Shown: in pieces, positions 1 to 63,788 of the stretch
Layout of the letters: every line of letters starts with the position of its first letter
How positions within the stretch are numbered: position 1 is the stretch's first letter
Assembly: GCF_016433145.1 (NCBI RefSeq)
Contig: NC_058133.1
Span: forward strand, 275,601,643-275,665,430
Origin: Gracilinanus agilis
Lineage: Eukaryota
Direction of reading: 5' to 3'
DNA length: 63,788 bases
Notes under the pieces: model-generated
What the model saw: the letters and a program-made list of their open reading frames with translations, nothing else
What the model was told of the DNA's origin: nothing
Databases searched by the model: none
Position numbers and translations under genes: made by a program

Positions 1-128
1 TCAATCTTTCTTTCTCTTTCTCTCTCAAACTCTCTCAATCTCTCTCTCCTCTCTCTTTCTCAGTCTCTCTCTCTCAATCTCTCTCTCTCAATCTTTCTCT
101 CTCTTTTTCTCTCTCTCTCCTCTCTCAG
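1..128. repeat. (TC)n-rich compound microsatellite next to an assembly gap
   Basis: Near-pure TC/TCAA/TTTC units running up to the N-run. Confidence 0.95.
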
Positions 129-301
129 NNNNNNNNNNNNNNNNNNNNNNNNNNNNNNNNNNNNNNNNNNNNNNNNNNNNNNNNNNNNNNNNNNNNNNNN
201 NNNNNNNNNNNNNNNNNNNNNNNNNNNNNNNNNNNNNNNNNNNNNNNNNNNNNNNNNNNNNNNNNNNNNNNNNNNNNNNNNNNNNNNNNNNNNNNNNNNN
301 N
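129..301. other. Assembly gap (173 N)
   Basis: Run of n characters. Confidence 1.
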
Positions 302-659
302 GGAAACACAGATGTTTCTCTCCCAAAAGGCTCTGCTACCAACTCCCCAACCAGATTTCAGAGTCGCCTCATGCTCAGCATTTTCTTTTGCCAATTTAGA
401 ATCAAACACCCCTTCTGCCTGCAAAGTCACATGCCAAAAAACCTCCGGCCTGGTTGGAAGTTGTGTTACAACCATTTACAAGTCATATGCACGTGGTAAG
501 GTAGTGTTGGGGAGTGGGGTAGTAAGAAAGACACTAACTACTCTTTAAATCAGAAGTCTTGAGTTCAAACCTCTGTTCTAACCATAATTAGTTGTGCAAG
601 GCTCTCTGTCTGTAATCTCATTTTCTCATCTGTAAAACAAGGACATGAAAGATCATGGT

Positions 660-908
660 GGGCAGTGGCCAAAGCAGGTGGCTGATGTGCCAGAACTAAT
701 GTCAGAAAGATTCATCTTCGTGAGTTCAAATCTAGCCTCAGACACTTACTAGCAGTGGGAGCCTGGTCAAGTCCCTTAACCCTGTTTGCTTCCGTTTTCT
801 CATCTGAAATGAACTGGAGAAGGAATGGCAAGTCATTCTGGTGTCTTTGCCAAGAAAACCTCAAAAGGGATCACAAAGAGTCAGATGTGACTGAAAGCAA
901 CTGAACTA
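660..908 (+). mobile_element. CORE-SINE (MIR/MAR1-like) with RTE-type tail
   Basis: B-box-like gagttcaaatc, MIR core, tail ...aagaaaacc...cacaaagagtcagatgtgactga. Confidence 0.7.
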
Positions 909-1313
909 CAAGTGGCTAAAGAGTTGGCCTCTGTGATAGAAAGACCTAGTTTCCAGCCCTGCCTCGGAGACAGATTAAATCTATGACGTTGGGCCAGTAA
1001 TTTAACCCTTTAGTTCCACTCGGGCAACACTCCAAGACTATGCAGGGATTATCGATGAAGTTATAGAACAGGTTAAAAAAAAACTGGGGTAATAATATGT
1101 ATCACTCACTTCACAAGGTTGTCAAACAAAAATATAGCTTAAATCTCCATTTAGTTGTAAATTATAATTTTTTTTAGAGCCTCGCAACAGCTTTCAGAGG
1201 TAGGCAGGGATTCTACACTGATCCAAATTTCAGTTCCTCTTGCCCCTCAAATCTGGATTAGACAAAACCCAAGTAACGTAGTAACAAACCCTGGAAACCA
1301 ATAAGGTAGAGGG

Positions 1314-2280
1314 CAATGAGGTGGCTCAGTAGATTGAGAGCCAGGCCTAGGGACAGGAGGTCCTGGGTTCAAATGGGCCCTCAGATATTTCCTAGCCCTG
1401 TGACCCTGGGCAAGTCACTTGACCCCTAGTGTGTTTTAAAAAAAAAAAAAAAAAAACATTTATTTTGTGTCAAGCACAATGTTAAATTTTGGAACTATAA
1501 ATACAAATAGAAAGATAGTCCTTGCTCTCAAGGAACTTAAAAGTGAACACAAACAATAAGGAAGCTGAAAAGGAGGGTGAGTAACAGTCCTTACCACTTA
1601 CCCCTTACCATTCCTCTGCCTTAGAACCAATACACAATATTGATTCTAAGACAGAAGGGTTTTTAAAAAACTAATAGGTGGGGGCAGCTGGATGGCTCAG
1701 TGGACTGAGAGCCAGGCCTAGAAATGGGAGGTTCAAATCTGGCTTCAGACACTCCCCAGCTATGTGACCCTGGGCAAGTCACTTAACCCCCATTGCCTAC
1801 CCTTACCACTCTAATGCCTTGGAACTAATACACAGTAAGGGTTTTTAAAAAAACTAATAAGGAAAGGAGCAGAGCCAGAAGAACATTGTACACAGAGACT
1901 GATATACTGTGGTAAAATCGAATGTAATGGACTTCTGTACCAGCAACAATGCAATGACACAAGACAGCTCTGAGGGATTTATGGTAAAGACGCTACCCAC
2001 ATTCAGAGGAAGATCTGCAGGAGAGGAAACATATAAGAAAAACAACTGCTTGAACCATGGGTTGAGGCGGACATGATTGGGGATGTGGACTCGAAACCCA
2101 CACCAATGCAACTACCAACAATGTGGAAATAAGTCTTGATCAAGGACACATGTTAAAACCAGTGGAAATGTGCGTTGGCCATGGGTGGGGGGAGAGCGCG
2201 GGGTGAAGGGGAAAGTAGGGGCATAAAGTATGTAAACAGGTTAAAAATGAATATTAATAAATGTTTAAAAAAACTAATAG
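1314..2280 (+). mobile_element. Stack of opossum-type SINE pieces, a full SINE (~1680-1850) and a marsupial L1 3' end (~1860-2270)
   Basis: SINE consensus ggggcagct..ggttcaaat..gtgaccctgggcaagtcacttaac. The L1 end resembles the copy at 7050-7645. Confidence 0.8.
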
Positions 2281-2640
2281 GGTGCCCATCTATTGGGGAA
2301 TGTCTAGACAATTTATGGCACACGAATAAGGTGAAATATTCTTGAGCATGAGAAATGATGAATGGACATTCCCTAGGGGAATGTCAAAAAATCTGTGAAC
2401 TGATGCATAGTGAAGTGAGAACTAGGAAAACAATGATAACAATGATAACAACATAATAAAGAAAAACAATTTGGAAAGATCGATACAATCCTCTGATCAA
2501 TACAATGATAATGATTCCAGAGAACAGAAAATGATGTATATTACTCATCTTCTCATGGATTCAGGATGCAGAGTTAAACTTTTTTGGGGACATAACCAGT
2601 ATGGAAATTTGTTTTGACTGTCCCACTTTATGAGCATTTC
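2281..2640 (+). mobile_element. Older L1 ORF2 C-terminal / 3' UTR relic
   Basis: tgcccatctattggggaatg...aaatgatgaa resembles the CPSIGEW..LW end of L1 ORF2. Confidence 0.55.
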
Positions 2641-3068
2641 CTTTCCTTTTTTTAATTATAGAGTTTAATTAATTACTTGAGTTTTTTAAATTATTGAGTT
2701 AATTATTGGGTTTAGTCATTGAGAATAAAATTATTGAATGTTTAATTATTGGGGGAGGAGTGTGAAGAAGAAAAAATTAATGCTTATTAATCAGAAATAA
2801 TAATAAAATTAAATTGTGTGATGTCTGTGTGGTGGTGGAGGGTGGTGGTATTTTGTAGTTTCAGTCATATCCGACTCTACATGACTCCATTTGGAGTTTT
2901 CTTGGCAAAGATCCTGGAGTGGTTTGCCATTTCTTTCTTTAGCTCATTTTGTAGGAAACTGAGGCAAACGGAGTAAAGTGACTTGCTAAGTGTCTGAGCC
3001 CAGGTTTGAACTCACTCAGGTCTTCCTAAGACCAGACACAGCATAGTATCCCCTGGGAGAAATAACTG

Positions 3069-3070
<2 letters not shown>

Positions 3071-3118
<48 letters not shown>
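3071..3118. repeat. (GT)24 microsatellite
   Basis: Perfect dinucleotide run. Confidence 0.98.
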
Positions 3119-3120
<2 letters not shown>

Positions 3121-4901
3121 CATTAAAAAAACAACCCCGAATATGGCCTGAAGCTGCCCTCTAAACATCAGAGATACAGCTTAAGTCTGTAGAGTCTCTC
3201 CAGCAGCCCCAGTAGTTTCCTGACAGCCAACCTCCTCTTCTCATTTCTCCTTCCACGCCCAGGTCCAGCCTTACAGAACCATAACTGAAAGAAGGTAGAT
3301 GCCTCCTGCTGTAGATCCCAACCATTGCCAGGATCCCTGCCCCAAATACTTTGGAGTTGGGGACCTTCTGGCAAATTCCATCTGCTCCTACTGTGCATTT
3401 CTGAGCTTGGTGAGAAGAACTTGAAGAGGATTCTCAGGAGTCCCCTTCCTCCCCGTGTCCATACTTTGGTTGGGAAGCTTCAGCTCCACTTTCCACTTGG
3501 GCCCTAGATGACCCTTGGGGGATGCCTCACAACTTTCCAGGTGGCATTCAATGAACCTCACTGTCCCCGAGCCAGGAGAAAAGTCAGGACATAGAAGAAG
3601 GAGGACTACTTGTCCTGGGTTGGTCCATTCCTTTAGAGAATCAGGTTAGATTGGGAACATATCTTTTCCACCTCACCTCACACCAGGGAGGAGATGAACT
3701 CTGGAGGAATTGCCCATAAGGCATTTTTGCAAGCCAAATCCTATTCTTCCTTACTCCTCTCCGGCCCTCCCATCTCCATCCCCAACCAAGTGTCTTACAT
3801 TCCCTCCTCAGACCAAAGCTTTACTCTGGTCCGAGGGGAACCACCCTGGTGCAACAGAATGAGTACTGGATGTCGGAGGCTGAGAGCTTAGGTTTAAGCG
3901 CCAGGTCTTTAAGTGCCCACTTTGGGAATTTGGGATTTAACTTCTCTGGCACTCAGATTGAGGGGCTGACTTAAAAATGGAACGAAAAAAGGCCAAGTAA
4001 GGTTATTAGTATTCTCAGCCATTAAAAACCCTTTGCAGCTTCTGCTCTCTGTCTCTAGGACTGGCATGGTGGGAAGCTTTGAACTGATTTAGGTGATGGG
4101 AGAAAGTCTACGGTTTACAGTCAAGTCTCCAGGGAGCCCGGAAACCAGCCCAATCTGGCTAGGGTGGGGAGTGAGACAGAGGCAAGTGTTGGGGACAGAA
4201 TGGGGAAGTCCTCACTTCGCATGTGTTCAGAACATGAGGTATCTGCCGAGTTCTGGGTGGAGGTGGCTGGGGGAATGTGGAGCTGGGTGGGAGGATGCCA
4301 TAGGACTGAAGGGAAGGGGGAAGGGTGGGAAGGAACCATCTGTTCCCCCTGGCTCCCTGCCAGGTACTGGGGCCATCAGAAAAAAAGAGAATTTAGATTT
4401 AGAGCTTCAAAGGTCATCTGGTCCAACTCCTTTATTTTATAAAGGAGGAAACTCAGATATGGAGGGACTTGTCCAAGGTCACACAGACGGCAGAACTGGG
4501 CCTGGAAGTCAGGTCCTGTGACTCCAAATTTAGCACTGTACCACACTGCCCAAAAAATGGGGAGAGTAAGGCATAATACCATCTTTCCACTTACTTCGGC
4601 TGGAGAGTCAAAGGATAGACTCACCTAGCTCAAAAACTTGTCACCAAATATTTATTAAGGGCTCACTAGGTACAAGGTATCATTATGATTTTTGACTCTG
4701 GGCAAGTTTCTTAACCTCTGTGTGGCTCAGGCAACTTCCTAGATTAGCAGTCTATAAATTAAGTCAGCAAGAGGACCCTGAGATCATTGAAATAAAAACC
4801 ACTTTTGTGACAACATTAAGAGATTTTAATGTTTAATATGATAAATACCAACAAATCTGACACAATATCTGGGGTGGGGCAGGACTCATTGATTATTATT
4901 G

Positions 4902-5340
4902 TTTTTTTTTAAATAACCCTTACTTTCCATCTTGGAGTCAATACTGGGTATCGGCTCCAGAGCAGAAGAGTGGTAAGGGTGGGCAATGGGGGTCAAGTGA
5001 CTTGCCCAGGGTCACACAGCTGGGAAGTGTCTGAGGCCAGATTTTAATCTAGGACTTCCCACCTCTAGGCCTGGATCTCCATCCATTGAGCTACCCAGCT
5101 GCTCCTCATTGATTATTTTTAAGAATGTTAAAGGAGAAGGCAGCTGGGTAGCTCAGTGGATGGAGAGCCAGGTCTAGAGACGGGAGGTCCTGGGTTCAAA
5201 TCTGGCCTCAGACACTTCCCAGCTGTGTGACCTTGAGCAAGTCACCTAACCCCCATTACCTATCTCTTAACACTCTTCTGCCTTGGAGCCCATACACAGT
5301 ATTGACTCCAAGACAGAAGGTAAGGGTTTAAAAAAAAAAA
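4902..5340. mobile_element. Two adjacent opossum-type SINEs in opposite orientation (- ~4902-5104; + ~5136-5340)
   Basis: SINE consensus with A-tails and flanking duplications ctcattgattatt and aagaatgt. Confidence 0.85.
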
Positions 5341-6559
5341 AAGAATGTAAAAGAACCTCGAGACCAAAAACTATGAGAAAGGCTGCCTGAGTTCTTACCA
5401 ACTAAGTCATTGACAGGGTTGGGAAGGTAGAGAGAGTTCCCATACCAGGAATTCCCTGTACTTCAGAAATCACAGATCCTTCAAATTAGGTCATTGCCAT
5501 AAGAAGTTTACGTCTTAACATGTGGGCACAGATTGTATGTAAGTAAATATGATATACAAAAGAGTTTGGAAAGGATGGAGTACCCCAAAGTTGCAGAAGA
5601 ATAACAGTTAATAAAAGATCAATAATAGTTCCCATTTCTATCAATTACAAAGACCTTTCCTCAAAACAACCCTGTGAGGCAAGAAGCATAAATGTGGACA
5701 TCCCTATTTTACAAATGTGGGAATCAAGGCTCAGAGATCAGTGAAGTAACCCATTTTCATGGGAAGGGTCACATAGAGTCTTTCAAATAAGTCAATAGTC
5801 TTTTAAATGTAATCATTTTTAAAAATTCCAGGTAACCTATATTTCAGTCTCATTTAGGAGAATAACCTATATTCAAAGGTAACCTCTCCATTTTATAGAG
5901 GAAGAATTGAGGCTTAGGAAGATAAATAGGCTTGTCTGTAACCTTGCAGCTAGTAGTAAATGACAGGAATGATTATCTCCTCTGAATAGGGCTATGTCTT
6001 ATTTATCTCCTACAAGTGCAAAGAATAAATGTGATGGATGAATGAATGGCATGAAATCTGAGGCCCTGACAGGTGAAGTAATCCACCCAAGGTCACAGAG
6101 CTAGTTAGTGGCAATTGAACTTGAAATGAAAAGTGATGGATTTGCAGTCAGGAGAGACTTAGGTTTGAAGCCTAGTTCTGTCACTTACTAAAGCTTTGGT
6201 AAATCACTTAAACTGTCTGAGTTTCATTTACATCCGCAAAATGGGGATAATATCCACAATATTTGAATCACAAATTTTTAAGTGTCATCTATATGCATAT
6301 GTGGTTATTATTATTTACACTAAACCAAAGAACTTTCAGATGGGGAAGACCATGACCTAGGAGAGTGTTGGGCATCTCTTTTGAACAGGATCCATCTTCT
6401 CATTTCTAGACAGTTTGGGCTGGGGGAAGTATTGGACCTGAAATCAAGTGGGTTCTGGGTTTGAATCCCACATCTAACACTTACTTGAAGTATGCAAATA
6501 ATTAACCTCTCAGAACCTTAATCTCCTTGTCCATAAACTAATTTATCTGTAGTACTTAC

Positions 6560-7030
6560 CCCATGAAGTTGTTGTGAACAATGAGTTTCCTCACCTTGCT
6601 TTCTCTGCATATCGTAACTCTTGTGACATCATTTCCCAGGCTCCTCTCCTTTAATCATAGTCTCTGATGATGAGGAGGTCCTTCTTGCCATGGCTAGCTA
6701 CTCTGCATGTCTCCTTGATCTCATTCATCCCTGTCTCCTGCAGTAGCAAGTCATCATAATAATCTCCCTAACCTTCAATTTCTCCCTATCTACTGGTTCT
6801 TTCCCTGTTGCTCACAAATATATTTGATCCTCTCCCATCCTTAAAAAAGTATGCTAAACCAAACATTCTCCTTAGATCTCATACCATATCACTCCTCCTT
6901 TCCTCAACCAAACTTCTAGAAAAAGCTATCTATACTCATTGTCTCCACTTTTCAACTCTTTACCTTCTTTTTGACTTCATTATTATGCTGAAACTGTTCT
7001 CCCCAAAGCTACAAATACCCCAACCTAACA
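6560..7030. mobile_element. L2 LINE relic (continues ~7660-7950 and ~8790-9720)
   Basis: Degenerate C/T-rich sequence typical of L2 fragments, interrupted by younger insertions. Confidence 0.5.
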
Positions 7031-7049
7031 TGTACATGTAGAGCATTAT

Positions 7050-7645
7050 TTTTTTTATTTAGAATATTTTCCCATGGTTACATGATTCATGTTCTTTCCC
7101 TCTCCCCCACACATACCCCCTCCCCGTAGCTGATGCACAGTTCCACAGGGTTTTACATGTATCATTGATCAAGACCTATTTCCATATTATTGATAGTTAC
7201 ATTAGGGTGATCATTTAGCGTCTACATCCCCAATAATATCTCCATCAACTCATGTGTTCAAGGAGTTATTTTTCTTCTGTGTTTCTACTCTCAGTTCTTC
7301 CTCTTAATGTGGATAGTTTTCTTTCTCATAAGTCCCTCAGAATTGTCCTGGATTTGCTGCTAGTAAAGTCTATTATGTTCAATTGTACCACAGTGTATCA
7401 GTCTCTGTGTACAATGTTCTCCTGGATCTGCTCCTTTCACTCTGCATCAATTCCTGGAGGTTGTTCCAGTTTACATGAAATTCCTCCAGTTTATTATTCC
7501 TTTGAGCACAATAGTATTCCATCACCAGCAGATACCACAATTTGTTCAGCCATTCCCCATTTGAAGGACATTCCCTTATTTTCCAGTTTTTTGCCACCAC
7601 AGAGTGCAGCTATAAATATTTTTGTACAAGTCTTTTCCCCTCATA
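7050..7645 (-). mobile_element. 5'-truncated marsupial L1 (ORF2 C-terminus, 3' UTR, poly-A)
   Basis: Minus ORF 7379-7600 VAKNWKIRECPSNGEWLNKLWY...MEYY matches the L1 ORF2 C-terminus. T-run at ~7050 is the poly-A tail. Confidence 0.9.
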
Positions 7646-8965
7646 TAGAGCAATATTAATAAGTTGCCAAATCTGGTGGACTTTTCTCCATTCTCACTCT
7701 CCTGACATCTGACACTGACAATCCTTGCCTCCTAGACACCTTTTCACATCTGAAATCTTGTGACTCTACTTTCTCTTGGTTCTCCCCTATCTATCCCTAG
7801 TTCCTCTGCTGGTTTATCCTATATATTCTGCCTCCTAACTCTTAGTATTGCCCAAGTCTCTGGCCTGCCCTTCTGTTTTTTCTCCACTCTCTCACTTGGT
7901 GGCTTCATCAGTTTCATAGGTTTATCTCTATGTAGATGATGCTCAGAACTCCCAGACAATTCAATAAATCAATCAATAGACATTTATTAGATATTTGCTG
8001 TGTGCTAAGTGGAGCAGCTAAATGGTGGAGTGGAAAGGGCGCTGTGCTAGGAGTCAGGAAGACTCATCTTCCCGAGTTCAAATCTGACCTCAGATACAAA
8101 TTAGCTGTGTGACCCTGGATAAGTCTCTAAACTCTGTCTCAATTTCTTCATCTGTAAAAAAGACCTGGAGAAGGAAATGGCAAATTACTCCATTATCTTT
8201 GCCAAGAAAACCCCAAATGGGGGTCATGAAGAGTTGGACTAAAAAACAAAACAAATGACCCTGTGTCAAGTACTGTCTCAAGCTCTGAGGATACAAAAAA
8301 AAAAAAAAAAAGACAAAAACACAAAAACAAGCCCTTCCCTCAAGGTGCAGACATACTAATAGGAAGGGAATAAGTATTTATTAAATACCTATCATGTGCC
8401 AGGTACTGCATTAAGTGCTTTACAAATATTATCTCATTTGATGATCCTCACAGTAACTCTGGGAGGAAGGTGCTACTATTATCTACACTTTTCAGTTGAG
8501 TAAACTGAGGCAAACAGAGATTAAGTGACTTGCCTATGTATTAAAATAGGTCAAAGGTTAAATTTGAAATCATGTTTTCTTGACTCTAGATCCAGCACTG
8601 TATCCACTTACCACCTTGTTGAGAATGGCAATAAATAAATAAATCAATAATATGGAATATGTATAGAAAAAGTGCAGAAAAAAAGGTATTCTTATGGAAA
8701 AGTCTCAAGTAACTATTGGGCCTGGGAAAGCCTTCTGCAGAAGGTAGCATCAGAGTTGAATCATACACTGCCTAGTAGATATTTTGAATTAGATGTCCCT
8801 CAAGCATGTCAAATTCAAAATGTCCAAAACAGAACTAATTATATTTTCCCCTAAACTCATTCCTCTTTATTTCTACTGAGTGCACTACCATTTCTGTGAT
8901 CACCCAGATTTGTCATTCTTAATTCTATGCTCGGTCAACCTACATATCTAATCCTTTGCCAACAA

Positions 8966-8971
<6 letters not shown>

Positions 8972-9012
<41 letters not shown>
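8972..9012. repeat. Poly-T (41 nt)
   Basis: Homopolymer run. Confidence 0.95.
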
Positions 9013-9014
<2 letters not shown>

Positions 9015-9869
9015 CTCTAACACCTCTGACATTTGTTCTTTTATTCCTACCCACTTAGCCACCATCCTCTTTAAGGTCCTCACTACATCTCACTTGGGGT
9101 ACTGCAGAACCCTCCTTATTGATCTCCATTCCTCAAATCTCACCCCAGTACAATCCAACCTTCATATATGCCAGAATGATTTTCTGAAAATACAGTTCTG
9201 ATGATGATCCTCCTTTTCAACAAACTCCAAGAACTTCTTACTACCCCTAGAATCAAATGTAAACTGTTTGGATTTTAAAGCCCTTCACAACCTGGCCCAT
9301 TTCTACCTGCCTTGTTACATATTACTGTCCTTCACACTTCCTATGGTCCAAGCAAACTGGCCTTTTTGCTGTTCCTCCTATACAGCACTCCATTTCCAAT
9401 CCACCTGCTCTCTCCCAGTGCCTAGAATGGTTTGCTTCCTCGGCTCCATCTCTTTGAACCTCAAGACTCCTTCAAGACTTGAAGTGAAACACTATATTCT
9501 ACATGATAATTGAAAACGTATTAATAATAACAATTCTCTACCTCTAAGGTTCTCTGAAGTAGAAGATAAAATCCCACCTTCCACAGCAAGCCTTTCCAAA
9601 ATCATCTCAACTCTGGCGTTTCTTTTGATTACCTAGTGCTCTGTTGATTATCTTCATATTATCTCCTATAGTTTGACCCTAGTTGTCTGAATGCCATCTC
9701 CCTAATTAGACTGTGAATTCCTTATGGGCAGGGACTGTCATTTGCCATATATTGTACTTCCAGCTCTTAGCACGTAGTAGGAGTTTGATTAATTTATTAT
9801 ATTTATTGACCTACTTATACCGGAGGTCTTAGCTATTCTCCAGCCCTTCTCAAACAATTACCTTGCATC

Positions 9870-10130
9870 TGTTTTGCATGTATCTGTCAGTAAATATATT
9901 TATATGCACACATATACGTACACACATATTTGGATACCCCCAAACAATTACTTTTCCTCTATTTTGTATCTACCCGCAGGTATGTATGTCTATATAAACG
10001 TGTCTGAAAAGCACATACGGATGTTTATGTATGTGTACATGCCTATGCATTACGCACACATATGCTTGGATATATTTACATTGCATGTACATACATACAC
10101 ATATACATGCAGACACAAGCACATATTGAG
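9870..10130. repeat. Degenerate alternating purine-pyrimidine (CATA/TATG/CA) low-complexity tract
   Basis: atatgcacacatatacgtacacacatat...; aaacaattac is duplicated at ~9852 and ~9942. Confidence 0.7.
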
Positions 10131-10379
10131 TGCCCTTCCCTAGAATGTAAGCTCCTTGAGGGCAGGAACTGAGTCACTTCAGTGTCTACATCCCCAGCAA
10201 CCTCGGGCAGTGTCTGGCACACAGAAAGTGCTCAATAAATGTCCGTTGGTTGACTTACAATGCAAATAAAATGCTTTTTAATCCTTTAAATGCCGCATAA
10301 ATTTCAGTTCTTATTACTATTCCCACCTTCTCACCCCTCACCAGGGGCCCTCTTCCTCTCCTCCCCCTCCCTCAGATCG

Positions 10380-10990
10380 CAATGATGCCATTGGTCGCCG
10401 TAGCCACCGTCTGCACTCTAATTGGCCACAGCCGGCACCGGCCCTCCCATCCCCATTCGTCAGTCGATGAACTCCCGTCGAAGGCCCATTGGCTGCTCCT
10501 CATTCGGGCGTTCATTGGTTACGGGAGCGAGCTGGAGGTAACAAGACGGGAGGTGAAGGCTGCTGAGCGAAGAAGGAGGGAAGAAAGAAGAGTGAGGGGC
10601 TCGCCGTTGCCGTGGTGACGCCCAGGCACGTGTGCAGTCCCGGAAGTGGCTCCAGGAAGCGGCCGCACGGTGGGGGGGGAGGAAGTGCCGGCCCGGCCCG
10701 GCCATGGAGCGGCCGCCGCCGCCGCTGCTGCCCGCTACCAGGTCCCGACCCCATCGTCTTCTTCTCCTCCTCCTCCTGCTGCTGCTGTTACTTTTGCTCC
10801 CGCCCTCTGAGCTGGGCGCCTCGGCTGAGGAGACCGATTGGGTCCGACTGCCCAGCAAGTGCGAGGGTGAGGGGGGTGGGGTCGGGGTGGGGGAAAGGAG
10901 TGTGAGGAGGAAGGGGCGGAGCCTGCTGTGGAGGTAGAGGCGGGACCTAAGGGGGTGGGAGGGGTCTGCCGGAAAGGGGCGGGACTTAGA
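10380..10990 (+). promoter_or_regulatory. CNPY3 CpG-island promoter with four reverse CCAAT boxes and ETS motifs
   Basis: ATTGG at 10390, 10421, 10488 and 10514; ccggaagtg at ~10640 and ggaagtg at 10681; CACGTG at ~10627; high CpG density. Confidence 0.8.
10704..10866 (+). CDS. CNPY3: CNPY3 (canopy FGF signaling regulator 3 / PRAT4A) coding exon 1: signal peptide
   Basis: gccATGg Kozak; MERPPPP..L14..AEETDWVRLPSKCE matches the CNPY3 N-terminus; donor g|gtgagg; 163 nt. Confidence 0.95.
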
Positions 10991-13060
10991 GGCGGGGCGG
11001 GGCATGGACTGAGGGAAGGGGTTGGGAAGGAAGACCCCTGTGGAAGAGGTGAGGTCAGTTCCTGGCACACAGTAAGCGCTTAATAAATGACAGTTGAATT
11101 GAATCATCAGGAAGATCTAAATGGGGAACGGGAGGGATCTAGGGCAGAAAAGGAGACGAAATGGGTAGTGTCCTGGACCAAGAATCATGAAGGCCCTAGT
11201 TCAAATTGTATCCCAAACATTCAGTAATGGTGTGAGTTATTTAGCTTTTGTGTCAGTTTCCTTTCTGGAAAATAGGGATAATAATAGCATCTCCTAGGGT
11301 CGTTGTGAGATTCAAATGAGATCATATTTTATAAAGTTCTTTATAAACCTTTCAGTGCTATATCAATTTTAGCTCCAGATGGAAGAGTAAAGGGCAAGAG
11401 TTCGAGTTTGTAGATTTTTTTTTTTAATGTTCCTCATAGGGTAGGGAAAAAAAGAAGATGACAGTGGGGCAGCTAGGTGGCAGGGGGTAGAGCAATGTGC
11501 TTGAGTCCAGCCTCAGACAGTTGTTAGCTGTAGGACCCTAGGCAAGTCCCTTAACCACTGTCTGCCTTAGTTTCCTCATTTGTAAAATGGAGATAATAAT
11601 AGCACCTCTCAAGGTTGTTGTGAGGATCAATTGAGATAGTAATTGTAAAACTCTTAGCACAATGCCTGGCACATAGTAAACACTAAATAAATGTTAGCTA
11701 TTATTATTATTATTAATCATGAAAGGGGCCGAATTGAAAAGTTCTAAAAGCCAGCAGACTATTTAACTCATTTTGGGGTCACTTCTTCCACGAAGTCTTT
11801 CCTGATTCCTCCAGATCTGGGCTTAAGTCCCTACACTACTCATTAATCACCAAATGACCCTGGGAAGTTTACTTTACTCCTTGGGCCTCATTTTCATCAC
11901 CAGTAAAATGAAAGGATCATCCAAATGATCCCTTCCAATTCTAATATTAGTTTGATTTATTTTGTAGCACATCCTACCATTGAACATAGTTAACTATGTA
12001 CATATTAGATTATAAATACTGTGAGGGCATGTTTTCATCTTTTGTGTCCTAGTGCTGAGGACAATTCCTCAATTCCTGGTGTATAGTAGGCATTTAATGA
12101 AAGTTTGATAAATTGAGAATTATATCACACTACTTAGTCATTTATTAAGTGTGTAGAGCACTGTGCTAGATACCAGGGGAGTTAGAGGTTTAATACAATA
12201 TTCTTGCCCTCAGAGATATTATAATCTTATAGGCCAGGGTCTCATTTGTTTCCTTCCCTTTGTGGATCCCAATCCCTCCTCTCACCTAGGGTTATGAATC
12301 CCCTCCATCTCTCCTCCCTCCTTTGGCTGAGGGATGGCCCTTTGTGGTTTTGCTTCCTCTTTCCATTCTTTTCTACTCATACAGATACTAACAGGCCTCA
12401 AGGACAGTTTCCTTTTCTCTTTATTCTCACTTCTATTCATGTTCTAAGAACTAGGTAAACATTTTAATAAGAAGAATCAAAGAATTTTAGAGCTAAAAGT
12501 GATTTTAGAAGAAAGAATACTGGATCAGGAGTTTAAAAACCTGAGATTGAGTATGGATATGGTCCAAGAAGCAAATCAATTTTCCTCTCTGAGCCTTAAT
12601 TTCCTCATTTATAAAATGGAGCTAAGACTATAACCCTACCTATCCACAGCGTTGGTGTAAAGGTCAGATGAGACTATGCATGTAAAAATACTTTATAATC
12701 TTTTTGCTTTACAAATGTAAGATCATTTTGAAGTTCAGCTGAGGTTTATTAAGTGTTTATTGTGCAAAGCACCAATGGGCCCTGGGGATACAAAAACAGG
12801 TATGACACAGATACTGCTCTCAAAAAGTTTAAAATCTAATAGAGAGAAAGAGAAGTATACAAATAAGGAAGACACAGGACAAGTGAGAGAAAGATAAAAG
12901 GAGGCCAGACAAAGACTCTTAAGGAGGGAAAAGATCATTTTCAGCAGAGTTGGGGTAAGAATAATCACTTGAGATGTTCCTTGAAAGTAAGGAGGGACTT
13001 AAGCACATTGTAAAAAGAGGAAAGGAAGAATCTGTTCCATTCATGGGACATGGTATAAAC

Positions 13061-13229
13061 CAGAAGTGTCTAACCCAAGGCCAACTGCATGAGGCCCACC
13101 AAATTAAAATGTAATTGGGAAATGTTTAACAAAATAAAAATACACTAAAACATAGAAAATGTTAATTTGTGGTTTTCTAAGTCTCCTGAAATCACTGGGT
13201 TCCATTTCTTTTTTAATTTGACACCATTG
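13061..13229. mobile_element. Old hAT/Charlie-type MITE in CNPY3 intron 1
   Basis: Degenerate TIRs cagaagtgtctaac / tttgacaccattg; 8-bp flanks gtataaac / gtgcaaac (6/8). Confidence 0.65.
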
Positions 13230-14039
13230 GTGCAAACAGAGGCAGGGAGATGAAGTGGGGTATAATGGGAATTGAGGAGAAAAAGTAACCAGTTTAGCTG
13301 GAATGTAGAAGGGGAGTAGTATAAGATTAGAAGAGTAGGTTGGAGCCAAATTGTGGAGAGTCAGAACTGAGAGTGTATGCTCTTATTTAGTAGATGTCAT
13401 TGGTTGTTATTATCTTCTAGTCCAGCCTCCTCATTTTATAAATGATTCAACAAAGATGGTTAGAGCTCCATGTTGACTTGGCAGATTCCAGCCCTCAGGC
13501 TTCTTCTTACTATGCTATTGTTAATAATAATTTTATACTCTTATATAAGTGTTTATTGTGCCTGGCCCATAGTGCTGGGCTTCTGGCCCAGCAGCCCAAG
13601 AGAAACAGGCCTTGACACATGGGAAGGTTGTGTACCTGCCCAGGAAGGATGTGGGTGGATGTCCATGAGTTTCTGGGTTCCATGCCACAGGCCCCTCTAG
13701 ACCTAGTTCTGGGTGGGATCCCCAGAGGGGCTTCTTAGGTGGTGAGGTTTGGAGGAGTTGAGGAGATGGCTTATAGTTGGATGGATAGTAAAGTAGGAGG
13801 GTATTCCAAACCCCCAGGCCTTGCAGAATTCATACAGAGGGCGTGGGAGAAGGGGGCAGAGAAGCCAGAAAGATGATGTGCTTTCCTGGAGCGAAGGGAA
13901 TGAGGAGAGAAATGTAGGAAAGGAGAGAACAGATGGCATGGAATGGACAGCTAGGGAGGTGAGCTGCAATTTAAATTCAGACTCAGAGAACCAGCTGATT
14001 TTATGAAACGATTCAAGAATCCTTTCTTTGTGGCCTTAG

Positions 14040-14290
14040 ATATAGTCTCAAGACCATTAGTTAATGCATGTGATAGAAAATATCATCATATGACTCTCCA
14101 GGGCATGTTATTTGTCACTGGTAAATGGATTTCCACCAACCTTTGCCATCAATATTTTAATAGATGTCATGGGATGTAGGCTCAAGGCCATACTGTGTTA
14201 AAGGGGGCATGAGGACCTGCTTAGCCCATAACCAAATGTTGACTCATTTTGTTCTTCTATTGACATCATTTATTACTTTGTGAATCCCTA
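14040..14290. mobile_element. Probable L3/CR1 reverse-transcriptase relic
   Basis: catcaatattttaatagatgtcatgg resembles the DNA of the CR1 FNIFINDLD segment. Confidence 0.35.
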
Positions 14291-15627
14291 TTGTATAATG
14301 ATCATAGTCAAAGTAATAGAAAGAAATAGAAAATAGCAGCCTCGATCTTGAGACCTGAGAAAGTAGCCCAAGATATGCATATGGGTGAGGAAAAATTAAG
14401 TGATTCATACCAAGTACTTAAGTGTTGAAAGGGACCCTGAATAGTCAGTCAGAAAACCAATAAGCATTTATTAAGTTCCCACTATGTGGTAGGCACTGTG
14501 CTTGGCACTGGGATGCAAAAAAGAAAAAAGTAAATAAAACCTCCACCTTCCAGGAGCTTCCTTTCAAATGGGAAAGCAACATGTTCCTATATAGCTAAGA
14601 CAAGGTAACCTTAAGGGGAAGCAGAAGCAGCTGGGAGGACAAGAAAGGGCTTCCTGCAGAAGGTAGCTGAGTTTTAAAAGAAATCAGGGGTCTCCAGAGA
14701 AGGGGGTGAGGATGGGAATGCTTCTTCCACAGGAACATTCCAGGCCCTGAAACAGCCAAGTGTAAGGCATAGAAATGAGAAATGCAGAGCAGCTAGGTAC
14801 ACAGTGGATAGACAGTCAGCCTGGAGTCAGGAGAACCTGGGTTCAAATCTGACCTCAGACATGTCATAGCTGTATGACTTTGGGCAAGTCACTTAACCCC
14901 AATTGCCTAGCTTTGACTGTTCCTCTGTTTTAGAATTTATATTAAAATAGAAGGTAAGGGTTTAAAAAAAAAAGAAATGAGAAATGAAGTGTCTTATGTT
15001 AGGAAGAGCAAGGAGGCTGATATGACTGAACTATAGAATGCATAATATATAAGCAGGGAAGGTAGGAGGGGGACAGATTGTAAAGAACTTTAAATTCTAA
15101 ACACAGGCATTTGAGTCTAGAGGTAATAGGGAGCCAGGGAAGTTGATTGAGAAGGGGAGTGACATAGTCAGATCTGTGCTTTAGGGAAATCACTTTGGTA
15201 ATTGGCATAACTGCAAGGTGAAAATCAAGTAAGCAATCCAAAGAGAGTTTTTCTAGTGACTGGGGATTTTGAAGAAAATACCAAATGTGGATTGCATAGT
15301 ATGTGCAAAAAGAGTGTTCCAGGCTGTTTTCATCAATAAGAAGGTTGGGACAGACAGATTATGTGGGAGATGGGTAACAAATTTGCTTGTCAAGATCAAG
15401 GAAATCACAAGAAACATAAAGATAGGAGCTGAAGGGTATTGATAAAGGGATGTGGATATGATATACTCCATCTGAGGCTAGAACCAATGCCTTTGTGAAT
15501 TGTCAAAAGAGTTGGCTTGTTTCTGGGAGTGTTGGGTAGGGAAGAGTCTCGGGTTTGCCTTAGCTGAGAGAAGTCTCCCCTCAAGTGGCACCCATTCAAC
15601 CAGCTGTGCTTTTCCTCTTTCTCCCAG

Positions 15628-15751
15628 TGTGTAAGTATGTAGCTGTGGAACTGAAGTCAGCCTTTGAGGAGACAGGCAAGACCAAGGAAGTGCTCGATAC
15701 TGGCTATGGCATCCTAGACCAGAAAGCTTCCAGAGTCAAATATACCAAATC
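15628..15751 (+). CDS. CNPY3: CNPY3 exon 2
   Basis: cccag| [42 protein letters not shown] |gtaagt; 124 nt. Confidence 0.97.
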
Positions 15752-16174
15752 GTAAGTGAGCAGGGAGTTCACAGAACTGCTTTAGTCCATTTTTGAAGAT
15801 GCTGGCAAGTTGAAGTTTTGTCCCTGTCCCCATCCCATTTCCCAAGGGAGACCAGTGGTACCCAAGACAGTGTAAAGGAAGGGAAAGAGCACTGACTTAG
15901 AAGGCCAGAGAGATGAGTTTTCATTCTGGCTTTGCAACTCACTGCTTCTTTAATCTTGAGCAAGTGATTCCCTTCTGGGTCTCAGTTTCCTTATCTGTAA
16001 AAAGAGAGGGTTTGACTAGATGGTCTGTGAAGTATTTGCTGGCTCTGGCATCCTTCAATTCTATGATCCCTCTCAGGCAGAAAAAACCTGTCCCTATTTC
16101 TCTGGTGGCAGCAGCAAGGGCCAATTGGAAGTAGGTAGGGAGATCCAGTACCCTTTGTGTTGGCATTTCCTCAG

Positions 16175-16271
16175 GGATCTTCGGTTAATTGAAGTAACTG
16201 AGACCATCTGCAAGAGACTTTTGGACTATAGCTTACATAAGGAAAGATCTGGCAGCAACCGGTTTGCTAAG
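16175..16271 (+). CDS. CNPY3: CNPY3 exon 3
   Basis: tcag| [32 protein letters not shown] |gttggt; 97 nt. Confidence 0.97.
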
Positions 16272-16319
16272 GTTGGTATCATGCCCTTTATTTATTCCTT
16301 CTGGGACATGAGGTAGAGG

Positions 16320-16321
<2 letters not shown>

Positions 16322-16363
<42 letters not shown>
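16322..16363. repeat. (GT)21 microsatellite in CNPY3 intron 3
   Basis: Perfect dinucleotide run starting ~50 nt after the exon-3 donor. Confidence 0.98.
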
Positions 16364-16365
<2 letters not shown>

Positions 16366-17056
16366 TTGTGTTGATTTGTGTGGGTGAGATTTGAAGAGTA
16401 AACCTTGGGAGGTCTTGTTTCCTGAAGCTGGCCCCAACCTGCTCTTTATTTCTATTTGTACTCTCTGTTTAGCCCTGCCAACCCCACCTTTCAAAGACAA
16501 GGTTTTTGTTCTCACTGACCGACACTAGGAACAGTCCTAAGTACTGATCAAACTCCCTGAAGCTCAAGGGACAGAACTACCCACTGGCGATGAGGGACTA
16601 TGCTGGCCTCCTGACTTTTAAAGCTCTTCAAAATTGGAGAGTTAGGTTTTCAGTGAGAAAGAGGATTCTGAGGCAATATCAGCAAGAAGTTTTGGGAATA
16701 GGAAAGGAGGAGCCTCTAAGTGAAAAATATGGGTTGTGGTTAGAGAATGAGAATAAGAGTAAGAGAGGTCAGGGCAGCAGCAGCCCAAGAAGAAGGCCAG
16801 AGTCAAGGCCAGCAGCTAGATGGAGAAGAAGCAGAGGTAGGGCGTGGAAGGCCTTGTTGGCATGTTGCTGTGGGGGTTCCTATACAGGGATGAGCTGAAT
16901 TAGGTGATCTGGGAGGCCCTACCAGCTCTGAGACACTGTGATTTTGTGGTCCCTGCAGTTAACCTAAAATGTCTATTACCTTGAGCTCTCATTTCTATCA
17001 GCTTTAAGGATTGAGAGAGGCAGATGGGCAGATACCTTTATGTCTCTTCTTTTTAG

Positions 17057-17179
17057 GGCATGTCTGAGACCTTTGAAACACTCCACAACCTAGTCCACAA
17101 GGGGGTGAAGGTGGTGATGGACATTCCCTATGAACTGTGGAATGAGACTTCTGCTGAGGTAGCTGACCTCAAGAAGCAG
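17057..17179 (+). CDS. CNPY3: CNPY3 exon 4
   Basis: tttag| [41 protein letters not shown] |gtatgt; 123 nt. Confidence 0.97.
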
Positions 17180-17861
17180 GTATGTGCCCACAGAACTTTC
17201 CTGCCCATTCTCAATGCCATTCTTTCTTCTGTAAATTTTCAGAAAGGACTTTGCTTAGATCTCTGCTTTTCCCTCTTCACTACCTACTTATTTTTGTATG
17301 ATTCCTTTACTCCCTTTAATTTTGCGTCTCCCCATTCTCCTAGCACAGTGTATCCCATATTGAACTAAAGAAGTATTGATAGAATCAGATTATTAAATGT
17401 GAGGCCCTTGGGGTAAGGAGAACAGAATGGCCAGGAGAATGGAATCTGTTCTAAATCCTGGGGCAAAAACAAAGTTAGGAGGAACTAGGTTCAGATCTGG
17501 CCCCAGACCCATCCTAGCTGTGTGACCCTGGGCAAGTCACTTAACCCTAGTTGCCTGGCCCTTACTTCTCTTATACTTTGGAACTCATAATTAGTATCAG
17601 TTTTATTTATTTTTTTATAAACCCTTACCTTCTGTCTTGGAAATAGTATCATATATTGATTCCAAGGCAGAAAAGCAGTAAGGGGTAGGTAATGAGAGTC
17701 AAGACCCGGGTCACACAACTAGGAAGTATCTGAAGCCAGATTTGAATCCAAGACCTTCCACCTCCCTACTGGTTCTCAATCCACTAAAGATGTCTAAGGA
17801 CCCTTTCAGTCATGACATTCTGTACTCTATGTATTCATGTTGCTGTTGCCTTCTGTCTTAG

Positions 17862-17979
17862 TGTGATGTGCTGGTGGAAGAATTTGAGGAAGTGATTGAG
17901 GACTGGTATCGGAACCACCAGGAAGAAGACCTAACCTCCTTCCTCTGTGCCAATCATGTGCTAAAGGGGAAGGACACAA
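17862..17979 (+). CDS. CNPY3: CNPY3 exon 5
   Basis: cttag| [39 protein letters not shown] |gtgagt; 118 nt. Confidence 0.97.
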
Positions 17980-18164
17980 GTGAGTCTGAATTGGGAGATG
18001 GAGAGGTCAGGGCAGTTGGCCCTGGCAGAATGCCTGGGTTTGGTGAGCCCTGTGACAATTGGGAGTGGGGTGCCAGACAACAGAACAATTTTGTTCTTGG
18101 GGAACTTGGGCTATTTAGGAAGGTAGCAGCTCCATATGGCTGTGAAAAAGATTCAGACTTTTGG

Positions 18165-18365
18165 GACAGCTGGGTGGTTCAGTGGATTTAAAGCCAGGCC
18201 TAGAGATAGGAGGTCCTGGGTTCAAATGTGGCCTCCAACACTTCCTAGCTGTGTGACCCTGGGCAAGTCCCTTAACCACCATTGCCTAGCCCTTACCACT
18301 CTTCTGCCTTAGAACTCATACTCATATTGATCCTGTGATAGAAGGTAAGAATTAAAAAAAAAAAA
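18165..18365 (+). mobile_element. Opossum-type SINE in CNPY3 intron 5
   Basis: SINE consensus with A-tail. Confidence 0.85.
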
Positions 18366-19431
18366 AGGTTCAGAATGTTTACAGAGTAGATAACAGATGA
18401 GTCTAACATGTGGCACAGGTAAAACATGTATGTATTTGCTGTCAGGTGGTGGGCATCATAGACAAAGGCCCAAGGCAAAATAATCAGAGATCACATTAAT
18501 ATGGTACTTTGTATTCATCCACCAATTATATATTCAGAGTCTTTTACATGTAAGATGCTCTGCTAAGGACACAAAGACAAAATGAAAACCAATCATAGTC
18601 TTCAGAGGGTTTATTTTAGACATTCTAATCTGCAAAGTACCTTTCACACTATCCAGAAAGGTAGATATTGGAAATACTTTTTTTAATTAAATTTTTATAT
18701 AGGTTTTTTCCCCCAGTGATCAAGTATTCCTTTTTATTAGGTGCAGCTAGGTGTCTCAAGTGGATAGAGAGCCATACCTGGAGATGGGGTACTGGTTCAA
18801 ATCTGACCTCAGATCCTTCTTAGCTATGATAAACTGGGCAAGTCACTGAACTCCAATTGTCTAGCTTTTGTTGCTCTTCTGTCTTGGAACTGATACTCAG
18901 TATAGTGATTCCAAGACAGAAGGGTTTGAAGAAAAAGAAAGAATTCCTCATTTTCTCCTTTTCCACTTTCCCTCTTCCCAATGGAAGAACATAAAGAAAT
19001 GGAAAACCCTCGTAACGGATAAGCATGTCAAGCACAGACGTGTTGTCTGGGCTTGTTCTACGTATTAGTCCATCACCAACCAGGCTTGAGGTCAGTAGTA
19101 TGATGAATGAAGATCAACGGTGCTCTGAAATCAAGGTTGATCATTGTGTCACAGAAATATTATTTTCCCCATTTTATACATAAAGAATCTAAGGCTTAGA
19201 GAGAGAAAAGAACTACTTCCCCAGCATCACACAGCTAATGAGCATTGCAATGGGATTCTGAGCCACTTCTCTGACTGCAGATGTGTGCTTGCGGGCTGAA
19301 CACAAGGGTCATCCCTTGTTTCCTTGAGATCCAGGCCTCTGCTTTATACCCATCAGGTACTTGGTAGATAAACTATCTTGGTCATTGCTGGTTGTTTGAC
19401 CTTTCTGTCCCTTCCCCTGTTCTCTCACCAG

Positions 19432-19649
19432 GTTGCCTGAGTGAGCAATGGATCAGCAAGAAAGGGGACACAGCTTCACTGGGAGGGAAGAAAGCCAAGA
19501 AAAAGGGGGGCAAAGGCAAAGTGGCCAGCAAGAAGAACAGCAAGCAGAGGAAGGATTCAGGAAACTTGGATGGGGACCCTCACCCAGAGGAGGATGAGGG
19601 TGTCCAGAAAGCCACTCCTCTCACACACAGCCCCACCGATGAACTGTAG
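19432..19649 (+). CDS. CNPY3: CNPY3 exon 6: basic tail and C-terminal TDEL ER-retention-type signal
   Basis: accag| SCLSEQW...THSPTDEL TAG; total CDS 843 nt = 280 aa. Confidence 0.97.
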
Positions 19650-20185
19650 AATCTAACCAAACACCCCATCTACTATACTAGGGGTGTGGAGGGAAGCCCT
19701 TGACTGAGGGAGACTCTCTTTTCTCATGTGCCTCTGGCTGACAAGGATGGACTCCCCAGCCCTGGGGGGTTCAGTGCACCCCGTGCTGTGCCCTTGTCCT
19801 GCTGAGGATTACAGAGCCTGCCCTTCTTTTTCCCTTCCTGGCAGCCACTTCTCCCCTGGGCTTCCAAGAAGAGTTGTGTAGGGGTCCCAGAGCTAAGAAC
19901 TGCATTGTGAACCTACGAGGGATGGGTCTGAGCATTGCTGAGCCCTCAGGGAGGACTCCATCCCTCATTGTCCCATGGGTGCACCCCACCTTCTTCCAGT
20001 ATGGGTGGTTCAGCAACACCACTCCCCTATATCAGAAACACCTCTCTCCTGGCCCTGCTTCTACCAGGGACACCTTCCTCACCCCAATACTGGTCGAGGC
20101 TGTCTTCCCCAGGGCCCTAGCCCCACCACAGCCATGAGATTACCAGTCTATTCTTTCCCCACCCATTTTACTGCACAATGTGCAG

Positions 20186-20191
20186 AGTAAA
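20186..20191 (+). terminator. Likely CNPY3 poly(A) signal (variant AGTAAA)
   Basis: First PAS-like hexamer I found after the stop; no AATAAA/ATTAAA seen between 19650 and 22620. Confidence 0.5.
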
Positions 20192-22524
20192 AAATATTTG
20201 GCCTTTTTACTCAGTGTACTAACCACCCCCTTTTCTCTGCCTCTCAGTGGGTTTGCTTCCATCCTTCTACCCAGAATTCATGGGACTTGGCACAAGGATG
20301 GTGCAGAGGGTAGTGAATCTTTTTAGCCTTTGGCTTCCCACTTACCTAAGAAAGTTCTTTCAAGCTAATCTGGAAGAGCCAGGACCAAGAGGGAATCCTG
20401 GGAAGCCTGAGTGCTGGGGTTGATGAGGATGGTGGGAGTCAGCACAGAGGAGGAGGATGGCCCAATTCTAGCATGGAGATCGGCTGTTACGCCCTTCAGT
20501 TTCATGCTGGCCCCTACTCCAATACAGCTGGGCCTTGAAAAGTGACTCCAACAAGGACAGTATGTAAACACCCCACTCTAAAGAAGGACATTCTAGAGCA
20601 ACAAGACAGCTGCCTTTGTTCCCATTGGACCTCCTGGGGATGTTTCCTTTTCTGTTCTAGGATTTGATAGTCTTCCTCACCCCCTGCCACCAGGCTCATT
20701 TGTTCTCTTTTCTCCACTGGGTATCCTTCATTAGGCTGTCCAGCCCTGTCCTGCCCTCTCATCCCTCCTTTGCATTTCCTGGGTTTGTATATAATGTGTT
20801 CAATCCCTCCCCTGGGCTGCCCCTTCCCACTGAACTTTGTTCCCCACTGTTCCATCCATTCCTTTTGAACATACCATCTAGGACTCTTCCCCAAACCCCT
20901 AAACCCCCAGGCAACACCTGTTCCTTACACGGTTGCCTTCTGAAGTCCGGGGAGGGGAACGGGCCCCTTTATGTCCCTCCCTTGCCAGACCTGGGACCAG
21001 GGGCCAGTGGCTCCAACACCTGGCACTAACGGTACAGGGTGCATTTGGTGTGGGACTGGTTTGATTTCTTCTCCCACACCCCTCCACTATAAAAGGAAGC
21101 AGCTGTGTTCTCCTAGGATGAGGAGAACTGAAGGTCTCCCCACTACAGCTGCTCCCTCCTCAAATTTAGAGTTTAAAAGGATTCCACTTTCTCCCAACCC
21201 CACCCAGCCTAAGTCTAAGCTCTTTGGTCAACCATTGCTAAGAGATATCTAGCTATGGTGGAATGGGGCTGTAAGCTTGGGAAGAAGTGCCAGGATTCCA
21301 GCCTCTCTTTCCCTTCCGAGGAGGAGGCATGGCAGCCTTTGGCCTTGAGAAATGGGAGGAGAGACCTTGGCCCTTAGGGATTGTTACTCTTCTGGCCCCA
21401 GGGCCCTGGCCTGACTCCCCTTTACTTCCCAGGTCAGATGGGAATCTCGGTGAACCTCCTAAACTGGCCAGAACTGGCCCAATCCCCCTTGGGGGTGGAA
21501 TTAGTCTTTTCTGGACCTTGATGCCTAGGGCTGACCTTTGGAACAGAATTGGGGGTGGAGAAGGGAGGGAACGGAGACTGGGCACAGTAAACAGGTCACA
21601 GCCTTGCACCTCAACCTGTTTCTCTTGCCAGTATCTGACACCTTTAGGCAAAAGCTTCTACCCAGAATCGATTTCATTGATCTCTTGGACAGAGGTTTGG
21701 CCTTCTGGGGTGGCAGCCAGGCTGCCCAATCCTGTGTAACACTGATAGACTCTACCCTGACCCTGAACCTCTCCTCTCAACAATGAGCCTATCACCATTG
21801 TCCCTCGGGTGTTGTGGGGGGAGGTGGCCCCTCCCTCCTCTCAGTGGAGCATCACATTCTCTCTCCACATCCTGGGGTCTTTGGAGGGCCTGGAAACACT
21901 GAATGGTTGTCTGGATTCGTTACAAGCCCTGCCACCCTTTCCTACTAAGCATTTGGGGCCAACCAAAAAATGATGAGGAAGTCAGGCCTCCCCCCAGAAC
22001 CAGTGTTGTAAGGACGATGCTGTGCTGATTCCATGCCAGCCCCTCCCCTTCCCGAGCCGGGGCTCACCTCTACAGAGCCTGCTGTTGGGCCAGCTCACTG
22101 GCTCATCGTGTCCTAAGTCACAAATGGAAGGAGCTGGGCTGATGTATGGGGTAAAGCAGAGATGGGAGAGTATAGGTGGGCCTAACTCGGCCTCGCCAGT
22201 GTCCTGCATGGTGCCTGATACCTAAGAGGAAAGGGGCACGAAGGACACAGTCCTCTTGCACACATGCTCAAGCTGGCGCCTGGGAGAGCTACCTGTTTGC
22301 CTCTTTTCATGCTGTCCTTGGTTCCCAGAAGCTCCCCATGAGTGCGCTCTCGCTCTCCTCCCTCCCTCCTTCTGTCTGTCTGTCTGTCTTCCTGGAATAG
22401 GTCTGGAGGGAGAACACCCACTTGTCACGGCCCCGCACTGTTAGGGATTGGGGAGGTGGAGCAGAAGGGCGCCCATTCACAGGGTTGGGAGGTCGGGAGC
22501 CCAGGGGTGTGTCCTGGAGCTTAC

Positions 22525-22620
22525 CTGCCATTGGACAGGTGAGGCGGGCTGGCCAGAGAGAGCCCGGCAGCCTTATAAGCGCTTTAGCAGGTGGCGGCAG
22601 TGCCAGGTGGAGCCAACAGG
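22525..22620 (+). promoter_or_regulatory. GNMT core promoter: reverse CCAAT, GC box, TATA
   Basis: ATTGG 22530-22534, gaggcggg ~22541, TATAA 22574-22578, 47 nt before the ATG. Confidence 0.75.
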
Positions 22621-22826
22621 ATGGTAGACAGTGTGTACCGGACCCGTTCCCTCGGTGTGGCGGCCGAGGGGCTCCCAGATCAGTATGCCGATGGGGAGGC
22701 AGCCCGGGTCTGGCAGTTGTACATAGGCGATACCCGAAGCCGAACAGCTGAGTACAAGGCCTGGCTCCTGGGGCTGCTGCACCAACACGGCTGCCAACAT
22801 GTGCTTGACGTGGCTTGTGGCACGGG
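22621..22826 (+). CDS. GNMT: GNMT (glycine N-methyltransferase) exon 1
   Basis: [37 protein letters not shown]...VLDVACGTG (SAM motif I); donor gg|gtaaag; 206 nt. Confidence 0.98.
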
Positions 22827-23582
22827 GTAAAGCGGGGGGGTAGGACAGAACCAGGAGGTGGGGGTGGGTGCAGACTGGGAAGGTGTCGAGGGTGGGGAGG
22901 AAAAGACCAGAGGGTTCCTGCGGTGAGGGGGAGCTAGGCAGAGAAAGCGGGTACCTGCTCATGCAGTCCCCAGGAAGGGCAGATCTTTTTAGGGGTGGAA
23001 GCAGGGAAAATGGGCGATGGGGTGGCAAAAATGGGCATGAATTGTGGAGGATGAACATAGGAGTGAAATGGGGTGAGCTGCAAGGGCATGGGAGGAAATG
23101 GACCGGGAAGGTGTCAAAAGGATCTATCAGAAGTCAGATGGGCTGCCTCTCCCGTAGTAGTGAGAAAGGAAGTCACTTGGGTAGGTTGGGTGGTTGGATT
23201 GGGTTCTTGAAATGAGGTCCGGATGACCACTTGTTGGAGTTGTTCTAGAGGGGATTCAAGTTCTGGGTATGGGCTGAATGAGATGACTCCAGATTCACTG
23301 AATTTAAAGTGTGTTGGGTGAGTGGGTGGGGGCATCAGCATCAGGTAATTCATTCACAAATGCTGGGTTCCTCCTTTGATCTTCAATCCCCCATTCCACA
23401 AATATCCTATCCCTACATTCCCATAACCCTACTTGTTTTCCATCACTCTTCTCTACCCCTTTCCCTTTCCCTCTCCCCTTCTCCCTTCTAACCGTTCTGG
23501 TCCTCATTCTCCCATATTCTCCGGCCCATCTTCCCCCTTGCCTCAATCTCCACCCTGTCACTATCTGCTGGACCTGGCACAG

Positions 23583-23710
23583 GGTGGACTCCATCATGCT
23601 AGTGGAAGAGGGCTTCAAAGTGACCAGTGTGGATGCCAGTGATAAGATGCTCAAGTATGCCCTGAAAGAACGATGGAACCGTCGTCATGAGGAAGCCTTT
23701 GACAAGTGGG
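23583..23710 (+). CDS. GNMT: GNMT exon 2
   Basis: cacag| [42 protein letters not shown] |gtatgt; 128 nt. Confidence 0.98.
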
Positions 23711-25516
23711 GTATGTGGGACCAGGAGATGATTTGGGAAAAAGAACAGAGACACCATACAGAGAACCAGCATCCTTCACATAATATCCTCTGAAACCCAA
23801 AGAACCAGGTGCCAGAGGACCCGGGTTCTAGTCCTGGTCTTGCCATTACTTGCTTCAATTTGGAACAAGTCACTTCTGTCTGGACCTTAGTCCAGAGGAA
23901 TGCTTCATAAAATAAGGGTATGGAAGAGGTGGAGCAACTAGGTGAGTGTGGTGGATTAGGTGAGGAAGATCTGAGGGAATCCTGCCTCAGACTTAGGAGC
24001 TCTGTGACCCTGGATGTCACTGACCTTTTCAGTGCCTCTTTCCTCCCCTGCAAAAATAAGGAATGGACCTCACTGATGGCCTCAAATGTCTCTACCAACT
24101 CTAACTCTATAATACTCTCACCAGATAAGTTGATCTTCCTTTTGGCTCTTAACATCCTGAAACTGAAAGAAAGTATTTTCCTTAGGCTTCTTTCTATTCT
24201 TTACCCTTTCTACTTCTAATTCATGCCTTAATTTTGTTCTATTTTTTCCAAGTTTTGCTTCTAGTTTTCTCTTCGCTATAGCATCTCTTCAGGGCCTCTT
24301 GTCTCTTAAGGTCAGGGGTCTAGGGTCTCTTCCCATGGCTGATTTCAAAACCAAATCGTCTTGAGGTCAACCACAGGGATCTGACCCTTGCCCTTGAATT
24401 CTTCTCTAACCCCCTTTGTTTTGGGTTCCTAAACTCAGCTATATTATTCATCCTTGCTTTGGTAGCATGGGCCTGAGCATTAGAATGATTTGCTTTCAAT
24501 CCTCCATTTGCCAGTTACTTAGCTGCTCTGCCATTGGAATAAATCTCAAATCTTCTGTTTCCTCATCTGCCTAATGTCAATACTAAGCATTACCCTGCAT
24601 GTTACAGGGACTGAATGAGAAAAAAATGATGTGAAAAGTGGCTCTGCAAACTAGAAAGCATCCGATATAAGGAGGTTTTATTCTTGTCCTATCTGACCAG
24701 TGATGGTCAGATGGAGGGGCTGAATACCTGGGGGTCAGGCAGTCTCATGGGGCAGAGGACAATGAGCAGTCACGGCTGCTTCCTGCAGGTGTGCCAGTCA
24801 TTTGGGGAACAGTAGAGAGGGGATAAGCGGGTAGGTAAGGAGACCTGAACCCCGGGATAGAGATAATAATGAAGGGGATGAGGTTTGTTCCCCTCCTTCC
24901 ATGGCAAAGTAGTTCCCTCTCTGACTTCCACAAATAGCTTTAAGCAGCAAAGGGAAACAGATGGTAGGACCTGGACATGGAATCCAAAGCTCTTCTGGAT
25001 CCTTTCCTTTCACTACCTTTTCCCCCTCCAGGATGGAGTGAGAGAGCTCAGCAGCCATGCTCTCTCCCAGATCCCTCCCTCTCTCCTGGCTCTGGCCTGG
25101 CCCTTGTCCTGCCCTCCTTATGGGGCCTCTCTTCTGTGTCCCTAAATACCTAAAGTCCAGGAGTGTGCTGGGGGAGAGGGGGAGATGTACAATTGACACC
25201 CTTTAGAGCTATCATTAGCATTTCTCCATCACCAAAAGTCTAGACAATCAATAAAACAATTAAGCCCCATTTGTTTTGCCAGTTTCTGAGGTGTTAAGTG
25301 TTCACACTGAAAATTTAAACAACCAGTGAGAGACGCAAAACACCTCTGCTTTTCTTCCCTGTCTATTCTTCCTCCCATCCCAAAGGAACCTGTGTGGCTG
25401 CTGGCCTCTTCAGGACCAAAGGGGAAAGCCTGTATTTAGGCTCGCTGGGCAAGGCAGGGTAGGGAGCACTGCTGGTTCCCATGGAAACGATGCCCTCCTC
25501 TTCTCTATTCCCTCAG

Positions 25517-25633
25517 TCATTGAAGAAGCCAACTGGTTGACCCTGGACAAGGATGTGCCTCTGCCAGCGAGGGGTGGCTTTGATGCTGTTATCTGCCTAG
25601 GTAACAGTTTTGCCCACTTGCCAGACTGCAAAG
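25517..25633 (+). CDS. GNMT: GNMT exon 3
   Basis: ctcag| [35 protein letters not shown] |gtgaga; 117 nt. Confidence 0.98.
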
Positions 25634-25927
25634 GTGAGAAATGGGGTTATAGCTTTCCTTCCTTTCCTTCTGCTCTTTTGATCCCTAAGCTCTACAACCA
25701 TCCCCTTAATTATATTCTTTACCCCACGGTTTAGGTCTCTTTACACCACCCCCTCACTCACACCCACACATATTTCCTCTTCTCCCCAGGAACATCTACC
25801 AGACACAATTCCCATTCCTCATTTCCTTCTCTCCCATCCTGGGTTCAGAGGGCCAAAGGGTGGGTGAGAGAAGTGAGAGGAAAGAGTCGTGGCACTGAGA
25901 TGCTTTCATTCCTTGTTCTGAACCCAG

Positions 25928-26070
25928 GGGACCAGAGTGAGCATAAGCTGGCCCTGAAAAACATTGCAGGCATGGTGAGGCCCGGAGGCTTGCTGGTTAT
26001 TGACCACCGAAACTATGATTACATCCTCAGCACTGGCTGTGCCCCACCTGGCAAAAACATATACTATAAG
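25928..26070 (+). CDS. GNMT: GNMT exon 4
   Basis: cccag| [48 protein letters not shown] |gtatgg; 143 nt. Confidence 0.98.
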
Positions 26071-26959
26071 GTATGGCTCCTGGAAAGGAAGGGGTGTCAA
26101 GGATGCCAGAAAGGAGCCTTACATTGTACCCTCTGGATTTTGTGAAGGGTAACAAGCAACAAAAGTGGTACGGCCCTAGGAGCAAAGGCACAGAAATGAG
26201 AAGCTCAGCAGAGGGTAGTTAATAAACATTTATGGAGTATGCCAGGCACCGTGCTAAGCACTGGGGATTCAAAGAAAGAAAAAGCCAGCCCCCCACTCAC
26301 AAGGAGCTCACATTCCAGTGGAAGAGACATTTGGCACATACAAGATCCAGAATAGATGGACAGTCGTCTGAGAGGGAGGTACAAGCACCTGGGGGTAGAG
26401 GAAAGATCTCTGGCAGAAGGAGAGCCAGGGAAGCCAAGAGGCTGAGATGATGGGGGCAAAGCATTCCAAGCCTGAGAGATGGCCAGTATAAAGCAGAGAT
26501 AGCAGATAGTGCCAAATTGGGGATCTGCAGTTCACCTGGCTGTGCTGTAGAGTTCACTGAAGGGGAAAGTATAAGAATGGAAAAATGGGAAGGGCCAGGG
26601 AGGGAACTTTACATTTGATACCAGAGATAGCAGGGAACCGCCAGCCCTCAGAGAACAGGGGATGACATGGTGAGAAATATACTTTAAAAACCACTGGCAC
26701 TGAGCGGAGAGGGTGGATTCAGTGGGGAAGAGATGAAGCAGGGAGATGAACCAGGATATTGTAATAGTCTAGTCCACAAGGTGATATGGTATTAGACTAC
26801 TGACATGGCTGTGTGGAAAAGGGATTGTATATGAAAGATGTGAAGATAAGAATGACAAGATTTGGAACAGATTGGATATATGAAGTGAGAGCCTAAAGTT
26901 GAGGGCTTTGAGCTTGGCTGACTTGGAGAATAATAGTGTCTTTAAGACTGATGGGGGAG

Positions 26960-27350
26960 CAGGGGCAGCTAGGTAGTTCAGTGGATGGGAACCCAGTCTT
27001 AGAGCTGGGAGGTCCTTGGTTCAAATCTGGCCTCAGATACTTCCTACCTGTATGACCCTGGGCAAATCACTTAACCCCCATTGCCACGTCCAGAATGCAA
27101 TTTTGATTCTGAGACAGAAGGTAAGGGTGGGGGAAAAAAATGTTGATTGCCTCAGCTAGATGGCTCAGTAGATTGGGATCCAGGTCTAGGGCTGGGAGGT
27201 CCTGGGTTCAAATCTGATCTTAGATACTTCCTAGCTATATGACCCTGGGCAAGTCACTTAACCCTAATTACCTAACCCTTACAGCTCTTCTGCTTTGGAA
27301 CCGATACTTAGTATTGATTCTAGGACAGAAGATGGGGTTTAAAAAAAAAG
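26960..27350 (+). mobile_element. Two tandem opossum-type SINEs in GNMT intron 4
   Basis: Two successive SINE consensus copies. Confidence 0.8.
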
Positions 27351-27937
27351 ACTAAGGGAGTTCAGAAAAGGGGGAGTTTTAGGGAAAAGGTTTTATTTTA
27401 GAAATGGCACATACATTTCAAGATGTCCAAAAGGTAGATGGTGATGCAATAATGTAGCTCAGGAGGAACTCAAAGCAGACATAGATATCTGAGAATCAGA
27501 GATGTAGAGCTAGAAGGGATGTGAGAGGCCATCCAATCCAACCCCTTCATTTTACAAATGAGCAAATTGAGCTCCAGAGAAGTGACTCTTCACTGTCACA
27601 CAAGTGTTTGAATTATCTCCAGATACAGATTAAGCCCATGGGAGCAAAGAGATCACCAAGAGAATCAGCAAAAAAAAAAAAAAAAGGGCCCAGGATAGTC
27701 TTGGGGACACACATCTGAGAGGTCTAAGGCTGGTAAAGGGCAGTGACCGGGAATGAACATGAGAGGATCCCTTTGAGGGAGGCAGTAGAATCCTAGGAAA
27801 TGGAAAGAAGAGATAAATAAGAAGGAGGCAATTTGTGAGTCTATAAAAGAACCTATATAGGATCAAAACTCTTGGAAGTGAGCAGGAGGAGGCCTGTCCA
27901 GAGAGGCATTGACAGCTCCCTTTTCTGCCATTCACAG

Positions 27938-28059
27938 AGTGACCTGACTAAGGACATCACTACGTCAGTGCTGACTGTGAACAACAAGGCTCACATGGTA
28001 ACCCTGGATTATACTGTACAAGTACCTGGTGCTGGGCAGGATGGCACCCATGGCTTTAG
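27938..28059 (+). CDS. GNMT: GNMT exon 5
   Basis: cacag| [40 protein letters not shown] |gtactt; 122 nt. Confidence 0.98.
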
Positions 28060-28286
28060 GTACTTGAGCTTTCTTCAGAAGAGGGAAAGGGTGTGAAGTT
28101 GGAGGTGGGCCCACCCAATTTTAGACACGTTCCTCTGGCTCATCTTCTCCCAAGGCTTCTAAACAACAGGCCTAACCTAAAAGTGTATTGACTGAGGAAT
28201 TCCCCCTATTTGTCCTTTACCCTTATGGTCCCCAACATATTATCTCTTGTTTCTCATGCCTGTCTATATATCTGGTCCTATTACAG

Positions 28287-28458
28287 TAAGTTCCGGCTCT
28301 CCTACTACCCTCACTGCCTGATGCCTTTCACAGAACTTCTGCAAGAAGCTTTCCAGGGGCAGTGCCAGCACAGTGTCCTTGGAGACTTCAAACCTTATAG
28401 GCCTGGCCAGTCCTCAGCCCCTTGCTATTTTATCCATGTGCTCAAGAAGACCGGCTGA
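28287..28458 (+). CDS. GNMT: GNMT exon 6
   Basis: tacag| [11 protein letters not shown]...[15 protein letters not shown]; total CDS 888 nt = 295 aa. Confidence 0.98.
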
Positions 28459-28496
28459 ACCACCACCAAAACACTTCATACCACCATAGTCCTTCC

Positions 28497-28502
28497 AATA
28501 AA
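28497..28502 (+). terminator. GNMT poly(A) signal AATAAA
   Basis: Canonical hexamer 38 nt after the stop. Confidence 0.85.
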
Positions 28503-29158
28503 TAGAATTGGCTTCAAAGACACTGTCTGGAATGGGAGCTTGGTGGAGTCCTGAGGAGAAGATGTCCTTTTGCCTAGGACAAACATTATAGAAATGGTAT
28601 CTTTTCTGTTTCTGTTTGTGTGTTAAAAGCCCTTGCCTTCCCCTAAGATGCCCTTCAATTTTCCTCCTCACTAGTCCCTCTTCAGATCCAGAGTCTCAAA
28701 ACTTGTATCCTATTCCTGCTCCCTGGAGAGAGGAGAGATGTTGGAATAACCAGTGTGGGATGTGAATCTTCGCATTGCCACTTATGAGACCCATAAGACT
28801 CTGGACAAGTTGCTTAACCTCTTGACGACTTGGTTTCCTCATCTGAAAATTGAAAAAGCTGGACTAGAATTCTCAGGTCTCTTCCAGTTATTAACTCTAT
28901 GATTCCTATGGTCATCTCTGATTCTTGCCTGGATGACATCCACTAGTCCCATTTTCCCATGGTCTTTGGGTCCCTGAGCTCTTGCCTCATCCCTACAGAA
29001 CCAGAAGAGGGCAGCATACACTTTCAGTCTGGGCTGGAATAGTAAAGAACAGAGATAATGAATACTGTTTTCTAGCCACTTAGCAGCACCCCCAGGCCTC
29101 TTCCTCCACCTTCTCACCATTCCGCACCCACTCAGCCAAAAATAACTCTCTTAAATGT

Positions 29159-29164
29159 TTTATT
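29159..29164 (-). terminator. Likely PEX6 poly(A) signal AATAAA
   Basis: TTTATT on +; first canonical hexamer I found on the minus strand after the PEX6 stop (~700 nt downstream). Confidence 0.65.
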
Positions 29165-29367
29165 GATGCTTTAAAAAAAAATAAACATCAGTCACTTCCC
29201 AATGACTTTTTAGGGGGGAAAAAAAACTCTCCATAGCAACAAAATACACTGGCCATATTGAAAAGATAGGTCTCATCTTTTACCTACAGTTTCTAAACAG
29301 AACCTGGGGAAGGCATGCTTCACCCAGGCCTCAGAAGTGATAATTGGTCAATCAATATTAATGTATT

Positions 29368-29545
29368 AGGGCAGCTAGGCAGCTCAGTAGACAGACAGGC
29401 CTGGAGGCAGGAGGACCTGGGTTCAAATTTGACCTCAGATACTTACTTCCTAGCTATGTGAATCTGGGCAAGTCATTTAACTCTGTTTGCCCTTGTGTCT
29501 TCAAGTTGTTACTAGGACAGAAAGTCATGGTTAAAAAAACCAAAA
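29368..29545 (+). mobile_element. SINE inside the inferred PEX6 3' UTR (antisense to PEX6)
   Basis: SINE consensus between the stop codon and the first PAS. Confidence 0.7.
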
Positions 29546-29864
29546 AAAGACCAGTAATGTATGGGGGAGGGGGACAGGATCTGAGTTGAAACTCCTATAC
29601 TGGGCAAACACTGTAGAGAATGAACCTCAAATAACAGGATTTTCTTTCTGGGGTTACCACTTCCCACTTACCCAGGCTCCTGCAACCCTGACTCCTTAGA
29701 CCTCTGGGTTTGGTATCTGATTTTCATACCCTCTGGTGGCAGTATCCTCCCTCCATAACAAAACAGAACTGGATTAGGTGGCAGAACTGCATACTCCACT
29801 TGGGTCCTTGGTGTTGTTTCAGGGCTGGTGGCGAGGACAGGGCCAGGGGCAGAGCACAGTGATC

Positions 29865-30001
29865 CTAAGAGGCTGTAAACTTGCGCTGAATGCGCTTGTA
29901 ACGGAGCAGCTCCTGCTCAGAGACAGACGGCTGTAGCCGGGCAGCTGCCTGGACCAAGTCTTCCATAGTAAGAAGCAGCATGGAATTAGCTGGCTCTACT
30001 C
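29865..30001 (-). CDS. PEX6: PEX6 exon 17 (last)
   Basis: cccag| [48 protein letters not shown]; 137 nt. Confidence 0.97.
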
Positions 30002-30664
30002 CTGGGGATGGAGGAAAAGAAAAAAGGAAGGTCAAAGAAGAAAGTCCTTGCTCCCTCTCAACTACAGCTGACAGAGGGGAAGGAAAGGAGGAAGGACTAG
30101 AATTTCAGTTGCCCTAAGAGTTCAAAGCCAACAGAAGGATCTCCAGATATAAAGAAACATGAAGAGAACTTTCCTGCTCAGGGCCTAAACAGGACCTGAA
30201 GACAGGGGAAGGTGGGTACTGAAAGTCTTCTTACTGGAGCACAGAATGGGGAACTACTGTCTTCTAGTTAAACAGGGCTTCCAAAAGGTCATCTTATTCT
30301 CTAGCCTCTGGGCACAATGGTGCCCCAGACTAGCAGCTGCTGGCACTTTAAAAACTTTTTAAAAGCAGGGGCAGCTAGATGACTTGATGGTCAGAGAGCC
30401 AGGGCTGAAGATGAGAGGTCCTGAGATCAAATCTGGGCTTAGATATTTTGTAGCTATGCAAAACTGGGCAAGTCACTTAAGTCCCATCTTTCCTCTGGTC
30501 TATATCTAGTAATTTTCCTCCTAGTTTTCTGTTTTCTAAGCTTGATGTCTTCATTTCAGCTTGCTGAGGTTCATGGGCAGCACTTGGGCTGTGGTTCATC
30601 CTGCCTGCTAGGGCCTTTCTCTTGATTCCATTGAGCCTAGGGCTGGGGAAGAGCCTATCCTCAC

Positions 30665-30804
30665 CATCTTCTATATCCTGGACCTTTCGTTTGAGTGCTG
30701 CTGTCATTGCATCAGTACAGAGGGAGTACAAATCAGCACCAGTCAGCTGGGTTGGGCATCGATCCAGGACACTCGACAGGTTCACAGAAGGCTCAAGCTT
30801 GAAC
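30665..30804 (-). CDS. PEX6: PEX6 exon 16
   Basis: [46 protein letters not shown]; AG/GT; 140 nt. Confidence 0.97.
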
Positions 30805-31054
30805 CTGGAATGGAGAGATTGGGTGTGGGATGGGCTTGGTAATGAGAGGATGGTCATAGTTTTGGAAAACAATCTATTTCTGGAATTAACCCCTGGCTCT
30901 CCAAAGGCTATCACTGACCAGCAGTATGTAGTAGATGAGGAATTCAAAACCACGTCCTTTTAAGGTCAAATCTGGAGCACTTCTCATTATATCAGTACCA
31001 AAGTGGCTCATCCAAGCACTAACCTTAACTATCCTACATCCCCTTAGGCTATAC

Positions 31055-31245
31055 CAGTGATTCCCAAAGTGGGCCCCACCGCCCCCTGGTGGGTGCTGCA
31101 TCGATCCAGGGAGGTAGTGATGGCCACACTTTTTTTGTATTACATTCTATTCTGAGTTCAATGAATAGTTTCATAATTTCCAGGGGCGCTAAGTAATATT
31201 TTTTCTGGAAAGGGGGCAGTAGGCCAAAAAGTTTGGGAACCACTG
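31055..31245. mobile_element. 191-bp hAT MITE in PEX6 intron 15
   Basis: TIRs CAGTGRTTCCCAAA (13/14); perfect 8-bp TSD GGCTATAC at 31047-31054 and 31246-31253. Confidence 0.93.
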
Positions 31246-31253
31246 GGCTATAC

Positions 31254-31331
31254 CTTCGTGTGATGGCACTTAGAATGCGAAGCTGGGAAGCCCGATCCTC
31301 ACTTGGCCCCACAAACACCAGTTTATCAAAC
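31254..31331 (-). CDS. PEX6: PEX6 exon 15
   Basis: [25 protein letters not shown] |gtatag; 78 nt. Confidence 0.97.
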
Positions 31332-31596
31332 CTTTAGAGAGAGCAAGAGAAGGCAGAAGTCAGGGTAAGGTAGCAAGGGAAGAGAGTGGGAGCCCAGCCA
31401 AACAGGTGTTCTATTCCCCACCTCCATGGGCCAGGCCTGAGCTCCTGGGATGTTAGTAGGCTGGACAAGTTGTCCACTGGCCAGCTGATACCAATTCTAG
31501 ATAAGCCTGGCCCTGAGAGAAAGTGCAGAACAAGATGATCATGGGAAATGAGGAGTAACTGGAGTATATCAGGTTTCTTGAAGAGACAGAAAGCTA

Positions 31597-31767
<171 letters not shown>

Positions 31768-32099
31768 CTAGGGGCAGAGAGCAGCCCCATCCAGAACCCT
31801 TCCCTACTCTTCGGATTAGATTCTTTTCCCATAATTCCAGGTCTTGTTTATGAAGTCTCTTATTCTCATCCCATACTCCTCATCTCCAGGTCCCTTTTGG
31901 CATCTCTTAACCCCTTTCTTTGATCTTCTATGTGGCCTGCAATCCATATTTCTCTCTTCCTCAGTTCTTTACTACAGTATTTTTTTTTAATAACCTAAGA
32001 GAGAAGGACTTCTTTCTGATCTTAAACTGATGGTCCCAGAACTTGACAATGTGCTATCCTTAATCCGTTCCAGGACTCTGGAGAAGGTGTGTTCTGCTA

Positions 32100-32309
<210 letters not shown>

Positions 32310-32700
32310 CTAGGAAACTGGGGGAACCAACGCCTGAAGAGAAGACTCATTGGGGATGGGTCTGGTGCCTAACCACCCACTAAACCTGTCTTTGAAAACC
32401 CTCTTCTTTCTGAATAGGACCACTGAATTAAAGACTTTATTTCCAAAGAACCTTCAGAGATCTACCTGATCAGAGATCAACTCCCTCATTTGGCAAACTA
32501 ACAAACTGAAGATCAGAGAGGAAGTGATTTGTCTAAGGTTACACAGCCAGTCAGAGGCAAGGCTAGGCCTTAAGCCCAGGTCTTAGATGACCACATCTAG
32601 CGCTTCATCACACTGCCTTTATCTGATCCTTGAAGAGAGGGACTAGAAGGGAGCAGCCTTGGCAAGAGGTTTAGGACAGGGTGAGAGGTTACTAATCTTA

Positions 32701-32841
<141 letters not shown>

Positions 32842-32889
32842 CTAGAGCCCTCCCTTCTCCCCTACCAGGTCTACTTTCCCTTGTCCCTA

Positions 32890-33096
<207 letters not shown>

Positions 33097-33184
33097 CTAG
33101 AGGACAGATGACAGGAGATTGGAAGCATTTTGATTGCATATGAAGGACAGACCATAATTTCTTCTTAAAGTCTAGAGCCCTTAC

Positions 33185-33323
33185 CTTAGGGGCTCCAATG
33201 GCCTGAGAGTGAGCCATCTGCAGCTGTTCAAGAGCCAAAGCAAAGTCCTCTGCCAGGATGGGAAAGCCAGCGGTACACAGCTCCCCCTCATCTTCGTCAC
33301 TCAAACTGCCAGAAGTCATTACA
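33185..33323 (-). CDS. PEX6: PEX6 exon 10
   Basis: [46 protein letters not shown]; 139 nt. Confidence 0.96.
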
Positions 33324-33476
33324 CTGAACAAGGAAATAGTAAAGGGGAGAAAAGGTGTAACTTAGAACTACTACAGCTCTAGGCCTTCTTCTCTCTTCAG
33401 TACTGTAGGCACCTCCCCTCTCCTTAATGTTCCTATTTTCTTATCTCCTCCTTCCCATATTCCAATTACATCTCAC

Positions 33477-33550
33477 CCTGTCAGGATCCTAGCGCAGGCT
33501 GCTCGGCTGCTATAGGCCAACAGGGCACAGAGATCGCCCAACACGAAGCC
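33477..33550 (-). CDS. PEX6: PEX6 exon 9
   Basis: GFVLGDLCALLAYSSRAACARILT; AG/GT; 74 nt. Confidence 0.95.
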
Positions 33551-33971
33551 CTGGGGATGGTATGAGTGAGAACAAGGAAATGAGAAGCCATTGGGATGTA
33601 GGCAGAATGTCATGCTTCCACCATGATCCCGTCCCTGTGCAGATTCTCTGTGAAGGAGATGAGTAAATTTTCCTTATCTCTAGGAGCCAGAACAAAGAGC
33701 CATGGAGAAGAGCAGATCTAAAATTTAACTGGATCCAGCCTTCAAAGTGGAATGGGCTATCCCAGAATGCTCCACCTCATCAGATACTACATGATCCCTT
33801 GTTGAAGACATTGTATAAGTAGTACTAGCTGGACTAATTCTGAGATTCTAAGGCTTGATATATCCAATGAGTCTTTCCATTTCAGTTCAGAAGCAAGTAC
33901 AACCTCACATGTGGGACTTTGGGACTGAATCCTCCATCCATGACCCCCAACCCTTCTCCCCTGCCACTCAC

Positions 33972-34167
33972 CGCACTCCTCCTCGCCAGCTGAGCAAGGT
34001 TCACTTCCTGGCCCAAAGGGAGACGGGAGGTGAGTGCCTGCAGGATGTTGAGCCGATGCTCCTCTGACAGCATGGGGACCTCTAGCTCATGAGGAAATGC
34101 TATCTGTACATCGGGGGGCACATTCTGGGGGCAGTTTGTTGTAGCCACAACCAGCAGAGGTAGGTTA
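33972..34167 (-). CDS. PEX6: PEX6 exon 8
   Basis: [31 protein letters not shown]...[13 protein letters not shown]; 196 nt. Confidence 0.97.
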
Positions 34168-34582
34168 CTGTGGAGTAGGAAGAATGGGTGCTAGAAGGTC
34201 CGAGCTCAGGACAGTAGTGACTATTGCTGCTAGGATAAAGGGGAAGTGAGATGGAACTATGGATGTGAAGGCCCCCAGGTTGGACTATTTTGAGAACATT
34301 TTATGAGTGGCTTGATTCCAGCCCACACAAACAGACTGAGGATTCCCTGAAATGGTGGCCATCTCCCCCTCCCTTGAATATCCCCATAACAGTCAGTATA
34401 TGACTGTGCCCATTGCAAACTGACAGAGAACACACAGTATTAGCTGAGAAAACTAGCTAACAGTAGCTAGGCAGATATGTAACTGATGGGGGGAAGGAAG
34501 AGAGAATGTCCTAGGTCTTTAGCCCCATAGCCTATTCCCCAGAGCTCAATTCTAGATCCCCATAGTGGGTCTGAGAGGATAC

Positions 34583-34791
34583 CTGATGAGGGGATCCTTA
34601 TTTAGAAGAAGATGTCGAAGCACAGCTACCACATGGGCATCCTCACCCAGTCCATCCCGTTCCCAGCCCAGGAGTTCCACACCTTTCAACAGCAGGACAG
34701 AAGGGCGGCAAAGCCGAGCCCGGGAGAAAGTAGCCCGAAGCTTATTCTCCACAGCTGCACTGGTGTCTGCACATAGTCTTGCACAGTCAGC
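34583..34791 (-). CDS. PEX6: PEX6 exon 7
   Basis: [35 protein letters not shown]...[12 protein letters not shown] |gtatcctc; 209 nt. Confidence 0.97.
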
Positions 34792-35133
34792 CTATGGAAA
34801 AACAAAAGGCTGTTAGCGAGGGATTCCCCACAATGAAGAATGGGACTGCCTTAGGGACAATTTCAGCATTTGTTGCATTTTTCCAATGTAAGTAAGAGAA
34901 AAAGAACTAGTATTTATTCATCATGCTCCACCATAACTCCACTAAAGGTGGTGATGTTACATAAACTGATCAAGTTCTTAAGCCCCCCCCTTCCTCTTGG
35001 AAGGTCCACCCAGTGGTCAAACTCCATGGGAATTTGCCTGACCTGTGACACAAAGCTCCCACTACTGCAGTGGGATAGGCAGTAGGGCAACCCTTTCCAT
35101 TGTCTTTACCCAAAGGATTGTGGACACCCTCAC

Positions 35134-35245
35134 CTTGAATAAGTGGAGCCCAAGACGGCCACAGGCAGCAGTGATGGCTGTGGTCTTTCCACTGCCTGGA
35201 GGCCCTCGAAGGAAGACACTGCCAGTCCCTGTCAACAAAGAGCCC
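35134..35245 (-). CDS. PEX6: PEX6 exon 6 (D1 Walker A)
   Basis: [37 protein letters not shown]; 112 nt. Confidence 0.97.
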
Positions 35246-35589
35246 CTGAAACCAGAAAAAGCTAAATTTGTTCCCTAGTCTATCCTATTCTTTCTCAAAT
35301 TCTCCCTTTGAACATGTGCAAGGTAATGCCTCCCTCAAAAGAGTAGTAGAAATAGTCCATGTACCTCATAGTAAGTTTTCTCATTTGCCTCTTCTCAGGA
35401 GGAAAGCCACTGCTGCCAAGGGGCTTGTCCTCCTGGATATGAGCTGGGTCAACTTCAGGAAGGCATGCTCAATTTCATTTCCCACTCTAGTCATCTGAGA
35501 CATTCTGGCTAATGTGTACCACATCCTTAACCCCTCCCACTACTCCAACTTAAAGCCATCCTTCACCTAATATCCAAAGGCTCACTTAC

Positions 35590-35723
35590 CCAGGATGAAG
35601 TCGTGGCCGAAGGACATCACAGAGTTGTGTCACTAAAGCCTCCAATCCTGGAGGGGACAGGCTGCTCCAGAGACTTTGTCCCTCAGAAGGGAGCCACGGT
35701 ACAAAGCTCATAGTAGAACCTAC
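35590..35723 (-). CDS. PEX6: PEX6 exon 5
   Basis: [44 protein letters not shown]; 134 nt. Confidence 0.96.
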
Positions 35724-35813
35724 CTGTATCATAATGAGAGAGGGGCTTCAAGTACAGCATTCTCTGTCCCAACCTTTCCACTCCACCTTTCCCCTTCCCA
35801 AAGGCCTTCTTAC

Positions 35814-35916
35814 CAGGTACAAGGAAGTGTGGGTTGTATCAGCCAGATATGCAGTGGTTGGTTTTTCTGGGGCCTCTCCAATAGTTGTCTTTACTTTGAA
35901 GAACAGAAAAGGCCAC
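35814..35916 (-). CDS. PEX6: PEX6 exon 4
   Basis: [34 protein letters not shown]; 103 nt. Confidence 0.96.
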
Positions 35917-36299
35917 CTGTAGAATGAAAGCAGAGCAAATCCCAAGTTTATACATAGGTAATGTATTTTTGAAAAGGAAAACCAAATGATACTAAGCCCA
36001 TTTTTCAGATAGGAAAAATTAAATCTCAATCAATTGTGATTAGTCTAAGTTGCTGGCAGTAAATTAGCAGCCAAGAACTCAGATTTCTTGACCTTCAGCT
36101 CAGAATTCAAAATTGTTTGTCCACATAGGATAAGGATACTCCCATAGTTCTCAGGCTATAATGCCCAACTCCTGTTAGTGAAAAAGAGGAAAAGAAATGG
36201 TTCCAGAAGACTATGAGGAAAGGGAGGAGAGAGTTTAGTATTTTACGTGAGGAGACCCTGGTTTTTATGACTTTTATGACACTTTATACTCAACAGTGC

Positions 36300-36620
36300 T
36301 TATGGTAAAAGGCCAGAACATAAGACAAACTTTTTGTAATTATTACTCCTAAATTGAATATCTGATCTGGCATGTTTAACCTGGGATCATAGTTATTCTA
36401 AAACATTTTGAGTCCTGACATTTAATGGGAATAAACATAAATATGCCTGTATAGTCCATGAGGATTATAAGGGTTGTTATAAGACCACCTCAGATAGAGG
36501 ATACTCTTGACCTAATTAAGTGAAAAAAGTCAAACAACTAGAATATATCTGGATACTGCTGGAATATAAGTGAGTTGTGTTAAAGAGTAGAAGGTGAGAG
36601 AGACTTGTGGGCAGCCTCAG
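36300..36620. mobile_element. Probable L3/CR1 relic in PEX6 intron 3
   Basis: Degenerate similarity to CR1 3' ORF2 DNA (tttaatgggaataaa..., taagaccacctcag). Confidence 0.35.
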
Positions 36621-36969
36621 TCTTTAAAATTCTATACTAAGCAGCTCAGAGCTTCCTAAAACTATCCTCAAAGAGAAGATCTAAATCATTCATTGCTACT
36701 TGTATTACAGAGTAAAGTATGTCTTCATCTCTCTTTCTCCCCCTTAGAGTCTCCTAAGCAGAAAGGGGCAAACTTCCCTTTCCCAAACTAAGCTCAATAC
36801 CTCAAAGAGAGGTAAATCTATAGCATTTTAATAGCTGAGGTACAAAAACAGAGCTGATATAGGAATCACAGACTCTGAGGCCTTTAGGCTCAATTTTGCA
36901 TTTAAGAGTCTACAGTATTATTATGGAAAGCCCGTTCAATAACAGTTAGTAGTTCAACTTAAGATGTAT

Positions 36970-37787
36970 GGTGGAAGCAGTTAGGTAGCAGAGTAGGTAG
37001 GAGCACCAGGCCTGGAGTCAAGAGGACCTGGGTTCAAATATGGCTTCAAACACTTCCTAGCTGTGTGACCCTGCACAAATCACTTAAACCCAATTTACCT
37101 AGCCCTTACTGCTTTTCTTTGTCCCTTAGACAAAAAGTGAAGGTTTAAAAAAATAAACAAATAAGATGTATGGTGCTTACTTATTGTTCCTCAAACCTGG
37201 CATTCCAACTCTAATTCTACATGCCTTTTTTTTTTTTTAAACCCTTGTACTTTTCGGTGTATTGTCTCATAGGTGGAAGATTGGTAAGGGTGGGCAATGG
37301 GGGTCACGTGACTTGCCCAGGGTCACACAGCTGGGAAGTGGCTGAGACTGGGTTTGAACCTAGGACCTCCTGTCTCTAGGCCTGACTCTCACTCCACTGA
37401 GCTACCCAGCTGCCCTCCACATGCCTTTTAAAACTAGATATGTCTGGGGGGCAGCTAGGTGGCTCAGTGGATGGAGAGTCAGGCCTAGAGGTGGGAGGTC
37501 CTAGGTTCAAATCTGACCAAAGACACTTCCCAGCTGTGTGACCCTGAGCAAGTCACTTAATCCCCATTGCCTTTAAAAAAATAAAAATTTAAAAAATTAA
37601 AAAAAAAACTAGACATGTCTGGGAGTAGCTAGATCGCTCAGTGGATTGAGAGCCAGGCCTAGAGGTGGGAGGTCCTAGGTTCAAATCTATTGCCTAGCCC
37701 TTATCGCTATTCTGCCTTAGAGCCAATACTCAGCATTGATTCTAAAATGGAAGGTAAGGGTTTAAAAAAAGCAAACTAGACATGTCT
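36970..37787. mobile_element. Cluster of four opossum-type SINEs in PEX6 intron 3
   Basis: SINE copies at ~36970-37150 (+), ~37226-37417 (-), ~37447-37605 (+) and ~37621-37770 (+), with shared flanking duplications. Confidence 0.85.
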
Positions 37788-40700
37788 AAAAGAAAACCCA
37801 TGTTTCTCCTCAAACCTACCCCTCTTCTACACTTCCCAATTTCTGTAGCTAGTAGCCACCCAGGTTCCCAACCTCAGTCATCCTTGACTCCTTACCCTCC
37901 TGACCTCACATTGCCAATTAATTGCCTCCATAAGATCCCTGGTATCCATCCCCTTGTTGTGTGCTAACATTTATGCAGCATATTATTTGATATTCACAAC
38001 AACCCTGTGAGGTAAGTGCTATTATTATCCCCATCTTACCAACGAAAAAACTAAGAATGGCAGGAGTTAAGTGACTTGTCACACAGCTAATTAAGTATCT
38101 AAGGCAAAATTTAAACTCAAGTCTTCTGAACTCCAGATCCAGCATTTTATCCCCTATGCTGCTTAGCTGCCTCCCAAAGATACCACCCTAGTTCAGCTTG
38201 CAACTGAATGAAAAAAGTTTCTAATAGGCCTCCCTGCCTCAAATCTCTCCCCACTCCAATCTTATCTTTCACACAGCTACCAAACTGATTCTCCTAAAGC
38301 ATATGACCTTTCCTTGCTCAATAAGTTCCAGAAACACAAGGGCACATCTAATAGCAAATATGAACTTTTTTGGATGGTATTTAAAGACCTCCACAACCTA
38401 ACCCCAAACCTCCTTTTCCAACATTATTCTATGCTACACCCCTTCTTGAACTATCTGGTCCAGCCAAACTAGTCTCCTTGCCATTCCTCACACAAAACAC
38501 TCCATTTCCCATTTCTATACTCTTCCATTGGCTACCTCAGTGCCTGGAATGAACTCCCCCTTTATCTCTGTCTCTTAGGATCCCTAGTCTTCTTCCAGAC
38601 TTAGCTCAATTGCCACCCTCTTCTCTATGAATGAAGCCTTTCCTCATTTCCTCAGGTGGTAGTGCTGCTCCATTCCTGTATTCCCCCAAATCAGGTTGGA
38701 TAAGCGCTCTACAGGCATCGACTATTCCATTTTGGTCTTTGTATCACAAGCACCCAGCCCAGTGCCTGGTATATAGTAAGCAACTAATAAATGCTTGTTG
38801 ACCAATACATTCCTTCACCTCTGCCCTTTTAAAATGTTTAACTCAGTTGCTATCTCCTATAAGAATTTTCCTGACCTGCCTAGTTCCTTCTCCCTCAAAT
38901 TACCTTGTTTCAATTATCTGACATCTCCAAATCACACAGTTACCAAAATGATTATTTCTAATGCACAGGTCTGACCACATCACTACCTTACTCAATAAGC
39001 TTCAATGGCTCCCTGTTACCTCCACAAAAACAAATAATATTCCTTCCTGGTGTTTAAAGCCCTTTGATCTACCTCAGCTTCAACCTACTCTTTCACAGGC
39101 TTATCATATATTACTTCCATGGATCAACCAAACTGGCCTTCTTGCACATGAGTTCCATCTCCCTGCCTTTGCACATACTGTCCCTCCTTCTGCTGAAAAT
39201 GTACTGCCTCTTCGACTCTTTTAGAATTCCTACTTTTCCTCAAAACTCAGCTCAAGAGCCATCTCTTCTATGAATGAGGCCTTTTCTGATCCCCTAGCTG
39301 CTAGTGTCTCCTCCTTGAAATGATCTTGTCTTTATTTATTTAAAAACTCCTACTTTCCATCTTAGAATCAAGATCAAGTATCATTTCCAAGGCAGAAAAG
39401 CAGTAAGGACCAGGCAACTGGGGTCAAGTGACTTGCCCAGGGTCACCTTGCTAGGAAGTATCTGAGGCTAGATTGGAACTCATCTCTAGGCTTAGCTCTC
39501 TACCCAATAAGCCACCTTGCTGCCCCTTTGTTTTTATTTTTATACTTATGTGCAAACGTGCTGTGTCCCACATACCCCTTCCGCAGGCAACAAAGCCTAA
39601 GCTTCTGGGGTCAAGGTTTGCTTCACTTCTGTCTCTATAGATCCAGCACGTGGCCCAGCATGTACTTAATGCCAGTTGAAGACAGCATACCCTTTAAGCA
39701 GAATGCAAGCTCCTTGAGGGAAGGGTCTATTTTCATCTTTGTCTTTGCATCCTGCTTCCTAGTACAGCGTCTTATACATAGCAAGTACAAAACAAACACT
39801 TGTTGGAGTTGAAAAGGACTTATTTTCACACTCCTATTTTTATTTCCAAAGGCTGGTCTTATGACGGAGCATGACTGTAGTATGGTTTGAGAAACCACTG
39901 AGGGGAAGTGCCTGCAGTGGAGAGAACAGAGAGTGCAAGACCCTATACTGGGCCCTCCCAATACTGTCAGGTCTCTCTCCTGGGGTCATTCCCCAAGGTC
40001 AGCATGGAAGGCTATGTCAGAGCACCTGACATAGCTGGACTGTCAGGTAACTACTGAGTGTAAACACTCTAACAAACAATCTCCACAGAGAACAAAGGCC
40101 AGGGCCCAGGACCACTAATGAGTCGTGTAGCTGAAGCTGCTGCCAGAATCTCCCTGGAACAGGACAATGGCCGTTGTGTCAAAGCACTAAACTCTTTAGT
40201 CCTGCATACTATATGACCTTGGACAAATAACTACTCCAGGAAGAAAAATGAAGCAATCCTTATCTTTGACATGGCTGGTTCAAGGCCTGAGAGTTCCCCC
40301 AGATCTTGTTGTGTCACATAATTCCAAATGTTTCTGCCTTTTAAAAAAGCATTTAAACTCTGTTATAAACATGCCATTCAATCAACATTTGCTGAGGGTT
40401 TACAATGACAAGGAAAGGCATTAAATTAATGCCAGTACTCCAAGGTAGATGACTGGCTAGAGAAGAAACTCCCCTTCTAGGCAAGGGCCCAAACTAGACT
40501 CAAATTTGGCACTGTTCTTGCCTTATTTTATACATGAAAGCAATGAGACCTAGGGACAGTACTAAATTCATCTAATAATGATCACACAGTCAGTAAGCAT
40601 AATTCCATTATGCTGATCCCTAACTTTCTGTTGTATAGGGTAGAGAAGAAGAGAAAAGCCATTCTCTCAACAGCAAATATCATTTCTTCTTTAGGATGGA

Positions 40701-41005
40701 CTCAAGGAACAGCATATGTCTCTTTCTTACCTAACAGATTCCAAGTTTTGATTTACCTTGTGTCATATATATATTTAAGGAAAGGGCGACAATTCAGGAA
40801 GACACATTAGGCCAATGATGAAAAAACAGTGGAGTTTAGAAGAGAAACTTCAGTCCTAGGTCCAGAAAAGGCACAAGGGCCAAAGTTTTCAAGTAATTCT
40901 TAACATATAAGTTCAACAACAAGGACACCATGTCACCCAAACTTCAGGGTAAAAGTACTGTAGACTTAGTAACAGGTTCTCAAGGTTTAGGATAGAGCTG
41001 CATAC

Positions 41006-41089
41006 CTGAATAGTTTCTCTGGGCTTCTTTCCAAGACTTCTGCTTGCCCAACTGTTGGCACACACAGAATATCCCCTTCCTGGACTACC
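41006..41089 (-). CDS. PEX6: PEX6 exon 3
   Basis: [27 protein letters not shown]; 84 nt. Confidence 0.96.
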
Positions 41090-41507
41090 CTGTAACACAA
41101 CAGCAGTCCCAGTGAGCTCATAACTGGAGATTGGTGACATGGTAAACTATCTTTTGGGGGCAAATTGTCCACCCAGAGATAAGCCTAGTACTGGAATGGA
41201 CTGGAGGGAGATGAAACTCTAGGAAGACTGAGACAATGAGAAAGAAAGTAGTATAAGTCTTCCAGAGCTAACTAAGAGATCCAGTGGGTTTCTTTTAGAG
41301 TGCCCATTCTCCTACATGATAGATGAGCTCCCTCTTTCATTACATCCCCAGTATCCCAACCAGTTCTCCACCTCAGTATTTCTTAAAATGCAGCTTCAAT
41401 AATCAAATGAACATGTCTAAATCTGGGGTTCAGGAAAGAAGATATGGAACATCAGATTCTGCTTCTACAAGAGGTAAACATCTTTTTGTATGGGTTAAGG
41501 AGCTAAC

Positions 41508-41671
41508 CTGGGGGTCTCAAAGTGCTGATAAAGAGCCTGGTCATAGTTGCCACTGGCGCTGTAGTGGGGGGAGGACACAATTTCAATTTGCAGCTCTCTG
41601 GCAAATGGAGGCCCAGACAGTACTGAGCTGCTTCCTCTGTTCTCAGGACTCCTGAATCCTTCAGAGTATCT
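41508..41671 (-). CDS. PEX6: PEX6 exon 2
   Basis: [54 protein letters not shown]; AG/GT; 164 nt. Confidence 0.95.
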
Positions 41672-43311
41672 CTATTAGAGAAACAATCAACATTTTACAG
41701 TCTTCCTTTTACAGAATAACTAAACTATAATTTCTTTGTGGGAAAGGCTATTGCTTAAACATCAGTTTCGTGACCATGGGTAAATAACATCTCTGAGCCT
41801 CAGTTTCTTCACCTATAAAATGGAGGTAATATCTACAGTAATTATCTCACAGATGTATGAGATTAAAATGAAATAATGTAAAACACTTTACAAACCTTCA
41901 AGTGCTATAGATATGAGTTATCATTGTTGTTATTCACTTCTATCCATTAATCCACATTTTAAGGCAAGCAGAAAGATGATGTGATATGAAATCTGGGAAA
42001 ACAGAATCAATGATCTCCAAGACCATCCCTAAGGATGCCCCTAGGAACAGAAATCCTTATCAAAATGTACCTATAGAAGCTGTGTCTTTTTCTTCTTTGA
42101 ATACAATATCACTCTGATTCTTCATTTTAGTTTTTTTAATATCCCTGATTGAGACCATGACTCTCAAAATCTCTCTCATATCCTCAGGCAGTTTAATGCT
42201 AGTAGAAGTATCAGGTCTTAATAGATAATTGGGGTGTATAAATTGGGTGTAGCTCATGTGATTGGCCTGGGAGGAACTTAAGGTTCAATTTATTCAGGAT
42301 AATAGTAAAAAGGCAAGAACTCAGTAAGATTGCTGGGGTTCTACAGAATGATTAGCATAAGAACTGCAAGTACTATATGCTCTTCTCCCTCCAGTTTCTT
42401 CCTTTACCCACTTAAAAGTCACTGCATAATCTCTATGACACTTAGAGATCAGAGTCCAATTACCTCATTTTACAGAGAAGGAAACTGAGACACAAAGATG
42501 AAAAAATATTAAGTAGGAAAACTGGGTAGAACGCTCAGCTCTAAATCCAGAAAAGAGCATAAAGGTCCAGTGGTTCAAGTAATTTTTAATGCATTATTCC
42601 AATAACAGAGACACAAACTTCAAATTCATGACTGTTTTTACTGGGCTAAGACATTTCTCCTTTTTGACCTTCAGTATAAGTTATTGCCTGTACTATATTA
42701 GATATTTAATTCAATTTAATCTTGCAGAGTAAGTAGATCTTGAGACAACCATTTCCCCAAATAAGCTATACAAGCCTGAAAGCAGTAATCTTCCACAGCT
42801 TCTCAGACAATATTAAGCACAGTTTAAGTGATAGTTCTAAATACTATTCACACATGACAATTCAATTTTTTTTAAACCCTTACCTTCCCTCTTAGAATCA
42901 ATACACATTGGTTCCAAGGCAGAAGAGCTTTACCGCCAGGCAATGAAGGGTTAAGTGACTTGCCCAGGATCACAAAGCTCTAAGTGTCTGAGGCTAAATT
43001 TGAAAAAGGGCCTCCTGTCTCTATACCTGGCTCTCAATCCACTGAGCCACCTATGGGCACCCTCTCAGCTCCCATGATAATTCTTAAATTAATTTCAAAC
43101 TTCCACCTGAAGAGCTACCAAGCTGATATGTATATGGGTATATATATATGTTATATATTGACATATACATTCATCTCACCTTAACCCTATTAAGATAGTG
43201 ATCTCATTGTATAGAAATGGAAATCAAAGCAAGGAATCCGATTCAAAGGGATCCAGGGGTCTTGTTTCCTATGTAAATAGGAACTCAATAAAAGTCAAAA
43301 TTGGGCCCTAC

Positions 43312-44229
43312 CTGAATGCTGAGCTCCCCGATATTCAGGGGTTCACAGGAGAGATTGAAAGCCAGATTGGCAGGCACTAGAGCCACTCCGTCGGCAAGGG
43401 GCTCTCCCAGCTCCGGAGAACCGGGTCCCAGCTTCTCGGAGAGATTCCAGCGAGGGTCCTGGACTTGCATCTTGGCCAGGTGAGGCCGGGGGGTCTGTTC
43501 CCCTTCTCTGACCGGAGTCACCCATACCCACTCGCCCTGGAAGAGCCCAAGACCCCTCAGGCAGCTCCTGCTGACCCCAAGCGCCTCCCCGGTCCCGCCC
43601 AGGATGCCCCGCAGCCGCCGGGGCACGCTCGGGGCCGCGAACGAGGACACCACGGGCGGGGCGGGCAGCGGGGGATGGCTGTCCCCGGGCAGCTGGCCCG
43701 CTTTAGAGCCCCGTCCCCGGAGCTCGGTCACTGCCAGCCGCGTACCGGGGCCCAGCAGTCCTTGCAGCGCCGGCCGCGTCTCCAGCACCCGGGGACCGAG
43801 CGCAGGCAATGCCTCTCCCCGCCGCACGAGCACCGGCCCGGCTCGCGGGCCTGTCCCGGAGCCCGAGCCTGGCGCGGCGCCCAGCAAGGCCCAGCCCAAC
43901 GCCGGGGGACGGCGCACCGGCCGGGCCCGCACTCGCGCGCCAGAACCCAGCGCCAGGAGTCTCAGCAGCGTGCGGCTCACCAGGAGCTCTGGGGGTCCGG
44001 GCTCCGGCTCCAGCTCCGGCCCTGGCTCTGGTCCCGGCCCCTCGTCTGGGCCTTCCAGCGCAGCCACCAAGAGCGCCGGCCCCGTCGGCCCCGCCCCCGC
44101 GGGCCTCAGAGCTAGCACCAGGCCTGCCGGCCCAGCCGCCGGCCACGGACCCCCGGGCGGCAGCAGCACTGCCAGCGGAGGAGCCTCGGCCGGGAAGGGC
44201 TCTAGAGCTCGCAGCACGGCTAGCGCCAT
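43312..44229 (-). CDS. PEX6: PEX6 (peroxisomal AAA ATPase) exon 1
   Basis: [30 protein letters not shown]...[12 protein letters not shown] |gtaggg; 918 nt; full CDS 2982 nt = 993 aa. Confidence 0.96.
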
Positions 44230-44460
44230 GAGTACAGTGACCCCGGCGTAGGAAGAACGACCGTGCTCCCTCTTTCTGAGCGCGAGAGAGGAGAGCGCAA
44301 CTGAGGAAGCCACAGATCAGCCGCAGAAGCGTAGCTTCCCGGTTCCCGTAGAAGGGGGAGGGGAACCAGGATAGGTAATGGGACTTCTGCGCAGACTCCG
44401 AAAGCCGAAGGCAGTCGACTGCGTGGAGAAAGAGCTTGACAGCTGTTACCATGGTCACTA
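43380..44460 (-). promoter_or_regulatory. PEX6 CpG island (exon 1 and promoter)
   Basis: High GC and CpG across exon 1 and the upstream flank. Confidence 0.8.
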
Positions 44461-44703
44461 GGGCTGCTTGTGCTTCTGCACCTGCGCCTATACCACTCTG
44501 ACTTGGCGGATACCACTATGGTCTTCGAGGGCAGTGGTACACTGCTGCCTGTTGAGCTAGTATTCGGTTCCTTTTCTTTTTTACCGAACTCTCCCAATTA
44601 TCATTTTGCTTTGGTGTCTTTGGCCTAATATGACCTTAATGACTGCTGACTGATTGATAAAATACTTTGTCTAGAAGCTAAATAATCTCCATTCCGCTAG
44701 CAA

Positions 44704-44734
44704 GAATGAATGAATGAATGAATGAATGAATGAA
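44704..44734. repeat. (GAAT)7 microsatellite at an L2 tail
   Basis: Perfect tetranucleotide run followed by an L2-type end (tttattaag..). Confidence 0.9.
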
Positions 44735-46084
44735 ACGTTTATTAAGCTCTTACCATCTGCTAAGCGCTGGTGACACAAATAGAAAACTGAGAAAGCCCTT
44801 GTTCTAAAGGTGCTTACGTTCTTCTAATGTGGGAACCAACACATAAGGAAGATTTCAACTAAAAGTCATATGGAAAGGACCCATAGTCCATAGGGGCAAA
44901 GCAAATGCCACTTCTTTTTTAGAAAAAAAAAATAATGTTTTCCCCAATTACATGTAATAAATTAAAATACCTTCTTAAATGTTATTTCCTCTGATGAAAT
45001 CTCAATTTCTATTGTAGAGCCATTTGACAATATCAAGGATTTTGATATCAATAACTTTCTTTTGAAGCAATGAGATGGCTCAGTGGATTAAGAACCAGGC
45101 TTAGAGATGGGAAGTCTTGGGTTCAGATCTGGTCTGAAACACTTCCTAGCTGTGTGACCCTAAGCAAGTCACTTAACTTCCTTTGCCTAACCCTTACTGC
45201 TCTTCTGACTTGGAACCAAGATTCTAAGACAGAAGGTGAGGGTTTAAAAAAAAAGAACTTTCCTCAGTCTTCAGAAGCTGTGGCTGCAGCACCTTAAGGA
45301 GCAGTTGTCAGGCTGCATCTCCACAGGAGCTGCTTCCCAAGATGATGGATAAAGACACTGGGATTGGAACATTACTATTTCCAAGGTTTTGGGGTTCAAG
45401 ATCTTGGGCCATCTCTCTCAGGGTCTGAGAGGAGATGGAGATGTTGGTCAAGGTAGTAGAGTGGTTTGATTGTCTGCCATATGTCACCTCCTGTCTCTTC
45501 CTCAAAGTGCTTGGCTGCTTGAAGGATGCTGGCTTGTCTACACTGTGTGTGATATCTGGTGAGGATGGCTAGACCCTTCTCCAAAGGTGTTGCTTTCCCG
45601 GATGAGGACTTATAGGACTGGGTAGAAATAGGATCAGTGGTCTGGGAGGTGCTGCAACTCCCAGGGCTCCTACGAGATTGCTAATGGGAATTGGTTAGCA
45701 GCTTTTGCTGGTGGTTATGAGGAAGATAGGCCACATCTCTATAAGGATTTCTCTACTCAGTGATAACTGTGAAGAAGCAAGTCCAGTGGGCTGGGAGCTT
45801 TTCCCAAGGCTCCTAGGCTCAGGATCCTGAGTCATCTCCTTCAGGATCTAATGATCACTGTAAGTTTCCTAAGGTCAGGGAACTTGTTCTTGTGTGTGTA
45901 TTCCCAACTATACATCCCAAATATATATTTAAAATATTCAAGTAGATTTCTTATTTCATGAAACAGAGAGTCCCTAAATGGTCAAATCAATCAACTATCA
46001 AGAATTTATTAAATATCCAGTATGTGTCAAGAACTGCACTATTATGCACCAAAAATACAAAGGCACATTAAATACTGCAGTGAT

Positions 46085-46460
46085 TGCTCTTAAAGAATGA
46101 CAATCCAAATCTCAACCCGTTCATCCTCTGTACAGTTCCTATCTATGTTCTCTCATAAATTTGCCATGGAAGTCTACCCAGCCTTCTTAGATTTCTCTTG
46201 ACGTCAAGAGATTACCAGTGGAACATTCAAGCTGTCCACAGAGTTGTCCACCTGTTGTCTCTATTTCTTGTCATGGCACTCAGCCTGTCTGCCTTTCTGC
46301 TCATACATTTTCCTGAAGATATCTTTTACTCTATTTCTTCCAAGTTGCTTTTTGTTAAATGTTGTACCAGCTCACACCCACTGTGCACCTTTCCATTCCC
46401 TTTTGTGTGAAACTTATTTTAAATTCTTTGGATGCTTTAGTGTTCCATGACTCACATCTA
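46085..46460 (-). mobile_element. RTE-clade LINE relic (RT C-terminal region)
   Basis: Minus strand reads ..RNRDNRWTT..VPLV/HW..KR.., like the RTE 'R..D.RWT..V..W.P...KR' end. Confidence 0.55.
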
Positions 46461-48028
46461 TACAAAAGCACCAGTGGAATATTGGTATTAGCAAGATGAA
46501 CTTTGTTTCTGGGGGAAGTTTGGAGTTATTAAGGAATCTCTCATTTACACTGTATATTATCTTGTGTATATACGATTGTTAATATGTTGTCTCTCCTTTT
46601 AGAGTATGAACACCTTGAAGAAAAAAAAACATGATTTAGCCTTTGTAGCTCTAGCTCTTAGTGAGGTGCCTGACATATAGTGAATACTTAATAAATGCTC
46701 ATTGACTGACTGACAGTTTTTTGAGACATGCCATATAGCCATATAGCTGAACTGAATTATAGATCTTAGTGTTAGGAAAGTCAGTGATACTTTTAAATTT
46801 TAATTTTAAATTAAATTTTAAATTTAATTAAAATTAATTTAATTTAATTTTCAATTTAAATTCAATGTTGATACATCCAAAAGATTATTATGGCTACCAT
46901 TCTCTTCATGAGCAAATTCTAATTCTATAAGCCTTCTCATCTTTTTTTTCCCCAAACCTTTACCTTCTGTCCTAGAGTGAATAAAAAGCATTGGTTCCAA
47001 GGCAGAATGGCGATAAGGCTAGGCAATAGGAATTAAGTGATTTGCCCAAGGTCACACAACTAGGATGTGTCTGCGTCCAAATTTGAACCCAGGACATCCC
47101 ATCTCTAGGCCTGGCTCTCCATCTACTGAGCCACCTAACTGCCACAATGCCTTTTGATCTTGTATAATTATTGCCCATGTTTTTCTGTGTATGATAATAA
47201 CAATAACACACTTTTAGATTATATTAAGGTTTACAAAGTGCTTTTCCCACAACTATCCTATGAAGTAAGAGAATGCAAATATCATTATACTTAGTTTTTA
47301 GATGAATAAACAAGAGCAAATACAAAATACACATGCTCTTCAATCCAGTGATACTGACCTCCTGGCTGTTCCATAAACAATACTCCATCTCTCAGCTCTG
47401 GGCATTCTCTCTGGCTGTCCCTCATGACTGGAATGCTCTCCTTCCTCCACTCCAACTACTCACTTCCCTGGCTTCCTTTAAGACCCAACTAAAATCTCAC
47501 TTCCTACAGGAAGCCTTCTTCAACCCTTCTTAATTCCAATGCCTTTCCCCAGTTAATTATTTCCTATTTGTTCTGTATATAGCTTACTTTGTTTATATTT
47601 GTTTACATATTGTCTCCCCAGTTAAACTGTTAACTTGATGGCAGGGACTGTCTTTTGACTCTTTTTGCATTCATTTTGCATTCCACTTAACACCATGCCT
47701 GGCACACAGTAGGCATTTAATAAATGTTGAAATGAATTTGCCTTGGGTTGTTGGGAAGGAGGCGGGAAGAGAACAAGCTTTCATTAAACACCTACTATGT
47801 GCCATGCTTAACAGATATTATTTTATTTGATCCTTACAACTATCTGTATCTATCTGTTACAACTATCTGTTAAGCTAAGTGCTTAACAGATATTATTTTA
47901 CTTGATCCTTACAACTCCTCAAGATTGTTGTTGTTGTTCTTAGGGTGTTAAAGCCCAGAAAATAGGAACTTAGTCCTTCTTGACTCCAAGTCCAGGCCTT
48001 TTCCCAACATACTACATCCTCTCTAGAC

Positions 48029-48508
48029 CAATGATGAGAGACTTTTAGAGTGCTGGATGCCCCCCAGACTGAGTAAAGTGCTGTACCCCCCCTCCCATTG
48101 AGACCTCAGGCTGTGCCCCTCCTCTCCAATGCTGTGCTCTCCCTGCCCACCCCCCTTACCCCACACAGTGGAGGGAGTGAGCTTTCCTATTGGCCTGCTG
48201 AGTAGAGGGGCTATAAGTAAGGAATGTCCTCAGTGAATGTAGAGAGGGGGAGAGGAGTGGCTCAAGTGCTCTGCTCCCCTCCAGCTCTGTTACCTGTGAG
48301 CTTCCCACCTCACCCCCTGTGTGCTCTCATTGGCTGCTGGGCAGAGGGGGATTCGAAAAATCAGGCAGGGTGGAGATGGGGAGGGGAGCAGCTCCACTAG
48401 AGGCCCTCTTGCCTTTCTAGTAACAAACTCAGGGTGGGAAGTTGTGTGCCCACAGAGAGCTCTCTGTGTGCCATCTTTGACACCTGTGACATAGGTTCGC
48501 CATCCCTA
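48029..48508. mobile_element. ~480-bp non-autonomous hAT element
   Basis: Perfect 8-bp TSD CTCTAGAC (48021-48028, 48509-48516). Right end AGGTTCGCCATCCCTA matches a CAGTGATGGCGAACCT-type TIR 14/16; left TIR degenerate (10/16). Confidence 0.8.
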
Positions 48509-50729
48509 CTCTAGACCTTCCAAAGATCCACCCCAAAGCACTAGAGGCCATTCTTTGGTTCTTTTACTGTTTCATCAATCACAATGCAGCAATTAGAGTG
48601 TGTATTGGCTCTCCTCTCCTTTCTTTAAAGGACCAGTGGACCAGCTTACCTCTTTTTCTGATCATATTGGTCTTTGGTGATATCTATGTGCCATCCACAA
48701 CACATTCTAGAAGGCAAATTATTGTTGGTTGCAGCCTGTTAGTAAGAACACCAGGCCTGGAGTCAAGAAGATCAAATGTGACCCTGAGCAAGTCACTTAA
48801 CCTCTGTTTGCCTTGGAGGCAGCTAAGTGGCTCCATGGATAAAGTGCTAGACCTGGAACCAAGACCTGAGTCCAAATCCAGCTATCACTAGCTGTGTGAA
48901 CTTGGGCAAATCAGTTAACCTTGGTTTGCTTTAATCCACGGGAGAAGGAAATGGCAAACCATTCCCATATCTTTGCCAAGAAAGCCCCTACAGGGTCACG
49001 AAGAATCAGACACTTCCCAAGAACAACCACAATGGGTGGCAGGCTCCTCACACCCACTCTGTGATCCCACTGCTATGTAGGTCCTCTACAGTTTGGATTC
49101 TTTAGGCATCAAGGAGCCCTGATTGGCAGCTGTATAGCATCAGGCTATATGTGCAGATGGGACTGGGAAGAAGAAGCTATGGAAAGAATTAGAGTAACTA
49201 GAATGTGATAGAATTACATGTGCATTTTATAAATGTCTGTCCTATAGGGTAACAGCCAAACAGATAGGGTTCCCCCCAATAGCTTGAAGCTTTTGTACAT
49301 CTCTCAGTTGAGTATGTTCCATCAAACCCACACAACCACCCTTCCCACACACACATACCTACTCCCTTCCCCCAAGCTGGGTGGATGCTCGTGGGTAAGA
49401 GAGAGTAGAAGAAGGCCCACTTAAGAGGTGCAGTGGCGTGTCCCCCCACCCCCATCCACTCCCCAGTCCCTGCCCTTCTCTCCTGGCAGTGTCTTCCCTG
49501 TCACATTTCCCTGGGGGGCATCGGAGAAGGCAGAAACATGAAGGAGGGGGCAGAGGCTTCAAGCACAGGCACTGAGCTGTCATCCGATTTCTCACTTGTG
49601 CCTCTAGAGATTCCTTCCTTGCCTCCACCCCCAACCCCACTGAATGTTGAAACTCTCAGGGAACGCTAGGCTCCCAGTTATTAATAATGCATCTCCACGA
49701 GTCTTGGATATATTGGATGGAAAGGGTCTTGTTCATAGAGAACCCTCACAAAAGGAACTAATTAATCAAGAGAATCTATGACTCATCGATGATAAATTTG
49801 TGTCTCTGCCTTTTACCTCTACCTTTTACCTTTGATAAGAAGTATAGGCTCGCTGATCTAAACCTGGAAGGGAACATAGAGGTCATCTAGTACAATTTCA
49901 TTTTTCAGATGAGGAAACTGAGGCCTGATGAGGTTAAGTGACATGTTCAAGGTCACCTAGGTTGTACTGTTGTTGCTAATCAGTCATATCTGACCCTTTG
50001 TGACTCCATTTGGGATTTTCTTGGTAAAGATTCTGGAGTGGTTTGCCATTTCCTTCTCTAGTTCATTTTACAGGTGAGGAACCTGAGGCAAATAGGATCA
50101 AGTGACTTGCCCAGGGTCACACAGCTAGAAAGTTTATGGTGCCTGGATTAAACTCAGGGAGGTGAGTCTTCCTCCCACTCTATCCACCTTACCACCTAGT
50201 TGCCCTTCACACAGCTAGTAAAGTAGCCCAAAAGCCATTTGTTACCTCTAAAGTAAAAATTTCATAGTATGCTGCTGTCAGAATGAATGTGCAGCAGGGA
50301 AAGGTCCAAAAATACATTATATAGTAGACTTCTCCTTCTCAAATATGACTTTTTTTTTAACCCTTACCTTCTGTCTTAGAATCAATAGAGGAATGGTAAA
50401 GGCTAGGCAATAGGTACTAAATGACATGGCTAAGAAGTGTCTGAGGCCAGATTTGAAACCAGGACCAGTACCTCCCATTGGCTCTCTATCCAATGAGCCA
50501 CCTGGAATGCCCCCAGACATTGTTAAGCTCTAGTATTTCTAGCCCCTGCCCATGCTTGATTCTTTCCTCTTGTTCTTCTGTATTTCCATGACCTGATGCC
50601 AAAGGCTATTTTAGGGACTTGACTTCATTCAAGCTTGGTGTCCCCCTCAAAGACTGCAATCAGCTGTGATTAGCAGTATGTTACCTTTACAATAATAGTA
50701 ACAGCTCATGCTTCTATAGGACTTTATAG

Positions 50730-50980
50730 ATATGGGTACATGGAAAAGTCAATAGGCTGGCAACGAGGCAAAAATGAGAAATAACAGATGGGCAACCCAA
50801 GTATTGGAGTGGTATCTGGGGGTGGGGGGGGGAGAGAGAGAGAGAGAGAGAGAAGGAGGGGAGGAGAGAGGGGGGTGGGGAGAGAGAGAATGTTGAAAAG
50901 ATTCTCTGTGATTTATGGATGGCTGTGGACCAGTATCACATGGAATAAGGTGTGGCTAGGTTATTGAACTGTATTCTTGG
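50730..50980 (+). mobile_element. RTE-like relic interrupted by a G/GA-rich simple repeat (~50817-50890)
   Basis: aataacagatgggcaacccaagtattggagtggtat resembles the RTE RW..V..W.P end. Confidence 0.45.
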
Positions 50981-51203
50981 AAAGAGTACCCACATCAATC
51001 CTGGATCCATTTAAGAATTTATAGTTTACAATGTTTTAAAAACACATTATCTCATCTGATTCTCACAACACTCTGAGGCAAAGTCACTAAGTACTAGCCT
51101 CCTTTCTGCTCCTCACACATGACACTTCCATTTTCTAATTCTGTCCATTTTCACTTAGGCATATAGTTAAAAAGCATTTCTAAGCACCTACTACGTTCTA
51201 AGT

Positions 51204-51408
51204 CAGTGATGGGCAAACCAATGGGCCAGATGCCAGATGTGGCCCCCTGAAATGTTCTATCTGGCTCCTCGACATTGTTCCTAATCTGATGAATACAATG
51301 AATAGGATACAATACAATGAAACTTGGAAAGAGTTGCCTTAGAAACAGACTGACAGATGAACATTTCCTTTCCTTTGGCCCCCTCTTTAAAAAGTTTGCC
51401 CATCACTG
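51204..51408. mobile_element. 205-bp hAT MITE
   Basis: Perfect 15-bp TIRs CAGTGATGGGCAAAC; flanks ttctaagt / gtctaggt (6/8). Confidence 0.92.
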
Positions 51409-53802
51409 GTCTAGGTGGTCAGTTAGGAGGTGCATTGGATAGTGTCCGGGACCTGGAGTCAGGAAGGCTTCCTGAGTTCAAATCTCTCCTCAGATACTGA
51501 CTGTGGGACCCTGGGCAAGTCACTTCACCCAGTCTGCCTCAATTTCTTCATATGTAAAATAAACTGGAAAAGGAAATGGTAAACCATTCTGGTATCTTTG
51601 TCAAGAAAACTCCAATTGGGGTCACAATGAGTCAGACACGACTGAAAATGATTAAGCAACAACAACATGTTCTAGATACTGTGCTAAGTGATGTGGATAC
51701 AGAGAAAGGCAAAAAAATAGTCCCTTTAGGAGCTCACAATAGAATGAGAGAGATAATATGCAAATAATTATGTAAGAGCAAGATATATATATATGTGTAT
51801 ATATATATGTGATAAATTGCAGATATTTTCAGAAGCACTAACATTAAGGGGGATTGGGGCAGCTAGGTGGTTCAGAGAGAGATAGATCTCTCATTTAGAG
51901 ATCCAGGCCAGGAGACAGGAGGTCCTGAATTCAAATGTGGCCTCAGACATTTCCTAGCTGGGTGACCCAGAGCAAGTCACTTAACCTCAGTTGCATAGCC
52001 CTTACCACTCTTCTACCTTGGAATCAATACTTGGTATTGATTCTATCTTTATTTATTTATTTTAAATCTTATCTTTCATCTTAGAATCAATACTGTGTAT
52101 TGGTTCTAATGCAGAAGAGTGGTAAGAGTTAGGCTATGGGGGTTAAGTGACTTGCCCAGGGTCACCCAGCTAGGAAGTGTCTGAGGCCAGATTTAAACCC
52201 AGGACCTCCCATCTCTGGGCTTGTCTCTCAATCCTCTGATCTAACCAGCTGCCCTCAGTATTGATTCTAGAAAAAGGAAGGTAAGGACTTTTTAAAAATG
52301 AAAAACAAAACAAAACACTAGGGGATTCTTGTAGAAGGTAGGAATTGAGTGGAGACTTGAAGGAAGCCAGGGAAACCAGGAAATGGAGATGAAGAGAGAA
52401 AGAATTCCAGGTGTGGGAGACAGCCAGAGAAAAGGCCCCAAGTAGGGGAGATGAGATATCTATAGCAAGGAAAAAAGAGATTTGAATCTTCCTATCATTG
52501 AACATATAGTGGGGGAGGGTAGATAATGTGTAGGAAGATTGAAAAGACAGAAAGAGGCCAGATTATGAAGGGTTTTGGAAGCCTGAGTACTATTTGTTCC
52601 CGGGGGTAGCAGGGAGCTATAGGAGTTTATTGAAGAACATGAGGTATCTGTATGCTTTAGGACAGCTCAGTGAAGAATGGACTAGAGTGTGGAGAAGACC
52701 AAACAGAAGACTATTGCAAGACTTATGATAAAAATGCTATCCAAAGCCAAAGAAGGAACTGCCGGAATCTGAGTACAGATCAAAGCAGGCCATCTTTACT
52801 TTATTTCCTTCATGAGGTTTCTATTATATATGTGATATATGTCTTTCTATCATGACCTGAGCAATGTGGAAATATGTGAAAGTATAAGTATAATCTATAT
52901 AAGACTATTCACTGTCTAGGGAGGGAGGGAGAAAATCCAAATTCTAAAATGTCAAAAAACAATTGTCAAAAATTGTTTCTACATGTAACTGAAAACTACA
53001 AGAAATTGGGGGGGAAAAGAAGACTATTAGAAGAGTACTGGCAGAAGGTAAAGAAGGCCTGCACCGTGAGGAGTGAGAGTAGAGAAGGGGGCATATAGGA
53101 GAGCTCTTTCCAAAGCAGAATAGACAGGACTTGGCAACAGTTGGATGGGGGAGGGGTGGTGTTGAGAGAGTGAGAGGCAGAGGATCACACTTAGGTTGGG
53201 AATCTGGGTTGATTAATTGATGGGTTCTATGATTCATCTAGGCATTACAAGATTTATTATCCCCACTCTGCAGATGAAACAACTGTGACTTAAAGAGGAA
53301 AGTTACTTGTCCAAGGTCAGAACGTAGTAGAGGAGATTGGAACACTAATAAAACTCAAACTCAAATCTTTTAACTTAGCACTATGCTCCCTTTCACTGGG
53401 GCTTCTTTCCCTTCCAATGCAGGAAAGGAGAATGGAGCATAGGCCATCCGAGGCTAGGGGACTCTGCAAAGAGGAGGAAGCGCCCCAAGCTAGCAAAACT
53501 GGGTTCACAGGCTGCAAAGGCCCAAGGAACTGAGTAGCCCGCGCAGAGGCGAGCTTTGATTCCTTTTTACCCCCGCCTCCCGCTCCAAGCTCCACCCCCT
53601 TGGGGGCGGGATCTCCTGTTTCAGCCAGTCTTAGGAGCGGACTCTGGCGGTTTGTACTCTTCCCTTCCAATAAGGAAAAAAAAAGAACCCCTTTGGCCAC
53701 AAAGGCCAATCACGGTAGGGGAAATACGGTTGTTAGGCAGGTTTTGGGGAGTTGGGGCCAATGGCAGGCGCGGGCACGGCTCGTCCGGGGCTCAAAGCGC
53801 AG

Positions 53803-53859
53803 GCAGCGGCGGCGGTAGCAGCAGCAGCAGCGACGGCGGCGGTGGCGGCGGCGGTAGCG
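53803..53859 (+). repeat. Interrupted (GCG/GCA)19 triplet repeat in the PPP2R5D 5' leader
   Basis: gca gcg gcg gcg gta gca gca gca gca gcg acg gcg gcg gtg gcg gcg gcg gta gcg. Confidence 0.9.
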
Positions 53860-53939
53860 AGAGGCCGTAGCGGGCCCAGAGCAGCCGAGCAGAGCCGGAA
53901 CGGGATCCCGGGGGCTGGGCTGCGCCAGGCCAGGCCGAG

Positions 53940-53966
53940 ATGCCCTATAAACTGAAGAAGGAGAAG
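53940..53966 (+). CDS. PPP2R5D: PPP2R5D (PP2A B56-delta) coding exon 1
   Basis: ATG CCC TAT AAA CTG AAG AAG GAG AAG|gtgagc = MPYKLKKEK, the B56-delta N-terminus; expected synteny head-to-head with PEX6. Confidence 0.93.
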
Positions 53967-55220
53967 GTGAGCGGGCCCGGCTTTGCTGGCCCCCGCCCTA
54001 GGGCCTGCGCGGGGGAATAGGGAGGGGCCCGAGCCAGGCCCCGGGACTGCCCCGGACCGACCCGGGAGGTCCGGGCCGCGAGAACCCTCGCGCGCCCCGC
54101 GTCCCTCGCCTGAGTCTAGGACGGGCCCTCGCATGCTTCCTCAGCCTCTCCCTGGGGCGGCCCCGTCCTTCCGCGTCTCCCCCCCCCCAGACACACCCAC
54201 ACCCCACAGCCCACACCCCTCTCCTCTATACTCCCCAAAACACAATACCTCAGGATATTTCCTCCCCTCAATGCCCCACAACTGTCCCTCTCCTGTGCAC
54301 CCATAGGATGGCTCCTTCCCTCTCTCCTCGCCTTCTTATCTCTCCTCAAAACATGCGAACTCTAGGATAGTCTCTCTGCACTATCCCCCACCCCCAAATA
54401 CATACAATCCAGACAGCCCCTTTCTCTTATTCGGAGGCTATTCCTCCCTTTCCCCCCTTCAAGCATATATCCCAGGACAGCTTTTTCCTACCTCTTCTCC
54501 CTATCCCAGGATCACCCTCTCCTATATGAGACCTCCCCCCAATATACATACATGCCCTACGACAGCCCCTTCCCTCTCACTTGGGGGCTACCTTCTCTTT
54601 TTTCCCTTATAATACTACCCCCCCCCCAACTTTAGGGCCCTTCCTCTTTTCCTTCTTCCTTAGAACAGTGTCTTCCCTCCAACCCAGAGCCATCTCACTC
54701 TTTTATTTTCCTTCTTACTTTGCCTCACATATACTAGACTAGAGCATTCTTTTCCCTCTCCCTTTTATCCCTAACCCAGACACACCATCCCCTTCTCTTT
54801 AACCTGGAGCCACCCCTATTTATACACACCCAACCCTGGACAGCTTCTTCCCTTTAACCAAGATAACCTTGCTGTCTTTATTCCTCCCCCCAGATATACC
54901 TCCAGACATACTCCAGAGCAGCTTTTTCATTCTAACTTGAGCCAGTTCCTTTATACATCTGTCTTTAGCACCTCCTCCTCCCTGTTTCAACCTTTCCCCT
55001 CCAGCCTAGGTCAATTCATTCCCTTCTCTCCTACCTTGGAACCCAGGCCAGTTCCCTACCTGTCTGTGCCCTATCCCCCATTCCCAATTTCTGGAATCAG
55101 CTTTTCTGGGTATGTTTTATACACATATTTGGAATGTCCCTTTCATTTTACCTTTCATACTTTCCTACCCCTAAATTTGACATAGCTGCTTCTTGTCCCT
55201 CCCTCCAACCTTGGGGAACT

Positions 55221-55328
55221 GCTCTCTCTCTCTCCCTTCTTCCCTCTCCTTTCCTCCCTTTTTTTCTCCCTCCCTCCTTTTCTTTTTCCCTTTCTCCTTC
55301 CTCACTTTCTCTCCCTTTCCCTCCCCTC
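55221..55328. repeat. Near-pure polypyrimidine tract in PPP2R5D intron 1
   Basis: ~108 nt of C/T with a single purine. Confidence 0.85.
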
Positions 55329-57356
55329 TAATTTTAGCCAGGAAAAGTATCTTCTCCCATATTGGGACACCTCTCCTTTAACATGAGTAACTCCATTTCT
55401 TTTTTATAATGGTGGCAATTTTCTTCCCTTTTCTCATATTCTTTATGCATCAGCTTTGGGGAACACTTTCTTGGTCTTAACTCTGGAGAATCCGAGATCT
55501 CTTTACACTGGCCAAGTAAAATTTGGCCACCAACTCTTTCCCTTCCCCCCAAAACATCAACAAGGAATGTTTTCAAGTATTAAGATTCCCATGTCTTTGC
55601 CTAAAAGTAGGAGTAGTTGCCTGACTCTGCTCGTTGTCAGTAGAGAAGCTTTTACCTGTCTCTTCCTTATATAGATAGCTCTTTCTTCTTGTGCCCCATT
55701 TCCTTTTGTTGTTTTTTTTCCCCCTGTACATGTTGAGATTCTGACCCTAAAGTGGGATTACTTTGGGGAATAAAATTACACATAGTATGCTAAAATACCA
55801 ATTTCATTAGAATATCAAACAACTCAGATCTTTGCCCTTTTACTACCTGGTTCTATGAACTGCTGGATCTGTCCTTTTGAATTTAATCTCATCATCTTTA
55901 CCTGTTGTTCAGTAAGTAGTTTATTCTAGGTTATCAGTACAACCTATTAGCATCTTGGGGTCAAGACAGATGAGTATTTTGGTAGTGGTTTAATATTTCC
56001 TGATTTTTCACTAGTCACTGGGCTGTATAAGATAGATGCCTGACCTAGTCCTTGCCCTTGGGGAATTGACATTGCTAAGATAATCTACACTGCACCAATT
56101 GAGTGATCTCTGTACTGGACTCACCAGTAGGAGGTGTCCTTAGGTAGCTCCTAATCTGATGGAGGAGATAGTCCCTACCCTTAAGTAGTCTCTAATCTGA
56201 TGAGGAAGATAGGACATAGTATAAGATCTAGGTAACTGAAGCCGAGAAAAGGTTTATAAAGAACAATAAAACATGGGCCTAAGTGCAGGAATGGGAAGTG
56301 GTGCTGCAGGGATTTGGATGTCTAGGTTTAAATATAATATATTTAAATATAATTCCCCTTAGCTTTTTGGTTTAGAGTTTGAGTTTTCTGTTTCATTTGC
56401 CATTTCCCTAACTGTGAGGTAAATCTCCTTGGGTGGCATGAGTGAGGTTCAAAGCAGAGTAGAAGATCTTTATAAAATCTTCTTGGCCAGGGAAATCATC
56501 TCTCCCTCCCCGTTGCTCATGTTCAAAACTAATTGAACCTCTTCACTGGGTCCCAGGGTGTGGCTTCCTCACTTTAGCTGGCTCCTCCGGTTCAGTGGCA
56601 ACATGCAGGAGAGTGTGTGCAGGGTCCCTTCCATACTCCTTGGACCAAACTCGCCTTGGTTTTTCTGTTGTTGTACTACAGGGCTGCCTATTGATAGGAT
56701 GAAAGTGTTCACTGTGGTTGGCTTGACCAGTAAGCAGCCGGAGAGTGAGGGAGCCCAGGTGAAGCCCATGACTGCCTTTGCTCCCGCACATCCCTGCCCT
56801 CAGAATGCCTTCGTCCTCCTCTCCCTTTTCCTTGAAGCCTTCCCCAGCTCCTCCAGCCCACAGTGATTGATCCTATCCTTTCCTGAATTGGTGGAACACT
56901 TAGGACCATGCAGTTTTTAGCATTTGTATGTTCACTTATTCATGGGTGCTTGTTTTGTCTTCTCACATGGATTATAAACTCCTTAAAAGGAGGCAGTTAT
57001 GTCATTTACTACTTCTGTATCCCCCATAGTATCTAGGTGTAAGGGAGGTGAATACTTGGTAATTGATATGATAGGCATAATCTGGAAAGAGCCCTGAATT
57101 AGGATTCAGAGGCCCTGGATTTGGAACCCTGATTTGCAGTTTACTATCTATGTGACCTGAGGCAAGTCTCTTTCCTTTGTTTTCTCATCAGTGAAATGAG
57201 GATGTTATACCAGATGATCTCTGAGGCTCTGTCCAGTTCTAAATACTATGATCTTGTGACTGTTTGCTGCACAGTCCAGATCACCCATTAGATACTGACC
57301 AGCCAGATCATTCTTCTTCCCATGAAGACTGCTAACTATGACTCTCTCTTTTATAG

Positions 57357-57434
57357 GAGCCTCCCAAGTCTGCTAAAGGGACTGCCAAGTCTAACAGCGG
57401 AGGGAAGGATGGTGGTGGGGAAGGCACCGAGGAG
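57357..57434 (+). CDS. PPP2R5D: PPP2R5D exon 2 (gene continues past the window)
   Basis: tatag| EPPKSAKGTAKSNSGGKDGGGEGTEE |gtaacg; 78 nt, phase 0. Confidence 0.92.
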
Positions 57435-60400
57435 GTAACGTGTGTGTTTGTTTTACCTTTATAGGTCCCAATTTCTGACCATCGATGCACAGAAATGGGT
57501 GTGAGCCACAGAGAGAGATTAGTTCTGCATGCTCAGAGTGTTTGGGTATGGACTTTATGAGAGCTAGATGTATAGGCAGAGGAAAGGAATAGGGTTTAAA
57601 GCCTGTATGTTGAGAAGAAATTTGAAAGGTTCATTAAGTAAAGTCCATGCCATCTCTACTCTACTTTCAAACATCACCCCCAAGAAACCTTGTTAATGTT
57701 TGCCTGTATCTCCCAACTCTTTAAGTGTTACCTTTTTTTGAGGTGTGGGGGAGTAGAAAAGGTGAGGATGATGGCTAGGAGAAGGGGGAAAAAATACATG
57801 GAGACATTAGATGAAAGGGGTGTTCCTTGAAGCTTTGGGTTGTGAGAGGAGGGCACATTGAGATTAGATTGTATTCCTTCCCAGGCCAGTTCCCATCTGC
57901 CTTTGCTCACTATCATAGGGAAGTCCTTAATAGGCAGGAAGGATCAGGGTTCAATATAGTATAGCTATCATGGACAGTAAAGTAATAAAGGAGAGGAATA
58001 AAGGGCAGGATTTGACATCATTGAGAAGAATGAAAAAGGAAATGCTCCAAATAATGTCAGTTAGTGAACAGTCATTTATTAAATACTTAACTTGTGCAAA
58101 GTGTGGGGAATGGAAAGAAAGGCAAAAACCCCTGTTCTCAGAGAACTTCCATTCTAATGGGGGAGAAAACATACACCAATTGTATAGAGAGGATATATCT
58201 AGTGGAAGTGGAAGGTAATCTGAAAGAGAAGGGCCCAGTGGTGGGAAATGAGAGGGGACTGGGAAAAGCTGCTTGTATTTGGCAAACTAGGAGGAGGGAG
58301 GAGGGATACATTCCAGGTGGGGGATAGCCAATGACAAAGCTCACAGTTTGGAGCATAATGCTTGAGGAATCCAGAGAAGACTGCTGTTCTTGGATCTTAG
58401 AATTTGTGGAGGAGAGTAAAGAGGGAGAAGACTGGAAAGGTGGGAAGGGTCTGGATTATGAAGGGCTTTTAAAAAACAAGCTGAAGATTTATAGTTAATT
58501 CTCCTGAAAGTAACAGGAAGCCACCAAGAGTTGATCAAAATAGAGGGGTGGGGTGATATGATTAGACCTGTGCTTTAGGAAAGTGACTGGTTAAAGGAGG
58601 ATGGATTGGAGTGAAGGAAGACTTGAAGTAGGGAAACCCACCAAAATGTAGAACTGCATGAGAGGAAAATGAACTGTTGTGAATGTAGAAATATCAAGAA
58701 CTGGCAGCAGGCTGCATATTGGAGATGCATGTGTGCTAGTTGGTTAACCTGAATGAGCAAGAAAGATTGACTGATAAGGGAGTTCAGAAGGGGAGAAAGA
58801 TAATATATATTTATTAAAGATTTGGGTAATGTGCCCCGACTTCAGTGAAGACTCTTTATTTGAATGCTCAGCTTAGCCAACTCTTGACTCTTTGAGGTTG
58901 AAGATCCAACTTGTGGATCATCAAAGTCCTGTACTTTTTATCTTTTACTTTTTTATCCCTCCAAAGAAGCAGGTGGGAAAAGCTGAAGCCAAAACAGTTC
59001 TCGTTTCTTAGTTGTCATATCATGTTGGTTTGATTTGGGGGGAGGAGATTGACTAATGTAAAGGTTTGGGTTTATCTGGGGATTTGAATTATTTGGATTA
59101 CTTTTGGCCTCTGTTATCTTGGGTGATAAAGGAAAATTGACTATATTTGTATTGCCCCTTTTGTTCTCATGTTGGAAGGCAATATAAGTAAATAGATTTG
59201 ACTGACTCTCTTCATTATACAGATGGAGAAATTGAGGCCTGGAAAAGATGAGTGACTTGTCCAAGATTACACAGTGAGTAGGAAGCCAAGTTTAGAACCT
59301 TGTTGACAGTGGTGACATTTGAGGGAATAAAAAAGCATTCTAAAAGACAGCTAGAGAGAGAGAACTCAGCAAGGTTGATGATTGGGTCTAATGTTCAAAA
59401 TATTATGAGAGACTTAGAACAAGGCATAAAGAGAGAGAAACTAGGAAGAGGACTGGTTTCTCCACATCCCTCTTTGGCATATCAGTTGGCATAGACGATA
59501 GATTGGTTCCTCACCCTAAAATAATCCTTACTTTGGTGTATCGTGCCTGGAGAGCAGCAGGTGATCAACCAGAAGGCAAGGGGGGGAGAGGAGAAGACGG
59601 AACTTTCTCTCTGCTGAAATAGAATTGGTCCCTTTAGCTTGGAGGTCACCATGAGGTGGAAAAACTCCCCATTAGACATTAGTCTAATCTCTGCCTTCCA
59701 CCCTATCCCTATTCTCTAAGACACCTCCCCTCGAGGGCTTTTAAGGCTAAAAAACCTTGTACTGTCTCAGGGCCTGCCAGAACCCAGACTTTTCTGACTG
59801 AGCCAACTGCTGGATCATAATCAGCTGAAGGTGACCTGCATTTGGTTATGTGGGGATATTGACAGGAAGGAAAGAATGGGATCAGTTCTATTCTTTCTTT
59901 TGAATCCTGAACCTTCTCAGTATACCAACAGAGCATCTTTGAGGGGACAGTCTATGGGGACATTGCATATGGGGACAGATGTGTGTGTTAAAGGTATAGA
60001 GGCCTTTCAGCATTATTAACAACCAGCAGCTGGATTATACTGTGAAACAGAAGTTCTTGAATCATAAGCCTGACAGGGTTCTGAAGAGATCATCCCAGCC
60101 TTGTGTCTCTAGGGAAGACCACGCCTAACCCAACCCACACAGATGAGAATCTCCCATTTTTTCAAAGATCTCCAGGGAAGAAAATTCTCTACCCCCACCC
60201 TGTGTCACTGAGGCCAGCATCTCACAACCCTTGTCTTTAGGAAGAACTTCCTAATGTCTTTCTTGGATTTTTTAGTGGAAAGCTCACTGGGTTGAGAGGT
60301 AGAAGATCTGAACTGGACTCTTGACCAGCATTATCTGGAGTATTAAACTTAAGATAATTTTTGAGGATTCTCCCAGTGCTAAAAGTCTGTAAATTAGTTA

Positions 60401-61979
60401 TTCTAAAATTATCAGGATTCTCTCTGCAAAATTCCTCTATTATTTGAGGAGCAAAGGCTTAAAAAACTCCAATGCCAACTTAGTAGGTAATGATTCCTGA
60501 GTCCCTTAGCCACAGTTCCAGCCAGACTCCTACACTCTCAGTCAGTATCATGAGTTGATAATTCCCTGAGTGTAGAATCTCATATTGAAGGTTAGAGGAG
60601 GAAGACAACAGAGAAAGAAGACTACCCCCTTCCTTACCCCCTTCCTTAAAGGAGCTTCTACTCTGATAGAGCAGACTGAATCCTCTCTGTTAGGGACCTC
60701 CAGTCTAATGGGGTAGGGGTGGGGGGGATTGGGGCACAACCTGACACATATAGGCACACAATCTAACATGCATATATGCACAAACAGTGGAGGAAAGGGA
60801 AGCTTATGTGCCTTAGAGAAGCAGATAATCTGATGGGGTAACCCATTCTTCATACTTGGGCACAGAAACTGGACCTGTGGTTTTATTGATATAGAAGACT
60901 CCCTTTACCAGTGCAGGTCAGCACCTTCTCTGTAACTTATAGCTGTAGAAAGTTGCCCAGAGGGGCAGCTAGGTGGCACATTGGATAGAGTGCCAGATTT
61001 GGAGTTGCAAGGATCCAATCTGGCCTCAGATGCTTCCTAGCTGTGTGACCCTGGGCAAGTCACTTAACCTTGTTTGCCTAACCCTTGCCATTCTGTGTTA
61101 CAGAAGGTAATGGCTTTTTAAAAATTAAGAAAGCAAGTTGCCCTGAGTCCTGGGAGATTTCGAGGTTTAGTGATCTTCCTAGGGTCACACAGCCAGGATG
61201 GTTCCAAGATGAGACTTGAACCTGGGTCTTCTTGGTCAGCTCTTTCCTATAATGCCTTTCCATGCTCAGGTAATTTATGGCACAGACAGTCTTTGTCCTT
61301 GGGGAGTAGCAACCTGATGGTGACCCTCACATATAGGAAAGGAAGATAGGGGTCAGGGTATCTGTACAGGAGATGCTTTCTGTTAACTAAGAGTGGAAAT
61401 AGAGAATGCTAAGACTCAGAGGAAGGAGAAACAATAGAAATGGTGATGGGCTGAGGATCAGATTTGCTTGGTCACTTTTTTTATTTATTACCTTTTTTTA
61501 AAACCCTTATCTTTTGGCTTAGGTGATAGCAAGTATCAGTTTCAAGGCAGAAGAGCTATAAGAGCTAGGCAATTGGGATTAAGTGATTTGTCCAGTCTTT
61601 GAGGTCACATTTGAACTCAGGTCCTCCTGACTTCAGACCTGCTACTCTATGTACAGAGTCACCTTTTACCCTTTTGTTTTTATGGAAAGAGCCATGGATG
61701 TGGAATAAAATCACCTGGGTTCAGATCCTGGCTCTGATACTGACTAGCCATCTGAGTGAACTTAGCTTCTGAGTCATTTAACCTCTCTGGGTCTCAGTTT
61801 CCTCATCTATAAAATGGTAATAAAGCTAAGTATATTGCCTGTCAAACAGGGATTTTATGGAAAAAATGCTTTGCAGACTTTAAAGCAGCATATACTTGTG
61901 AGTTTTGATGACTAAGTCTAAGAGAGTTTTAGAGGCCTTGCAGGGTCCTTATTTACCATGAACCATGCTGCATAGCTAT

Positions 61980-63000
61980 CCTGAACCTTATGCAGCTGTA
62001 GAACAGGCTCATCTTTCAGCCAAAACTCCTCCATAGTTACTAATGATCTCTTAGTTGCCAAATCTAATGACCTTTTTTTTTTGATCCTTATCCTTCTTGA
62101 CCTTTATGCAGGCTTTGACTTTTATCAGTTACCCTCTTCTTGATACACTCTTTTCTAGGCTTTTGTGACACTACTTTCTCCTGGTTTTCATCCTACCTAT
62201 CTGCACACTCCTTTGTTTGTCCCTGGTTCTTCATCTAGATCAAGGCTGAAAACTGGGTGTCCTAGGGCCCTTTTCTCTTCTCCCTGTTTACTATTTCAGT
62301 TGATCTCATTTGCTCCCCTAGATTAAATTATCGATATGCTGATGATTCTCAATTCTTCTTATTTAACCTTAACCTCTCCAATGACTTCCAGTCTCCCATT
62401 CCCAACTAATTATGAGACATTTTGTCCTGGACGTCCCAAAGACTTCTTAAAAAGGTCAACACTTCCAAGGTCAAACTTATTTCTTTCCCTCAAACCCTCT
62501 CTTCTAAACTTGCCTATTACTTTTGAGGGTACTGCCATTTCCCCAATCATCTAGGCTCACAACTTTAGGTATTATCCTTGAACATTCTTCATTCTCCCCT
62601 CCCTCTCATATCCATTCTGTTCCTAAGGCTTGATATTTCTGCCTTCAAAGCATTTCTAGTAGACTCCTCTATTCTGGCATTATTACTGCCTTGGTGACGG
62701 CCCTCTTCACCTATCACCTAGACTATTGAAGTAGTCTGCTATTTGGTCTCTCTGCCTTAATCTCCTCCTCCCCTATCCCTATCTTCCAATCAGCTGCCAA
62801 AGTGACCTTCCTAAAATATGTCCTAAGTGATCTTCCTAAAACAGGCTTAAATATGTCAGCTTCTCCCCCGTTCCAACTCAATCAACTCCAGGGACCCACT
62901 ATTCAGTGTTCAAAGGCCTTCATCAATTGTCTCCCACCCCCAGACTTTGCAATCTTCTTACATTTTACACCTCCCTGAGTACTTTTCTGGGGGAGGGAGA
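61980..63000. mobile_element. L2 LINE relic in PPP2R5D intron 2
   Basis: Degenerate L2-like sequence similar to 6560-7950 and 8790-9720. Confidence 0.5.
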
Positions 63001-63788
63001 AAAAAACCTTCTATCTTAGAATCCATACTAAAAATCGGTTCCAGGTAAGGGCAAGGCAGTTGGGGTTAAATGACTTAGCCCAGGGTCACACAGCTAGGAA
63101 GCATCTGAGGCCAAAGAACCCAGGACCTCCTGTCTCCAAGTCTGGTGCCTCTCTAAGTACTTTGCAACCCAGTGACACTGGCCTTCTTGCTATTCCTCAT
63201 ACCAGACACTCCTATCTCCTGACTCTTGGCTGTCCCCCATCTGTGGCATGCCTCCTTCCTCATCTCTGCCTTCAGGGTTTCCTAGTTTCCATCAAATTCC
63301 AGCTAAAATCCTCCTTTCTCCAGGAAGCCTTTCCTAACCCTTCATTATTCTAATGCCTTTTCTCTGTTGATTATTTCCAGTTTGTCCTGTATATAGTTTG
63401 TTTGTACATATTGTTTCCTTCATTAGGCTGTGAGCTCCTTGAGAGCTGGGTCTGTCTTTAGTTTTTCTTGGTATACCCAGGCATTTAGCACAATGCCTAG
63501 GACATAATAGGTGCTTAATAAATGTTAGTTGAATGAAATGACTGACTTTAAGATTCATAAAGGATGTTAACAAATCAGTCCAACCATTTAATGTTAGAAA
63601 TGGGGTTACTGCTTTCTTACTTTCTAACCTTCTAGACCCCAAGGAAAGTTCTGTTTCTTCCTTGGATTTTGTGCTAGCATGCACAGTATAGGACTTAATT
63701 CTTGGTAAATTTCTGATGTATGAAGAACTGACCCATGAAGGTAAAAGAGGATTTGCAGCTTCCTAAGATATATCCCATTGGCTCCCTG

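What the first reader, a model, noticed from the sequence alone, without database searches (positions are those of the whole stretch)
31047..31254. hAT transposon whose target-site duplication is the PEX6 exon-15 splice donor, open in frame end to end
The first 8 nt of intron 15 (GTATAGCC, 31253-31246) are the TSD of a 191-bp MITE. The donor is therefore duplicated 199 nt downstream as CTG|GTATAGCC (31054-31047), beside the native AAG|GTATAGCC. The exon-15 frame runs through the whole element without a stop ([10 protein letters not shown]...PLWESLV) and ends at the TAG inside the second TSD. Intron retention would replace the PEX6 C-terminus after the D2 arginine finger with ~68 TE-encoded residues. 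Use of the duplicate donor would frameshift exon 16 (VQA-stop), a predicted NMD target. This is a plausible lineage-specific splice switch created by a DNA transposon in an essential peroxisome gene.
Basis: partly seen in the sequence, partly recalled or inferred. Interest (0 to 1): 0.75.

Follow-up and report, generated by a model that had tools for sequence, protein, structure and literature searches.

The report
Jumping-gene relic beside PEX6 splice site
A 191-base cut-and-paste transposon relic landed exactly at the start of an intron of the peroxisome gene PEX6 in one marsupial lineage and copied the splice signal, but the RNA data to hand show only normal splicing, so it is best read as a neat but ordinary intronic insertion.

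Summary
The sequence observation is correct. On the minus strand, PEX6 exon 15 (31331-31254) ends AAG. It is followed by GTATAGCC, a 191-bp element (31245-31055) with 15-nt inverted ends, and GTATAGCC again. The exon frame runs open through the element to TAG at 31051-31049.

New evidence shows a real, lineage-specific insertion. A DNA contig of related organism B skips exactly 199 bp and keeps one copy of the 8-mer, which is a clean empty site. Organism D also lacks the element. Neither genome has any copy at least 80% alike, whereas organism A's transcriptome contigs hold hundreds.

The proposed splice switch is not supported:
- The only spliced contig joins 31254 to 30804, the native junction.
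- No contig uses the duplicate donor or retains the unique part of the intron.
- The duplicate donor is weaker than the native one, ranks eighth among the intron's GT sites, and its CUG sits in the stem formed by the inverted ends.
- The open frame is chance-level: p about 0.04 per frame, one of six frames open, no homologue.
- Many other copies carry +1 indels or a different centre.

The element also carries the window's only exact CTCF core motif. Earlier notes of this scan describe such a MITE family elsewhere in this genome, but not this PEX6 case. Low-level use of the duplicate donor cannot be excluded, because only assembled contigs were available.

The parts
31254..31331 (-). PEX6 exon 15 (78 nt; ...[25 protein letters not shown] + AG), part of the D2 AAA domain just after LLRPGR
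   Evidence: RNA contig joints at 31613>31331 and 31254>30804; translation; weak PDB match to PEX6; neighbouring exon matches Pfam AAA positions 82-123
31246..31253 (-). Target-site duplication copy 1 = native donor positions +1 to +8 (GTATAGCC)
   Evidence: D4; native junction used in RNA
31055..31245 (-). 191-bp non-autonomous hAT-type element (MITE)
   Evidence: Inverted ends (I2), subterminal inverted repeat (I3), other copies ending at 31055 and 31244/5 and hundreds of look-alike contigs in organism A, exact 199-bp absence in organism B
31231..31245 (-). 5' terminal inverted repeat CAGTGGTTCCCAAAC
   Evidence: the same 20-nt end heads many hAT-like elements with 8-bp TA-centred duplications in other DNA
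31055..31069 (-). 3' terminal inverted repeat (CTTTGGGAATCACTG; 2 mismatches to the 5' one); its last three bases CTG are the -3..-1 of the duplicate donor
31079..31092 (-). Exact CTCF core motif CCACCAGGGGGCGG inside the element, the only exact match in the window
   Evidence: 1 match; 0.01 expected by chance
31047..31054 (-). Target-site duplication copy 2 = duplicate donor GTATAGCC; contains the in-frame stop TAG (31051-31049)
30805..31046 (-). Original remainder of intron 15 (whole intron 31253-30805 = 449 nt, 250 nt before the insertion); holds a higher-scoring unused cryptic donor AAG|GTTAGT (exon side ends 31024)
30665..30804 (-). PEX6 exon 16 (140 nt; G + FKLEPSVNL...QDIED), AAA lid
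   Evidence: RNA joints 31254>30804 and 30665>30001; Pfam AAA_lid_3 E 1e-5; PDB PEX6 E 9e-5

Best explanation
A short non-autonomous hAT-type transposon (MITE) inserted into PEX6 intron 15 in the lineage of organism A, after that lineage split from organisms B and D. The staggered 8-bp cut began exactly at the exon/intron border. Repair therefore left an intact copy of intron positions +1 to +8 next to the exon and a second copy 199 nt downstream. Because the native donor (-3 to +8) was preserved, splicing carried on as before. The element is removed with the 449-nt intron, and the insertion was tolerated as a neutral or nearly neutral change. The duplicate donor and the open frame through the element are by-products without demonstrated use. 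Shown: the anatomy, the family, the empty site and the native junction in RNA. Inferred: neutrality, and negligible use of the duplicate donor.
For: Anatomy: 13/15 inverted ends and a perfect 8-bp duplication. Family: 252 and 916 contigs of organism A's two RNA-like runs lie on the stretch, mostly on the element, most 90-99% alike, with ends at 31055 and 31244/5. Empty site: organism B contig record 28 skips exactly 31047-31245 with 9 ambiguous letters and nothing between. Organism D contig record 7 has 102 letters where the window has 312. Depth over the core of the element, 31073-31206, is 0 in both genomes, while the SINE at 30366-30487 reaches about 27,000, so repeats are not simply lost from those runs. 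Splicing: X4 contig record 16 (1514 nt, no mismatches) joins 31613>31331, 31254>30804 and 30665>30001; no other joint touches exon 15 or 16. Donor strength: rough PWM 5.2 vs 3.3 bits and U1 duplex -5.7 vs -4.2 kcal/mol. The duplicate's CUG and first G have unpaired probability 0.00, and the stem of the inverted ends appears in a fold with z = -2.95. Open frame: p 0.036-0.044 by shuffles and 1 of 6 frames open; no Pfam match; no homologue. In other copies, 27-39% of depth carries an extra base at 31225 and about 10% at 31198, and many have a different centre between 31128 and 31184.
Against: Only assembled contigs were available. They drop rare isoforms, and NMD would deplete the duplicate-donor product, so low-level use is not excluded. 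Only two RNA-like runs of unknown tissue were laid, and only one covers exon 15. The native donor is weak (GTATAG, no G at +5), so competition from a nearby identical intron-side sequence is conceivable. The element's CTCF motif could give it an effect that was not tested here.
Confidence: 0.8

Rival explanations
1. Splice switch: the duplicate donor CTG|GTATAGCC is used in some tissues or conditions. It adds 199 nt, shifts the frame (VQA-stop in exon 16) and sends part of the PEX6 output to NMD, giving a lineage-specific dosage control.
For: The intron-side 8 nt of the two donors are identical, and the native donor is weak. The stop lies 128 nt upstream of the exon 16/17 junction, so the NMD rule is met (coordinates). 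Contigs cannot exclude rare isoforms.
Against: No such joint appears in either RNA-like run. The exon side CTG is about 2 bits worse than AAG, and the site ranks 8th among the intron's GT sites. A much better site (AAG|GTTAGT, 8.4 bits) in the same intron is also unused. The CUG is locked in the stem of the inverted ends. The insertion is absent from relatives, so there is no conservation to argue for function.
Confidence: 0.07
2. Intron retention gives a PEX6 protein whose C-terminus, after the D2 arginine-finger region, is replaced by 68 TE-encoded residues.
For: The frame is open from exon 15 through the element. Run X2 shows traces of unspliced RNA elsewhere in the gene: 30001-30172, and 28 nt of intron 15's 3' end at depth 2.3.
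Against: No contig covers the unique intron part 30872-31005 or bridges exon 15 into the element. The stop at 31051-31049 lies upstream of the exon 16/17 junction, so the transcript would be an NMD target. The product would lack the AAA lid and C-terminal helices encoded by exons 16-17. The peptide has no family match or homologue, and the frame is chance-level.
Confidence: 0.03
3. The element matters through DNA rather than RNA. Its CTCF core motif, about 165 nt downstream of the weak exon 15 donor, binds CTCF and slows RNA polymerase II, which helps recognition of exon 15, or it adds an intragenic chromatin anchor.
For: Exact CCACCAGGGGGCGG at 31092-31079, the only match in 63.8 kb. CTCF bound within about 1 kb downstream of weak exons is associated with their inclusion (review PMC8373115). 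Earlier notes of this scan describe a hAT MITE family of about 190 bp carrying this motif in the same genome (leads only).
Against: Binding was not tested. The motif is inherited from the family and was not acquired here. Exon 15 must have been spliced well before the insertion, since relatives lack the element. Gene-body motifs are often methylated and unbound.
Confidence: 0.08

Closest known systems
hAT-superfamily MITEs of mammals and other tetrapods (Charlie/SPIN-like group)
   Same: Ends beginning CAGTGGTTC..., 8-bp duplication with central TA, about 190 bp, no coding capacity, many copies. SPIN-type ends are CAGYGGTTCTCAACCT with target NYYTARRN (PMC3014272).
   Different: The end differs from SPIN at 2-3 of 16 positions, and the interior was not compared. 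No autonomous partner was seen. The family is restricted to organism A among the three genomes laid.
OC1 (OposCharlie1) and its 192-bp MITE OC1_Das_NA in dasyurid marsupials (PMC3621081)
   Same: Marsupial hAT MITE of almost the same length, lineage-specific insertions with clean empty sites in relatives, 8-bp duplications.
   Different: OC1 ends are CAGGGGTCCTCAAACT and its subterminal and internal sequence is unrelated to this element (supplement read). This element is not OC1.
Transposon insertions at splice sites that create alternative donors (for example the maize Ac/Ds and Mu alleles, and Alu exonisation in primates; from general knowledge, not checked in papers here)
   Same: A mobile element next to an exon border offers extra splice signals and can cause frameshifted, NMD-prone isoforms.
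   Different: In those cases the aberrant junctions are seen in RNA. Here only the native junction is seen, and the extra donor is a copy of the host's own site made by the duplication, not a site inside the element.
Repeat-borne CTCF motifs (SINE B2 in rodents and others; from general knowledge, not checked in papers here)
   Same: A mobile element family spreads a consensus CTCF core motif.
   Different: This is a DNA transposon relic rather than a SINE, and binding is untested.

Membership tests
hAT-superfamily non-autonomous element (MITE) | 8-bp target-site duplication | tested here: met
   GTATAGCC at 31253-31246 and 31054-31047, 8/8 identical. A single copy stands at the empty site of organism B.
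hAT-superfamily non-autonomous element (MITE) | Short terminal inverted repeats starting CAG/TAG | tested here: met
   CAGTGGTTCCCAAAC and CAGTGATTCCCAAAG, 13/15.
hAT-superfamily non-autonomous element (MITE) | Target preference with central TA (NYYTARRN for this group of ends) | tested here: inconclusive
   G-T-A-T-A-G-C-C has T4 and A5, also Y2 and R6, but A3 and C7 depart from the pattern. In 49 elements with the same end from other DNA, T4 is found in 46 and A5 in 44. The published pattern is in PMC3014272.
hAT-superfamily non-autonomous element (MITE) | Multi-copy family with the same ends; small and non-coding | tested here: met
   Hundreds of contigs 90-99% alike in organism A's runs, ending at the same borders. 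The element is 191 bp, with no Pfam match and no homologue for its open frame.
hAT-superfamily non-autonomous element (MITE) | Autonomous partner encoding a hAT transposase with matching ends | not testable with these tools
   No other DNA of this genome was available. Elements of 2748 bp with the same end in metagenome contigs have no long open frame.
OC1 / OC1_Das_NA | Sequence match to the OC1 ends and subterminal regions | tested here: not met
   The consensus in the supplement of PMC3621081 starts CAGGGGTCCTCAAACTACGGCCC and has an unrelated interior.
SPIN | Ends CAGYGGTTCTCAACCT and SPIN-derived interior | tested here: inconclusive
   The ends are similar but not identical. No SPIN consensus could be read, because the PNAS paper is not held.
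Regulated unproductive splicing (AS-NMD switch) | The alternative junction is present in RNA | tested here: not met
   Only 31254>30804 is seen in contigs of X4, and no 31055>30804 in X2 or X4. Contigs can miss rare forms.
Regulated unproductive splicing (AS-NMD switch) | Evolutionary conservation of the alternative site | tested here: not met
   The element and the duplicate donor are absent in organisms B and D.
Regulated unproductive splicing (AS-NMD switch) | The isoform rises when NMD is blocked | not testable with these tools
   Needs an experiment or raw reads from NMD-inhibited cells.
PEX6 (host gene) | PEX6-specific N-terminal domains plus two AAA modules | tested here: met
   PF25394 at E 3e-43 and PF25395 at E 2e-44 on exon 1. 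AAA on the exons at 33096-32890 and 31767-31597, and AAA_lid_3 on exon 16. The best PDB matches are PEX6 chains.

The most novel reading that the evidence does not exclude
In organism A's lineage the insertion has become a regulator of PEX6 output. It would act either through conditional use of the duplicated donor (frameshift and NMD) or through CTCF bound to the element's motif just downstream of the weak exon 15 donor. That would be a transposon-made, species-specific control point in a gene needed for peroxisome biogenesis.
Probability: 0.07. Interest if true: 0.5.

Novelty: new member of a known kind. Interest (0 to 1): 0.25.

Why it matters
As it stands, this is a clean textbook example of how an 8-bp target-site duplication can save a splice site. 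The cut fell exactly at the exon/intron border of an important gene, yet the donor survived intact, and an exact empty site in a relative proves the order of events. If the duplicate donor or the CTCF motif proved to be used, it would show a DNA transposon creating species-specific regulation of a peroxisome biogenesis gene, but nothing here points that way. The family is young, confined to one lineage and carries a CTCF motif, which is of modest interest for the history of DNA transposons in marsupials.

Tried and rejected
- SPIN identity: the ends are similar only. The SPIN paper is not held.
- Literature search for the end sequence: no paper holds the 15-mer. A 13-mer gave only an Anolis hAT table.
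- Other copies for a direct test of the open frame: none in the window. The metagenome scan gave more than 120 contigs with the identical 20-nt end but unrelated interiors, and no marsupial SINE. The viral scan gave none. The protein word search with the 68-residue TE peptide gave none. The test of whether the open frame is typical of other copies therefore rests only on the indels and alternative centres reported.
- Rfam scan of 30300-31400: no match, so no known miRNA or other RNA family.
- U12-type intron: considered and rejected by eye. GTATAGCC does not fit the U12 donor RTATCCTT beyond +4, and there is no branch-site match near the acceptor (sequence; own knowledge of the consensus).
- Earlier findings by sequence: blank.

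Full report

Yes. Read on the minus strand, the sequence runs ...ATC ACA CGA AG|GTATAGCC CAGTGGTTCCCAAAC ... CTTTGGGAATCACTG GTATAGCC TAAGG.
- The repeat finder reports the direct repeat GGCTATACC at 31047-31055 and 31246-31254, spaced 199 nt. It also reports inverted arms at 31054-31068 and 31232-31246, 93% complementary.
- The element proper is 31245-31055 (191 bp, 47% G+C). Its ends match at 13 of 15 positions, and a GC-rich subterminal inverted repeat lies inside them.
- The ninth matching letter is the terminal G of the right end, so the duplication is 8 bp.
- Translation from 31333 gives [26 protein letters not shown], then [10 protein letters not shown]...PLWESLV, then a stop at 31051-31049.

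**2. The host gene**

Exons were searched one by one by reference.
- Exon 1 carries the PEX6 N-terminal domain and the PEX6 double-psi barrel (E 3e-43 and 2e-44).
- Exons at 33096-32890 and 31767-31597 match AAA. Exon 16 matches the AAA lid, and the last exon weakly matches a Vps4-type C-terminal helix.
- Exons 15 and 16 find PEX6 chains first in the PDB.
- Exon borders come from RNA, through contig record 16 of run X4: exon 14 ends at 31613, exon 15 is 31331-31254, exon 16 is 30804-30665, and exon 17 starts at 30001.
- Intron 15 is 449 nt. It was 250 nt before the insertion.

**3. Is it a transposon, and when did it arrive?**

One call laid contigs of four public runs on 29800-31800 at 80% likeness.

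X2 and X4 are from organism A, the window's species. They are transcriptome-sized, and X4 holds a contig spliced at three GT-AG introns with no mismatch.
- 252 and 916 contigs lie on the stretch, nearly all on the element and mostly 90-99% alike.
- Many stop exactly at 31055 or 31244/31245 and continue into unrelated flanks.
- This is therefore a multi-copy family with these borders.

X5 is organism B and X12 is organism D. Both are genome-sized contig sets, about 6-9% different from the window in this region.
- Organism B's contig record 28 runs through the locus and skips exactly 31047-31245 (199 nt). Nine letters fit either side and nothing is inserted. This is a clean empty site with one copy of GTATAGCC and no excision footprint.
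- Organism D's contig record 7 has 102 letters where the window has 312 (30937-31248). That length fits the intron without the element.
- Neither genome places a single contig on the core of the element: depth is 0 over 31073-31206. The SINE in intron 16 (30366-30487) collects depth of about 27,000 in both, so repeats are not simply lost from these runs.

The family therefore expanded, and this copy inserted, in organism A's lineage after it split from B and D.

**4. Which family?**

- The anatomy is hAT-like: 8-bp duplication, CAG...CTG ends, and T-A at positions 4-5 of the target.
- It is not OC1. The published OC1_Das and 192-bp OC1_Das_NA consensus sequences start CAGGGGTCCTCAAACT and are otherwise unrelated (PMC3621081 supplement).
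- Its end resembles the SPIN type (CAGYGGTTCTCAACCT, target NYYTARRN; PMC3014272) but is not identical.
- A scan of metagenome contigs found more than 120 contigs with the identical 20-nt end. Their interiors are unrelated to this element and to each other, and they lack the marsupial SINE.
- Forty-nine of those ends have a partner end and an 8-bp duplication with T4 in 46 and A5 in 44.
- The end is thus a widely shared signature of a group of hAT elements. It says nothing about horizontal transfer of this family.
- No transposase-coding partner was seen, so the superfamily assignment rests on ends and duplication only.

**5. Does it switch splicing?**

The evidence points to no, with the limits of contig data.

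RNA evidence:
- The only spliced contig covering exon 15 joins 31254 to 30804.
- No joint from 31055, or from any other intronic GT, appears in X2 or X4.
- No contig covers the unique part of the intron, 30872-31005.
- X2 has only a 159-nt piece that runs 28 nt from exon 16 into the intron's 3' end at depth 2.3, alongside similar unspliced traces in intron 16.

Donor strength:
- The two donors are identical from +1 to +8 and differ only on the exon side, AAG versus CTG.
- A rough matrix, with frequencies typed from my memory of human donors, gives 5.2 against 3.3 bits. U1 pairing gives -5.7 against -4.2 kcal/mol.
- The duplicate ranks eighth among GT sites in the intron. A far better site (AAG|GTTAGT, 8.4 bits, exon side ending at 31024) is not used either.

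RNA structure:
- In the predicted pre-mRNA fold the inverted ends pair (246 nt, -81 kcal/mol, z -2.95).
- The duplicate's CUG and first G are then unpaired with probability 0.00.

Fate of the alternative products:
- The duplicate-donor form stops 128 nt before the exon 16/17 junction.
- The intron-retained form stops at 31051-31049, also upstream of that junction.
- A stable TE-tailed PEX6 is therefore unlikely, and it would lack the lid encoded by exons 16-17.

**6. The open frame**

- Shuffles of the element leave this frame open in 3.6% (mononucleotide) to 4.4% (dinucleotide) of trials.
- One of the element's six frames is open, so the chance that orientation and phase hit it is about 1 in 6.
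- The peptide matches no Pfam family and no protein in the word search.
- Among other copies, 27-39% of the depth has an extra base at 31225 and about 10% at 31198. Many have a different centre between 31128 and 31184, so the frame is not a conserved property of the family.
- A direct count on aligned copies could not be made, because no other copy could be fetched.

**7. How surprising is the position?**

The following is inference from assumed round numbers. Take about 2e5 donors in a 3.2-Gb genome and 1e4-1e5 insertions of one family. Random insertion then gives about 0.6-6 events in exactly this register genome-wide. The coincidence is neat but expected somewhere in the genome. It survives because the duplication keeps the donor whole.

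**8.

- The element holds CCACCAGGGGGCGG (31092-31079), the only exact match to the CTCF core pattern in the window, against 0.01 expected.
- Earlier notes of this scan describe a hAT MITE family of about 190 bp with this motif elsewhere in this genome, and one calls the genome opossum. These are unchecked leads. I confirmed only that this copy has the motif.
- CTCF bound downstream of weak exons has been linked to their inclusion (PMC8373115).
- That is a more documented route to a splicing effect than the duplicate donor, but binding is untested and relatives splice exon 15 without it.

**9. Verdict**

- The transposon reading is supported and strengthened by the empty site in a relative.
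- The lineage-specific claim is supported.
- The splice switch is not supported.
- The finding is a new member of a known kind, of modest interest.

Noticed in passing
window 31079-31092 (minus strand): The element carries an exact CTCF core motif, the only one in the 63.8-kb window. Earlier notes of this scan report such a MITE family elsewhere in this genome.
   Followed up: partly
window 31055-31245, seen in runs X2, X4, X5, X12: The MITE family is abundant in organism A's transcriptome contigs (most 90-99% alike, 120 contigs at least 99% alike in X4). It has no copy at least 80% alike in the genome contigs of organisms B and D, which differ from A by only about 6-9% here. This is a young, lineage-restricted DNA-transposon family; whether its origin is vertical or horizontal is unknown.
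   Followed up: partly
window 31128-31184: Many other copies of the family diverge from this one between about 31128 and 31184 (loose ends at 31128 and 31184; joints 31087>31184 and 31111>31184). The family therefore has sub-types with different centres.
   Followed up: no
loci L001-L120 (metagenome contigs): More than 120 contigs, from a handful of metagenome projects by their contig names, share the exact 20-nt end CAGTGGTTCCCAAACTTTTT. Their interiors are diverse, with element lengths of 159-2748 bp. They have 8-bp duplications of type NYYTARRN. They look like DNA of some non-marsupial eukaryotic host (40% G+C, no marsupial SINE) rich in related hAT MITE families.
   Followed up: partly
window 30366-30487 (intron 16): A SINE copy here collects depth of about 27,000 in the genomes of organisms B and D, and is also common in A's RNA contigs. 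Its flanking consensus (GGGGCAGCTAGGTGGCTCAGTGGAT...) is that of the common marsupial SINE as I recall it.
   Followed up: no
window 31016-31024: A cryptic donor AAG|GTTAGT in the original part of intron 15 scores well above the native donor on a simple matrix, yet is not used in the RNA contig. Recognition of exon 15 must depend on more than donor strength.
   Followed up: no
window 30001-30172 and 30805-30831: Run X2 holds contigs that run from exons 17 and 16 into the adjoining introns at low depth. This is unspliced pre-mRNA, and it explains X2's higher share of the stretch's words.
   Followed up: no
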